From IMG/VR virus record IMGVR_UViG_3300002242_000923, positions 1-53,541 of that record: a DNA stretch of 53,541 bases; one strand, written 5' to 3'. Source of the DNA: a virus. Its lineage: Duplodnaviria; Caudoviricetes. The notes under the pieces were generated by a model that saw only the letters and a program-made list of their open reading frames with translations, did not search any database and had not been told where the DNA came from. This document shows positions 1-53,541 of the stretch, piece by piece (position 1 is the stretch's first letter; each line of letters starts with the position of its first letter). The position numbers and the translations under genes were made by a program.

Positions 1-353
1 GTAAAGGTGAAGACAAAGAAGATATGAAGAAATCTATCGATAAGTCTGAAACTTTAATGAAATCTTATATCGATGAAAAATATAGTTCTCTAGAAGAAAA
101 ACTTTCTAAGATGGCTGCTGCGATTGAAGCTATTGCTGATGCGCCAGTTGCTAGAAAAGGTATTCCTTCTGGTATTACTGCTCTTGCTAAGTCTACTGAT
201 GAAGTAGAACAACTAAGCAAGTCAGATGTAGCAAACAAGCTATTTGAACTTAAAAAATCTGGTCAAAGTGTAAATTCTGAAGATATTTTTAGAGTTGAAA
301 CTGGAAGCCAAGAAAACGCTAACCTAATTGCAAGCAAATACGGGCTTAAATAA
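1..353 (+). CDS. Putative capsid scaffold/assembly protein, C-terminal part (gene starts upstream of window)
   Basis: Frame is open from position 3 (KGEDKED-MKKS...); lies directly before the major capsid gene; many xKS motifs. Confidence 0.65.
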   Translation, partial: KGEDKEDMKKSIDKSETLMKSYIDEKYSSLEEKLSKMAAAIEAIADAPVARKGIPSGITALAKSTDEVEQLSKSDVANKLFELKKSGQSVNSEDIFRVETGSQENANLIASKYGLK

Positions 354-363
354 TCTATAGGAG

Positions 364-1818
364 ATGAATAAAATGAACGTAAACGAAACTGTTAACCAAA
401 TCAATTCAGGGCTGGAGCAGGGGATTGTTTCTCCTCAAGAAGTTGAAGCCTTAAACAAAGCTATTACTGCCGGATACGGTGGTGCTGGTAAACCTACTGA
501 CCTTACTTATGGTGGTGTCCTTCAAGCGGAATCTTTAGAGTCAACTCTAAAGTCAATCACGTTTGACATGAAGAACTTAAAGTTCTGGCCTGCAATTAGT
601 GTAGATAAGGCATACAATCTATTTGAGCAATATAATCGTCTAATCGGTTATGGTTCTGATTCTTCACCGTATATCGGAGAAGGTGGAGCACCTAGAGAAG
701 AAGATTCTACTTATATCAGAGACGGTCAAAGGATCGTATTCTTTGGTACTCGTAGGAAAGTATCGCATCAAATGACACTTGTTAGAACTACTGTTGGTGA
801 CATCGTAGCTCAACAAGCAAAAGAAGGAACAATGCACCTTCTTAAAAATGTAGAACGTGAAATGTACTGGGCACATGCTCACTTCACTAACGCAGCTACT
901 GGAGTTCAAAATGGAGCGATCTCTGATCTTCCTTCTAACTCTATTGCTATGAACGGACTTTTACAGCAATTGCTTAAAGGTGACGATGATAGTCAACAAA
1001 AATCACAAGCCTTTGAGGGTTATGGTGAAGTAAGAAGTATCTCTAAAGATTTAGATGGTGCTGTACTTAGCCAAGATGACCTTGAAGATCTTGCAGTTAT
1101 CGCTCTAGAGAACTTCGGTGCTCCAAGCGAATTGCACATCGAGCCACTTGCGCTTAGTTCTTTTATTAAGCAATTTTATCCACAATTCAGATCAGCTCCT
1201 GGTTTAGCTGCACAATCTGTTGGTTATGATGTTAATAAGATGACTACTTCTGCAGGTAACATCGATTTCAAACCAAATCTATTCCTTAGACCAAGAGGTA
1301 GAGCAAGAGCTGTAGGTATTACAGGAGCTCCAGTAGCACCTGTTGTCGGTGCTGTTGGTTCTGCTACTAACCCAGCTGGTTCTTTAACTGCTACTGATTC
1401 TTATGATTATGTAGTAACTGCCGTTAATGATCACGGTGAAGGTTCTGTTTCTAATGTTCAAACTGCTGTTGTTCAAGTTGCTGGTTCTGCACAAATTTCG
1501 ATTGGTGTAGTTGCTGGTGCAAAGTTCTACAAAGTTTATCGTAAGGTAACTGGTGCTGCTGCTGGAACTGAGCAATTTGTAGGTAACTACAGAGCTGCTG
1601 GAGACGTAACTGATTCTGGTGCTAAAGGTGCTGGTCTTGGTGAGGCATTCTTGCTAGACATGAGTTCAGAAGTAATGAGATTTAAGCAGTTAAGTCCATT
1701 AAGTAAAATAAATTTTGCAATTGTAAGTACTGCACTTGAATTCGCAGTTGTTCTGTATGGTGCACTCTTTGTGTATGCTCCACGCTTTAATTGCTTGTTT
1801 AGAAACTTAGGAAAGTAA
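364..1818 (+). CDS. Major capsid protein, SPO1/Twort/K (Herelleviridae)-like fold with Ig-like insertion
   Basis: LNKA-ITAGYG, ESLE, EQYNR and YKVYR segments resemble the phage K/SPO1 capsid; followed by a terminator; true start may be 373 (AGGAG at 359-363). Confidence 0.9.
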   Translation: MNKMNVNETVNQINSGLEQGIVSPQEVEALNKAITAGYGGAGKPTDLTYGGVLQAESLESTLKSITFDMKNLKFWPAISVDKAYNLFEQYNRLIGYGSDSSPYIGEGGAPREEDSTYIRDGQRIVFFGTRRKVSHQMTLVRTTVGDIVAQQAKEGTMHLLKNVEREMYWAHAHFTNAATGVQNGAISDLPSNSIAMNGLLQQLLKGDDDSQQKSQAFEGYGEVRSISKDLDGAVLSQDDLEDLAVIALENFGAPSELHIEPLALSSFIKQFYPQFRSAPGLAAQSVGYDVNKMTTSAGNIDFKPNLFLRPRGRARAVGITGAPVAPVVGAVGSATNPAGSLTATDSYDYVVTAVNDHGEGSVSNVQTAVVQVAGSAQISIGVVAGAKFYKVYRKVTGAAAGTEQFVGNYRAAGDVTDSGAKGAGLGEAFLLDMSSEVMRFKQLSPLSKINFAIVSTALEFAVVLYGALFVYAPRFNCLFRNLGK

Positions 1819-1846
1819 TCTAAGTTATTAAAATTACAAACAAATT

Positions 1847-1871
1847 GGCCCAACTTATGTTGGGCCTTTTT
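1847..1871 (+). terminator. Rho-independent terminator
   Basis: GGCCCAAC-ttat-GTTGGGCC followed by TTTTT. Confidence 0.85.
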
Positions 1872-1902
1872 GTACTAATTTAAGCAGTTATAACCATTAT
1901 CT

Positions 1903-1911
1903 AGGTATAAT
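1903..1911 (+). promoter_or_regulatory. -10 promoter element (AGGTATAAT)
   Basis: TATAAT 1906-1911 upstream of GAGG RBS and TTG start at 1942. Confidence 0.6.
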
Positions 1912-1941
1912 ATATTGTAATAGCACCATAAGAGGTTACAA

Positions 1942-3237
1942 TTGTTTATATATAGAATTAAAAATAAAAAGAATAATAAAATTTATATAGGTCAAACTAT
2001 TAGATCAATAAAAGAACGATGGAGTGCGCATTGTTCGTCATCAACTCGCAATACTAACAACTTATTTCACAATGCAATTGCGAAACACGGGAAGGATTCA
2101 TTTGAGATAGAGGAATTAGCTAAAGCTGATTCGCAAGAACAACTTGATGAATTAGAGAGTTTATATATAAAGTTAAATAATTCACTACACCCGTATGGTT
2201 ATAACCTTAAAACAGGTGGATCAAATGGGGTTGTATATTCAGATGAATCTAAGAAAAAAATGTCTGAGACTAAACTTGGAATACCTATATCAAAAGAAGC
2301 AAAAGACAAGATGAGTAAAGCACATAAGAAAATATGGGACAATGACGATGGAACGCTGTCTAAACAGAGAAGTAAAATAGTTAAAGAAGCATGGAAAAAT
2401 CAAGAATATCGTGAAAAAATATCCGCAGCAAGAAAAGAGTACTGGTCTAATCAGCAAAATAGAGAAAAAGCTAGTGAACGAGGTAAAAAAATGGCATCTG
2501 ATCCTAAGTATATTAAAAAAGTAAGTGATGGTGTTAAGAGTGCTCACAAAAAACCAGAAACTAAAAAGAAAATGCGCAAACATTATGATAAACAAATGAA
2601 ACAAGTAATAGATTCTAATGGCGTTGTGTATCCATCGATTAAGGATGCAGCTGACAAGTTGGGCATCATGCCTAGCAATATAGTTAAAGTTATAAAGGGT
2701 GACTATAAGAAAACAAAAGGATTAGTCTTTAGATATGTTGAAAACAAAAAGACAAACAAAGAATTAGATGTAATATATCAAGAAAAATTAATAAACCCAG
2801 ATTTAAGTCAACAAACTATATATATAGTTTCAGGCATAGCTGGTTCAGGCAAATCATGGGTATGCAATCAGCTTACTAGTAAATTTCATTACATTGCCTA
2901 CGATAAAAATAAGAAAAAAGATCATTTACATCTAATAAGATCAGCTCCCAAAGATAAAATAATCTTATATGATTTAAACATTAACACTTCAACATTTATA
3001 AGAAGAAATTGCGAAGAATTTAATATACGTTTTGTAACTATATTGGGTGATTTTTTACAAGTCAAACAACAATTAAAAGATCGAGGTGGAAAAATAACTA
3101 AAGGGACTTATTCGAGATGGAAAGTTATGAAAAAAAGAGCAAATACCTATGGAGAATGTCAAGGATCATCTTCTGAGATACTTAAATACCTTAAAAATCT
3201 AAAGCTCAATCTAGTACGCAAAATCAATCACGTATAA
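1942..3237 (+). CDS. GIY-YIG homing endonuclease with NUMOD3/NUMOD1-like repeats fused to a C-terminal P-loop domain
   Basis: FIYRIKN..KIYIGQT, GYNLKTGG, SDESKKKMSE repeats, YPSIKDAA HTH, then IYIVSGIAGSGKS Walker A. Confidence 0.8.
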   Translation: MFIYRIKNKKNNKIYIGQTIRSIKERWSAHCSSSTRNTNNLFHNAIAKHGKDSFEIEELAKADSQEQLDELESLYIKLNNSLHPYGYNLKTGGSNGVVYSDESKKKMSETKLGIPISKEAKDKMSKAHKKIWDNDDGTLSKQRSKIVKEAWKNQEYREKISAARKEYWSNQQNREKASERGKKMASDPKYIKKVSDGVKSAHKKPETKKKMRKHYDKQMKQVIDSNGVVYPSIKDAADKLGIMPSNIVKVIKGDYKKTKGLVFRYVENKKTNKELDVIYQEKLINPDLSQQTIYIVSGIAGSGKSWVCNQLTSKFHYIAYDKNKKKDHLHLIRSAPKDKIILYDLNINTSTFIRRNCEEFNIRFVTILGDFLQVKQQLKDRGGKITKGTYSRWKVMKKRANTYGECQGSSSEILKYLKNLKLNLVRKINHV

Positions 3238-3244
3238 TCTATCT

Positions 3245-3391
3245 ATGAAAGATTTGATATTAAAACCACAAGAAATTAAATTACTAAAAGTATTAAACTC
3301 ATTAAATTTAATTGAGTCAAAACTTATAGAAAAAATCTACAATAAAAGGTCTCATTTCGCGAAATTTGTTTATAGAGTGAGGTTTAAGTGA
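3245..3391 (+). CDS. Small hypothetical protein (48 aa, MKDLILKP...), probably leaderless
   Basis: ATG 6 nt after TATAAT (3233-3238); stop overlaps GTG start of next gene. Confidence 0.5.
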   Translation: MKDLILKPQEIKLLKVLNSLNLIESKLIEKIYNKRSHFAKFVYRVRFK

Positions 3392-3840
3392 GTTATCTCA
3401 AACAATTCCTTACTGATCTAACAGATAGTGGCGAATATTATGCAGAAATGTTAGATAACTGTGCTGAAATATACATAGTGACTGAACAAAAACCAGTGTT
3501 AATGCTTGAATTTGATGAAAAAGTTTACCACTTAAACTTTCGATGTGATCTTACCTCTAATACTGTGGCTCAAATGACATATGATATGGCCTGTATAGAC
3601 GAAGATTTAGTCATTGGAAAAGACTTTTTTTCATCGCCGGATACAGGGATTGTATACGGTAAAGAAGCATTGGATTTATATTTTACATCTATAGTGCAGG
3701 CTATAGATACAGCACGATTGCAACAAGAAACAACACTAGATGATTCTGTATATGTAGTAACACAACCGATAATGACATATGGGAAAAAGAATGATACAAA
3801 CAATAAATTGCAGAGATTGTGGGGAACCGACTTGGAATAG
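3388..3840 (+). CDS. Hypothetical protein
   Basis: 150-aa ORF with GAGG RBS, tightly packed. Confidence 0.7.
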   Translation: MSYLKQFLTDLTDSGEYYAEMLDNCAEIYIVTEQKPVLMLEFDEKVYHLNFRCDLTSNTVAQMTYDMACIDEDLVIGKDFFSSPDTGIVYGKEALDLYFTSIVQAIDTARLQQETTLDDSVYVVTQPIMTYGKKNDTNNKLQRLWGTDLE

Positions 3841-3988
3841 AACCGAGCGCTGCTGTCCTTGCAAGAGGACATGGAGGAAGAAAGTGGCTGAAACTAAAGA
3901 AAGTGCCAAAAAGGATTTGGAAAAAGCCATACGGTGTATCCAAAAACATATAGACAAAGAACTAACCGAGGATAAAAATAATGGCTAA
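3779..3988 (+). CDS. Small Cys-rich (zinc-finger-like) protein
   Basis: CRDC...CCPC; stop overlaps next start; exact start uncertain. Confidence 0.5.
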   Translation: MGKRMIQTINCRDCGEPTWNRTERCCPCKRTWRKKVAETKESAKKDLEKAIRCIQKHIDKELTEDKNNG

Positions 3989-4886
3989 GAAAAAAGTTGC
4001 TAAAAAGACTACAGTTAAGAAGACTGCTAAAAAGGCTACAGTTAAGAAGACTGCTAAAAAGTACAAGAGATTTGCGCCTCCAGTTAGTAATGTTGGTAAA
4101 CCAAAAGTTCTTGTCTATGATATAGAAACAGCCCCTGTTCTAGCCTCAGTGTGGGGATTATTTGATCAGAATGTTGGTCTAAATATGATTGAGTCAGATT
4201 GGCACATTATGTCCTGGTCTGCTAAGTGGCTCGATGCTCCAGAGAATGAAGTTATGTATATGGATCAACGTCGTAAAAGAAACATAGAAGATGACAAAGA
4301 TCTGCTGAAAGAGATTTGGTCTCTTCTAGATGAGGCAGATATGGTTATTACCCAAAATGGTAAAAAGTTTGACCAAAAGAAGTTAAATGCAAGATTTATA
4401 CTAAGTGGAATGCAACCACCATCATCATATAAGCATATAGATACCCTTCGTATAGCTAAGAAGCATTTTGCTTTTACTAGCAATAAGTTAGCGTATATGA
4501 CAGATAAATTGTGTGTTAAATATAAGAAATTAAGCCACGGCCAGTTTCCAGGGTTTGAGTTGTGGAAAGAGTGTATGGCAGGAAATCAAGATGCTTGGCA
4601 AGAAATGGAAGATTATAACAAATATGATGTTCTATCACTAGAAGAGCTATATAGAATATTAATTCCTTGGGATAATACATTCAATTTTAATACTTATCAC
4701 GACTCAACAGATGTTTACTGTAAATGCGGCAATAATACTTTTTCAAAAAATGGCTTTTATCACTCAAATGCAGGTAAATATCAAAAATATAAATGTAAAA
4801 GCTGCGGTCATGAAAGTCGAGATAAGGTTAACTTGTTGTCTAAAGACAAGCGCAAAAGCTTAAGACCAGAGACGCCTAAGACATAA
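3981..4886 (+). CDS. RNase H-fold DnaQ-like 3'-5' exonuclease with Lys/Ala-rich N-terminal tail and C-terminal zinc ribbon
   Basis: YDIET, NGKKFD, HIDT, YNKYDV motifs; CKCG...CKSCG. Confidence 0.85.
   Translation: MAKKKVAKKTTVKKTAKKATVKKTAKKYKRFAPPVSNVGKPKVLVYDIETAPVLASVWGLFDQNVGLNMIESDWHIMSWSAKWLDAPENEVMYMDQRRKRNIEDDKDLLKEIWSLLDEADMVITQNGKKFDQKKLNARFILSGMQPPSSYKHIDTLRIAKKHFAFTSNKLAYMTDKLCVKYKKLSHGQFPGFELWKECMAGNQDAWQEMEDYNKYDVLSLEELYRILIPWDNTFNFNTYHDSTDVYCKCGNNTFSKNGFYHSNAGKYQKYKCKSCGHESRDKVNLLSKDKRKSLRPETPKT
3998..4061 (+). repeat. 27-bp tandem repeat (~2.4 copies) encoding AKK(T/A)TVKKT
   Basis: tgctaaaaag(a/g)ctacagttaagaagac repeated. Confidence 0.85.
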
Positions 4887-4914
4887 ACAGACTCACTCAT
4901 TTAACTGTTAGATA

Positions 4915-4954
4915 TGGTATAATCTCCTTATGAGCATTAGTTTATAAGGAGATT
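4915..4954 (+). promoter_or_regulatory. Extended -10 promoter overlapping an RBS-sequestering hairpin
   Basis: TGGTATAAT 4915-4923; AATCTCCTTAT (4921-4931) is complementary to ATAAGGAGATT (4944-4954). Confidence 0.7.
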
Positions 4955-4960
4955 TATCAC

Positions 4961-5287
4961 ATGGCACAAAAGAATAAAGCAAGAAAGATGCTTACAAACA
5001 ATGTCGCAGCAATCGCACAGGCATTAGTATCCGTTAACCTTCCAGGTAAGGTAATTACAGACCCAATAAATGCAGCAGTAAAAGTCGGAGAAGGGAATAT
5101 CCTTAGAATCCAGACATCTGGTGATTTATTTGTAGCCTTTAGTGATGAGAGCAGTATTGGTGTTGTATCTGCAGCTACTACCCCAGCAGTTAAATTAGTT
5201 GGAGCTGGAGTTCATTATGTTGTATGTCAAAGCACATATGTGAGAGCTAGTGGAACAGCGACAAGAGTAGAACTTTTAGAATTCTAA
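4961..5287 (+). CDS. Probable virion structural protein
   Basis: Strong RBS, beta-rich composition, first gene of head operon. Confidence 0.6.
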   Translation: MAQKNKARKMLTNNVAAIAQALVSVNLPGKVITDPINAAVKVGEGNILRIQTSGDLFVAFSDESSIGVVSAATTPAVKLVGAGVHYVVCQSTYVRASGTATRVELLEF

Positions 5288-5296
5288 GGAGAAAAT

Positions 5297-6322
5297 ATGA
5301 AGGTTGATAACTTCAAGGAGTTGCTCTTAAAGAAGTCAGAAGACAATAGGAATCTGCAAGTCCTTATTAAATACATGAAAGAAGAGTATCTAGTGGATCA
5401 CATAGTTGAATCTCTAAAGAAAATGGCTTCTTCATATTCAAAGAAGAATCCTAATGCTGGATTAACAAACTTTGGCTCTACAATGGATGAGTTTACAGAA
5501 GGTGACATGATCCATGATGCTTTGTCTCATCATGCTTCTGCATATAAGGCTGCATTGAAAGCTGGAGATAAAAAAACAGCTGATAAACATATGTCTCAAA
5601 TACATAAGATTATGCACATGTCTGATAAAGTAACAAAAGATGGTCTAAATGATCACTCAGGTGGAAAACTAAGAATAGATGCAATTGACCCTAAGCCATG
5701 GGAAAGAACAGGCAAAACTAACGTGAACGATAAAGGGAAATTTAAAACCGACACAGTTGGTTGGAAATACCAAAGAGCTAATCCTGACTATAGTCATCTT
5801 AGAGGTGCTCCACATGAGTCATATAAAGGGGAAATTAGAGCTCACGGTCACAATAAGGCGTACCCATTAGAGGAAATGAAGGTTAATGATAAGCATATTC
5901 ATATAGACGATGATCATGATTTTAATGGAGAATATCAACCTCACCCATTCGACTCTCACCCAGTTATGGGTATATATAATACAAAGCCAAGTGACCATAA
6001 CGACTTAAAGCAAGAAGAGTATCTAAAAAATGTTGATGCTTTTAATGACGAAGGTGGTGGATTAGATGCTTATTATGATATGATTGAAGCAAGAGATCCA
6101 GAAGCTCATGCTGCCCGTGGAAGTGTTAAGCATCCAGGTGTTCATGAGGATGTTCCAGGATTAAACATTGATAGGGAAACAAAAGAAGCTCCGGCAGCAG
6201 TGTCTACAAAGGTTGATGATCTACCAGAAAAAGCCCCTTCATTGCAGGATATGAAAGCACAGCAAAAATCTAAATTACAAGATATTCTAGCTAATGCAAA
6301 ACCGCCAAAGGCAGGTAAATAA
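5297..6322 (+). CDS. Hypothetical, possible head-internal protein
   Basis: AAGGAG RBS; hydrophilic; N-terminal LLKKS motif. Confidence 0.65.
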   Translation: MKVDNFKELLLKKSEDNRNLQVLIKYMKEEYLVDHIVESLKKMASSYSKKNPNAGLTNFGSTMDEFTEGDMIHDALSHHASAYKAALKAGDKKTADKHMSQIHKIMHMSDKVTKDGLNDHSGGKLRIDAIDPKPWERTGKTNVNDKGKFKTDTVGWKYQRANPDYSHLRGAPHESYKGEIRAHGHNKAYPLEEMKVNDKHIHIDDDHDFNGEYQPHPFDSHPVMGIYNTKPSDHNDLKQEEYLKNVDAFNDEGGGLDAYYDMIEARDPEAHAARGSVKHPGVHEDVPGLNIDRETKEAPAAVSTKVDDLPEKAPSLQDMKAQQKSKLQDILANAKPPKAGK

Positions 6323-7554
6323 TGGATGCAATGGAATTATTAAAATCGATTAATGATATTCTTAAAAAGAATGAACAATTCTTAATAGATAACCCTGAAG
6401 CATTTAAGTTGATTGAAGGAAGACTGCAAAAAGCAGTTTATGACCCAGAAGATGAAATGACTGATGAGGATTTTTATAATCAAGAAGATGATTCTGGCAT
6501 ATCAGATTTATTTGACGATGTTCCTAAAGATGATTTCGATGAAAACTTAGATGGTCATATAGATGATGACGAAGCTGCTCAGTGGTTAAAAGAGAATGAG
6601 GATAATGTAAAAGGTGAAAAAGACATAGATGGTGATGGTGATATAGATTTATCAGAAAAAGCAAAACAAAAAATTGCAGCTACTGATAAGAAAACTGATA
6701 AAAATAAAGTTTCAAGTTCTGGTTATAGAGAGTGGGCGCCTAAAGATAAATATGAAGACAATCACCAATCAGCTATTGATAAATATGTTAATGATGGATA
6801 TTCTCCCAGAGAAGCTGAAAGATTAGCTGGAGCAAGTGATTCTCCAAATGATTTTCAATCAGCCTTAAAGCATAAAATAAAACCATCTCAGCCATCTAAA
6901 AAAATGCTTGAGCGCATGAAAGGACTGGCTGGGGATTGGTTGAGAAATGCTGAGCGTAAGATTGGTGAATCAGCAGATGCTAAGAAAAACCCTATTAAGC
7001 ATGCATCGTCAAAAGCATTAAATGCTCACGAAAATGCACATAATGATTTTAATGCATCTTATAATAAATTTTTGTCTTCTGATGATGTAAAAGATTTAAG
7101 AGGTAGAGCTAGAACTAATGCAATAAGAGAATTCAAAAAACAATATAATAACGACAATCCAACACACAGAGAAAATGTAATTCAAGCTGCTAATGCAGGT
7201 AAAGAATATGATTTAGCTATGAATCAAAGAAAAAAGCACTTAGAAGAAGGTAAACAATCAATTCTTGATGCTGGTAAATCTGGTGGAGAAATGAGTACAG
7301 TTGGTGAGTATTCAAATGGAGCTTCTGGGGACACGAACAACATGACAGCACAAGGCGCAGCTCAAATGGCTGGTGGTGCTCAAGAAGAAGGTGGATATAC
7401 CTCTGGAACAGTTAAGGATCCAGCTATGCACTTTGCAGAGTCTAATCCCGAGTATGTTAAAAGTTTAAGGGATAAATTAACGAGCAAACTAACCCCTGAA
7501 CAATCAAATCGATTAAGTGCTATCACAAGTATAAGAAAAAAGGGAAGTGAGTAA
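6322..7554 (+). CDS. Hypothetical, possible head-internal protein (acidic N-region, basic C-region)
   Basis: TAATG coupling; LLKS and LQKA motifs; DIDGDGDID loop. Confidence 0.65.
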   Translation: MDAMELLKSINDILKKNEQFLIDNPEAFKLIEGRLQKAVYDPEDEMTDEDFYNQEDDSGISDLFDDVPKDDFDENLDGHIDDDEAAQWLKENEDNVKGEKDIDGDGDIDLSEKAKQKIAATDKKTDKNKVSSSGYREWAPKDKYEDNHQSAIDKYVNDGYSPREAERLAGASDSPNDFQSALKHKIKPSQPSKKMLERMKGLAGDWLRNAERKIGESADAKKNPIKHASSKALNAHENAHNDFNASYNKFLSSDDVKDLRGRARTNAIREFKKQYNNDNPTHRENVIQAANAGKEYDLAMNQRKKHLEEGKQSILDAGKSGGEMSTVGEYSNGASGDTNNMTAQGAAQMAGGAQEEGGYTSGTVKDPAMHFAESNPEYVKSLRDKLTSKLTPEQSNRLSAITSIRKKGSE

Positions 7555-8390
7555 TGGCTAAAAGTGAAACAAATTCAAGGGGAATATTTCCGGCATGGTC
7601 ACAGAGTGGTGAAGATGTCAGTGGAACATTTGAAAGATATAAACCTTTACCAACGCCAGTAGGATTAAAAGCTACGGCCTTATTTGGTTTGCCACTAAAG
7701 TCTGCGTTAACTGGAGATGAATTGTCAGATGATGCTATAAAGCATTATATTGATGGAGCTATTTCACAAATAGAACATGAGTTAGATTTATACATAACAC
7801 CAGTTGAATTTAAAGAACAGCATGATTACCGCAGACATGAGTTTACATGGAATTATAATTATCTTAAATTAAACCACCCTAATGTTATTAGTGTATCTAA
7901 GGTTGAACTATCATTTTCTAATGATGACGATAATTTAGGTTTTGTTCAATTTCCATTACAACATGTTCATTTACAGCCACAAGAAGGCGTAATACAGTTA
8001 GTTCCTGCATTTGGAACAAGTCTATCCGGATTTCTTTTATCTGCATTTTCAGGGACACAATTCCATGCATTAAGAGCAATTGGTCTAGACACATTTCCTG
8101 GCGGTGTAAGAGTTAATTATAAGGCTGGTTTTGAAAAGGATAAAGTGCCTGCAGCAATAGTAGAGTTAATAGAGAATATTGCTGCATTTAAGTTACTCAC
8201 TTTTATTGGACCGCTACTGTTTCCACATACATCTGTTGGAGTTAGTATGGATGGGGTTAGCCAGTCAGTTGGAACTCCAGGACCTCAATTTTTAGCACAG
8301 CGTATAAGAGACTTAGATGATATTATAGAAAAACAAAAATTAGCAATAAAAGGTTATTATCAAAGATCGTTTCAAATCGATTTCTTTTAA
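7554..8390 (+). CDS. Neck / head-tail adaptor protein (K/SPO1-like)
   Basis: LFGLPL...IDGAISQIEHELDLYITP, VNYKAGF, SMDGVSQS pattern of myovirus head-completion proteins. Confidence 0.7.
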   Translation: MAKSETNSRGIFPAWSQSGEDVSGTFERYKPLPTPVGLKATALFGLPLKSALTGDELSDDAIKHYIDGAISQIEHELDLYITPVEFKEQHDYRRHEFTWNYNYLKLNHPNVISVSKVELSFSNDDDNLGFVQFPLQHVHLQPQEGVIQLVPAFGTSLSGFLLSAFSGTQFHALRAIGLDTFPGGVRVNYKAGFEKDKVPAAIVELIENIAAFKLLTFIGPLLFPHTSVGVSMDGVSQSVGTPGPQFLAQRIRDLDDIIEKQKLAIKGYYQRSFQIDFF

Positions 8391-8399
8391 GGAGAAGGT

Positions 8400-9863
8400 A
8401 TGCCACTAAAAGAAGGTTCAAATAAAAAAACTATTTCTCAAAATATAAGCACAGAAGTTAAGTCAGGTAAATCTCAAGATCAGGCTGTGGCTATAGCATA
8501 CTCAAAAGCTGGAAAATCTATGAAAAAAGATGAGTTAGCTGGCGGTCTAGCAGATGAAAAAACGCCGAAAGATTTTGATAAGAAAAGACTTGCTCAAGGT
8601 ATCAAAGTAGAATCAGAGCACACAAGCAATAAGAAAATAGCTAGAGAAATAGCTATGGATCATTTAACTGAAGATGTTAATTATTATAAAAAACTTAAAA
8701 CCATAGAAAAGAAAGATAAACTTCGTGTTGATAAAGAGATAGATGGAAAGCAAGAACTTGACTATGGATCTGAAGAACTTGATAAAGAAGAGCAAGATGC
8801 TGCACAATCAAATAATCAAGATGCTCAAAATGATTATGACGAATTAAAGCGAAAATGGAAATATCTTAAGAAAGCTTTAGCAGAAGACGCATTTATGACA
8901 ATCGGAGATGATGATGGTGAAGAAGAGAAAGAAGCTAGTGATGCTGAAGGTGAAGAAGAAATCCCAGAAGAACCGTCACCTGAAACGGATGGCGAAGATG
9001 CACTGGTATCACCTGATGAACAAAAAGGACAGGAAGCGGATGATGAAGGTCTTTCTGACGAAGAACACGAATATCTAAAAGAATTATTGGGAGGTGAGGA
9101 AGAATCACAACCCAATGAAGAAGCACAACCTGAGGAAGAATCACAACCTGAGGAAGAAGCACAACCTGAGGAAGAAGCACAACTTGATGATTCCCAAGAA
9201 GATGGCGAAGAAGAAGTTTCTATTGATGAGTTGACTGAAATAATGAAAGAATTAGGTCACTCTGATGCAGAAATAGCGCATGTTCTACACGGTCACCACT
9301 TTCCTGAAGTAGACGAAGTTGCAGCCGAAAAAGCTAAGACAGAGGCTGCTAGTAGGGAGGGCGAATTATCGCTTAAGCAACTTGAAATGGAAATCAAGCA
9401 GATGGAAGCTGCACTTAAAGATAACTATGGAAAGAAAATAAACGAACTAGAAGCTAATCATAAAGAAAAAATGCTTGATTTAGAATTTGAATACGCAGCT
9501 AAAATGAAAGAACTTGAGTATGATAAAGCTAAAAGAGCTGTTGAGGCAGAAGATGATACAGAGCATAAAAGTCGTATGAGAGAAGTAGAATACAACAAGG
9601 CTCAGAAAGATATTCCCGGAGATGCTTTCGATGATACAGAACATCAACAGCGAATGATGGACTTAGAATACGAGAAAGCTAAACGCGAAATGGAACTTGA
9701 CCTAGAGATCAAAAAGAAACAAGCTGATTTAAAAATGAAGCAAATGCAAGCTGATGCTGCACATCGCAGCAAAGAAAAGCAAATAGCTGCAAAACAAAAA
9801 GAAGTAGAAAAAAATTCTTCAGAAGATGGAAAAAAACCCGTTTCTGACAAGAAGGTTAAATAA
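8400..9863 (+). CDS. Modular acidic coiled-coil protein with DUF5661-like domain
   Basis: MPLKEG..QAVAIAYSKA module; GIKVESEHT..AREIAMDHLTE..YYKKL; acidic linker; long coiled coil. Confidence 0.7.
   Translation: MPLKEGSNKKTISQNISTEVKSGKSQDQAVAIAYSKAGKSMKKDELAGGLADEKTPKDFDKKRLAQGIKVESEHTSNKKIAREIAMDHLTEDVNYYKKLKTIEKKDKLRVDKEIDGKQELDYGSEELDKEEQDAAQSNNQDAQNDYDELKRKWKYLKKALAEDAFMTIGDDDGEEEKEASDAEGEEEIPEEPSPETDGEDALVSPDEQKGQEADDEGLSDEEHEYLKELLGGEEESQPNEEAQPEEESQPEEEAQPEEEAQLDDSQEDGEEEVSIDELTEIMKELGHSDAEIAHVLHGHHFPEVDEVAAEKAKTEAASREGELSLKQLEMEIKQMEAALKDNYGKKINELEANHKEKMLDLEFEYAAKMKELEYDKAKRAVEAEDDTEHKSRMREVEYNKAQKDIPGDAFDDTEHQQRMMDLEYEKAKREMELDLEIKKKQADLKMKQMQADAAHRSKEKQIAAKQKEVEKNSSEDGKKPVSDKKVK
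9096..9186 (+). repeat. 18-bp tandem repeat (~5 copies) encoding EEE(S/A)QP
   Basis: gaggaagaa(t/g)cacaacct units. Confidence 0.85.
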
Positions 9864-10054
9864 TGGAAACATTGGCTCTAATACTTTTATTAAGTTGGAG
9901 TTTTGTTGTAGTTATATTGTTTATAGTAGGTAGTAAAAAGATATATAAGCACTTTAATAAAATGAAAAATAGATCACATTTGAAATTGATTCAAGGTGGA
10001 AAAAAAGAGCATGGGCCATATAGTAACACGCATGACAATAAAGAAAACAATTAA
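9863..10054 (+). CDS. Small membrane protein
   Basis: N-terminal hydrophobic helix followed by basic tail. Confidence 0.6.
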   Translation: METLALILLLSWSFVVVILFIVGSKKIYKHFNKMKNRSHLKLIQGGKKEHGPYSNTHDNKENN

Positions 10055-10071
10055 ATGGTATAGGTTTAAAT

Positions 10072-10521
10072 ATGAATAAAAATGGACCAGGAACACTCGA
10101 TTGGAGTGAAGAACTTCAAAAGACAGACGATTACAGACATATTCCAACTGCACTTTGGGCAGCTGATCAGCATGGTGGCGGCAAACAAGGTATTGACCCA
10201 CTTAATAAATCTGAAAAACGAATCAAAGAAGGAGAAACTCCTTATAGACCAACCGATAAAGAAATCACGGCAGCAATTATGCACAACGCACCTAAACAAC
10301 CTACAGATGAAGAAATGTTTGGTCACTTAGTTGTTTCTGAAGAGCAAGTGGCTAAAGCTAAAGCAGATTGGTATAACAAGTTGCAAGGCTTTTATGACGC
10401 TGCTATGAAACCAGTTATTCCAGAAGAAGAACAAGAATTAGAATGGGGTTCTGGAAAGTCATTTAATAGTACACTCTCTGACCAAGAGAGACTTAAAAGA
10501 AATATGTATACAGGCGAATAG
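10072..10521 (+). CDS. Hypothetical, possible head protein
   Basis: 149-aa ORF; LQKT, LNKS, VAKA motifs. Confidence 0.65.
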   Translation: MNKNGPGTLDWSEELQKTDDYRHIPTALWAADQHGGGKQGIDPLNKSEKRIKEGETPYRPTDKEITAAIMHNAPKQPTDEEMFGHLVVSEEQVAKAKADWYNKLQGFYDAAMKPVIPEEEQELEWGSGKSFNSTLSDQERLKRNMYTGE

Positions 10522-10523
10522 CC

Positions 10524-10565
10524 TGTTATAATATAAGCATACTCCCCAGCATGGGTTGGGGTTTT
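10524..10565 (+). promoter_or_regulatory. Extended -10 (TGTTATAAT) followed by a short hairpin
   Basis: TATAAT 10527-10532; CCCCAGC/GTTGGGG-TTTT 10544-10565. Confidence 0.5.
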
Positions 10566-10584
10566 ACGGTTAAGGATAAGGGTA

Positions 10585-11544
10585 ATGTCAGATTTTACAT
10601 CGCCTCGCATTACAGAAAAGAGGTACATAAAGATACCACCTACAGCATTAACAGCTAGTGGAACTGTTAATGGATTAATAACTGTAGAGAATACCTATTG
10701 TTTCAAGGTAGGTCAGTGCTTATTATTTAAACAGGGCACAATCTTTTTTAAAGCCAAAATCCAAAGAGTAATATCAGAAACTCAATTCATAGTCATTGAA
10801 CCTTCAGAGTCTATAGTTACCAAAAAGAAACTAAATATGTCTAGCTTCTTAGCGGGAACAACTGTCGAGCTTCAAGAGGTTAAACGCCCTGTTATAGATC
10901 TCTTAGAAATCCAGAGACAAGTATATGAAGAAGAGCCTACAATAGCCCTTAGAACTCATCAAGTAGATTGGTTAGGTAGAAGCTATGATGCTTCTAACCC
11001 TATGCCAGTTCAGCTATCAGATGGCTCTATCGATATAGGTACAGTTAATGCTGAATTAGCCGTTCAACTCACTCATCAAGATAATGTACCTAATAATGGC
11101 GATATTGCAGATTCAGTTAAGATAGGTGATGGTGTAGAGACTCTAGCAGTTAATCCTGATGGATCGATAAATGTGTCAATCAACCCAACGCCTTCAGGTA
11201 ACTATAAGCCAGTAAGCACGTATAATGAAGTAACATCAGTAGTAAGTAGCAGTTTAACAACTGTAGCAGCATATACAGTTCCAATAGGAAAAACTGCTGC
11301 ACTGTATACTGCAGATGTATCTGGAAGCAGTATAGCAACCTATACAGTTGAAGTAAATTCAGTTGTAGTAGATAAGAAATACACTTGGTTTGGTGGACAA
11401 TTAAGTGAAAGATTTGAGTTTACTACCCCAAATGGCGGTTCAATTCAATTACTTGCTGGAGATATTGTAACTATTAAAATTACACACAATCGCCCAACAC
11501 CTGGCAATTTCAACGCTAAAATAGATGTAGTTGAAATAGGTTAA
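10585..11544 (+). CDS. Probable virion structural (collar/fibre-associated) protein
   Basis: Beta-rich; SNPMPV and LAVNPDGSINV motifs; jelly-roll-like C-terminus. Confidence 0.6.
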   Translation: MSDFTSPRITEKRYIKIPPTALTASGTVNGLITVENTYCFKVGQCLLFKQGTIFFKAKIQRVISETQFIVIEPSESIVTKKKLNMSSFLAGTTVELQEVKRPVIDLLEIQRQVYEEEPTIALRTHQVDWLGRSYDASNPMPVQLSDGSIDIGTVNAELAVQLTHQDNVPNNGDIADSVKIGDGVETLAVNPDGSINVSINPTPSGNYKPVSTYNEVTSVVSSSLTTVAAYTVPIGKTAALYTADVSGSSIATYTVEVNSVVVDKKYTWFGGQLSERFEFTTPNGGSIQLLAGDIVTIKITHNRPTPGNFNAKIDVVEIG

Positions 11545-11574
11545 TAAGACAATATGATATAATATATAAAAAGG

Positions 11575-11763
11575 ATGAATATGAGCAATTTAAAGAAAAA
11601 GAAGTTAGAATTAGACATAATGAAAGTTGCAGCTGCAAAGGCTGAACTTGAATACAAGATAGAAGAGCGCTTACAAGATATTAAGCGTATGAAAGAACAC
11701 ATTGAACTACAAGAAAAACGAAAAATAGAGTTACATAAAGAACTAAAAGAACTAGGGGAGTAA
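11575..11763 (+). CDS. Small coiled-coil protein
   Basis: Heptad pattern; TGATATAAT promoter at 11555-11563. Confidence 0.65.
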   Translation: MNMSNLKKKKLELDIMKVAAAKAELEYKIEERLQDIKRMKEHIELQEKRKIELHKELKELGE

Positions 11764-11766
11764 TAA

Positions 11767-12540
11767 ATGGCTGATTATGAAAGCGGCTTACCGATTCGGA
11801 CGGAAGCAGATGGAACGGATGAACGTGTCCACGTCAAGATTGTGGATGGAACAAATCCATCAGTAAACCAAACCACTGTAGATAATGATAAGAACTTACA
11901 CGTAGAACTACATGGTGATGATGAAGGTAATACCGATAGAGTTGTTGCCTTATCTGAGAAAGGCAATGTAGCCCTTGATGGTGTTCAAGATGTAAGCACA
12001 AACACAAACCCTTCTTCTTCTGCTTTGATTGCCCATGATAGAAATGGTATTTCTACAAATAGAACACATCAAGATAAGCGTGTAACAGCTATACTAGGCG
12101 AAACCAATACTGTATGTTTAGATATTGCCTTACATGATGAATCTGGTCAGAACTATGATGCTAATAATCCATTGCCAGTTGCTCTTGAAGAATCTGAAGG
12201 CAATGAAATTAATGACTTTCAAGTAAGTGCATCTGTAGCTAAGAATACAATTGTAAATCATGATTATGTTGTAACAGCTGGTAAAACTTTAGTTGGAGAT
12301 CAAATTTGGGCTTCTGCTTCAGGTAAGATTAAAGTTGAAGTTCAAGTAGAGACAGGCGTAGGTACTGGTATATATAATTCTGCATTCGTGGCTTTTAATT
12401 CAACAGCTAATCCTAATATAGAAATACCTGTCTTAAAAAGACTTAAAGTTATTGCTGGAGTTAATGTTAGAATAGTAATAAAGAACTTAGATAATCAACC
12501 ACAAGATGTATATTCTACATTAACTGCGATTGAAAAATAA
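11767..12540 (+). CDS. Probable virion structural protein
   Basis: GGGGAG RBS; YDANNPLPV motif shared with 10585 ORF. Confidence 0.65.
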   Translation: MADYESGLPIRTEADGTDERVHVKIVDGTNPSVNQTTVDNDKNLHVELHGDDEGNTDRVVALSEKGNVALDGVQDVSTNTNPSSSALIAHDRNGISTNRTHQDKRVTAILGETNTVCLDIALHDESGQNYDANNPLPVALEESEGNEINDFQVSASVAKNTIVNHDYVVTAGKTLVGDQIWASASGKIKVEVQVETGVGTGIYNSAFVAFNSTANPNIEIPVLKRLKVIAGVNVRIVIKNLDNQPQDVYSTLTAIEK

Positions 12541-12549
12541 TAGGAATTA

Positions 12550-12942
12550 ATGATGGCTGACATACAAGATATTGATGCTGCACAAACCGTTAAAGTTGTA
12601 GGTTCTGATCTAACTGGAGTTGAAGAAACTCCAGTAAGTTCCACACCAAATGGCGAGTTAAAGATTGCAGATACTCACAATAATGGCGGTCAAGACGTTA
12701 CTATATCTATTACCTCAGGTTCTCCTGTTGAATTAAAAGTAAGTGCAACTAGGTTAGCAAACAGAAAATATGTTATCATGGAAGCTCTTAATACAGGAGT
12801 AAAGTGGGGATTTTCTAGTTCAACACAGAGTTTTGATCTCTTTAAAAGTCAATTAATAATGGTTCCAATTGGTGAGAATACTGAAATATGGTTTGATTGT
12901 CAATCTGGAACTAAACAAGTAGCAATAGCGGAGTTAGCATAA
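12550..12942 (+). CDS. Probable virion structural protein
   Basis: Beta-rich ORF in operon. Confidence 0.6.
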   Translation: MMADIQDIDAAQTVKVVGSDLTGVEETPVSSTPNGELKIADTHNNGGQDVTISITSGSPVELKVSATRLANRKYVIMEALNTGVKWGFSSSTQSFDLFKSQLIMVPIGENTEIWFDCQSGTKQVAIAELA

Positions 12943-12943
12943 T

Positions 12944-13453
12944 ATGGCTGGTCCTTTTACCACCCCAGTTGCTCAATCAACACCGTTTGAGCCAAATAGA
13001 AATCCAGATTATAATGGAAATGTTGGTGCTCTAAGTGCTGATAATGTTCAAGACGCGATCGAAGAAGCTTATAATAATGCTCCTGGGAAGATTGCTAGAT
13101 ATACAATAACTTTAACTCATAATGGTGCTGTAGGTAATGGAACATTCTTTGGTTACTCTAACTTAATACCAGGAGATGCTTCTCCAATATTATTTCCATT
13201 TGCAAGTACATTAACTGAATTTACATTTACTAATAAAAAAAATAAAGCAGACTATACTTTAAAGTTTAGAAAAAATAGCACAACTGCTACTCCATTCTAT
13301 ACGGTATCTAAAGTCAATACTCAGTTCTTTTCAGATGCAAATGTAAACGAAACTTTTGCTGCTGGAGATACTATATTTGTTCAGTACCAAGATGATGGTG
13401 CTAATGCAAGAGACGTTGGTATTGTATTGTTCTTACAGAGGGTAGCTTTATGA
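12944..13453 (+). CDS. Probable virion structural protein
   Basis: SADNVQDAIEE motif plus beta-sandwich-like C-terminus. Confidence 0.6.
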   Translation: MAGPFTTPVAQSTPFEPNRNPDYNGNVGALSADNVQDAIEEAYNNAPGKIARYTITLTHNGAVGNGTFFGYSNLIPGDASPILFPFASTLTEFTFTNKKNKADYTLKFRKNSTTATPFYTVSKVNTQFFSDANVNETFAAGDTIFVQYQDDGANARDVGIVLFLQRVAL

Positions 13454-14214
13454 TTAAGTATATAAAGAATATTTCTCAATCAACTTTCAGTATTGCTGGT
13501 TTCCCGGTTTTACCTTCAGAAATAAAAGAGATTAGTTACTTAAAACAAGTAAAATATTTTAATTCAAGCGATGACAGTATAGATATTTTAATAAACAATA
13601 ATCAAGCTTTATTGAGCTTAGATGGAACAACAACACTATCTAAAGCTGCTTCACTTATTATTGCTAAAACCATTGGTCAAGCGGAAGAGACTTATTTTAA
13701 AAATAAAAATATAAGAAATAATGGACTCTCTTCTGAGAGTGTACAAGATGCAATCGAAGAATCTTTTTTAAATCCAGACAATTTGCCTAATGGTAAATTA
13801 CTTAAAACGACATTTACTTATCACGGAACAGCTAGAAACAGGTGGTTAAGGGTTAACCATAGTCTTGGTAGCGATTCTGTTCCTTTTATTGTGCCATTTA
13901 ATTGTGTATTAATAGGTATGACAATGATTAATGATGCTTATGCTGATACAGATGTAGAAATTCATGTTATGAAAAGAAATTCAGAAATAACTAACCTTAG
14001 CTACCTTTGGCCCATTAGAGATTCAAGAGAAGCTTTAATTAATATACCAAAAAACACTATTGGGACTTCATTTGAATATGGAGATAAAATTGGAGCCTAT
14101 GTTAAAGACAGAGGCTCAAACCTAAAGAAAGTTAATATAGACTTATACTTTATAGTTCAAGATGCAGGTATTGACCATAATGAAAACTTTTATAACGACT
14201 TAGAGAGAGAATAA
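13450..14214 (+). CDS. Probable virion structural protein (paralog-like to neighbours)
   Basis: SSESVQDAIEE motif; YIKN N-terminus shared with next ORF. Confidence 0.6.
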   Translation: MIKYIKNISQSTFSIAGFPVLPSEIKEISYLKQVKYFNSSDDSIDILINNNQALLSLDGTTTLSKAASLIIAKTIGQAEETYFKNKNIRNNGLSSESVQDAIEESFLNPDNLPNGKLLKTTFTYHGTARNRWLRVNHSLGSDSVPFIVPFNCVLIGMTMINDAYADTDVEIHVMKRNSEITNLSYLWPIRDSREALINIPKNTIGTSFEYGDKIGAYVKDRGSNLKKVNIDLYFIVQDAGIDHNENFYNDLERE

Positions 14215-14882
14215 TGATATATATTAAAAACGCTACAGCTTTAAATAAAACTTATCTTGGACAAACTATTCTACCTGGTGAATATTTTTTAATTCCATTA
14301 GAAGAAGAAAAATTGTTTTCTCAAGAGGACTCTTTGCTTACAGATATAGGTAATAGTGATGCTGTTATTTCAAAAACAAATGACGGAACGACAGATATCT
14401 CTATTGTCAGTGATGCGATTATGTTTTTACAAGGCAGCCTTCCTTCTAAAGTAGAGAATACTAGCTTCCCTTTTGCTAAAAAGATATTGTCTAACGGAAA
14501 AAAACTTTACCGCAGAAAGCACGGCGTAAGAAAAAATTGTTTAGCTTCTTCTGATACCTTTATAGATATAATTGTTCCATATGTCCAATGTAAGATTGAC
14601 GAAGTAGAAATTATTAATTGTTCTGGTAATGACAATGTTGATTTTTTAATCCTTGACACGGGTACTAATACTTACTCGCAAGCTCCTGTAGCAGCAGTTG
14701 GAGCCAATTATATTCTTAATCAATTTGGCTTTAATGTAGCCGTTAGTGATCTTTTTTATTCTGATTCTAGTAATTATGACGCAGATCTATATCAAGGAAT
14801 GATTGTAAGAGTGATTTATAAGAATACAGAATCTCAAGATAAAAATATTGGAATAAACTTTGTGCTTCATGAGGTTAAGTAA
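14214..14882 (+). CDS. Probable virion structural protein
   Basis: TAATG coupling; YIKN...ILPGE N-terminus. Confidence 0.6.
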   Translation: MIYIKNATALNKTYLGQTILPGEYFLIPLEEEKLFSQEDSLLTDIGNSDAVISKTNDGTTDISIVSDAIMFLQGSLPSKVENTSFPFAKKILSNGKKLYRRKHGVRKNCLASSDTFIDIIVPYVQCKIDEVEIINCSGNDNVDFLILDTGTNTYSQAPVAAVGANYILNQFGFNVAVSDLFYSDSSNYDADLYQGMIVRVIYKNTESQDKNIGINFVLHEVK

Positions 14883-14993
14883 TGCCTAAGTTATTTATAA
14901 GACTAAGAAAGAAGCTTAATCGATTACAAAAAAGGCACATGATAAAGTGTGTAATGTCACGAAGAAGAAAAAGAAAAAGGCTCAGGAGATAGT

Positions 14994-15701
14994 GTGAAAA
15001 TTTTAAATTGGTTTATTAAACTTATAAGCAAAACGATAGGATTGTTGCATTTACCTTTTGTTGATAAAAGTTTTCCCTTAAGCGATTATTTTGAAATAGA
15101 AAAACATATTAGGGGACTTGAAAGTCCTTTTGTTGTTGGTGCTGTTAAGATTAATGGCCATGGGTCTAATATTCTAATAGGATTGGTTCAGAGTATATCT
15201 TCAAAAGGAGGCGCTTTTAAAGTAACACATGCTTTAGCGCACATAGGCTTATATAACGGCTTTAAACATAGAGTTGTTCAATCAGTTGGTTCTGGAATTA
15301 AAGAATCTTCATTATTAGAGGCCATTGGACAAAGAGATACAGTTGTTTTAAGAAGACCTAACCCTAAAGTTTTGAATAGTAAAGTATGTGAACACGCATT
15401 AGAGTATTTACATGCAGTAGCTAAAAGAGACGCTCAAGTTAATATAGAATATGACAATGTTCATGATTATTCTGAAATTACTATAGAACAAGTTCGTGAG
15501 TATTCTAATAAAAATGTAAAAATGGACTGCAGTGAAACAGTTATGCAAGCTATAAATCATGGCTTTAAAATGACAAATCAGAAAAGTTTGATAAATATGG
15601 TTAATAGAGCTGGAAAAGAATCTTGGGCACCTAGTGACTTATACAATTCTAAGTTATTCATTACTTTTTATGACTCAAAGAAAGGGTTTATAAATAGCTA
15701 G
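14994..15701 (+). CDS. Permuted papain-like NlpC/P60 (YiiX/YebB-like) hydrolase
   Basis: His (THALAH) precedes Cys (YD...MDCSE), VVLRRP, terminal APSDL. Confidence 0.7.
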   Translation: MKILNWFIKLISKTIGLLHLPFVDKSFPLSDYFEIEKHIRGLESPFVVGAVKINGHGSNILIGLVQSISSKGGAFKVTHALAHIGLYNGFKHRVVQSVGSGIKESSLLEAIGQRDTVVLRRPNPKVLNSKVCEHALEYLHAVAKRDAQVNIEYDNVHDYSEITIEQVREYSNKNVKMDCSETVMQAINHGFKMTNQKSLINMVNRAGKESWAPSDLYNSKLFITFYDSKKGFINS

Positions 15702-15750
15702 CTATTAAGATTAATCTTTAAAAGTAAGTCCAAAAATGTTAAGACCTTCT

Positions 15751-15939
15751 TTAATCCTGACTTTGCTGAGAAGATTCTATAGTATCTAATAATCTTTTAA
15801 GTTCATAAATAGCACCTTGCTTGCCAGATACTTCATTCCCCATACGATCTATTTGAGAAGAAAGTTTATCTCTGTGACTTAATAAATCATTAATTTCTCG
15901 CACTAGTTCATCAATTCTTGTTATAATTGTGTCTTTCAT
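15751..15939 (-). CDS. Small coiled-coil protein, probably leaderless
   Basis: ATG at 15939 is 6 nt after TATAAT (15951-15946). Confidence 0.6.
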   Translation of the reverse strand: MKDTIITRIDELVREINDLLSHRDKLSSQIDRMGNEVSGKQGAIYELKRLLDTIESSQQSQD

Positions 15940-16017
15940 ATATATATTATACCTATTTAACGGCATTATATGGTACAATTAAGTAAGATAAGACACTATA
16001 CATAGGAGTGACATAGA

Positions 16018-16368
16018 ATGAGCGATAAACTCGATATGATCTATGACTTATTGAAAAACGACCGCAAAGAAGCGGGAGAGTTCAGAAAAGAAGTCAGAGA
16101 TTCTCACAAAAAAACGGACGATAGATTAACTAAGTTAGAAATTCAAGGTGAAGCACAAAATATATCACTTGACAAGCATATTGAAGGTGTAAAAACCTTA
16201 AAACAACTACACTTAGATAACGTAAGTAGAATTAAAACTATAGAAAATGATGTAGTTGTTTTAAGAGAACCGGCTAAGGTTATGTCGGTTCTTAAAAAGT
16301 GGTTGTTAGGAGCAGCTACAGTGGCTACAGCAATTATAACAATATCAAAGCTAATGGGGCTTTTTTAA
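16018..16368 (+). CDS. Coiled-coil protein with C-terminal membrane anchor (XhlA/holin-like)
   Basis: RLTKLE coiled coil, KWLLGAATVATAII TM; TGGTACAAT promoter 15971-15979. Confidence 0.6.
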   Translation: MSDKLDMIYDLLKNDRKEAGEFRKEVRDSHKKTDDRLTKLEIQGEAQNISLDKHIEGVKTLKQLHLDNVSRIKTIENDVVVLREPAKVMSVLKKWLLGAATVATAIITISKLMGLF

Positions 16369-16410
16369 TAAAGTGTTGACACTGCTACAGCAGTGAACTA
16401 AGGAGAAATT

Positions 16411-16899
16411 ATGTCACAACACAAACAAGGAATGGAAAGGGTGATGCAATCCTCTTTCAAGCACAGAAGAGCAGGTACTGAGATGGCCACAGCTGTTATA
16501 GGTATCGAAGCAATGCTAGTATCTGGAATCAATACAACAACAGCCGTAGAGAACGCAGATAAAAAAGTACAAGGTAGATGTAGATCTGGTCTTGCTCATA
16601 AAGCGTTCGGTAAGCAATTAGCAGATGCTGTTACTACATTAGATAAAATAATTGCAGATGAAAGCCTTACTATTGTAGCTGAAGATAAAAAACTTATAGG
16701 TCAACATAAAGCTGGTCTTAGGGCTGTAGTTATTAAAGATATTACCCGTAAAATATTAGGAAAAGAAATTGCTGATATTGCTGATAAAGCAGAAAAAGTA
16801 GTTGATGAACTATTAGTTATTTATGGAGTAGGTGGAGCTAAAGAATCTGGCCCAACTGCAGCTAATCTATTAATTATCAAAGAAGCAATGCAAGCGTAA
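16411..16899 (+). CDS. Hypothetical protein with three internal helical repeats
   Basis: AAGGAG RBS; repeated G-x-E/Q-x-A-x-A segments. Confidence 0.7.
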   Translation: MSQHKQGMERVMQSSFKHRRAGTEMATAVIGIEAMLVSGINTTTAVENADKKVQGRCRSGLAHKAFGKQLADAVTTLDKIIADESLTIVAEDKKLIGQHKAGLRAVVIKDITRKILGKEIADIADKAEKVVDELLVIYGVGGAKESGPTAANLLIIKEAMQA

Positions 16900-16909
16900 G
16901 GAGTAAACT

Positions 16910-17113
16910 ATGTCTAAAAAATTCGATAAAATGCTTAAAGCTCTAGAAGATATCAAAACTGATAAAGTTAAAGTAGAAAAGAAAGAGAAAAAAGTAGAAA
17001 AGAATAAAACTAAAAAAGAAAAAGTCATTAATGCAGATGTTAATGGTGACGGAAAAGTCGATGAGAAAGACGTCGAAGAAGTCAAAAAGAAAATAGTTAG
17101 TAAAAAAGACTAA
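16910..17113 (+). CDS. Small Lys-rich protein with dockerin/EF-hand-like loop
   Basis: ADVNGDGKVDEKD; strong RBS. Confidence 0.7.
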   Translation: MSKKFDKMLKALEDIKTDKVKVEKKEKKVEKNKTKKEKVINADVNGDGKVDEKDVEEVKKKIVSKKD

Positions 17114-17120
17114 ATATCAG

Positions 17121-17145
17121 AGCCACTCTTTTGAGTGGCTTTTTT
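17121..17145 (+). terminator. Rho-independent terminator at the convergence of the two gene blocks
   Basis: AGCCACTC-tttt-GAGTGGCT-TTTTT. Confidence 0.9.
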
Positions 17146-17185
17146 ATCTATTCTTATCCAGTCTATCTTAACTAACTCTTCATTT

Positions 17186-18205
17186 TCAGACATCTTTGCC
17201 CTTAATTTCTATTTTATTGTAATTACCTATATTTACTATATTAAACTTTAAATCACCCATATTTTGAGAATAATCTAAATCTCCATAAGTATCTTTATAG
17301 TAAATCACATTAACACCAGCTTGATATAATAATCTTAAACACTTTTTACATGGTGATAAAGTACAAAATATAACACAATTATCTGTTTTAATTCCATGCC
17401 TTACTGCATTACAAATAAGATTTTCTTCTGCATGTATAATATATTGATATTTTTCTGGTCTTATGTTTGGCAGTTCTTTATCTGGTGCCCCCCTAACAAA
17501 TCCATTAAATCCATCAGCAATAACAGCACCTGATTTATTGTTTATTAATAGTGCACCAACTTTAGTTTGATTATCATGAGAGTTAGCTGCAATAGTTTTA
17601 GCTCTTTCATAATAAGAATCTAATTTATCTTCATTTATTCCAAGTTTAACTTGATTATATTTAACTATATTAAATATGTGTTCAAAAAAGTTTTCAATAC
17701 CTAAATTAAGTTTCATTGTATTGCAAGTCTTGCAACATGTGACCACATTACTCGATGTATATCCTAAATTATTATTTACCCTATCTATCCCATTATAATT
17801 ATATGAACCCTTTTTATTGTTTACTATGTGGGCATTACTTTCTTTTGTTCCACAATATTTACATGATTTATCTATTAAAACATTAAACTCACTTTTAGTT
17901 AAATTAAAAGAATAATTTCTTTTTTTAGCTGAGTGCTTATATTGCTCATATAGTTCTCTTTTAGCTAATTCTTCTATAGATTTAGAGTTCCAAGCAGTTT
18001 TACCTGTAGATAATTCTACTAAATTATTATGAGTCCAACAACCACAACTTTTAGATGATCCATTTTTTATATTATATTCTTTAACTTCAACTTCTTTACC
18101 ACAATCGCATACTGCTTTTACGTAATATCTTCCATTTTTCTTAAATCTTTTAGATTTTATTGTCCACATATTATATTTTTTGTGTAACTCTAGTATATTG
18201 CCCAT
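17186..18205 (-). CDS. HNH-type homing endonuclease fused to dCMP deaminase
   Basis: CDCG..SKSCGC, CKYCG, GIDRVNNNLGYTSSNVVTCCKTCN; then GFNG, HAEEN, PCKKC. Confidence 0.85.
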   Translation of the reverse strand: MGNILELHKKYNMWTIKSKRFKKNGRYYVKAVCDCGKEVEVKEYNIKNGSSKSCGCWTHNNLVELSTGKTAWNSKSIEELAKRELYEQYKHSAKKRNYSFNLTKSEFNVLIDKSCKYCGTKESNAHIVNNKKGSYNYNGIDRVNNNLGYTSSNVVTCCKTCNTMKLNLGIENFFEHIFNIVKYNQVKLGINEDKLDSYYERAKTIAANSHDNQTKVGALLINNKSGAVIADGFNGFVRGAPDKELPNIRPEKYQYIIHAEENLICNAVRHGIKTDNCVIFCTLSPCKKCLRLLYQAGVNVIYYKDTYGDLDYSQNMGDLKFNIVNIGNYNKIEIKGKDV

Positions 18206-19014
18206 TAAAAATCCTCTATAGTGTAAGGCTTTTCTTTGTAATACTTATAATAACTATTACAGAAATTACTATATTGTATGATTCTAGATTTGCTGCTATG
18301 TCGTCTATCTTGTGATGAATTAGTTGCCACTATATCTAACTGAATTACTTCAGAAAAGCCATGCTTGTTATGTTGCTGATCTTCGTTAGTTGCACCCATT
18401 GTATATCTTGGGAACGTTTGCTTTGTTTTATCTGTGGGTCTTTTAATTATGTTAGTAATTTTCCAAGCAATTATGCCAGAACCATAAGTTGTTGCACAAT
18501 CATAGATTATATCTCCTACATTATAAGTTTTGATGTGTTCGTATGCTTCTTTATTGGTATTAAAGTTAATTTCTAATTTTTTATTCTTACGTCTAGCTTG
18601 TCCCTTTTTCTTAGTTTGGAGTTTCTCGGCAGCTAAAGGGTCATAGCCTTTACCATCATCAAATACTATAGATTCTATATAATCAGGATCAGATTCAATT
18701 TCATATCTAGGGGGTGGATATTGTGTTGTTAAGCATTGAACTTCAACACCTAACTTACCTGCGGCATTGATTCTCTTAATAAAGATAAAGCCATCTGCAT
18801 CTTTGTAAAAGACCATGAACTTATCTTTGCCTCCACGGTTTCTAGAGACATATTTCCAAGAATCATCATAAACTTTAGATTTAATAAATAAAACTTCTCC
18901 AACTTCAATCTCTTTGTGCTTCTTATGAGATGCCATTATACTCTTAGTCTTTTTATAATATTCACATTTATTCACTCTTATTAAATCTGATTTACTTAAT
19001 TTTTCTTGTGTCAT
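18205..19014 (-). CDS. Hypothetical protein (paralog of 22259..22756)
   Basis: 269-aa ORF with GGAG RBS; DxxGF...GKL...DPDY...YDP. Confidence 0.7.
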   Translation of the reverse strand: MTQEKLSKSDLIRVNKCEYYKKTKSIMASHKKHKEIEVGEVLFIKSKVYDDSWKYVSRNRGGKDKFMVFYKDADGFIFIKRINAAGKLGVEVQCLTTQYPPPRYEIESDPDYIESIVFDDGKGYDPLAAEKLQTKKKGQARRKNKKLEINFNTNKEAYEHIKTYNVGDIIYDCATTYGSGIIAWKITNIIKRPTDKTKQTFPRYTMGATNEDQQHNKHGFSEVIQLDIVATNSSQDRRHSSKSRIIQYSNFCNSYYKYYKEKPYTIEDF

Positions 19015-19054
19015 ATGTTCTCCGTGTGATATAATAGTTCTTATAGGAGTTATT

Positions 19055-19282
19055 GTGTCATTATTTAAAAAAACTATATCAACAATACAAGGTCTTCGTA
19101 AGTGGTCAATTATGTTTCTACTAATAATTATAGGTGTAACATTTAGGGTTACAGACCTATTATCTGGCGTAGAATTCGTTGCTCTACTTAAAGGTACAGC
19201 TATAGCATTCTTCAGTTCAAATGCGATTGAGCATATTAAGTCTGCTATAATTGCTAAGAAAGAAGATATGAGCGAAGACTAA
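19055..19282 (+). CDS. Small two-TM membrane protein (holin-like)
   Basis: Two hydrophobic helices, charged tail; own TGATATAAT promoter (19027-19035) and AGGAG RBS. Confidence 0.55.
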   Translation: MSLFKKTISTIQGLRKWSIMFLLIIIGVTFRVTDLLSGVEFVALLKGTAIAFFSSNAIEHIKSAIIAKKEDMSED

Positions 19283-19515
19283 GCGTCTTCGTCCGTCTCA
19301 TATATATACTCAATCTCTTCTTCTTCTATTAAACCTTTATTACCAACTAGTTTTTCACCAACGGCCTTATATCTAGTTATCTTAACTCTCTGAACAGTAA
19401 TCTCTCCCGTAATTGGATCGATAATTTCTATTTTTTCTTCGTACTCTTTTTCTATTCTATTGTCTTTTCGTTTCTTTCTGACTTTTTTTGGCTTTATATC
19501 CGTCTTTTCTGACAT
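19279..19515 (-). CDS. Hypothetical protein
   Basis: AGGAGG RBS; IIDPITGE motif. Confidence 0.65.
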   Translation of the reverse strand: MSEKTDIKPKKVRKKRKDNRIEKEYEEKIEIIDPITGEITVQRVKITRYKAVGEKLVGNKGLIEEEEIEYIYETDEDA

Positions 19516-19699
19516 CGTAACCTCCTATTGCACATGTTTTCTTTATGGAATCTATTTCTATTTGTATCTGTCTATTTCTTAAATTTATTGCTTCTGTAAT
19601 CATTTCTATATGGCCAACTATTCCTAAATCTGCTATAAACCAGGCCATCCTTTCTTTCATTGTAAGGTCATGCTCATTAGTCATCAAACATTTCTCCAC
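19457..19699 (-). CDS. Hypothetical protein
   Basis: Packed ORF; start uncertain. Confidence 0.5.
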   Translation of the reverse strand: MEKCLMTNEHDLTMKERMAWFIADLGIVGHIEMITEAINLRNRQIQIEIDSIKKTCAIGGYDVRKDGYKAKKSQKETKRQ

Positions 19700-19789
19700 T
19701 CGTATCTACTGAATTAAAAGAATATTCCATAGCTATCTTAAAGTCTGTATCTTTATCAGTTATATTTAATCTCTTTAAAACTTTAAACA

Positions 19790-20359
19790 TCATATATTTG
19801 ATGTAATATTTTTTCTTAATGCGTTTATGTTCCTCCACTCCGATTCTAGACTCCCATTTATCTGAGATCTGTAAAGCTCCATTTCCTTTGGTAGATTCTT
19901 TTGATTTAGGTAATTTATCCATTGTTCCAATTTCCCACTTACTATTATTTCATTATACACAGTGATCGGCATTAACAGTTGTGCTGTAAAATCTGAACCA
20001 CCGTCCATGGGTATACCTTGACTATTGAGGATTAAGGCTTCTGTTGTAGCCTTTATATAGTTAGCCATATTTTCTCTATCCTCTAACTTATCTCCATCAA
20101 TCATGCTTACATCAGGAGTATAAGCCTCGATGTCATTCGAGGGGGTTGTAATGACATCGAGGCCATATTTTTGCAGATTTAACTGCACAAATAAAGGAAG
20201 TTTCATAATTAAAGTGGCAGACGCCAATTTAAGTAACTTAATATTAGTTTTAGTTTTAAAGTATTTATCTTGCAAGTCTTGTAACATTCTGCCACCACCA
20301 GAGAATTCTAAAACAGCCACCCACCCTTTATCTAAAACTGGCATTTTATTGAGAGTCAT
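19790..20359 (-). CDS. ThyX-like protein, probably catalytically degenerate
   Basis: VLDKGWV, KLPLFV, AQLLMP..Y....SG.L..W..YL resemble the ThyX scaffold; RHR and SxRY motifs absent. Confidence 0.55.
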   Translation of the reverse strand: MTLNKMPVLDKGWVAVLEFSGGGRMLQDLQDKYFKTKTNIKLLKLASATLIMKLPLFVQLNLQKYGLDVITTPSNDIEAYTPDVSMIDGDKLEDRENMANYIKATTEALILNSQGIPMDGGSDFTAQLLMPITVYNEIIVSGKLEQWINYLNQKNLPKEMELYRSQINGSLESEWRNINALRKNITSNI

Positions 20360-20886
20360 ATTTTATTACCTTTCTTTAAATTCTCTTCAGCTGTTAAAAT
20401 TTGTAAGTTCCAAGGAACATGTAAGCCACAAACTGTTTTCCCTTGTAGTGGAACTATGTGGTCCACATGATACCCTTTTGGGCAGCTTTTGTAAATTTCT
20501 TTAACTTCTTCCAATTGTATTTCAGTAAGCCAAGATGGGGTAGCCTTTAGTTTTTTAGCTCTATATTTAGCATTCATTGCTACTTTTTTGTTTTTATTTT
20601 TATGTAGATATTTTTTCTCATAAATAGCTTTTTTAATTTTGTTTTTATCATTGTATTTTTTCTTTTTTATACTGATAGTTTCTATATTATTTTTATACCA
20701 AATTTTCTCTCTTTTTGATATTATTACTTTATTTTCATTATAGTAATTAGCTTTCATTAATTTAATGCAGGATTTGCAAGAAGGGTATTTACCATCATTA
20801 TACCTTGTGTCTTTATAAAAGTCGTCTAAAGGTTTTTCCTTCTTGCATTTGCTGCATTTTTTCACTTTTAATTCTAACTTTGTCAT
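20356..20886 (-). CDS. HNH homing endonuclease
   Basis: CSKC..CKSC, YHVDHIVPLQG..VCGLHVPWNLQILTAEEN. Confidence 0.9.
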   Translation of the reverse strand: MTKLELKVKKCSKCKKEKPLDDFYKDTRYNDGKYPSCKSCIKLMKANYYNENKVIISKREKIWYKNNIETISIKKKKYNDKNKIKKAIYEKKYLHKNKNKKVAMNAKYRAKKLKATPSWLTEIQLEEVKEIYKSCPKGYHVDHIVPLQGKTVCGLHVPWNLQILTAEENLKKGNKI

Positions 20887-21381
20887 TTACTCATTTTCTG
20901 AATCAGCTTCTATTAATCCAGCTGGAATAAGTAATTCTTCTTCGTCATCCCAAAGTGCTGCTTCTAAAATTCCATTAGCCACCATTTCTTCCCAGTTAGC
21001 CTCAATAAAATCAACTGTACCTTCATCAAGGAATTGTGAGGATTTATCGAAGTCTTTAGTAAGAACATACACCATTGCATGATGCTGCTCTCGCTCCCAC
21101 ATGCAACCTACCGCTTCAACCATCTCATAAAATTCAAATGGTCCACGCATCGTAGATGCAAGTAATTGTGGTTTATTTCTTGAATCAGTATTAACTGCAA
21201 CCAAGAATGTTCCATCTTCAATATCTGAAAAGTCCATTGTTCCATCCATAAGTTCAGCACAAAATTCCTCATCTTGTGTGATTGGCTTAGCTGACAATGG
21301 TTTAGCAACAGTCATACTGTCATCCTTAATTGGATTTTCTCTATCTTTTGCTTTCTGATTACCATCTGGTATAAAACTCAT
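20887..21381 (-). CDS. Hypothetical acidic protein
   Basis: 164-aa ORF, translationally coupled. Confidence 0.7.
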   Translation of the reverse strand: MSFIPDGNQKAKDRENPIKDDSMTVAKPLSAKPITQDEEFCAELMDGTMDFSDIEDGTFLVAVNTDSRNKPQLLASTMRGPFEFYEMVEAVGCMWEREQHHAMVYVLTKDFDKSSQFLDEGTVDFIEANWEEMVANGILEAALWDDEEELLIPAGLIEADSENE

Positions 21382-21920
21382 TATTCTTCTCCCTCGTTCA
21401 TGTCTTTAAAAGACTCTTTAACTGCCAAATCGGCTATAAAATTTTCAAACATTTTTAATAGTTTTCTATTTGGATTTACTTTCTCTTCATCATCTATGTT
21501 TGATACTAGGCAACTCCCGTCGTTCCAAATAAGTGGATTGCCATTAATGTACATCTCATCCCCAGCTCTAACAACTAATATGCGATGATCATGACTCACA
21601 AATCTTTCAGCATCATCTACTATCTCTATACTCTCAATCACATCATCGTAAACATTGAAGCTATAATTGTGATCTAAGTGATTCTGAATGCTAATGTAAT
21701 TAGATTTAGCAATACCGTTTTCACATGAATCCTCATTTAGAGCATTCGCAACTATAAAATCTCCACCTTGAAGATAAGCTTTAATATTAAAACCAAAGGC
21801 ATAATAGTCCTCCGTATCTTCAAAATCTTTTTTAGAAGTAGCCATAATATCGTTAATGGTCTTAAACTTAATTCTTACTACTTCACCCTTATGTGGATTT
21901 AACTCTTTCAATACTGACAT
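21381..21920 (-). CDS. Hypothetical protein
   Basis: GGGGG RBS; 11-mer promoter motif upstream. Confidence 0.7.
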   Translation of the reverse strand: MSVLKELNPHKGEVVRIKFKTINDIMATSKKDFEDTEDYYAFGFNIKAYLQGGDFIVANALNEDSCENGIAKSNYISIQNHLDHNYSFNVYDDVIESIEIVDDAERFVSHDHRILVVRAGDEMYINGNPLIWNDGSCLVSNIDDEEKVNPNRKLLKMFENFIADLAVKESFKDMNEGEE

Positions 21921-21943
21921 ATTTCCCCCTTTATGTTTCTATA

Positions 21944-22195
21944 TCATTTTCGATTCTGTTTTGTTTTTTTAGGTTTAAATAGTTTTAAATCTTTTTTAGT
22001 TACATTAGGTAGGTATTGAGGTTTAGATTTATATAATACTTTACTTTTAATATCTTTATCAGTAAAAGCATGCAATTTACATTCGCTATCTTCAAATACA
22101 CAAACTCTATTATTAAACATAATCAAGGTGAGTTCACCTAAATTAAAATTATAAGTTTTATAACCAGCTTTTATTTTCTTCTTTAATTTAGCCAC
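21944..22195 (-). CDS. Hypothetical basic protein
   Basis: AAGGA RBS, GTG start. Confidence 0.55.
   Translation of the reverse strand: MAKLKKKIKAGYKTYNFNLGELTLIMFNNRVCVFEDSECKLHAFTDKDIKSKVLYKSKPQYLPNVTKKDLKLFKPKKTKQNRK
21950..21960 (-). promoter_or_regulatory. Phage-specific motif AACAGAATCGA
   Basis: Exact copy 30 nt upstream of start 21920. Confidence 0.75.
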
Positions 22196-22258
22196 TCCTT
22201 TATCTGAACCTGTGTATATTCTAAGCTTTTGATTTGCAGCTTTAATCTTATAATAATT

Positions 22259-22756
22259 CTAAACCATAAGTTTAATTGCTCTAAGTTCTTTAGTTCTTTC
22301 TTCTTGTTCGGTTTTCTCTAATTCTTTAAGTTTAGCCACAGGGTCATAATCTTGTCCCAATATGGTTGCATCTAGAAAATCTGGATCAAGTACAAACATC
22401 TTATTAACTTCCAATTCATGTAAATTTGAATCATATATAAAATCATTTACATAATCATACAATTCATAAAAACTTTCACTCAATTTGCCATCTTTTAATA
22501 CTTCTGTAAAGTGCGGAAAGCCGGCAGAATCTATATATATAACTTTATGTTTTATTGGTATATCAGTTAGTTTATTGTTTACGCGGTAACAATCTGTATA
22601 TTCATATTTATCGTTATGATACTTATAAATATGAACATAATCACCGACAGAAAATTGTTTCATATCTTGAAGTACTTTTTCCATACGTGGAATTATCTCT
22701 GACTCTAAACTATTTTCTATATTTTTTTTATATTCTGTAAGACTATCTTCATTCAT
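22259..22756 (-). CDS. Hypothetical protein (paralog of 18205..19014)
   Basis: AGGAG RBS; DxxGF...GKL...DPDF...YDP. Confidence 0.7.
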   Translation of the reverse strand: MNEDSLTEYKKNIENSLESEIIPRMEKVLQDMKQFSVGDYVHIYKYHNDKYEYTDCYRVNNKLTDIPIKHKVIYIDSAGFPHFTEVLKDGKLSESFYELYDYVNDFIYDSNLHELEVNKMFVLDPDFLDATILGQDYDPVAKLKELEKTEQEERTKELRAIKLMV

Positions 22757-22779
22757 CTACAGCTCCTATTTTAACACTA

Positions 22780-23586
22780 TTATTTTCTACCGAGCATTTT
22801 AAGAATCTTTTCCTCGTCACGATCATAAATATGTAAACTGTCTACTGTATGAGTGTAAGTACCAATTTCTAGATCTGGATATATATCTATAAGCTCATCA
22901 ATCATGTCTTGCATTAAGCTTATAAACCATGGTAAATCATATACTAAGCCTAATGTAAGATCGTTGCTTCTCATATGGACTCTAAATAATAACTTATTAT
23001 CTCGAATGTGAAAATTGCCACTAAGTGTACAAGTCAAATCTTTATTTCCTTTATAAAAATGTTCAGGTAAGCTAAATCTAAGGATAGCTTGTCTAGTATT
23101 TTTATCTGACTTAAGTGCATCTACACACCATTCCCATGGAGTTCTCATGTAGTCTATAGACTTCTGCATTAACTGCTCAGTCATTTCGGCGACACTGCAA
23201 CCTAGTGTGCCCGCTGTAGCACTAAATTCATACATGGGATTACCATGAGACTTCTTAAACTTAATAAGGTGCCCATAAGCAGAGTTAACTGTTCCGTCTG
23301 GATTCTGTAATTTTAACCAAAACTTAGAAGCTTTACCAAAATCTTCAGCACAATTAGTTCCTGAATTGTATAGGTCACACTCTTTTTTAGTATAAGACTC
23401 GATAATGTCATTTCTACTACTATCATGAGTACGGATTGCCTCACTTGTTGGATTAGTGATTTGGAAACCATAATACAACTTCTCCCTAATAGTTTGCTCT
23501 CTTGGTGCACACACATAGTCTGGATTGTCATACACATCTGCTAACGTTCCGAGATATGCCTCATGCAAATTCTCATACTTCTCCAT
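22780..23586 (-). CDS. Thymidylate-synthase-fold enzyme, T4 gp42-like dCMP hydroxymethylase candidate
   Basis: NSAYG, TRQA, DLTCT, MRSND..LGLVYD (Asp at specificity position), SLHIY; start 23586 has AGGAG RBS. Confidence 0.75.
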   Translation of the reverse strand: MEKYENLHEAYLGTLADVYDNPDYVCAPREQTIREKLYYGFQITNPTSEAIRTHDSSRNDIIESYTKKECDLYNSGTNCAEDFGKASKFWLKLQNPDGTVNSAYGHLIKFKKSHGNPMYEFSATAGTLGCSVAEMTEQLMQKSIDYMRTPWEWCVDALKSDKNTRQAILRFSLPEHFYKGNKDLTCTLSGNFHIRDNKLLFRVHMRSNDLTLGLVYDLPWFISLMQDMIDELIDIYPDLEIGTYTHTVDSLHIYDRDEEKILKMLGRK

Positions 23587-23753
23587 CTTCACTCCTAATA
23601 TAGCAATAATCATTGACACAATTCAATTTATATAGCCCAATTAATTCCACCTATCTTCTTCATCATTCCAAAAGTCCCAACCATTAAATTTAATTATACA
23701 CATTACAATTAAAGCAGATGGTACTGATATAAGACACATTGTTAAAAAACTCA

Positions 23754-24131
23754 TTACTCTACCTTATCAATTTCGCCTAATACTTCTTCAATATTAGATG
23801 ACCAAATACCATAACCTTTGGCATGTTTAGTTAACTTTTTCATTAATGAACCTACTCTTTTAGAGAGGTGACCATATACAAAAGTTGATTCTTTAGTTTT
23901 AAATTCTGTCTTATAATTCTGTAAAGCAATACAAACTTCTGTCATTAAGTACTGACGTATATCTGCCATAGTCCAACCTGAATTGCCAAGACCAATTTCG
24001 TCTCTACCATATTTAGTAGACATCTCAGCTTCATTCCAATTCTTCTTAACTGACTTTGCCATCCACGACTCAACCATAGGTTTATATTGCAGTAACATTT
24101 CATTGGTTACTGTTCGTTTTGTTTTTTTCAT
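23754..24131 (-). CDS. Sigma-70 region 2-like protein
   Basis: LLQYKPMV...ADIRQ...IALQNYK...KESTFVYGHL matches the region 2.1-2.3 pattern. Confidence 0.5.
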   Translation of the reverse strand: MKKTKRTVTNEMLLQYKPMVESWMAKSVKKNWNEAEMSTKYGRDEIGLGNSGWTMADIRQYLMTEVCIALQNYKTEFKTKESTFVYGHLSKRVGSLMKKLTKHAKGYGIWSSNIEEVLGEIDKVE

Positions 24132-24618
24132 AACTCTTCTCCATGAGACATAGTAGTTGATAAATATTCTTCCGATGAACGTCGTTAATACGCTTTTTAA
24201 TCGAATCTGTTTGTGTCACTTGATAATAGTATTCTGCTATATCAAAGATAGAATTAACAAACTCTATTTTACTTCGATTTTCTTTGACAACAGCTTGAAA
24301 CTGTTTATATATTTTAGTTCTTTTAGGCATTTTAGCTGAACTACAAGATATAAAAATGTTAAAGATGCTTCTAATAACATTATTACTAATTTTCTTAATA
24401 GCTTCATCTTCGTCAATGTAGAAAGCTTTAGTTTCGACATTGAAAGCTCTATAAACTTCACAATTTATTAATTTATTATAGAACTTAGTTCCATCTAAAT
24501 TAGGTTCCCAAGATCCCTCATTCAATCTAACACGCTGCTCATTGATGATTAGCTTAAATATAGGTTTACCTACGTCTAATGTCTTAATCTTTGCTATTAT
24601 TTTGTCTTTATAATTCAC
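24100..24618 (-). CDS. Hypothetical protein
   Basis: 172-aa packed ORF. Confidence 0.65.
   Translation of the reverse strand: MNYKDKIIAKIKTLDVGKPIFKLIINEQRVRLNEGSWEPNLDGTKFYNKLINCEVYRAFNVETKAFYIDEDEAIKKISNNVIRSIFNIFISCSSAKMPKRTKIYKQFQAVVKENRSKIEFVNSIFDIAEYYYQVTQTDSIKKRINDVHRKNIYQLLCLMEKSYEKNKTNSNQ
24201..24211 (-). promoter_or_regulatory. Variant motif AACAGATTCGA
   Basis: 1 mismatch; 70 nt upstream of the sigma-like gene, inside the previous ORF. Confidence 0.45.
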
Positions 24619-25343
24619 AGTATCTCCTTTTCTTCAATTGAATAAATCGGTCGCTCTCCGTGCATCATAATCTTAATTCTAGTTATATTATTAAGAGCCG
24701 GAAGATTCCCCTCTCTTACATACAAAATTATCCATTTCGCAAACCTTTTACACAAACTTAAATCCTTAATATCTAACTTTTTATCATCCATTAATTCCTC
24801 TAAATGACGACAGAACTTATAAACTTTACCTCTATAAGTTCTGTCTTTTCTAACCTTATGAGCACCGTACAGATCAGCTATCTCATTCATTCTAGATTTG
24901 TTAACTGCTTTATTGCTACTTAATTGCATTTTTATTGGATTTATGATATTTCGTTTAGCCTGTATTTCTAATTCATTATCATTAAGACCTATTTTAGTCT
25001 TAACTATAAACAACTTATGAGACATTGTATTTGTTTCAAAGTCTACAGTAAACTCATCACCTTCTTCTAAATCTTTAGCTTCTATTTTAAAAAAATCTCT
25101 AGATACTTTGTTTATACTTTTTAAAATAATTCTTAAGCCTAATTCTTTAGCCTTATCATATATAACGTCTTCAACCCTAATAAAATTCCAACCCCAATTT
25201 TTATTAAAGGTTGCAAGCATCATTTCTTGAGTAATTTCTATTTCATCTGGAAGTTGTGATAATTCATCATTAATACTACCTTGAAACGGCTCTATCAGCT
25301 TAGATATTTCATCTAACTCTTCATAAACTCTATCCTTAAACAT
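24615..25343 (-). CDS. Hypothetical protein
   Basis: 242-aa ORF, AGGAG RBS. Confidence 0.7.
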   Translation of the reverse strand: MFKDRVYEELDEISKLIEPFQGSINDELSQLPDEIEITQEMMLATFNKNWGWNFIRVEDVIYDKAKELGLRIILKSINKVSRDFFKIEAKDLEEGDEFTVDFETNTMSHKLFIVKTKIGLNDNELEIQAKRNIINPIKMQLSSNKAVNKSRMNEIADLYGAHKVRKDRTYRGKVYKFCRHLEELMDDKKLDIKDLSLCKRFAKWIILYVREGNLPALNNITRIKIMMHGERPIYSIEEKEIL

Positions 25344-25482
25344 CTTTTCTCCTAATGATAAATTTTCAATAATTACCTATTAACATTCTATCTACAAGTT
25401 CTTGTTCTATATAGTCTTCTCTTAATTTTCTCATTGTTCTATAATCAATAGAGCTGTTTCAAGGTAGTATTAAAGTTTAATT

Positions 25483-25848
25483 TCATGCTTCACCCGTTAA
25501 AGTTCTATCTATCATTTCATCTTCAATTAACTTCTTTTTCTTTTGCATCTTTTTAAGAGCATGTTTAGCATTACCAATTATACTATTGAGTTTATGCCAT
25601 TCTTCTTTATCATCACTCCACTCAATTTTAGTTTGAGTTTCTGCTGTACTATCAAAAGACCAGCGGCAAGTATTAGTGCCTTCGCCGCTATTCACTAATC
25701 TTTCAAATAGTATTTCACACATAAGTTCATTATCTGCGATATCTTTTTCATACCTAGTTTGTCTAGCTTCTAGCTTATCTAATTCACGAGACAAATCTAC
25801 AGTCTTAATTTTGTTGATTTTGCCTTTTCTAAGATGCTTTAGTTCCAT
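25483..25848 (-). CDS. Hypothetical coiled-coil protein
   Basis: Coupled ORF; ends EMIDRTLTGEA. Confidence 0.65.
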   Translation of the reverse strand: MELKHLRKGKINKIKTVDLSRELDKLEARQTRYEKDIADNELMCEILFERLVNSGEGTNTCRWSFDSTAETQTKIEWSDDKEEWHKLNSIIGNAKHALKKMQKKKKLIEDEMIDRTLTGEA

Positions 25849-26132
25849 TACTTTACTTCATATCCTAAGTCTTTAGCTGCAGTTAAGGATAGAGAACCTG
25901 ATCTCTCACCTTGTCTACGCGTACGTTTAACTTCATATTTATCAAAATGAACAAATCTACCTTTATGTTCAGCTACTTGATATACAGTACCTTCGCCATC
26001 TTGGAAGTGTCCACCAGTTCCCATTTCACTCTCTAACTTCTCAACAGTTTCCTTGAGTTCTTCTAGGTAAGCCTTGTATTGCTCTTTTTTCTTTTCTAAT
26101 TCGATGTACTTCACTTGTGTTTCAGTCAACAT
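25848..26132 (-). CDS. Hypothetical protein
   Basis: AAGGAG RBS. Confidence 0.7.
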   Translation of the reverse strand: MLTETQVKYIELEKKKEQYKAYLEELKETVEKLESEMGTGGHFQDGEGTVYQVAEHKGRFVHFDKYEVKRTRRQGERSGSLSLTAAKDLGYEVK

Positions 26133-26142
26133 AATACTCTCC

Positions 26143-26433
26143 TTATATATTGCCTTCTCTGTTATCGTCTTCTCTTAACATTGCTCTATCACACCAATTA
26201 TTAAATAATTTCATAATGGCTATGCTAGCCAATGGTTGAAATGGTCTCCATTTTTGAGTTGTCCAATATAGTATTTTCTTATTATATCGAATTGGTCTAA
26301 GTGTTTTCTTAGCATCTTCTTTAAATGTCATTTCATTAAAATTAAAATATAAGATTTGAGATTTTTCTATATCAATTATAATACAGTTTTTATTATCTAT
26401 AATATAGTTCTTATAATATTCTAAATCTTCCAT
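26143..26433 (-). CDS. Hypothetical protein
   Basis: GGGAG RBS, motif variant upstream. Confidence 0.65.
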   Translation of the reverse strand: MEDLEYYKNYIIDNKNCIIIDIEKSQILYFNFNEMTFKEDAKKTLRPIRYNKKILYWTTQKWRPFQPLASIAIMKLFNNWCDRAMLREDDNREGNI

Positions 26434-26456
26434 AACTCTCCCTATACGAGAATTAT

Positions 26457-26467
26457 TCGATTCGGTT
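26457..26467 (-). promoter_or_regulatory. Variant motif AACCGAATCGA
   Basis: 1 mismatch; intergenic, 24 nt upstream of start 26433. Confidence 0.65.
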
Positions 26468-26468
26468 T

Positions 26469-26708
26469 TTAAAATCCGGCGATTTTAAGGATTTCTGCGT
26501 CTGATAAGGTATCAGGGTTTATGCAATTGCATTTGTATAGATTAAAGTTACCTATATCTAATTTTTTAAGAAAGATACTTAATTGGGCAGCAGGTCCAAA
26601 TTTTTCTTCATTGTAACAGATATTAGCATGGTTTATTTCCATGTTCCACCTACACTCCTTAATAAACTCAGGGTCGGCGGATGTTTCGTATGTCTCTATA
26701 CCTGACAC
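26469..26708 (-). CDS. Hypothetical protein
   Basis: 79-aa ORF; start uncertain. Confidence 0.5.
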   Translation of the reverse strand: MSGIETYETSADPEFIKECRWNMEINHANICYNEEKFGPAAQLSIFLKKLDIGNFNLYKCNCINPDTLSDAEILKIAGF

Positions 26709-26821
26709 TGCTGCCTGCTTACCTCGCTGTCTTTCAGAAGAGTTAAATGCTTTTCTTAGATCATTGCATCTACTTGAATCTCTAGAGTTATTCTCTATAT
26801 ATATTTTTCTTTTATAAGGCT

Positions 26822-27166
26822 TTATGGTCTTGCTCCCAATGCTTTCTCTAATATTTCAGTATATTCTTCAGGATTTTTAGAAGAATATTTCTCCATTCTC
26901 CAGGGCAATAAAGATAAAGCTCTAGCTTGATAATCATTGCCCCAACTAGGTTCAGTATCACACCAACTTAATTCAGGCGCTATTGCTATTAACGTCTGCT
27001 TAAATATCCAAGCTAGCCTATAGTTATATTCGCCCACAACAGTTTTAGCTTTTTTATCCCAATGTTTTCTATCTTCTTCAAGCTGTTTAAACTCATGCAT
27101 ACCTTCTAAAACATCTGACTTAGAAGTCACACGTGCGGCCGCTTTTCTATTTCCGTAAGTTTTCAA
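26822..27166 (-). CDS. Hypothetical protein
   Basis: 114-aa packed ORF. Confidence 0.6.
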   Translation of the reverse strand: MKTYGNRKAAARVTSKSDVLEGMHEFKQLEEDRKHWDKKAKTVVGEYNYRLAWIFKQTLIAIAPELSWCDTEPSWGNDYQARALSLLPWRMEKYSSKNPEEYTEILEKALGARP

Positions 27167-27332
27167 TATGAAACCCTATTCCAATTATTCTATTATTATC
27201 TTCTGCTACTCTAAATATGCTAATTTTACCTACACTATCGCTATCTTCATAATACTCAACACCCTCTTCTATAAATATCTCATAGTAATCTGGATCAATG
27301 CGAGATTGCCATATTTTAGGTTTAATTTTCAC
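27147..27332 (-). CDS. Hypothetical protein
   Basis: Overlapping packed ORF. Confidence 0.55.
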   Translation of the reverse strand: MKIKPKIWQSRIDPDYYEIFIEEGVEYYEDSDSVGKISIFRVAEDNNRIIGIGFHIENLRK

Positions 27333-27525
27333 TTCGCCTTCTATCAGAGACTTTCATTTTATTGGCCATATTATGCTTCCAAGGTTTACATGCCATACAT
27401 CCACAGCCTATATGATTATTTTTATAATAACCTTTTTGTCTAGCTGTACACTTATGATTAACAAGTTTAAGTCTCTTCTTTTGCTTCAACTTAGCTTGTT
27501 CCTTTCTTGTGCCTTTATTTTTCAT
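27322..27525 (-). CDS. Small basic protein with CxCxxC motif
   Basis: GCGCMACKPWK; start moved to 27525, downstream of terminator. Confidence 0.55.
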   Translation of the reverse strand: MKNKGTRKEQAKLKQKKRLKLVNHKCTARQKGYYKNNHIGCGCMACKPWKHNMANKMKVSDRRRSEN

Positions 27526-27537
27526 GTTATATCCAAT

Positions 27538-27561
27538 AAAAAAGCCACTCAAAAGAGCGGC
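27538..27561 (-). terminator. Rho-independent terminator
   Basis: GCCGCTC-tttt-GAGTGGC-TTTTTT on - strand. Confidence 0.85.
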
Positions 27562-27590
27562 GAACGGAGGACAGAATTAACTGGACATCC

Positions 27591-28073
27591 TTATTTTTTG
27601 CTTTTGCCGCTTAAATATTTCTTCTTTTTCTTATTATTCTCATCACCGCGATTTAACTCTTGGGGAACATTTCTTACATTACTCGCAACATATCCCTTAT
27701 TGTTATCTTTACGATCTTGAGATAGCTTTCTTCCAGCTTTTTTCTCACTAGAAGCAAACCTTTTAGCTGCTGTTCCAGTATCCTGTTTATTGTGCCCTGA
27801 GCTGTGACCAGACTTACCATTCTGTCCAGATGTAGTCCCAGAACCACCCCTTTCACGTCTCTTGCCCTGTAGAACCTGCTGATAACTTCTTTCTTTATTT
27901 CCGGGCGTTTTGCGATCTCTGGCCAATTTCCCAAGCATTTTCTTATACTTAGCTGGATCTTTATCTTTCCAGTAGTTAGGGCCTTTATTAAGTTCTGACC
28001 CTAACTCGGTATCGAGCCAAGTTAAGTCTTCTAGTAATTCTGTGAGCGATTTCAATAGTTTATCATTTTCCAT
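27591..28073 (-). CDS. Basic protein with degenerate HNH-like motif; own promoter and terminator
   Basis: TGTGGTATAAT 6 nt before ATG 28073; DRKDNNKGY..SNVR...N. Confidence 0.65.
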   Translation of the reverse strand: MENDKLLKSLTELLEDLTWLDTELGSELNKGPNYWKDKDPAKYKKMLGKLARDRKTPGNKERSYQQVLQGKRRERGGSGTTSGQNGKSGHSSGHNKQDTGTAAKRFASSEKKAGRKLSQDRKDNNKGYVASNVRNVPQELNRGDENNKKKKKYLSGKSKK

Positions 28074-28329
28074 GCTTATATTATACCACAGACTTTCTTC
28101 CAAACTTTACGCAAAATCTATCATGGTCACTTATATTTAAACACTCTATAACGCCTATTATTTGCAAAACTTTAAAGAAGTGATAAGAAACAAGTTTATT
28201 ATTAAATCTGATCTCAGAACTTCTCACAATAATCCCAGTTTTTCCAATGTAACCCTTATCATATCGAACATATACATGCGCTTAGTTATGCCAAATTTAT
28301 CCAGTAGTGACTTATATTTTTCATAATAA

Positions 28330-28542
28330 TTACAACCTAAATCTGTATGGTAATTCTGTTGTTTCTTCATAGCTCATCCCATAAGTTGACACTGCTTCCA
28401 GTTCACCCTCTAATAAAATCATCTCTGCAACATATTCTTCTAATTGGTCAACCTGCGTTTTCACGTCAGCTAATGTAAAAACTTTGGGTGAGCCATCTTC
28501 TATCCTAATGTGTTGTCTTAAGTTCGATCCAATAGTCATCAT
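28330..28542 (-). CDS. Hypothetical protein
   Basis: GGGAGG RBS. Confidence 0.6.
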   Translation of the reverse strand: MMTIGSNLRQHIRIEDGSPKVFTLADVKTQVDQLEEYVAEMILLEGELEAVSTYGMSYEETTELPYRFRL

Positions 28543-28589
28543 CCCTCCCTAGAAATCTCATTTTATGATATATAATGCTACTTTTAGCC

Positions 28590-28778
28590 TTACAAGTCAA
28601 GTTCATCTTTCATATACTTTAAATCATGGTCTACTTTATACATGCGACCTTGAAGTGTACACACATAAACTCCATATCTATCCTTGTATAAAGAAGCTAC
28701 ATCTTGTTTATATACTTTTAATTCATACTGAACTATGTCTCCAGTTTCTTTGTCTTTTCTTAACCCTATAAATTTCAC
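28590..28778 (-). CDS. Hypothetical protein
   Basis: AGGAG RBS, GTG start. Confidence 0.6.
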   Translation of the reverse strand: MKFIGLRKDKETGDIVQYELKVYKQDVASLYKDRYGVYVCTLQGRMYKVDHDLKYMKDELDL

Positions 28779-28779
28779 A

Positions 28780-29088
28780 TTAATCTCCTAATATTGTTTT
28801 ATCTGCTATTTTATTATTATGCTTTTCTTGAATTTCTTCGTAAATAGGAATCCAACCGGATTCAGGTATACAAACTTCTATATTCTCATTGATTAATCTA
28901 AGTCCATAATACTTACCGTTATTAGCTTCATATCTACCAACCATGCCTTCTTTATTACAGGCTTGAACTACTAGCATTTGTTGTTTAAATAATACAGAAT
29001 ATTTATAGTATTCACTATTTGAATATTGACTGTCGAAGTTTATAACTACTTCTATATCTGGTTCAACTAATTGTCTTATTTCCACCAT
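28780..29088 (-). CDS. Hypothetical protein
   Basis: GAGGG RBS; ends IADKTILGD. Confidence 0.65.
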   Translation of the reverse strand: MVEIRQLVEPDIEVVINFDSQYSNSEYYKYSVLFKQQMLVVQACNKEGMVGRYEANNGKYYGLRLINENIEVCIPESGWIPIYEEIQEKHNNKIADKTILGD

Positions 29089-29135
29089 TTCATTCCCTCA
29101 TGCATTATAACTATTAAAAGCCGTTGCTGTTCACT

Positions 29136-29468
29136 TTAGTTCAAGGAGTCTGTGAGTATTGCGTCAGATAAATCAGATTCAATGGTGTTAACTTTAGTTT
29201 CTAAATTATCAATGGTATCTTGAAGTTCATCTCTAAATATGCCAGCACAATCTTGAGCACTCTCGGCTTCCCCAAAAGCATCATTAGCTAAATCTTTAGT
29301 TTCGTCTAAGCAATTGTTTATATCTCGCATTTCATCTTCTAAGTGTACGCACCTATCTGTAAGGTCACACACTTGCTCTTCTAACTCATGTATTAAGTTA
29401 CATAACCTTTCAATCTCGTATTTTGAATCAAATTTCATCTCTAATTGATTTTTCGTATCTTTCGACAT
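29136..29468 (-). CDS. Acidic coiled-coil protein
   Basis: GAGGTG RBS; heptad repeats; N-terminal QLEMKF. Confidence 0.65.
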   Translation of the reverse strand: MSKDTKNQLEMKFDSKYEIERLCNLIHELEEQVCDLTDRCVHLEDEMRDINNCLDETKDLANDAFGEAESAQDCAGIFRDELQDTIDNLETKVNTIESDLSDAILTDSLN

Positions 29469-30162
29469 ATATATTCACCTCATTTATTTTTTCTTTTATA
29501 AAAGCATTAAGTCTATCTTTTTCCCAATAAGGTATTCTTATCAAAGTTATATCATTTTCTTTACATAATTTGTCTTTTAATTTATCTCTTTTTTGTACTT
29601 CTATAAGTTCTTCTGGTTTATTTTTATTCCAAGGTTCATAGTGTTGCCTTCCATCGTATTCAAATGCTAACTTTAATTCTTCACAGTAGCCGTCTAATTC
29701 TAAATTTCGTCCAGTTTGTGGATTTTTAAGGAAGTTAGGTCTAACATTTGGAAAACTTTTATTGAACTTTGCTTCAAATATTTTTCTAACTTCATTTTCA
29801 TTATATCCTGCTGAACAATATTGACACTTAATTAACCAACTTTGTTTCGTCAAGTACCCTTTGCTTTGTCCACAATCAATACAACTAGTCATATAATGTT
29901 TACAATTTTTACCACTATATTGTCTAATTATATAGTCATCAAAATTAACATTAGTATACTTTTTTCTATCTGCTGATCTATCGTAATTATTAGCGTTAAC
30001 ACATGCATGGCATAATCCAGGGTTTTTACCACTATCATCATAACCTTTTCTTTGATAACCTCTACTTTTATTACAATTATTACAATAATGATTATAAAAT
30101 TTACGTTTACTAGTTTTACTATCTAGTCTTTGTTTTTCAATATAATCATTCAAGTCTATCAT
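29428..30162 (-). CDS. Zinc-ribbon plus PD-(D/E)xK/Vsr-like (homing) endonuclease
   Basis: CxxC repeats; LELDGY..LKLAFEYDGRQHY..RDKLK..LIRIPYWE. Confidence 0.8.
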   Translation of the reverse strand: MIDLNDYIEKQRLDSKTSKRKFYNHYCNNCNKSRGYQRKGYDDSGKNPGLCHACVNANNYDRSADRKKYTNVNFDDYIIRQYSGKNCKHYMTSCIDCGQSKGYLTKQSWLIKCQYCSAGYNENEVRKIFEAKFNKSFPNVRPNFLKNPQTGRNLELDGYCEELKLAFEYDGRQHYEPWNKNKPEELIEVQKRDKLKDKLCKENDITLIRIPYWEKDRLNAFIKEKINEVNIYVERYEKSIRDEI

Positions 30163-30202
30163 TATTATGTTATACTAATGCTTACTATTTTAACCCATAT
30201 TC

Positions 30203-31750
30203 TTATTTTCTTCCATTCGGTATCTTTACTGTTTTTGCCCAAGGCCTATCTTTGAAAGGATGATTTTCTGTACCGTCTTTACTTATGATAAACACTGTGT
30301 TTGGAAACTTACCATTTGCTCCAACTAGCGCCTTTTCATCAATATCAGAATAGTAACCATCTGTAATGAAGATCGCTAAATCTGGTCTATTCTTAGCGAT
30401 AACATTAAAGGATTCTGCTAAACAGGTACCGCCAGATTGAACCTTGCTATGATCTAAACGTTCACCGCGCTTATACTTTTCACGGTAGTAATTGCTTGTG
30501 TGAAATAAATTAAGCATACATTTTCTAGCACCAATCTTTAAAAATTCATCTACAATATCAAGGAACTCATTTAATTCCTCAGTAGAGATTGAACCAGAAC
30601 TATCTGCGAAAATATCTAATTCAGGTTGTTCACCGTTTCTGCTGCCTGGAGCTTTATTACCAAACCTTCTAGATTTTCTACTCCAAGACTTAACTCTAAA
30701 GTTAGCTGGAAGAGAAGATTTAAGAGCTTGCATAATAATTCTTTTATAATCTAATTCATTTTTTCTCATTTTAATATGATCTAGCAAGTCTTTAATGTGA
30801 CCTGGAACATCATCATGTCCAAATCTAGACTTAACCATTGCGCGTTTAACTAGATCTTCAGTGGCCTCAAGCATATCACGCTCTTCACCAGAACCATCCC
30901 AATGATGAACATCATGCCCTGTTGGCATATCACCAGTTGCAGCACCACCTCCAGCATTGCCTTGACCATTTCCATTGCCTTGGCCATCTCCATTTCCATC
31001 GCCTTGTTGATCTTGTGGATCAGGATCTTTAAACCTAGTCATTAATTTCTCATAATACTCCTCAGCTGGTGCTCTCGATGGCCAAGGTGTTTGTTTACCT
31101 GTTTTCTTATCGGTGTCAAAGAAATCCCTTATAAAGATTCCTGATCCACAACAATTAGGGTTATCACATTGTTCACCTGATTCACCTGGTTTTTTGGGAG
31201 GACATTGCGGACAACCATCAGGTAGATCTTTAATATATTGATTGATTGACATATCCATTGCTATATTCATTAACTGGCGTTTATGAGATGATAATTTCAT
31301 GAAGGGTATTCTTAGTGGGTGCTTGTGAGTGATGTGATACAATTCATGTAATAGCACTGCCTTTCTTTGCTTATCGTTCATTTTACGACAAAAGAAATGA
31401 GGGTTAATCATTAAATCCCATCGCTTAAGTTCTGCGTTAAACATAACACCAGCTGTCGGAAGCATGTGTGAGTATGTAATATTCATACATTGTAAAACTG
31501 ATCCCATAAAAGGATTAGATTTGGTTGTACTAAAAATTGCCGTTTGTAGACCTTGCTTTTGTTCTTCTGCACTAACTGCTTCAACCTTTGCTGCCTCTAA
31601 TGCCTCTTCACGAGAACGAATACCAGCTTCTTTAGCTCTCTTTTTAAGGTCGGCTAACTTCTTTGCTTCTTGATCTGATAAGTCAGCTTGTGCAGCTTGA
31701 GCTGCCACTTTAGCTTGCGACTGTAAAGAATTTGTTTTTTTATCACTCAT
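30203..31750 (-). CDS. DUF2201-type putative metallopeptidase with C-terminal VWA domain
   Basis: LLHELYH, NIAMD..IN, Gly/Asn linker, DSSGS MIDAS, GGT, FITDG. Confidence 0.85.
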   Translation of the reverse strand: MSDKKTNSLQSQAKVAAQAAQADLSDQEAKKLADLKKRAKEAGIRSREEALEAAKVEAVSAEEQKQGLQTAIFSTTKSNPFMGSVLQCMNITYSHMLPTAGVMFNAELKRWDLMINPHFFCRKMNDKQRKAVLLHELYHITHKHPLRIPFMKLSSHKRQLMNIAMDMSINQYIKDLPDGCPQCPPKKPGESGEQCDNPNCCGSGIFIRDFFDTDKKTGKQTPWPSRAPAEEYYEKLMTRFKDPDPQDQQGDGNGDGQGNGNGQGNAGGGAATGDMPTGHDVHHWDGSGEERDMLEATEDLVKRAMVKSRFGHDDVPGHIKDLLDHIKMRKNELDYKRIIMQALKSSLPANFRVKSWSRKSRRFGNKAPGSRNGEQPELDIFADSSGSISTEELNEFLDIVDEFLKIGARKCMLNLFHTSNYYREKYKRGERLDHSKVQSGGTCLAESFNVIAKNRPDLAIFITDGYYSDIDEKALVGANGKFPNTVFIISKDGTENHPFKDRPWAKTVKIPNGRK

Positions 31751-31779
31751 TATGCCTCCACATTGTTTCTATTTTATAA

Positions 31780-31790
31780 TCGATTCTGTT
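31780..31790 (-). promoter_or_regulatory. Phage-specific motif AACAGAATCGA
   Basis: Exact copy 30 nt upstream of start 31750. Confidence 0.75.
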
Positions 31791-32373
31791 AAGGCGATTT
31801 CTTAGTCTTAGCAGCTTCTTTAAGCGCTTTTTTGTGTTCGCGCTTTACTCTTGCAGCTTCGGCTTTTTTCTCAGCTTCGGCTTTTTTCTCAGCGGGTGTT
31901 TTAGTTTTTCTTAGATTTGGCTCATCAAAGTCTAACGAGTAATCCATTAACATTCCATCTACCATTAATTCATCAAACTCTTTATCATTAAGCTTGACAT
32001 ATGATTGAGGGGCTTTGAAAGAATAACTAACTGAATTCGTTTTCTTTTTGCTATTACGACCCCAATAACTAATTATATCATCTGCTGTTATTTTTAAATA
32101 AACTCCGGTATAAACTTTAGTTTCAGGATAATAGACGTAATCCTTAATTTCTTTACCATAAAAAGAACCAAACCCTCTCTTGTATGGATCACTGGGATCA
32201 ATTTCATGATTCTTAATAATCTCATCGGCTATAGATACTAAATTAGTAATTATCTCATGTGTCTTATGTCCAGTTATAGCTTGTATTGCATACATCATAG
32301 ACTTACAAAATTGATAACTTCTATTTACTTTTCTCGGTTTTCTTGGACCGCCCATATCTATTTCCTCCTGCAA
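31789..32373 (-). CDS. Hypothetical protein with Lys/Ala-rich C-terminus
   Basis: Probable start at MGGPR after GGAGG; AEKKAE repeat. Confidence 0.65.
   Translation of the reverse strand: MQEEIDMGGPRKPRKVNRSYQFCKSMMYAIQAITGHKTHEIITNLVSIADEIIKNHEIDPSDPYKRGFGSFYGKEIKDYVYYPETKVYTGVYLKITADDIISYWGRNSKKKTNSVSYSFKAPQSYVKLNDKEFDELMVDGMLMDYSLDFDEPNLRKTKTPAEKKAEAEKKAEAARVKREHKKALKEAAKTKKSP
31854..31893 (-). repeat. 18-bp tandem duplication (AEKKAE)
   Basis: cagcttcggcttttttct x2. Confidence 0.8.
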
Positions 32374-32391
32374 TTATTATTTACATCATGT

Positions 32392-32427
32392 AAAAAGCCG
32401 CACGGACAAAGGGATAAACCGTGCGGC
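32392..32427 (-). terminator. Rho-independent terminator
   Basis: GCCGCACGG/CCGTGCGGC stem followed by T-run on - strand. Confidence 0.85.
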
Positions 32428-32455
32428 AACTATTTCTCACTATTCAGTGAGTGGT

Positions 32456-33613
32456 TTATTTTTTCTTAAGACCTCTGTCGATTCTAATATTACCTTTAAG
32501 TACTTTTGTTAGATCTGGGTGTCTCTTAACGAAATCCTTGAAGAATGCTGCGATAGAACCCTTAGATTGTTTAAATCCACATGCTTTGATTAGGTTGATA
32601 GCTTGATCTGATGGGATAACTTTAGCAACTTCTGCCATTGTATCTTCACCAACTAAACCTTTCTCTTTGTTATCGCTCTTATTACAAGAATAATTCATAG
32701 TGATTGACTCAACAGTAACTGCAATCATGTCACCTTTATATGCATTTGGATCTGATTGTTTCTCAAGTCTATTGAACGCTTTCTTACGTTCTGTAAGAAG
32801 ATCTTTTGCGGTAACTGGTGCTTCATCATAGCAAAACTTATGATATTCATTTCCAATATCACGCCCTAAAATAGAACACATTGTTTCCCTATGTAGTCTT
32901 CTATCTTCACCAACACCAGCGTTTTCAGCTGCATTAACTTTTGACCAAGTTCTTGGTGAGATATATTTACCGTCATCTGCAATCGATTTAGTGTCTTTAT
33001 AAACCCAAACACCTGATTTAATGAACATTTGAACATTGTCATTCCACTTCTTACTATCGATGTGATCAATAAAAGAAATAGCATCATATTCAATTTCATA
33101 CTCTTCAAATCTATTTTTAAGTGCAGCATCCATTGCGTTAACATCGTATTCTGCAGTATCTGGGTTAATACAACTAACAATAATCCAACCTGGAGGTAAA
33201 GTATAGTTATGAACGACTCTATCTGTTAGCATCTGCATTAGGCAATTCATTACACCTGTTGTACCACGGTTAGGCTCTTCCAAAAGAATGATTCCTGAAC
33301 CTGATGTTGGCCAAAATTCTGGTAGTAAATGTTTAGTACGATCTACTCCGTTTTCGTCTTTACCTTCAGAAGGAAAACCAATTAGATCTGGTGCTTCCAT
33401 ATACGCGATACGTAGATCAAGAAAACCATATTCTGGATTCTTGTCAATTCCAATTTCAGGAAAACCTGTGGTTCTCATTTTATCTCTGAATAATTGACAA
33501 ATTGCTGACTTACCAAGTCCTGCATCGCCTGTAAATAATGGATTAAAAATGTCTCCATTTTGTCTAGCTTTTGTCGTTAGTTTTAATACTTCTAAAATTC
33601 TAATTGGTTTCAA
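32456..33613 (-). CDS. MoxR/dynein-related AAA+ ATPase
   Basis: GDAGLGKS Walker A, DLIGFP, IILLEEPNR, MDAALKNRF, SPRTW. Confidence 0.9.
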   Translation of the reverse strand: MKPIRILEVLKLTTKARQNGDIFNPLFTGDAGLGKSAICQLFRDKMRTTGFPEIGIDKNPEYGFLDLRIAYMEAPDLIGFPSEGKDENGVDRTKHLLPEFWPTSGSGIILLEEPNRGTTGVMNCLMQMLTDRVVHNYTLPPGWIIVSCINPDTAEYDVNAMDAALKNRFEEYEIEYDAISFIDHIDSKKWNDNVQMFIKSGVWVYKDTKSIADDGKYISPRTWSKVNAAENAGVGEDRRLHRETMCSILGRDIGNEYHKFCYDEAPVTAKDLLTERKKAFNRLEKQSDPNAYKGDMIAVTVESITMNYSCNKSDNKEKGLVGEDTMAEVAKVIPSDQAINLIKACGFKQSKGSIAAFFKDFVKRHPDLTKVLKGNIRIDRGLKKK

Positions 33614-33629
33614 AAAAATCTCCTTTGTT

Positions 33630-33658
33630 AGATTCGATACATTTATATCGAATCTGTT
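33630..33658 (-). promoter_or_regulatory. Variant motif AACAGATTCGA embedded in a perfect 10-bp inverted repeat
   Basis: AGATTCGATA (33630-33639) / TATCGAATCT (33646-33655). Confidence 0.65.
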
Positions 33659-33682
33659 TTATTATTTAAGTATAACATAAGC

Positions 33683-34252
33683 ATGAAAACGTGCACAAAA
33701 TGTAAAAAGTATAAAGAATTAAATTGCTTTTCTAAACAAAAAACTGGCAAACTTGGAGTTAGGTCTATTTGTAAAGAGTGCAATCGTGGCACTTCAAATG
33801 ATAAACTTTTAAACAGAAAATGTTTATTTTGTAATAATACAATGAACACTTTAACTTCTTATAAAAAATATTGCAATAGTAATTGCAAACAAAAACACTA
33901 TCGAAATAAAAATCCACAGCAAAACTACTTAACTAATAAAAAATGGAAAAAATTAAATAAAGATCATATAAATAGTCAAAGTAGAAAAGCATACAGTATA
34001 AATCCATCTAAATATATAGCTAAAACTAGAAAAAGACAAGCTCAAAAACTTAATGCTACATTACTAGGTTACGATTTAGAATTAGAAAATATCTACCTAA
34101 GTTGCCCTAAAGGAAGTGAAGTTCATCATATAATTCCTTTACAAGAATTTTCAGACACAGTAAGTGGTTTACATGTACCTTGGAATTTACAGATCTTAAC
34201 TAAAGAAGAACATGTTAAGGCACATAGATTACTTAAGAGTCGGTTTTCTTAA
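33683..34252 (+). CDS. HNH homing endonuclease, probably leaderless
   Basis: CTKC..CKEC, EVHHIIPL..SGLHVPWNLQILTKEEH; TATAAC 6 nt before ATG. Confidence 0.9.
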   Translation: MKTCTKCKKYKELNCFSKQKTGKLGVRSICKECNRGTSNDKLLNRKCLFCNNTMNTLTSYKKYCNSNCKQKHYRNKNPQQNYLTNKKWKKLNKDHINSQSRKAYSINPSKYIAKTRKRQAQKLNATLLGYDLELENIYLSCPKGSEVHHIIPLQEFSDTVSGLHVPWNLQILTKEEHVKAHRLLKSRFS

Positions 34253-34535
34253 TATCTACATCTACTTCGGTCTTTTCGACCTTTAATAACTTTTTTAAAC
34301 GATCCGGAATTAAATCCATGTTTATATTAGAATAATCAGGCTTCTTCACCTTCTTTTTCTTAACTTGCTTTCTTCCAAACATAAACTCACCTTCAGGTAA
34401 TGTCATTATGTTTGGAATCTTTTTAGCTGTTGAGTTTACTTTATTCTTCCATATCGGTTCGATTGGATCAAGCTTTTCTATCTCGCCGCCTTTAGCTAAA
34501 AATTCTTCTATTAATTGTTCAGTTGATTTATTCAT
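34233..34535 (-). CDS. Protein with SutA-like RNA-polymerase-binding motif
   Basis: N-terminal IEEFLAKGGEIEKLDP. Confidence 0.55.
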   Translation of the reverse strand: MNKSTEQLIEEFLAKGGEIEKLDPIEPIWKNKVNSTAKKIPNIMTLPEGEFMFGRKQVKKKKVKKPDYSNINMDLIPDRLKKLLKVEKTEVDVDIKKTDS

Positions 34536-34929
34536 TTATCACCTTTGCTGCTTCACTACCAAGTAATATTTCTTCGAGGAGAAACTCTTGAACTTGTTCT
34601 GATGTGAATTGTTCATAACCATTTCTATCTAATTTGATATTAGCATTATAATATATCATTTCATGTTCACCTTTACGGTCACCCCATTGAATGGTTCTTC
34701 CGCCTCGCTGATAAACTTTAACTTTCATTTTAATATCTGCATTTGGATAAGTAAACCATTTCCAAGATTCAGTTTGACCCTTTTTCTTATAATTCTTTTT
34801 AATTCTGTCAATACACTCTTGTGTTATTTCAGATAATTGGCACCAAACTTCTTTATGTGAAACTTTAGCTAAACCAGCTAACATAAATATAAGACCTTTG
34901 TCAATTGCAAAATTTACTTTATCGTCCAT
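34528..34929 (-). CDS. Hypothetical protein (paralog of 35053..35394)
   Basis: EVWCQL..C..YP..K.KV..YEQFT.EQ. Confidence 0.7.
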   Translation of the reverse strand: MDDKVNFAIDKGLIFMLAGLAKVSHKEVWCQLSEITQECIDRIKKNYKKKGQTESWKWFTYPNADIKMKVKVYQRGGRTIQWGDRKGEHEMIYYNANIKLDRNGYEQFTSEQVQEFLLEEILLGSEAAKVINE

Positions 34930-34950
34930 TATTTCTCCGTCAATATATTT

Positions 34951-34961
34951 TCGATTCTGTT
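34951..34961 (-). promoter_or_regulatory. Phage-specific motif AACAGAATCGA
   Basis: Exact copy 22 nt upstream of start 34929. Confidence 0.75.
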
Positions 34962-35052
34962 CAAGTATAATGTAGCATCAATAGTCGTCATGTATGGTAT
35001 AACTCTAAAAAGATAAAGCATATCCATAAGACGCATAACAGTAAGTGCTCTA

Positions 35053-35394
35053 TCAACACCACTCTCCAAACAAGATTCCCTCAAGATATTCCTCAATTTG
35101 TTCACAAGTAAAACTCTCATAGTTGCCGCCACTAACTATACTAATAGCGACATAGAAAAAGTTTCGTGCACCGTATTTGTCTACTGTAATCTTAACCTTA
35201 AGTTTAGTTCCAGGATATGTTTTGGTAGTATGGCTATGGCTATTAAGACTATTTTTCTTAGTAATTTGCTCAATGCAGACATTCGCCATATTAGCTAAAT
35301 TCACCCATATTTCTTGCTTATTATGACTAGTAATACTAATAAGTAAATCAATTAAACTATTTTCAACACTATATCTTGTTTTACGAGTTTTCAT
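35053..35394 (-). CDS. Hypothetical protein (paralog of 34528..34929)
   Basis: EIWVNL..C..YP..K.KI..YESFT.EQ. Confidence 0.7.
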   Translation of the reverse strand: MKTRKTRYSVENSLIDLLISITSHNKQEIWVNLANMANVCIEQITKKNSLNSHSHTTKTYPGTKLKVKITVDKYGARNFFYVAISIVSGGNYESFTCEQIEEYLEGILFGEWC

Positions 35395-35417
35395 ATATCT
35401 CCGTTATTAATGATATA

Positions 35418-35428
35418 TCGATTCTGTT
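35418..35428 (-). promoter_or_regulatory. Phage-specific motif AACAGAATCGA
   Basis: Exact copy 24 nt upstream of start 35394; divergent AGGTATAAT at 35439-35447. Confidence 0.75.
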
Positions 35429-35485
35429 TTAAAGACTTAGGTATAATAAACTTATATATTGCAAGTTAGCAGTGTCAGGAGATGT

Positions 35486-36049
35486 ATGAGCGGTAAGCAA
35501 TCAGACTTTAATCACCTAATGAATTACAATATAGATATTAGAGGTCGAACTATTTATTTAGATGATGAAATAAATGAAGATTCTGCTTCTTTATTTATAA
35601 AGTGTCTGAGATATTTAGACAAGACATCAGGTAACATAATTATAGTGTTAAATAGTCCAGGTGGGTGTGTTACTCAAGGGTTTGCTATATATGACGCTAT
35701 TAAACTTTGTAATAATGAAGTTGAGATTAAAGTTTTAGGTATGGCCATGAGTATAGCTAGTATTATTTTGCAAGCTGGAGATAAAAGATTAATGGCCCAA
35801 AATGCTAGATACATGATTCATGTAGGTGATATGGAAGTAGAAGGTCATTTTAAGAATGTTAAAAGAGCTGTAGCTGAAAATGAAGCAATGGATAAAATCT
35901 GTGTAGATATATATACAGAAAAAATTAAAGAAGTTAATCCAAATTATAAAAGAAGTCAAGTTCAAAAATTAATGGAGTTTGATACCTATATTTCGTCTCA
36001 AAGATGTTTAGAATTAGGATTGATTGATGAGATTGAAGAAGGTCACTGA
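35486..36049 (+). CDS. clpP: ClpP-family serine protease
   Basis: RTIYL, LNSPGG, GFAIYD, GMAMS (Ser), MIH (His), DTY (Asp), LGLIDEI; AGGAG RBS. Confidence 0.9.
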   Translation: MSGKQSDFNHLMNYNIDIRGRTIYLDDEINEDSASLFIKCLRYLDKTSGNIIIVLNSPGGCVTQGFAIYDAIKLCNNEVEIKVLGMAMSIASIILQAGDKRLMAQNARYMIHVGDMEVEGHFKNVKRAVAENEAMDKICVDIYTEKIKEVNPNYKRSQVQKLMEFDTYISSQRCLELGLIDEIEEGH

Positions 36050-36202
36050 TCTGGTAATTGCAATCGTTCAACTAATCCTTTCTCATATACTGATATATGT
36101 TCTTCAAAAATAACTCTAGTCCATCCAGATTTAGCCAAATTATCGCTATTAAATCCCAGTTTGTGAAGTACCATAAATAAAGAAAATGTTCTAGAGTATG
36201 TT

Positions 36203-36457
36203 CTACCTGTTCGGGCGTAGCCCAACTCTTTTTTCACATGCGGCATATAACCATCCATTCCAATTACTAGGCTGAGGAAAACTAAGTACATACTCAACTA
36301 ACTCATCATCGCATCTATTAATAAACTTATCCCAGTATTCTTGACTCACTTTTAATTGCAGATTACTGTGTACATCCTCAAGTTCGCCCATGTCAATTAA
36401 CTTTTGCAACCTACGATCAACTATATTTTGATTGCCGATTTTTCCTTTATTACTCAT
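36203..36457 (-). CDS. Hypothetical protein
   Basis: ATGA-type overlap with upstream gene. Confidence 0.55.
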   Translation of the reverse strand: MSNKGKIGNQNIVDRRLQKLIDMGELEDVHSNLQLKVSQEYWDKFINRCDDELVEYVLSFPQPSNWNGWLYAACEKRVGLRPNR

Positions 36458-37008
36458 AAGTGCCTCTCTACATCCTCTTTGTATCTTTTACGAAATACGG
36501 GCGTTCTGCTATGATAACACGTCCATGCTTCTTCTTTAAGGTATTTACACTGTTTTAACTTCTTTTTCATTAACATAAAGTGTTGATCTACAGAATATGC
36601 TATATCATTCTTTAATTTAACTGCATCTAACTTATATCTTCTTATTGTTTCAGCATGAAACTGAAATAAACCTATATCAGAAGAGCCTTTAACATACTTA
36701 AACGTTTCAACTCCATCTTTTTTTTCAAAAACAATAACAGTTTGTCGTCTGTTGATGTTTCTTAAACTAGTCTCTTGCATTGCAATAGCTACTGATAATA
36801 TTACATTTTTGATTTTATATTTGCGTGCTGATTTGTACATTAAATTAGATAAGTGCATAGCTTTTTTATATGGCATGTTAGGCTTAAGTGATTTAATTTT
36901 GCAGTAAATTTTATGTTTACGGCAATCTACTTCCTTACCCTCTGTTAAAGTAGAAATAAAAAGCATTGCCATAATTGCTATTGTTGTTGCTAAATTGCCT
37001 AATCTCAT
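36454..37008 (-). CDS. Lytic transglycosylase-like (SLT) protein with signal peptide
   Basis: Signal sequence; AIAMQETS catalytic Glu, DIGLFQ, CYHS. Confidence 0.75.
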   Translation of the reverse strand: MRLGNLATTIAIMAMLFISTLTEGKEVDCRKHKIYCKIKSLKPNMPYKKAMHLSNLMYKSARKYKIKNVILSVAIAMQETSLRNINRRQTVIVFEKKDGVETFKYVKGSSDIGLFQFHAETIRRYKLDAVKLKNDIAYSVDQHFMLMKKKLKQCKYLKEEAWTCYHSRTPVFRKRYKEDVERHL

Positions 37009-37034
37009 TTGATTCTCCCGTTTCTGAGGATAAA

Positions 37035-37045
37035 TCGATTCTGTT
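37035..37045 (-). promoter_or_regulatory. Phage-specific motif AACAGAATCGA
   Basis: Exact copy directly after a terminator, 27 nt upstream of start 37008. Confidence 0.8.
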
Positions 37046-37046
37046 C

Positions 37047-37089
37047 AAAAATAAAAGACCCTCATAGCTTATCTCTAGCTATGAGGGTC
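37047..37089 (-). terminator. Rho-independent terminator
   Basis: GACCCTCATAGCT/AGCTATGAGGGTC 13-bp stem plus T-rich tail. Confidence 0.9.
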
Positions 37090-37109
37090 ACAATGGAGGT
37101 ACAGTTTAA

Positions 37110-37640
37110 TTAAGCGTTTTCGCTTACTAAACTGTTCGCAAGATTTTGTAAGTGTGCAGGTAGTGCACTTGTGTTAATAGCTGCTAATTCTTTTTGCTTT
37201 CTTTTCTCTTTAGCAACTTTTACTTTAAGAGATGCTAATTCATTTTTTCTTGAGCCAATAGCTAAAACAACTTGCTCGTATTCTTCTGATCCTTCTGGAA
37301 AAGTCTTAAGTAACTTGTTAAGCTCAGAAATTTGAGAATCTCTTGAACCGCGTCCAGCTGACTGAGGAGTATAAGAGTTGCCTCCATTTAGCTCTTTAGA
37401 CTTTCTAAAGTGATTAGAAACCATACCAGACACATACTTACTAACTTCTTTGACGTCGCTAGTGTCTTTATTAAAAGTGACTGATCCATTTACAATACCA
37501 TCAACTATATTACTTTTAACTGCTGATAGTTGATCAGAGGTTAATTGACCTTTAGCAGGCAAACTTGGATCGAAACTTGAACCTAAAATAGATTTAACTT
37601 CGTTTACTACTGCTTCTTTTTGTGAAATTGCATTAGACAT
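37110..37640 (-). CDS. Hypothetical protein, own promoter and terminator
   Basis: AGGAG RBS; TATAAT at 37699-37694. Confidence 0.75.
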   Translation of the reverse strand: MSNAISQKEAVVNEVKSILGSSFDPSLPAKGQLTSDQLSAVKSNIVDGIVNGSVTFNKDTSDVKEVSKYVSGMVSNHFRKSKELNGGNSYTPQSAGRGSRDSQISELNKLLKTFPEGSEEYEQVVLAIGSRKNELASLKVKVAKEKRKQKELAAINTSALPAHLQNLANSLVSENA

Positions 37641-37699
37641 ATTTTCTCCTAAAACGTTTTAAAATTCACGTCATGTGAATCATTCATAATAATATTATA

Positions 37700-37924
37700 C
37701 TAAATTAAATTTGATTCAGTGTGATGATAGACGGGATAGCGTTTACCGTTGTGTGGCTCTCTAACAATTATAGTTTTAGACTTAGCATAAGGTATATCAA
37801 GTTTGTTAAGAAACCTCATCACTCTTCTTAGAGCACATAGTTCATCTAAATCTCCATCTGGTGGTAACATGTCTATGATAGTTGCCTTATTAGGCAAATA
37901 TAAAGCAGTTAATTTAGTAGCCAT
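37700..37924 (-). CDS. Hypothetical protein
   Basis: AAGGAG RBS before MATKL. Confidence 0.55.
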   Translation of the reverse strand: MATKLTALYLPNKATIIDMLPPDGDLDELCALRRVMRFLNKLDIPYAKSKTIIVREPHNGKRYPVYHHTESNLI

Positions 37925-38210
37925 AAGTGAACTCCTTTTTACCCGTTTGTTCAGATACACACGTTATTTTAATATATTCGTTAGGAAGAAATTGCCACTC
38001 ATAATCGAGCAACATTAACTTCTCATCTTTAGCGGCTTGATGTAATATACTGTATATAAACTTTGCTTTATTAACAATATTACTTGCGCCTAATGCGCCG
38101 AAGTATTCCCTAGTAACCAATCTATTGTCGAGAATATATTCCTTAAATTCTCCGAACATTCCAAACTCTAATAGTTTAGCTATACATTGCATTTTCTTAT
38201 TCATTTTCAT
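37914..38210 (-). CDS. Hypothetical protein
   Basis: Packed ORF. Confidence 0.6.
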   Translation of the reverse strand: MKMNKKMQCIAKLLEFGMFGEFKEYILDNRLVTREYFGALGASNIVNKAKFIYSILHQAAKDEKLMLLDYEWQFLPNEYIKITCVSEQTGKKEFTYGY

Positions 38211-38532
38211 CTCTATACCACTCGTCTACTGTTTGAATAGTTGGCGGATATAACACACCTCTTTCAATAAAATTACTTATATCAAATTCGCGAGAACCTA
38301 TTTTAATCATATCACCTTGCCAACACCAAGTTCTATTGCGAGCATCTAACATACCTAATTTACTTAACATGTTAGCTATTCTACTTCTTGATTCAAGTTT
38401 CTTTTTACTTTGCATAAATTCAATCTTGAGTTGATCTTTAGTTCCATTATATATCATAGGTTTTGTATATTCTGCATAATCATCGTATTCACCTGTTGAA
38501 TATTCTATTACATACCTATTCATTTTCACCAT
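38197..38532 (-). CDS. Hypothetical protein
   Basis: Packed ORF. Confidence 0.6.
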   Translation of the reverse strand: MVKMNRYVIEYSTGEYDDYAEYTKPMIYNGTKDQLKIEFMQSKKKLESRSRIANMLSKLGMLDARNRTWCWQGDMIKIGSREFDISNFIERGVLYPPTIQTVDEWYRDENE

Positions 38533-38734
38533 CCAGCGTATAAACTACTAACTCATGTTTTGCCATAACCATTCTATCTACTTTAGGAAATACATCTATG
38601 TTAGATAGTATATTTATCATGCTTGCTAATCTAGCTACTTGAATCATAAACTTTCTTTTATTTGATTCTTTAAGTTGTATTCTTATCATTCCATAGTTTC
38701 CATAATATGTGCTTTTTTCACAAGTGCTTTCCAT
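38516..38734 (-). CDS. Hypothetical protein
   Basis: Packed ORF. Confidence 0.5.
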   Translation of the reverse strand: MESTCEKSTYYGNYGMIRIQLKESNKRKFMIQVARLASMINILSNIDVFPKVDRMVMAKHELVVYTLDGENE

Positions 38735-38829
38735 AAATAAAATGCGTCTATTCCGTTTAATATCCCTAATTTTTTTATCATTAAAGTAAAAGCCTTTAAT
38801 GATACATAATGTCCTGTCATTTATACCTC

Positions 38830-40083
38830 TTATATCGTATCTTTATCTTGTCTCCATCTCATAAATATTGGAAATCTCATTATGCCATCAGTCGTTTTTT
38901 CTTGATATTTTATTTCCATAACTTTATTATGCCATTTTTCAGGAGCTAGCATATAATGTTCCCTATCTTCATCTGAGTATCCAGAACCACACCTACACTC
39001 TAATCCATTCTCTTGCTTAACAATAAATCCACCTAATTTACCTTCCAATCTAGTTCCGGGCTTACCTTCAAAATGACCAACAACAACACAATCTTCAGAT
39101 ATCATAGTTTTAAACTTAAGTAACTTATTTGATTTTTTACCTAAGTAATAAGGGATATCAGGGAGTGCCATAGCGCCTTCAAATCCTTGAGTTAAATATT
39201 GTTGTTCCATTTTTAAAACCAAATCCATGGAGTTAACAAAAGTATGCTGAACAACCAAAATATTCTCATCAAATGACTTTGCTAATTTATATAGTTCAGT
39301 TATTCTGCTCATTGTATTCATTTTAAATATCTTAGCGGTCCATTCATTGTATGGCACATATCCGAACACATGGTACTTCACATCTCCCACTGTTGTTCCT
39401 CGCTTATTGGCAAAAGCTGACTTTTGCATAGACTGAAAATCATCTGACATAATTTCCCCATCAAATATATATTGACCTTGAGGAAAACAGTTAGATAGTG
39501 ACTCAGTTATTATCTGGAAATTATCATATACAGTTCCGTTTCTTGATAAAAGTGTTACTGCTCCATTATTTACTATAGCCAAACATCTATATCCGTCGTA
39601 TTTAGGGGTGACGAAAACCCCTTTCTCTACTATTTCCTTTACTTTCTTGCATGTCTTGCCGTCTTTAGCCAGCATTACGTCAAATAAAGGAATATTATTA
39701 AATCCAGCTTTAACTGCTGTTTTAGCAGAGAAGCCTGCTTTTAAATCTTTTCTAAGTATTTTAGCATACCATTCTTGTTGAAAAGCAGTACAACTAGACA
39801 TAAAACTTTCAACGGCAATTTTAGCTGTATTTCCCGTTATTGTTCTAGTTTCTAGTTTCTGTAACAATCCCATAAAATTAATATGTTGGTTAATCTTAAT
39901 GCTGTTATTGATTAATGGTTCTGGCATTTCAAACTTGTTAACCCAAAACCTACGATTATAATTAAAAGTAGCATCTAATAACTCTGCTAACTCCGCATTA
40001 TTAGTGTTCTCTTTTAAAATATTTAACTTGTCATTCTTGCCCGACACTGCAGCTACACGACTCAAAACATTTAATGCCAACAT
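38830..40083 (-). CDS. ATP-dependent DNA ligase
   Basis: PKYDGYR motif I, FDGEI, FEGAM, LLKFK, CGSGYSD, RFPIF..R.DK. Confidence 0.95.
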   Translation of the reverse strand: MLALNVLSRVAAVSGKNDKLNILKENTNNAELAELLDATFNYNRRFWVNKFEMPEPLINNSIKINQHINFMGLLQKLETRTITGNTAKIAVESFMSSCTAFQQEWYAKILRKDLKAGFSAKTAVKAGFNNIPLFDVMLAKDGKTCKKVKEIVEKGVFVTPKYDGYRCLAIVNNGAVTLLSRNGTVYDNFQIITESLSNCFPQGQYIFDGEIMSDDFQSMQKSAFANKRGTTVGDVKYHVFGYVPYNEWTAKIFKMNTMSRITELYKLAKSFDENILVVQHTFVNSMDLVLKMEQQYLTQGFEGAMALPDIPYYLGKKSNKLLKFKTMISEDCVVVGHFEGKPGTRLEGKLGGFIVKQENGLECRCGSGYSDEDREHYMLAPEKWHNKVMEIKYQEKTTDGIMRFPIFMRWRQDKDTI

Positions 40084-40096
40084 GTTACCCCCTGTA

Positions 40097-40927
40097 TTAT
40101 TTTTTTGGTCTTTTCATGCCTGATCTGTTGAACATGCCAATTATAGGACTAAACATTGCACCTGTTATAGGGACGCTGGAATTAATACCTACAACTAAAC
40201 CGTGTTCATTAAGTATTGGACCTCCACTCATTCCTTTAATTAAAAGTCCATATCCGTATAGCATAAAATTAATATTTGTTATATAGGTAATATCTATACA
40301 CACTGGTGGAAGTAATCCACCAGCAAAACCACACGATCTAAGCTTATCAGCAAAGTTAACGTCAAATCCAGAAGCTAATCTTAATTTGTTAAAACCACTA
40401 AAATCACCCTTTAATATAGCATAGTCTCTAGCATTAGTATTTTTATATAGTGCTATTGCTGTAACTTTAGTGTCTTCTCCATACATATTAAACACCTTTA
40501 ATACATCTATTTTTTTATTCTTTGCTTTATTGTAAGCTGCAACTTCAGCATTATATTTTGCTTTATATTCATTGTACATTCTTTTGCAATAAGGTCCAAT
40601 ACATGTTGTCTTTATTTTATGAAGCATCAATATTGCTTTTCTTTGTATTTCTTCTGAGTTTTTCATTAACTGTTTATAGGTTGTATCCATAAAATACTTA
40701 GTGACATCTACACAATGACCTGCTGTAACGGCTCTATTATCATCAATGACAAACGCCGAACAGTTGTACCCATTGTTGTTTTTTATTTGAATAATAGCAT
40801 GATGCTTATCATTGACTGGGTGAGTAATATCGTACTTATATTCTGGTGCGTTTAAGTATAGGGCAAATGCTAACATTGCTGCTATTGTCAGTGTTAACTT
40901 GATTACATTCTTCTTATTCATCCACAA
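40097..40927 (-). CDS. Trypsin-like serine protease, N-terminal membrane anchor/signal
   Basis: TAGHC, DYAIL, GMSGGP catalytic triad; helical insertion. Confidence 0.85.
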   Translation of the reverse strand: MWMNKKNVIKLTLTIAAMLAFALYLNAPEYKYDITHPVNDKHHAIIQIKNNNGYNCSAFVIDDNRAVTAGHCVDVTKYFMDTTYKQLMKNSEEIQRKAILMLHKIKTTCIGPYCKRMYNEYKAKYNAEVAAYNKAKNKKIDVLKVFNMYGEDTKVTAIALYKNTNARDYAILKGDFSGFNKLRLASGFDVNFADKLRSCGFAGGLLPPVCIDITYITNINFMLYGYGLLIKGMSGGPILNEHGLVVGINSSVPITGAMFSPIIGMFNRSGMKRPKK

Positions 40928-41135
40928 CTCCCTGTTCGAGACTTAAATAGCTTAATGCCTTCTTTAAGATTGCTTGTTGACTTTCTGTATTGTCATCTTT
41001 AAGCAAAATTTTGACAGCACTTATACACTCAGAAATTGATAAACCTTTACTTTTAAGCTTAGAGATGGTAGTATAAGCCTTTGTTTTCTCATACTTTTGG
41101 TTTTTACTTATTATTCTTTGTGATTCATATCTCAT
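40914..41135 (-). CDS. Hypothetical protein
   Basis: GGAG RBS. Confidence 0.55.
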   Translation of the reverse strand: MRYESQRIISKNQKYEKTKAYTTISKLKSKGLSISECISAVKILLKDDNTESQQAILKKALSYLSLEQGVVDE

Positions 41136-41184
41136 TAATATATCTCCATTTATTTATACCCGTAAATTGTGGTATAATAGTCAT

Positions 41185-41550
41185 ATGACTGATGAAAAAG
41201 AAAGAGACCACCTAAATGATATGGTTATAGAATATGCACCACTAATCAATATGCATGTTTCTAAATTTAAAAAGGCAGGATTGCCTCCGCACGTAACAGC
41301 TGAAGACCTTTATTCTCATGGAGTTCATGGTCTTATAGATGCTTTCCACAAATATGACCCTAAAAGAGGAACAGATTTTTCATCTCATGCCTCTCAAAGA
41401 ATCAAAGGTAAAATGCTAGATCACATTACATCTAGCGGTGGTGTTGATAACTATCATTACAAGCAAGCTAAGAAGTTTGCTCCTGAAACGCCCGAAACAC
41501 CTGAAGTACCTAAAGTACCTAACAATTCAGGATCTTCAGAAGATTTCTAA
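41185..41550 (+). CDS. FliA/WhiG-like sigma factor fragment (region 2 only), probably leaderless
   Basis: EYAPLI, EDLYSHGVHGLIDAFHKYDPKRGTDFSSHASQRIKGKMLD; TGGTATAAT 6 nt before ATG. Confidence 0.8.
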   Translation: MTDEKERDHLNDMVIEYAPLINMHVSKFKKAGLPPHVTAEDLYSHGVHGLIDAFHKYDPKRGTDFSSHASQRIKGKMLDHITSSGGVDNYHYKQAKKFAPETPETPEVPKVPNNSGSSEDF

Positions 41551-41558
41551 CAACAAAC

Positions 41559-41909
41559 TTATTTTTTTTCTAATGTATCAGCTTCGCTTGACGATAAAGT
41601 CTCTTTTAAATCTTTATCAAACTGTAGATCAAATACTACTTCTTCAGCTGCTTTCTTAGGAGCATCCCATAAACTATCTTTGAAAGATTCATGCTCGCAG
41701 TCAAGAATCCACTTGCAAATCTCTAATTTAACCTCTAATTGATTCTCATAAGAACTTTCTTTGATAAAGTCTTCTAATGCAGACTCAAGACCTTCAGAAC
41801 TTGGAACTCCAAAATGCCCACAATATTTTCTGACATTAACACAGTCATCTGCTGAAATTGTAACTACGTTTTGTACATCATCTGTTTTATTTTCTTTACT
41901 CATATTCAT
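41559..41909 (-). CDS. Hypothetical acidic protein
   Basis: AGGAGG RBS. Confidence 0.7.
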   Translation of the reverse strand: MNMSKENKTDDVQNVVTISADDCVNVRKYCGHFGVPSSEGLESALEDFIKESSYENQLEVKLEICKWILDCEHESFKDSLWDAPKKAAEEVVFDLQFDKDLKETLSSSEADTLEKK

Positions 41910-41925
41910 TCCTCCTACAGTAATA

Positions 41926-41936
41926 TCGATTCTGTT
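41926..41936 (-). promoter_or_regulatory. Phage-specific motif AACAGAATCGA
   Basis: Exact copy, intergenic. Confidence 0.75.
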
Positions 41937-42599
41937 TTATTTTTTCTTTGTCGCTTTCTTTTTAGTTACTTTTTTGGTAACTCTCTTTTTAGATTCAGTT
42001 TTGGGTGGTGATTTGTATTTCTTTTCAGGTGCAACTTCTACTGAGTACATAACAACTGGCTTAATATGAGGCATACCTACAAAGTCTATAATGCCAATTT
42101 CTAATGCGTCTTTAGCTGATAAATACATATCTCTTGCTTCGTCATCATCCTTATGTAAACGTTTTTTCATTTCATCTTTAAATTGTTTAATAGTCTTTCC
42201 ACATCTTTTGGCAATTACTTCCATAAGTTGCTTATTTAATCTCTTAGATTCATTTACGTCATTCTGTAAGCCCTCAATTGGACCGCCTACTCCAGAAGAA
42301 CCTTGGTGAACCATAACCCTAGACTTGCGACCACAGAATCTATAATCACCTGCTGCTAACAGCACAGCTCCACAGCTCATAGCTTTTCCTATACAAACTG
42401 TAATAATTTCATTAGGAACTTGTTCCATTGTTTCTAACATGCTGTTTAATGAATCAATGTAACCACCGTAAGAGTCGATATAGACTAAAATAGGTTGATT
42501 TGAGTCTTGCGTTGCTCTATGGATAACTTTCTTTCTAAAACTCTTTGCTGATTCTTCAGTAAACTTATTAACCATTATTTCATCATTATGATCACTCAT
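41937..42599 (-). CDS. clpP: ClpP-family serine protease with Lys-rich C-terminal tail
   Basis: YIDSYGG, GKAMSCG (Ser), MVHQ (His), RDMY (Asp), GIIDF; AAGGAG RBS at start 42599. Confidence 0.9.
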   Translation of the reverse strand: MSDHNDEIMVNKFTEESAKSFRKKVIHRATQDSNQPILVYIDSYGGYIDSLNSMLETMEQVPNEIITVCIGKAMSCGAVLLAAGDYRFCGRKSRVMVHQGSSGVGGPIEGLQNDVNESKRLNKQLMEVIAKRCGKTIKQFKDEMKKRLHKDDDEARDMYLSAKDALEIGIIDFVGMPHIKPVVMYSVEVAPEKKYKSPPKTESKKRVTKKVTKKKATKKK

Positions 42600-42694
42600 G
42601 TTTACTCCTTTAAATAAGAAAATCTGCACTTTCAAAATAGATTAATTCTTACTCGTGCAGACGAATTGAGAAGAATCGTATTGTTACAAATCTT

Positions 42695-42705
42695 TCGATT
42701 CTGTT
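42695..42705 (-). promoter_or_regulatory. Phage-specific motif AACAGAATCGA
   Basis: Exact copy 96 nt upstream of clpP. Confidence 0.75.
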
Positions 42706-42794
42706 TAAGTTATTCTACGTTCAAATAATAAAACACATTATATAAATCAGTTTTTATGTTCATATTAACTTGTACTAATATGCCTTGACGATCC

Positions 42795-43076
42795 TCATGA
42801 CACTGCCACCGTGTTAACCTCGATAACAGTTTGCCTTAAAGACATAACATCATCACCTTGAAAGATGAATAATGGCATATTATCATGCGGTAATCTTAAT
42901 TGACACTTAATATCTTTATCTCCAAACTCAAGTAAATACTTACCTACATTAAAGCTTTGATCTTTTGCAGGGTTAGTATCTAGAACATTTATTGCACCTC
43001 TTTTAAAGATAATGCTCTGAACATACTCTAAGTTAGACTTAGGTATTGGAAACAACCATTTAAACACACTATTCAT
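42795..43076 (-). CDS. Hypothetical protein
   Basis: AAGGTG RBS; TATAAT at 43092-43087. Confidence 0.6.
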   Translation of the reverse strand: MNSVFKWLFPIPKSNLEYVQSIIFKRGAINVLDTNPAKDQSFNVGKYLLEFGDKDIKCQLRLPHDNMPLFIFQGDDVMSLRQTVIEVNTVAVS

Positions 43077-43205
43077 TTTTCACCTTATTATACTTTTTCG
43101 CCCAATATATAGCGATTGCATGTAGTTTACTAATATCTAATAAACTTAATTCATTTAAAATTATAGCCAAATACATAGTACTTTCTAATTCATGTTTCTT
43201 TTTTG

Positions 43206-43910
43206 TTAAACCCAACCTGCTGCCTTTGAAATAATAGGAAGTTTCTTGATGAATTGTAACTTTATTGCTTCCGCTATATCTCTATGCTCCTTCTGAGTAG
43301 ATGGATCTGATCTTAGGTTAATATAGTGAACCCATGATCTTAATGTTCCATTCATAAAGAGTCTTGTTTGAGCCTGTAAAGGCAGTACTGCACGAGCACA
43401 TTCTTTTGCAATCTTATTATCTAAAGCCCATTTATAGTTTTCAAAGCTTTGTTTCCAATTTTCTAATTGACGTTTCTCCCATTCGACTTTAATTTCAGGG
43501 GCAATATCGTCAATTGAGTTTTGTCTGTTTTTATCATCTTGTCTACGGGCTGCATAAATCTCAATACCGTTATTAGCAACAGCAGAGTATCTCTGGCTAA
43601 ACTCTTGAAAGTTAAATGATCTATGTCTTAAGATTTGAGGAGCTATCATTCTTGTGGTTTTAATCTCAAATCCTATATTTCCCATCTCTAGGATACTCCA
43701 ATGCCCGTGATTCATGCAATATTTAATTAGTCCTGCATGGTTGGGATTCTTTTGGTTAGAAGAACTAACCCTTGCTATATAAGCTATCAGACCTTCTAAG
43801 TCTTGTACGCCTTCAATAAATTCAAGGCTATTACTACCTTTAGCTTCTTTCATTAACTTATATAAGTAACTGTCATCAATCTTTGTTTCTGATACTAGGT
43901 TTACTTCCAT
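43206..43910 (-). CDS. thyX: Flavin-dependent thymidylate synthase
   Basis: ARVS, HWSILE, QILRHRSFNFQEFSQRY, ECARAVLP, TQKEHR. Confidence 0.95.
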   Translation of the reverse strand: MEVNLVSETKIDDSYLYKLMKEAKGSNSLEFIEGVQDLEGLIAYIARVSSSNQKNPNHAGLIKYCMNHGHWSILEMGNIGFEIKTTRMIAPQILRHRSFNFQEFSQRYSAVANNGIEIYAARRQDDKNRQNSIDDIAPEIKVEWEKRQLENWKQSFENYKWALDNKIAKECARAVLPLQAQTRLFMNGTLRSWVHYINLRSDPSTQKEHRDIAEAIKLQFIKKLPIISKAAGWV

Positions 43911-44140
43911 GTTTACTCCAATATTCTAATAAATTATGTCTATTTTCCCAATCAACTATATCTAAATGTACTAATAAAAAAACAAATTCAAATGCTCTCT
44001 TATTGTCTTGCCAATGACTGCTCATTTTAACTAATCTTCTAGACAATTAGCGTCTTTCGCATCGCTAATATCACTCATGAATATATCTTGGAAGAATTTC
44101 ATAATCTCTTCTTCACTCATTCCATCAAAATCATCCATAC

Positions 44141-44485
44141 TTAAGGCCATCGTTTTCTCTCCACCATATTGAGCATTAACTCAATTGATTTTATTGCTTC
44201 TCTTTTAATTCTAATTTTACGCGTCATATACGTATCTATAGCTGAAACTAATACTGTAATAAAGGCATATAGGGATACACCTAATAGTGTGTATTGTACA
44301 AAACTTAAGTCAAAGCATAAGGAAAGTCCCATAGTGATACCATTGATAATAAGAAATAGCGAAGTTGATAATCCATCAACTGTGCATATTCCACTAAAAA
44401 AATAAGTTGCTGTTTGCTTCATAAATTTACACTCCCAACGCCTTTTCAGGATATGATATAGGCTAAACTTTTTCCAACCTTTCAT
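44141..44485 (-). CDS. Membrane protein
   Basis: Two hydrophobic segments; likely start MKQT after GGGAG. Confidence 0.55.
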   Translation of the reverse strand: MKGWKKFSLYHILKRRWECKFMKQTATYFFSGICTVDGLSTSLFLIINGITMGLSLCFDLSFVQYTLLGVSLYAFITVLVSAIDTYMTRKIRIKREAIKSIELMLNMVERKRWP

Positions 44486-44660
44486 TTTTTCAACCTCGTA
44501 TAAAAAGAATTGTCTAGTACTGTTCTTATCTTACTCTTTTAGAGTTAATCTTTTTAAATTGTAATATACATCTACTACTTCTCTTGTCCAATTGTCATCG
44601 TATTCATCTAATATATTTAAACATACTAACAATATGCCTACATCTAAAAGTAATTCAACA

Positions 44661-46973
44661 TCATACAGGTTTTGATTCATCATCTAGTTCCTTAACCACA
44701 GTTGATACTGTAATATTTGGTTTTGGCTTTACGAATTCTAAATGAATATCGTTTTTCTTAACTGTTACTTTAACGGTATCTCCTGCATCAACTTCTTTCT
44801 TAAGAATAGGCTTAACTAACATTTTAATTATAGATTCATCAACCTCTCTTTTAATTGGTCTTGCCCCCATCTCAGGATCGAATCCTCGCTCAGCTAGTAA
44901 TTCTTTAGCTTTCTTACTTACACTGAGTTTAATACCTTTAGCTGTTAGCTTTAACTGAACTAACTTAATAAATTTCTCAGTAATCTTAATCATAATATCT
45001 TCAGTAAGACTATTAAACTTAACTGTACCACTCAACTTATTTCGGAATTCAGGTCTAAATGTGTCATTTAAAGTTGTAATCATTGCTTTAGTTTGAGCAT
45101 CTACTTTATTGTTTATTGTAGAAGTTAGACCTAATGGTGCTTTGGTTTTTGAAGCAACGGTCGCTCCAGCATTAGAAGTCATTAAGACTAATACGTTGCT
45201 GAAGTCGACCTTGTTACCTCTGCCGTCTGTCATACTGGCTCCGTCCATGATACCTAGAAGGGCATCATAAACTTTCTCATGTGCTTTTTCTATCTCATCT
45301 AATAGTAATATAGTATGAGGATATTTCATAATCTCATTAGTTAGAGTACCACCTTCATCAGAGCCAATTAGCCCTGGAGATGATCCAAATAACTTAGAGA
45401 CAGACTCTTTATTTGAAAACTCTGACATATTTAATGCAAAGAAATTTGATTTAGTCTGTGCTGCAATTTGTTTTGCCAATTCAGTCTTACCAGTACCTGT
45501 TGGTCCCAATAATAAGAATGAACCTATTGGTTGCCCGATATCTCGTAGTCCAGCTTTAGCGATTTCAACTTGCTCTACCACTTGATCGATAGCGTCATCT
45601 TGTCCAAAAATAACTTTTTTAATATTTTCACTAATGTCTATATAATTAGACTTATTTCTAGACTGCTTGAATGCTGATATGGGTGTACCTGTTGCTATTG
45701 ATATAATTTGCTCTACATCTTCAATTGTAGCATTTGTTCTGGCACTCTTAAGTGTTGTCTTAATTCTCGCGCCAACACTATCTGTAACAGATATTGCTTT
45801 ATCAGGAAAGAATTGCGTAGTTAAATATTGACCACTAAGATTTACAATTCTTTCTAATACATCATCAGAATATGTAACCCCATGATACTTCTCTAAAACA
45901 GGTTTAATACCTTGCTTAAGTATTCTAAGAGTTTCCTTAGCTGTTGGCTCTTCGATCTTAACCATTTGGAAACGTCTCATAAGAGCTTTATCTTTAGTGA
46001 TCTTTTGGTTGTACTCCTCTTCAGTAGTAGCGCCGATACAGCTTAACTCACCATTAGATAAACTAGGTTTAATCATGTTAGCTAAGTCAACACCTTCTTT
46101 GCTACCACCGGCTCCAGCTCCCATTACTTGGTGAACCTCATCAATAAATAAAATACCATTGATTTTATCTTTTTGTTTAAGCTTTTTTAAGTCTTCTAGA
46201 ATACCTTTTACCTTTTCTTCAAATTCACCTCTAAACTTAGAACCAGCAAGTATGTTACCAACGTTAAGTGAATATACTCTTGAATTCTTAAGGGCATCAG
46301 GCACTTGACCTGTTTCAATTAGCGATGCTAGACCTTCAGCCACAGCCGTCTTACCAACCCCTGGTTTACCGACTAACATTGGATTCTTCTTTTTGTAGTG
46401 AGCTAAAATCTCTACTATGCGTTCTACCTCAGGCCGTCTACCGATAAGTGGGTCAATAAGTTTCTTTTTAGCTTTATCACCTAAATCATCACAGTATTCA
46501 ACTAAATTTTTATACTTACCTTTAGCTACTGTTCCACTATTAGGATCGTGTTTGTAACCTGATTTATTTAAAAAATAAGTAATATATGTATCAGGGTCAT
46601 TTGCTGCAACTTTATATGTAGAATTTAAAACATCTTCAAAGAAAATTGGTCTTTTATTATTTTTTGCATCATGCTGCGCATGGTCAAATATCTTTTTTAA
46701 ACCTGGAGTCATAGTTGCATCTAATCTTCCTGGTTTATTCATAAGATTTCGCATCTGAGAAAATATTTCTAATTGAGCATCCTCAACATCAATATGCTTA
46801 TCTAATGCGTCTTTAAGAAAATCTATATCACAACCTCTGGATTTAAGGAATTCTAGATTCTCTTCATAATCATCCTTAAGACAAAACCTTATAAATTTGC
46901 AAGTAGAAATAGTATCTATATTGGATTCTTCTACTACTCCTTCTAATAATTCTTGTGTTATTTTGTTAGTCAT
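44661..46973 (-). CDS. clpA: ClpA-like Hsp100 AAA+ unfoldase
   Basis: IDPLIGR, GKPGVGKT, LFIDEVH, RRFQ, GPTGTGKT, LLDEIEKAH, PLGL loop, GARP; no M-domain. Confidence 0.9.
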   Translation of the reverse strand: MTNKITQELLEGVVEESNIDTISTCKFIRFCLKDDYEENLEFLKSRGCDIDFLKDALDKHIDVEDAQLEIFSQMRNLMNKPGRLDATMTPGLKKIFDHAQHDAKNNKRPIFFEDVLNSTYKVAANDPDTYITYFLNKSGYKHDPNSGTVAKGKYKNLVEYCDDLGDKAKKKLIDPLIGRRPEVERIVEILAHYKKKNPMLVGKPGVGKTAVAEGLASLIETGQVPDALKNSRVYSLNVGNILAGSKFRGEFEEKVKGILEDLKKLKQKDKINGILFIDEVHQVMGAGAGGSKEGVDLANMIKPSLSNGELSCIGATTEEEYNQKITKDKALMRRFQMVKIEEPTAKETLRILKQGIKPVLEKYHGVTYSDDVLERIVNLSGQYLTTQFFPDKAISVTDSVGARIKTTLKSARTNATIEDVEQIISIATGTPISAFKQSRNKSNYIDISENIKKVIFGQDDAIDQVVEQVEIAKAGLRDIGQPIGSFLLLGPTGTGKTELAKQIAAQTKSNFFALNMSEFSNKESVSKLFGSSPGLIGSDEGGTLTNEIMKYPHTILLLDEIEKAHEKVYDALLGIMDGASMTDGRGNKVDFSNVLVLMTSNAGATVASKTKAPLGLTSTINNKVDAQTKAMITTLNDTFRPEFRNKLSGTVKFNSLTEDIMIKITEKFIKLVQLKLTAKGIKLSVSKKAKELLAERGFDPEMGARPIKREVDESIIKMLVKPILKKEVDAGDTVKVTVKKNDIHLEFVKPKPNITVSTVVKELDDESKPV

Positions 46974-46981
46974 TTGACCTC

Positions 46982-47314
46982 CTAAGACTTTTCGATAGTG
47001 AATTTCAATATGTTAATTTGTTCTCTGCGTAATGGCATTAGTTGTATAATGTGTTCTTTAATCATTTCAACAATAACTAATTTCATTTCTGCTACTTCTT
47101 TACTATAAGTACCGCAGATACCTTGACCACTTGAGTCAACTTCTGTAGCTACCTCTAAGGCATCATTATGTGTTAACTCAAATGCTTGTGATAAGATTAG
47201 AATAACCTCATCGTAAGATGTATAATCATTATTATGTACAATGACATCATATTCTGATGGTTTTTTTATTTTTACTTTCTCTTCGACTGCAATATCTGAA
47301 TTTGTTTCGTTCAT
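46982..47314 (-). CDS. clpS: ClpS N-degron adaptor
   Basis: KKPSEYDVIVHNNDYT, SGQGICGTYSKEVAEMK, LKFTIE; directly upstream of clpA. Confidence 0.9.
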   Translation of the reverse strand: MNETNSDIAVEEKVKIKKPSEYDVIVHNNDYTSYDEVILILSQAFELTHNDALEVATEVDSSGQGICGTYSKEVAEMKLVIVEMIKEHIIQLMPLRREQINILKFTIEKS

Positions 47315-47330
47315 GATACCCCTTGATTAT

Positions 47331-47393
47331 ATTAATGTATTGTTGGGAATCGAACCCATTACACCCCATGCCAACTACTGTAATTGTATTAAT
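47331..47393 (-). other. tRNA-like (T-arm) element in the clpS leader
   Basis: GGG-TTCGATT-CCC (47357-47345) adjacent to an ATTACA/TGTAAT stem; no full cloverleaf. Confidence 0.35.
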
Positions 47394-47421
47394 GAGGTTG
47401 GTTTACTCATACATATAATTT

Positions 47422-47432
47422 TCGATTCTGTT
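47422..47432 (-). promoter_or_regulatory. Phage-specific motif AACAGAATCGA
   Basis: Exact copy upstream of clpS-clpA. Confidence 0.75.
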
Positions 47433-47438
47433 TATGGT

Positions 47439-47662
47439 GGGTAGTTGTATAGTTTCAGTTGAAAAGAGAAGAACAAGTTAACAACACCGTCCAGGCTCTT
47501 TAACAAAAGACAAATTACAAATGCATACTATGTGGCTTAACAACGAAACAAAGGACTCTATCGGTCCATAAGTGGTCGCCACGACAAGTGCTAGTTTCCG
47601 TAGAAAGGCTTCAACGCCAGTTGATTTGGTTTCTCATTCCCCCATCCGCTCTACAACTACCC
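47439..47662 (-). ncRNA. Putative structured RNA with periodic UUGU repeats
   Basis: Perfect 11-bp closing stem GGGTAGTTGTA/TACAACTACCC; inner stems; GC-richer than flanks; no ORF in the track. Confidence 0.7.
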
Positions 47663-47673
47663 GAAGTGAGCCG

Positions 47674-48255
47674 TTACAGCAAGCTAATCGCTTGAAGTAG
47701 GGTCACTGTATCTTTACTAAGTGTAATCTTAGTATTGAAGTTTAATGCAAGGAGATCGTCCTCACATGCTTCAATCTTCTTAGATAATTCAACTTGTTGT
47801 TTCTTAAAGTTCTCTTCATCAGAACTTAAAAGAAAATTAGCATCAAACGATGAACGGCTAAATCTATCACCATTAGCTAAGAAAGTCTTATTTCTTTGAG
47901 ACTCATCCTCTAATTCTTTCTCATCTAATGAGTTAAAGCTTTTAAGGAAACTGTTAACAAAAGAAGCTTTGTTCTCTAAGATAACTTTATTAAGAATCTT
48001 TTTATTAATACCACTTTCATTATTTTTCTCAGCAATCTGCTGTCTAATTTTAAACCTAGCATCAATAAGACTATTTAGGTTATCAAAGGCAGTAAAGAAT
48101 TCAGCACGAGCTTGAACTAGCTCAGGTAGAACCTCTGACTGAACATCAGCATTAACTCTTACCGACTTAGATGTACTAAATTGGTGCTTTGCTTGAGAAA
48201 TAAAGCTCTCAAGTTTACTTTCTAATTTTCTTGCTTTTCTTAAATTTAATTCCAT
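47674..48255 (-). CDS. DIP1984/septicolysin-like coiled-coil protein
   Basis: LNLRKA N-terminus, IAEKN, DRFSRS, ELSKKIEACEDDLLALNFNTKI C-terminus; AGGAG RBS. Confidence 0.6.
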   Translation of the reverse strand: MELNLRKARKLESKLESFISQAKHQFSTSKSVRVNADVQSEVLPELVQARAEFFTAFDNLNSLIDARFKIRQQIAEKNNESGINKKILNKVILENKASFVNSFLKSFNSLDEKELEDESQRNKTFLANGDRFSRSSFDANFLLSSDEENFKKQQVELSKKIEACEDDLLALNFNTKITLSKDTVTLLQAISLL

Positions 48256-48537
48256 CTATTTCTCCTGGTTATATTTAGCTATAAAACTTTCTATTTCTGA
48301 TAACGATACAGGCTAATAATAACCAACCTACAAATATTATAAGTAAGACATCTAGCGTTATTGTTTTCCCCACTTCTCACAAAATTTGCATTCCTGCACT
48401 CTAATAAAGTGACGCTTTTCCCCAGTGTTTATATTAATTAAAACTGCAGTATGTAAACCTAAATTAAACAGAAATACTATAAACTTACTATAATTATTTT
48501 GAATGTCAAGCATTTGCGTCTTGTTCATATTGATTTT

Positions 48538-48548
48538 TCGATTCTGTT
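48538..48548 (-). promoter_or_regulatory. Phage-specific motif AACAGAATCGA
   Basis: Exact copy upstream of the DIP1984-like gene and RNA. Confidence 0.7.
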
Positions 48549-48871
48549 TTGATGTTATCTTTTATTATAAAGATAAATAGATTTATATTTTTAATATAGT
48601 ATTAACATTATACTTAAAAGTGTTTATAGTTATTTAATAATGTATATGATAACTTATTATCAAAATCATCCACATTATTTTTTTTGCTTATAATGTCTAA
48701 ATAACTTAAAATTTCAGTAAAGTTCCAAATTATTTCATAGTTATTTATTAAGTCATGTATATCATCCATTTATTATTTCCTCTTATATAGGCAATTACTA
48801 TTACACAAAATGTTTTACGCTGTTGTTATATTAAGATTTTTTCGTCATTACAGAGGTTTATTATTAATTCA

Positions 48872-49084
48872 TTAGACGGTTTTAGGATCAGTTTCTATAG
48901 TTTTATAATATAGTTCTTCTACATGAAAATAATCCTGTAAATTATTATGAAAAATAACCATAGCACCAGTTTCACGTACAATTTTACCATTACTAACTTT
49001 AATAAACTTGTCTACTATATTTAATTTTGATAAAGTTATGACAAAAGTTTGAACCATATTGTATCTTATATTCATTTCTACCAC
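48872..49084 (-). CDS. Hypothetical protein
   Basis: 70-aa ORF. Confidence 0.45.
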   Translation of the reverse strand: MVEMNIRYNMVQTFVITLSKLNIVDKFIKVSNGKIVRETGAMVIFHNNLQDYFHVEELYYKTIETDPKTV

Positions 49085-49166
49085 CTAAACTCATTATATT
49101 TAGTTATATGTGTATGTGCTGATTTCTAAACATAAACTGCAATGCTAATATATTAATGCTAGCCAA

Positions 49167-49664
49167 TTATTCTTTTATGATTTCAAAGAAGTGAGCTACT
49201 TGCTTTTTTCTTATCAAATCTTTTCTTATCTTTTTAGATATATAGATACATTGATCTATATAATTCTCAGATAACATCCCTGTTTCAAACCCCGTATGAT
49301 AGTTATAAGCATTAAAATGTCCACCAGCAAAATCAGTATAGAAATCTATAAATATATAATGAGTACCATGTCTAGTTGTTGTAACCCAATCATATGCAAA
49401 TATTAACGCATTACCTTTATTAACAATTTTCTTCATTTTATTAACAGTTACATTTTCATGAAACTTAAATTTAATACCATAAGCTTTAAGAATAGCTTTC
49501 ATATCACAAGCCCATTTACTTTTTTTAGGTTCATAGCCTGCTTTCTCTAAATCCTTCATAGTTTCTCTATAAGGAGCAGAATATCCTAGCCATTTAAGTG
49601 CATTCATAATAGCTATCGAACCACAACTCATTCTGTGTGGTTGTTCTGTTATGTATCTTTTCAT
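49167..49664 (-). CDS. C39-like cysteine peptidase
   Basis: EQPHRMSCGSIAIMNAL (Q..C), HYIFID. Confidence 0.7.
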   Translation of the reverse strand: MKRYITEQPHRMSCGSIAIMNALKWLGYSAPYRETMKDLEKAGYEPKKSKWACDMKAILKAYGIKFKFHENVTVNKMKKIVNKGNALIFAYDWVTTTRHGTHYIFIDFYTDFAGGHFNAYNYHTGFETGMLSENYIDQCIYISKKIRKDLIRKKQVAHFFEIIKE

Positions 49665-49707
49665 ATAGCTTTCCCCCTATATGCATAGATTTTTATCTAT
49701 ATTTTTT

Positions 49708-49718
49708 TCGATTCTGTT
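49708..49718 (-). promoter_or_regulatory. Phage-specific motif AACAGAATCGA
   Basis: Exact copy 44 nt upstream of start 49664; divergent TGGTAGAAT at 49748-49756. Confidence 0.75.
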
Positions 49719-49902
49719 AAAATAATTAAGGGTTTAACAAGAAACTATGGTAGAATATTACTAATCGAAAACGCAATTATGGGACACCAAATGATCAATA
49801 AAGTATCTTTTTTAAATATATCAAGCAACAAAACATCAATTTCACACCCTATATTAGCTAACTAAAATCAAGTAACATTTAATGCCTTAAGGAGGTTATT
49901 GC

Positions 49903-51768
49903 ATGACCGAAGAGTCGAAAAGTCTGAAAATTTTAAGTGACATCACAGTTTTTACAAAATATGCGAGATATAATCCAAAGTTAAAAAGAAGAGAAACTTG
50001 GGAAGAACTTTGTTATAGAAACAGAGATATGCACCTAAAGAAGTATCCTCAAATGCATGCTGAAATATTAAATTTATATAACAACTTTGTTATTCCTAAG
50101 AAAGTACTTCCATCAATGCGATCTATACAGTTTGGTGGTAAATCTATAGAGGTTGCGCCAAATAGAATGTACAATTGTTGCTATCTTCCTATTGATGATT
50201 TAAGAAGCTTTTCTGAGTCTATGTTTCTATTATTAGGAGGAACAGGTGTTGGTTATTCTGTTCAAAATAAACACATAGAAAAACTTCCTGAAATACGTAA
50301 ACCAATTAAAACTCGTAGATATTTAATAGGCGACTCAATTGAAGGGTGGGCAGATAGTATTAAGGCCTTATTATCCGCTTATATGAAAGGTAAATCTTTA
50401 CCTATTTTTGACTTTAGAGATATAAGGGAAAAAGGCGCCGCTCTTGTTACATCTGGAGGTAAGGCTCCAGGACCAGAGCCATTAAAGACGTGCTTACATC
50501 AATTGCAAACCATTCTTGATCGTAAGAAAAATGGTGAAAAACTTACTTCTTTAGAGGTTCACGATATGCTATGCTTTATTGCTGATGCTGTTTTAGCGGG
50601 TGGTATTCGTAGAGCAGCAATGATATGTTTATTTGACATGAATGATCAAGATATGCTAACATGTAAATTTGGAGAATGGTGGGAACTTAATCCGCAACGT
50701 GGACGAGCTAATAACTCAGCAGTTGTACTTAGACATAAGATAACCCACGATAAATTTATGGATTTATGGGGAAAAATAGAAGCATCAGGCTCAGGTGAGC
50801 CAGGATTTTATTTTAGCAATGATGCAGATCTTGGTTGTAATCCGTGCTGTGAGATCGCTCTTAAGCCATATGAATTCTGTAACCTAACCGAGATCAACTT
50901 AAGTAATGTAACGTCACAAGAGGATTTGAATGAGCGAGCTAAGGCAGCAGCTTTCTTAGGTACTCTTCAAGCAGGATATACTAGTTTTCATTATTTAAGG
51001 GACATTTGGAAACGAACTACAGAAAAAGAAGCATTAATAGGTGTATCAGGTACTGGTATTGCCTCAGGTGAAGTACTGCAGTATGATTTAAAAGAAGCAG
51101 CTGAAACTGTAAAGACTGAGAATGCACGTGTAGCAAAGATAATTGGAATTAACAAAGCAGCAAGGACAACAGCGATAAAGCCATCAGGGACAACATCTCT
51201 TGTTCTAGGGACCAGTTCAGGGATTCATGCATGGCATTCAGCATATTTCATTAGACGAATGCGTTTAGGGAAGAATGAAGCTATTTATAAATATTTAGCA
51301 GAAAAACACCCTGAATTAGTAGAAGATGAGTATTTTAAACCAGAAACTCAAGCTGTAGTTCAAGTGCCAATTAAAGCTCCTACGAATGGAATATTTAGAA
51401 CAGAAAGTCCAATTGACCTATTAGAAAGAATTAAAAAGTTTTCAGAAGAGTGGATTAAAACAGGTCACCGAAAAGGAGTTAATACTCACAATGTTAGTGC
51501 TACTGTTTCTATTAAAGAAGGTGAATGGGATTTAGTTGGAGCTTGGGTTTGGACAAATAGAAATTGTTTCAATGGCCTTTCATTCTTGCCATATTCAGAC
51601 CATAGTTATGTCCAAGCTCCTTTTGAGTCTATAACAAGTGAACAGTATGCCGAAATGGAAAAACATTTAAACAATATAGATTTAACTGAGATTATTGAAG
51701 ATAATGACGATACAGATTTAAGTGGGGAAATTGCTTGTGGTGGTGGTGGAGGTAGTTGCGAGATCTAA
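49903..51768 (+). CDS. nrdJ: Class II (adenosylcobalamin-dependent) ribonucleotide reductase
   Basis: KYAR..RRETW, YNC, GTGVG, GGIRRAA, NPCCEI, CNL, KPSGT, C-terminal CGGGGGSCEI. Confidence 0.95.
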   Translation: MTEESKSLKILSDITVFTKYARYNPKLKRRETWEELCYRNRDMHLKKYPQMHAEILNLYNNFVIPKKVLPSMRSIQFGGKSIEVAPNRMYNCCYLPIDDLRSFSESMFLLLGGTGVGYSVQNKHIEKLPEIRKPIKTRRYLIGDSIEGWADSIKALLSAYMKGKSLPIFDFRDIREKGAALVTSGGKAPGPEPLKTCLHQLQTILDRKKNGEKLTSLEVHDMLCFIADAVLAGGIRRAAMICLFDMNDQDMLTCKFGEWWELNPQRGRANNSAVVLRHKITHDKFMDLWGKIEASGSGEPGFYFSNDADLGCNPCCEIALKPYEFCNLTEINLSNVTSQEDLNERAKAAAFLGTLQAGYTSFHYLRDIWKRTTEKEALIGVSGTGIASGEVLQYDLKEAAETVKTENARVAKIIGINKAARTTAIKPSGTTSLVLGTSSGIHAWHSAYFIRRMRLGKNEAIYKYLAEKHPELVEDEYFKPETQAVVQVPIKAPTNGIFRTESPIDLLERIKKFSEEWIKTGHRKGVNTHNVSATVSIKEGEWDLVGAWVWTNRNCFNGLSFLPYSDHSYVQAPFESITSEQYAEMEKHLNNIDLTEIIEDNDDTDLSGEIACGGGGGSCEI

Positions 51769-51789
51769 CATCATTATGGGGAATAGAAT

Positions 51790-51819
51790 AGCGGTAGTGA
51801 AAAGCTACCGCTTCTTTTT
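51790..51819 (+). terminator. Rho-independent terminator
   Basis: AGCGGTAG/CTACCGCT stem plus T-run. Confidence 0.85.
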
Positions 51820-52076
51820 CACTTATGTAATTCTGAAAACAAACTATTTGCAAAACCATTATTAGGTTCTTTATTGCCATATTTAAGACAATAATCATTA
51901 GTATATAAGGCTGAATTCATCGGAATGTGAACATTAATTCCCAGTTCTGATAGAGCTTTACGTAAAGCTCTTAATCTCTTTCTACCTATTATAGTAGTAG
52001 GAAAATTCACCGCTTTACTGTAAGCTTTGTTAATTTCTTCTAATCTTTCTTCTTCATAAGTCTTTTGTGGTTTCAT
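51819..52076 (-). CDS. Hypothetical protein
   Basis: GGAG RBS. Confidence 0.6.
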   Translation of the reverse strand: MKPQKTYEEERLEEINKAYSKAVNFPTTIIGRKRLRALRKALSELGINVHIPMNSALYTNDYCLKYGNKEPNNGFANSLFSELHK

Positions 52077-52088
52077 ACTTCTCCATTG

Positions 52089-52388
52089 TTAATTAATTTT
52101 TCTCATTGCACTTCTATGGTTACAACTTTTACAAACTTTAATCTCGAATTCACCATCTGGTCTTTTTATAGGTACACTGTGAATATTGTCATTGCCACAT
52201 ACTTCACACACTGGAGTTATAGTTGGTTGATTATTTTCTATTTTATTTGCTCGTTCTTCTAATTTATCAATAACTACATTATTGACGATACTTCTTAATT
52301 TACTTACTTCTTTTCTTAATTTCTCATTCTCCTGCTCAAACTTCTTATAACGTCTCCATTCATTCTTTGAACTTCTTTGTCTTGACAT
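52089..52388 (-). CDS. Coiled-coil plus zinc-ribbon protein
   Basis: CEVC...CKSC; TGGTACAAT promoter upstream. Confidence 0.7.
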   Translation of the reverse strand: MSRQRSSKNEWRRYKKFEQENEKLRKEVSKLRSIVNNVVIDKLEERANKIENNQPTITPVCEVCGNDNIHSVPIKRPDGEFEIKVCKSCNHRSAMRKIN

Positions 52389-52475
52389 TTCTACTCCATA
52401 TTAGTGTAGGTAAACTACTTATATTGTACCATAATTACTACTGATTTAACCTCCATGTGTTAGTATAATGTATAT

Positions 52476-52781
52476 ATGAATGAATCTCAATTATTAGCAT
52501 ATTTTTGTCCCCTATGTAATTCTTCTCGTTTTGGTCCACATTGGATGTCAAGTTATGAAAGAGAATGGAATAAATGCACTTCTTGTGGCTATATGGAGTT
52601 ACAAGAAGTAACGAAGAACCGTATTTTTTCTTTAATTGATCCAGATATGCTTTCTGAACCATTTATCGACCCCATAACCGTTAAAATGATAGATAAAGTT
52701 AATGGCATGAAAGTAGACAGCGACAATATAAATAGCCAAAACAAGAGTACAAAGTGTAACAATTGCTCCTGCGCTGACTAA
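52476..52781 (+). CDS. Zinc-ribbon protein, probably leaderless
   Basis: CPLC...CTSC; TATAAT 6 nt before ATG. Confidence 0.65.
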   Translation: MNESQLLAYFCPLCNSSRFGPHWMSSYEREWNKCTSCGYMELQEVTKNRIFSLIDPDMLSEPFIDPITVKMIDKVNGMKVDSDNINSQNKSTKCNNCSCAD

Positions 52782-52801
52782 GCAAACTAATATCCAATTA
52801 A

Positions 52802-52993
52802 TCATTTATTGTCCCTTTTTACTTCATTCATGTCTTTAAGCACTCTATCTAAATTTGCAACGAAACTCGCTTGATCAGTTAACCCTAAATTAAATAAAAA
52901 GTCTTTCATATCATTTCTTATTTCTCTTTCTTTAATAAGTTCTCTAAAATCATTAATCTTTTTAAGTTCTAAAGTCATTTTTAAATTGTCCAA
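52802..52993 (-). CDS. Hypothetical protein
   Basis: 63-aa ORF. Confidence 0.5.
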   Translation of the reverse strand: MDNLKMTLELKKINDFRELIKEREIRNDMKDFLFNLGLTDQASFVANLDRVLKDMNEVKRDNK

Positions 52994-53023
52994 GTTATCA
53001 TATTGCTTTTAAATAACAGAGAG

Positions 53024-53368
53024 TTAAATATCTCTATCATCTCTGCTCATTATGTCATCTAATCTTTGCTCTACTTCAGCCTCTATTATTTCTTCCACTA
53101 TTCCATCTATCTTTTCATCTTGTTCTTTCTTCCAGATAGTTTTAAGTTTAGTTGCTAATCGTATGTGATTTATATTCTTTTCAATGCTTAATTCATGCAG
53201 TACGTCTTCTATTACACTAGCTAACTCTTTAACTACATGATCTCTAAAGCCTTTAGAATCTCTTCCCATATAGAATTCAAGGTAATCAACTAGTTTATGT
53301 AGTTTCTTAATTGCTTTACGTGCTCTTTTAGGAGGTTCTGTTTCTATTTTAGTTTTATCTTTAGGCAC
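53024..53368 (-). CDS. Hypothetical protein
   Basis: GAGGA RBS, GTG start. Confidence 0.65.
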   Translation of the reverse strand: MPKDKTKIETEPPKRARKAIKKLHKLVDYLEFYMGRDSKGFRDHVVKELASVIEDVLHELSIEKNINHIRLATKLKTIWKKEQDEKIDGIVEEIIEAEVEQRLDDIMSRDDRDI

Positions 53369-53541
53369 GGTTATCCTCTAACTTTTATTCTCTTTTTTCT
53401 TTATCTCTAATCTAAGTATCTAAAACATCACCATCTAAATCTAATGTTACTTTAACTTTCTTCTTTTCGCTCATGGTATAACTTCATACCTTTTGGTCTC
53501 ATGCATTTAAACTGTCTATATTCATAATCTATTTTCTTATT

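Follow-up and report, generated by a model that had tools for sequence, protein, structure and literature searches.

Folded RNAs that carry a word of three or four nucleotides many times over, and that load several copies of a protein, are known from CsrB/RsmZ with CsrA and from the trp leader with TRAP. TRAP is an 11-subunit beta-sandwich ring, and its (G/U)AG triplets are placed 2-3 nt apart. In the type III toxin-antitoxin system ToxIN, the antitoxin RNA consists of tandem direct repeats of about 34-36 nt; the array lies upstream of the toxin gene with a terminator between the two, and the toxin is an endoribonuclease of the ToxN/AbiQ type. Stable RNAs are also known from the tRNA regions of phages, e.g. 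the species 1 and 2 RNAs of T4, and the G/U-rich region of GcvB base-pairs with C/A-rich message sequences. To our knowledge, no RNA partner has been described for DIP1984, and no function was found described for the DIP1984/DUF6847-like fold in the accessible parts of the literature.

The locus described here lies in a window of 53,541 nucleotides, the whole stretch of DNA analyzed (IMG/VR record IMGVR_UViG_3300002242_000923). It consists of a gene for a 193-aa helical protein (47674..48255) and, 3' of it, a UUGU-repeat RNA of 224 nt (47439..47662, first to last base of the closing helix). All features given below are on the minus strand. With a probability of about one half, the two form a co-inherited protein-RNA module of large tailed phages, in which the repeats would dock the protein of the adjacent gene, giving either a ribonucleoprotein or feedback on the protein's own message.

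The stop codon of the gene occupies 47674-47676 and is followed, after 11 nt, by the closing helix P1. Its outer part is a perfect 11-bp stem between GGGUAGUUGUA (47652..47662) and UACAACUACCC (47439..47449), which a previous reading of the DNA from its letters only (the sequence-only reading) had described and which direct reading confirmed. The second, imperfect stem of that reading was also recovered, as the inner part of the closing helix: GGAAUGAGAA (47631..47640) pairs at 9 of 10 positions with UUCUCUUUUC (47461..47470), the latter within a 21-nt stretch identical in the related locus L009. Two small hairpins on the 5' side, GGCGUUGAAGCC and UUUCUACGGAAA (47595..47618), were obtained by constrained folding in a region that is variable among relatives. 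The first conserved single-stranded word, CUUGUC (47583..47588), stands immediately 5' of helix P4, whose arms are GUGGC (47578..47582) and GCCAC (47532..47536). Inside P4 are the hairpin P5, GGACCGAUAGAGUCC (47553..47567; constrained fold, with a variable hairpin at the same place in relatives), and the single-stranded tandem UUGU pair 1, UUGUUUCGUUGU (47540..47551), immediately 5' of the P4 3' arm. They are followed by a UUGU triple, UUGUAAUUUGUCUUUUGU (47503..47520), which is conserved in L009, and by tandem UUGU pair 3, UUGUUAACUUGU (47473..47484), immediately 5' of the closing-helix 3' arm; UUGUUNNUUGUU(C) is found at this last site in both RNA groups (A and B, see below). Four small hairpins had been proposed for the block. 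Those at 47607-47618, 47595-47606 and 47553-47567 fit the comparative model; for the one at 47572-47582 a long-range pairing is preferred, with its GUGGC (47578-47582) forming the 5' arm of P4 opposite GCCAC (47532-47536).

UUGU (ACAA on the plus strand) occurs at 47473, 47481, 47503, 47510, 47517, 47540, 47548, 47584 and 47653, in exact agreement with the sequence-only reading. Nine copies are present, whereas 2000 dinucleotide shuffles of the block average 2.5 (sd 1.36) and only one of them reached nine. The UUGU repeats, whose periodicity had been noted earlier, are conserved among relatives; most lie in junctions that are single-stranded, and pairs with a spacing of 7-8 nt are frequent. 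The block is indeed non-coding and richer in GC: its G+C is 0.40-0.50 versus about 0.27-0.35 in the surroundings, and it holds no ORF of ≥ 40 aa on the gene's strand and a single 42-aa ORF on the opposite strand. Taken alone, the window copy folds no better than its shuffles on the gene's strand (z 0.13), while the opposite strand beats its shuffles (z -2.93); it is thus the comparison with relatives that argues for structure and strand.

The sequence-only reading had proposed to look for a comparable RNA 3' of homologs, for covariation among the copies and for a match in Rfam. From 42 rows, 7 duplicates and 7 loci that were too short or truncated were left out, which gave 28 unique loci, viral or metagenomic, that extend 200 nt or more past the family gene. 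The element is present in 28 of 28, immediately 3' of the stop codon and on the gene's strand: a stretch free of ORFs, with 3-12 UUGU and in every case fewer ACAA, and a closing stem that spans about 140-240 nt. Three cultured phages found independently by tblastn, Caulobacter phage CcrColossus, Vibrio phage 2.275.O and Vibrio phage SJSY21, carry it as well, in unannotated gaps of 213-284 nt. In the 260 nt past the stop codon the median number of UUGU is 6 for family genes and 1 for 197 control ORFs of the same loci, and tandem UUGU pairs were found in 28/33 family loci versus 3/197 control ORFs. The earlier tie between a structured RNA and the helical protein encoded upstream of it is thus seen across many phages.

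The block is a real, conserved structured RNA. A covariance model, R1, was seeded with six group-A sequences and recovered the remaining full-length RNAs of group A, six in number (E 7e-10 to 4e-5), each immediately 3' of the gene and on its strand. Pairing was seen in 91.3% of the cells of a 15-sequence alignment, which had been fitted to the model, and compensatory changes on both sides in 32 of 33 pairs; with slid partners 36.5-50.8% of cells pair, and the observed values were reached in none of 500 shuffles. The sequences of P4 and of the closing helix differ in almost every lineage and their complementarity is kept. A helix at the place of P4 was parsed in 21 of 28 sequences, with at least 5 pairs in about 14 of the 21 and a lineage-specific sequence, and YUUGUC(A) precedes its 5' arm in most relatives. 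For the clade to which the window belongs, RNAalifold gave compensatory change in 18/37 pairs. L002 and L009 carry a block homologous to that of the window, with compensatory changes; the closing helix of L009, GGAUAGCUAUA with UAUAGCUAUCC, shows three compensatory double changes, and of the four clade sequences three keep the GAGAA/UUCUC core of the inner closing helix.

R1 scores group-B copies only marginally (L044, E 0.0096; L022, 0.034; L021, 0.06; L017, 0.064) and misses the window copy and those of L176, L177 and L178. For group B, the register of the MAFFT alignments was too poor for them to serve as a model seed. Membership of the UUGU-repeat RNA family was defined by (a) a start directly after the family gene on the same strand, (b) a long closing helix, (c) the order YUUGUC, P4 5' arm, hairpin, UUGU-N3-4-UUGU, P4 3' arm, and (d) further UUGU groups before the closing-helix 3' arm. 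All four are found in the window RNA, which is placed in one family with group A by shared architecture, motifs and position rather than by an R1 score.

The short repeated words and inverted repeats, together with a setting among nucleotide-metabolism and replication-type genes, might also suggest a site acting as DNA, such as an origin, a priming site or a packaging signal with TTGT iterons. Such a site is very improbable, since the nested helices covary, the orientation to the gene is invariant, and in 22 of 28 RNAs folding is more favorable for the gene's strand than for its complement (mean difference 9.2 kcal/mol), a preference due to G-U pairs that is expected of RNA or a single strand and not of duplex DNA.

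No described Rfam family was matched. Rfam 15 gave no match at the gathering threshold over the whole window, and in a permissive scan of 47250-47750 the single row was a chance SNORD73 match (E = 1) that lies outside the block. Nine related loci yielded tRNAs only, and six more yielded only tRNAs and sub-threshold rows outside the RNA. A blastn search of the block against cultured phages gave no match, and the sequencing runs listed as containing the sequence included no RNA run, and one DNA run that may be from the source sample.

Downstream of the RNA in the window are a promoter-like motif, AAACAGAAUCG (47423..47433), the putative start of the next transcription unit, and clpS (46982..47314; Pfam ClpS, E 9.6e-19), a neighbor that is context and not part of the module. 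The motif begins 5 nt after the stem (47433 downward), not 7 nt as had been given; it occurs six times in the window, always in the same orientation, is also kept 3' of the RNA in L009, and would act as a promoter. Simple promoter and terminator scans of the gene's strand gave nothing useful. The placement ahead of clpS-clpA was found to hold only in part, with a ClpS homologue 3' of the module in 6/29 loci. tRNA genes were present in the examined flanks of 10/33 loci (9 by ARAGORN, and L176 by annotation/Rfam). The module is situated among nucleotide-metabolism and replication-type genes, and often near tRNA genes, RNA ligase and ClpS/ClpA.

The element begins 2-45 nt past the stop codon, in many loci its closing stem leads into U-runs or a canonical terminator, and in the window and L009 the promoter-like motif comes next. 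These features would suit a purely cis-acting 3' untranslated structure, i.e. an exonuclease block, processing site, terminator or insulator with no dedicated protein partner. Covarying helices and conserved UUGU over some 200 nt nevertheless exceed what a stabilizer or terminator needs, and in the window no terminator-like site was detected 3' of the element on the gene's strand, so that this explanation is held to be improbable. Were the element only a 3'-UTR stabilizer, it would be one more cis element.

The occurrence of RNA and gene together was followed in a set with ClpA 70-75% identical, comprising the window and five relatives. The protein is encoded in the window and one relative, and exactly these two carry the UUGU-tandem pattern; the other four, among them a 165.8-kb record rated complete, are without both. 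When the genomes of CcrColossus (280 kb) and Vibrio phage 2.275.O (349 kb) were scanned from end to end, the module was the only place that the pattern matched. In PA5oct and its kin the protein is present, including its N-terminal basic motif, and is followed by a glutaredoxin-like gene instead of the RNA; the pattern was not found anywhere in the 287-kb PA5oct genome, so either the protein can exist without the RNA or the RNA has diverged past the pattern. The annotated ncRNA001 and ncRNA003 of PA5oct, with three TTGT each, were rejected as UUGU-repeat RNAs on reading. A scan that started from the RNA, with a TTGT pattern in three parts run over viral contigs, matched at least 118 stretches; a family gene stood beside 2 of the 80 matches listed, both genes immediately upstream, and 44 of 81 matches were inside long open frames. 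Three non-coding candidates from the TTGT pattern scan proved unrelated on reading. The pattern is too loose and chance matches swamp it, so the scan gives no verdict on RNAs without the gene.

Adjacent genes are co-inherited anyway, and linkage by itself is no proof of interaction. The RNA could instead be an independent, trans-acting one that rides on the upstream transcript, its G/U-rich repeats sponging a host RNA-binding protein or pairing with C/A-rich messages, and the neighboring protein would have another job. The exposure of the repeats in single-stranded junctions, a terminal helix with a U-run after it in many loci (as in many bacterial small RNAs), the PA5oct protein without RNA and the lack of an overall basic charge on the protein are in line with this. 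It is considered unlikely, as the place after one gene family is kept across hosts and across G+C contents of about 0.28-0.60, the other neighbors change, and the window phage's relatives that are without the gene are also without the pattern. Moreover, the regions upstream of the window's genes show no excess of ACAA (0.17 per 40 nt versus 0.23 window-wide), and no small-RNA family of Rfam was matched.

The protein belongs to a family of phage proteins of about 190 aa; a homolog search at E ≤ 1e-3 gave 282 cluster representatives, nearly all full-length. The AlphaFold2 model of the window protein is confidently all-helical (mean pLDDT 96.6), in accord with the sequence-only reading, which had also expected an oligomer. 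The protein was modeled as a homodimer with a score of 0.68, versus 0.00 for the best control; the score used as a mark is reached by 20/30 proteins solved as one-chain pairs and by 1/23 solved single chains. Three runs gave 100% contact agreement, with a partner pLDDT of 91. Conserved basic positions are R6, K7, R9, K10, K14, R33, R67 and R71, in a family that is neutral overall (median pI 6.9), and no recognized RNA-binding domain was detected. The window protein matched no Pfam, PHROG, NCBIfam or PADLOC model (PADLOC was run on five family members). A profile search of solved structures returned only a designed coiled coil (E 0.086), single-protein and ClpS scans of viral contigs found no relatives, and a pattern scan of one genome per prokaryote species found no homologue.

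The protein resembles DIP1984 (DUF6847; 3kdq) only distantly, both being all-helical and of similar size. Foldseek gave 3kdq as the best fold match (E 0.023, prob 0.99, TM 0.38-0.46), and VIA-align aligned 144 residues with Z 10.6 and rmsd 7.7, values in the generic range for helical proteins; besides 3kdq, its wide search returned only generic helical hairpins. In the Atlas, DUF6847/DIP1984 clusters were found at TM 0.52-0.61. Pfam DUF6847 matched 3 of 87 family members (best E 0.037, below the family cut-off) and NCBIfam DIP1984 (NF038048) matched 2 of 87 weakly (best E 0.028). The earlier label "DIP1984-like" thus has 3kdq as top match of two aligners in its favor, but the scores are generic and the NCBIfam model misses the window protein.

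The conservation of the RNA, the covariation of its helices, its strand, its fixed place and its occurrence together with the gene are established here; expression, co-transcription, direct binding and any further function are putative, and the module is probably a ribonucleoprotein or an autoregulatory 3' element. Its first part is the gene for an all-helical protein of about 190 aa, modeled as a dimer, and its second an RNA of 160-235 nt on the same strand, most likely the tail of the protein's own transcript. A long terminal helix closes the RNA body over nested internal helices and hairpins, and three or four UUGU groups, typically UUGU-N3-4-UUGU, are displayed in single-stranded junctions. 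The repeats most likely dock a protein, for which the adjacent gene's product is the best candidate; several dimers may load on one RNA. The complex would either function as a ribonucleoprotein or feed back on the message of the protein.

A wider proposal, put forward tentatively, is that of a widespread new ribonucleoprotein of large and jumbo phages, in which DIP1984-like dimers sit on the UUGU groups of their own 3'-UTR scaffold RNA and act on host or phage RNA metabolism or translation; the frequent setting among tRNA genes, RNA ligase and ClpS/ClpA suggests this action. The record of the PA5oct homologue bears an ESI-MS/MS mark, and ESI-MS/MS was used in the PA5oct paper to identify virion proteins, so the protein could be carried in the virion, perhaps together with the RNA, and be active from the start of infection. 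RNAs of some 200 nt that are this elaborate, with several helices that covary, are seldom found. That this one goes strictly with a single protein family, in phages that infect Caulobacter, Vibrio and many uncultured hosts, suggests an RNA-protein machine or a control circuit not described before, and the DIP1984/DUF6847-like fold gains a testable partner. The module is available in cultured phages, with CcrColossus gp272, NVP2275O_333 of Vibrio phage 2.275.O and Vibrio phage SJSY21.

Among described systems, type III toxin-antitoxin pairs share with this locus a protein gene and a non-coding RNA thought to bind its product, and the sequence-only reading had named such a pair as an option. A repeat-bearing RNA and an oligomeric protein model fit a toxin neutralized by its RNA, but gene order, repeat type and protein fold all differ. 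Tandem Repeats Finder (47300-48300, minimum score 30) gave 0 rows, and a tandem array is thus absent. The RNA lies after the stop codon, not upstream of the gene, in all 28 loci and the three cultured phages; the protein is helical and matches no ToxN-type or defense model. The carriers are large phages of lytic type and the scan of prokaryote species found no homologue, all of which makes a type III-like pair scarcely credible.

Structured RNA candidates have also been predicted from IMG/VR (PMC10690425: 8495 candidates of 29-151 nt, mean 67 nt). They come from the same data source and are the same type of object; the accessible part of that paper does not mention UUGU, and a fragment of the UUGU-repeat RNA may be among the 8495. 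With 3'-UTR-derived small RNAs and the T4 stable RNAs the element shares its place at the end of a coding transcript and, in 10/33 loci, nearby tRNA genes; by description it is larger and more elaborate than the T4 species 1 and 2 RNAs and is tied to one protein family. CsrB/RsmZ and the trp leader resemble it in the repetition of a short word on a folded RNA. Their word, however, is GGA or (G/U)AG and here UUGU, which lies in helix junctions and not in hairpin loops. As candidate partner, a helical protein modeled as a dimer takes the place of CsrA or a TRAP ring, with gene and RNA adjacent and phage-borne. The comparison with TRAP made in the sequence-only reading does not extend to the ring, the protein being helical and modeled only as a dimer, nor to the spacing, as UUGU pairs are 7-8 nt apart. 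The protein and the RNA, each without a described family, probably work together in a new way.

The analysis establishes a new family of conserved structured RNAs that is tightly coupled in genomes to one family of phage proteins. In the window, an AT-rich viral contig of 53.5 kb (completeness ~31%), the protein is encoded by a 193-aa ORF (47674-48255, minus strand), and the UUGU-repeat RNA (47439-47662, minus strand) follows its stop codon directly. The element proposed in the sequence-only reading was recovered: 11 nt after the stop lies a perfect 11-bp helix, legible in the sequence (47652-47662 with 47439-47449), a second helix is paired at 9 of 10 positions (47631-47640 with 47461-47470), the G+C content of the block is above that of its flanks, and nine UUGU are found at their proposed places (2.5 ± 1.4 in shuffles; nine reached in 1 of 2000). 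In line with the proposed novelty, Rfam gave no match at gathering scores in the window, and a permissive scan returned one chance row. ARAGORN called no tRNA or tmRNA, and no tandem repeat was found at the RNA locus. The window's single sequence is little proof of structure, since its fold on the gene's strand is no better than shuffles (z 0.13) and that of the opposite strand is better (z -2.93). A promoter-like word (AAACAGAAUCG) is present next to the helix as claimed, but starts 5 nt past it, not 7. Six copies of this 11-nt word (CGATTCTGTTT; AAACAGAATCG on the minus strand) occur in the window in one orientation throughout (plus-strand starts 21951, 35419, 41927, 42696, 47423 and 48539). 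The inspected copies lie a short distance upstream of minus-strand gene starts, and the word is also kept after the RNA in the related locus L009. A promoter or leader motif specific to this phage is the likely reading.

Gene and RNA are conserved together. The protein of the nearest relative (L002/L009) is 59% identical and its RNA block alignable, with a 21-nt identical stretch and three compensatory double changes in the closing helix. Scans with protein alignments gave 11 viral and 30 metagenome loci; removal of 7 duplicates and 7 loci with a short downstream region or truncated gene left 28 unique cases, the window included. The expectation that homologs carry a comparable 3' flank was borne out in all 28, each having a stretch free of ORFs in which 3-12 UUGU outnumber ACAA, and a closing stem spanning ~140-240 nt (a few automatic stem choices were later corrected by alignment). 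In the 260 nt downstream, the median UUGU count is 6 after 33 family genes vs 1 after 197 control ORFs from these loci, and tandem UUGU-N3-4-UUGU occurs after 28/33 and 3/197, respectively. Searches (tblastn) with two other family members found the cultured Vibrio phage 2.275.O, Caulobacter phage CcrColossus (gp272) and Vibrio phage SJSY21, in all of which the homologue is followed by an unannotated 213-284-nt gap that holds 6-7 UUGU, 0-3 ACAA and a closing helix, a pattern kept even at the 60% G+C of the CcrColossus genome. Across the entire CcrColossus and 2.275.O genomes, the RNA site is the one place where the tandem-UUGU pattern matches, and the same is true of the window and of L002's contig. 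Neither the family gene nor the pattern is present in four relatives of the phage in the window, one of them a complete 165.8-kb record. The exception is PA5oct and its kin, where a 28% identical homologue with the N-terminal motif kept is followed by a glutaredoxin-like gene, and the PA5oct genome is without the tandem-UUGU pattern. Two of the four published PA5oct ncRNAs were examined as candidates for this RNA, and both are unrelated. The record of the PA5oct homologue (EST35_0180; L050 2501-3064) carries the note 'ESI-MS/MS', in the accessible part of PMC7318152 the method for identifying PA5oct virion-associated proteins.

One plan is common to the two sequence subgroups of the RNA (A and B). 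From 5' to 3' it consists of a long closing helix made up of two or three segments, then one or two hairpins on the 5' side, helix P3, a single-stranded YUUGUC, helix P4 around a variable hairpin and tandem UUGUUNNUUGU(C), more UUGU groups, a small hairpin (often with a tetraloop), a final tandem UUGUUNNUUGUU(C), and the closing helix's 3' arm. Six group-A sequences were used to build a covariance model, which recovered the other six full-length group-A RNAs (E 7e-10 to 4e-5) and two cut copies, and all matches lie directly after the family gene on the same strand. Covariation, looked for in relatives, is present: in a 15-sequence alignment 91.3% of cells pair and 32 of 33 pairs have changes on both sides, against 36.5-50.8% pairing for slid partners and 0/500 shuffles reaching the observed values; fitting to the model inflates pairing somewhat, not to the observed extent. 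The P4 arms differ in sequence in almost every lineage (e.g., GUGGC/GCCAC, AAUGACC/GGUCAUU, CUCCCC/GGGGAG, AUUCUC/GAGAAU). Among 32 RNAs, the 5' arm of the closing helix's outer nine pairs takes 29 different sequences, which pair at 0.90 with their own 3' arm vs 0.51 with those of others, a comparison that is partly circular because the ends were picked by best stem. RNAalifold on the window's clade recovered both P4 and the closing helix, and 18 of its 37 pairs are compensatory. In L016 and L027, loci of one subgroup, AGCAAUCCU, located at the stop codon within the 10 nt that follow it, is complementary to GGGAUUGCU in the RNA, ~165-180 nt downstream, and the two could form an additional pairing, long-range or alternative, outside the model.

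The gene's strand reads the UUGU repeats in every locus, is the more stable fold in 22 of the 28 RNAs (mean 9.2 kcal/mol; Wilcoxon p ~1e-4, with non-independent sequences) and in many loci has U-runs or a canonical terminator after the closing helix. It follows that RNA and gene are read in the same direction, and an element acting at the DNA level is improbable. Since just 2-45 nt separate the stop codon from the helix, the RNA is probably part of the family gene's own transcript. A purely cis-acting 3'-UTR element is the explanation ranked third, and is considered doubtful.

No match to Pfam, PHROG, NCBIfam or PADLOC models was found for the window's protein. The family comprises 282 cluster representatives at E≤1e-3 (51 at E≤1e-10), nearly all of ~185-200 aa and aligning end to end; a pattern scan of prokaryotes, one genome per species, found no homologue. 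The AlphaFold2 model (87 family sequences as alignment input; mean pLDDT 96.6) has long helices and two three-residue strands (residues 2-4 and 176-178). The structure 3kdq, of a protein from Corynebacterium diphtheriae that is itself uncharacterised, is the top solved match in both Foldseek (E 0.023, TM 0.38-0.46) and VIA-align (Z 10.6, rmsd 7.7 over 144 aligned residues). In the ESM Atlas the window's protein sits among viral 'hypothetical' clusters, with DUF6847/DIP1984 clusters at TM 0.52-0.61. The label 'DIP1984-like' given to it earlier is thus fair but weak. The same fold is found in BFVD in uncharacterised proteins of CcrColossus, Vibrio phage Vp_R1, Erwinia phage pEa_SNUABM_47 and two giant viruses. 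A two-copy model scored 0.68 (best control 0.00), a mark that 20 of 30 proteins with structures solved as one-chain pairs attained, against 1 of 23 with single-chain structures, with 100% contact agreement between runs and a partner pLDDT of 91. With a median pI of 6.9 the family is neutral overall; basic residues are conserved at positions 6, 7, 9, 10, 14, 33, 67 and 71, and R71, N78 and N172 do not vary among the 87 sequences. The favoured reading, with a probability of about one half, is a protein-RNA module with putative binding, in which the UUGU groups would serve as docking sites for the adjacent dimeric protein and docking would yield either a functional RNP or feedback on the mRNA that encodes the protein.

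Gene and RNA are the sole constant neighbours across loci. An independent RNA acting in trans, as a sponge or by base-pairing, is ranked second and is a tentative possibility. The module was said to stand directly ahead of clpS-clpA, which is true of the window, where a 359-nt gap separates the ORF from clpS (46982-47314, minus strand; E 9.6e-19 to Pfam ClpS) and the minus strand also carries an ATPase gene of clpA type (44661-46973), but not as a general rule, ClpS being next in 6 of 29 loci. The nearest relatives found are five viral contigs (ClpA identity 70-75%); more distant ClpA (~39-43%) occurs in cultured phages, PA5oct-like jumbo phages among them. The phage has its own ClpS and ClpA-type unfoldase (44661-47314), and, beyond the 193-aa ORF, a class II ribonucleotide reductase-like gene (49903-51768, plus strand), vs class I-type reductase genes near clpS in the relatives L003-L006. 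A dNMP kinase lies upstream of the module in 6 loci, and some loci have ThyX or a phosphoribosyltransferase. The family gene of L009 is immediately preceded (1238-3001) by genes for an RNA ligase (with Pfam RNA_ligase and OB domains) and for a calcineurin-like metallophosphoesterase, which look like an RNA-repair-type pair. The fetched flanks of 10/33 loci (nine by ARAGORN, L176 by record annotation and Rfam) contain tRNA genes, often tRNA-Met(CAU). This tRNA recurs within ~1 kb of the module in L012, L025, L010, L013, L023 and L178, one on either side in L012 (2481-2566, 3810-3886) and L025 (1220-1305, 2309-2382). Right after the RNA of L016 is a tRNA with anticodon TTA (3862-3935; ARAGORN 'tRNA-Stop'), which could be a TAA suppressor in that phage. 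Relative to L009, the window has a ~85-nt insertion between the promoter-like motif and clpS (47318-47412, minus strand) that holds a tRNA T-arm-like GGGTTCGATTCCC; ARAGORN and Rfam called no tRNA there and its fold is no better than shuffles (z 0.74), and it may be a tRNA remnant.

Literature searches on DIP1984, DUF6847 and UUGU phage RNA motifs found nothing on this protein-RNA pair, and for non-coding RNA of PA5oct the one lead was the omics paper on that phage (PMC7318152). The accessible part of PMC10690425 describes 8495 candidate RNAs of 29-151 nt from IMG/VR, which may include a fragment of the UUGU-repeat RNA; the available portion of a 2026 preprint on coevolutionary mining deals with other systems. 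The sequence-only reading had likened the pair to TRAP and to type III toxin-antitoxin systems. Both analogies fail on the defining features of those systems, and a type III-like pair is the least probable of the explanations weighed here.
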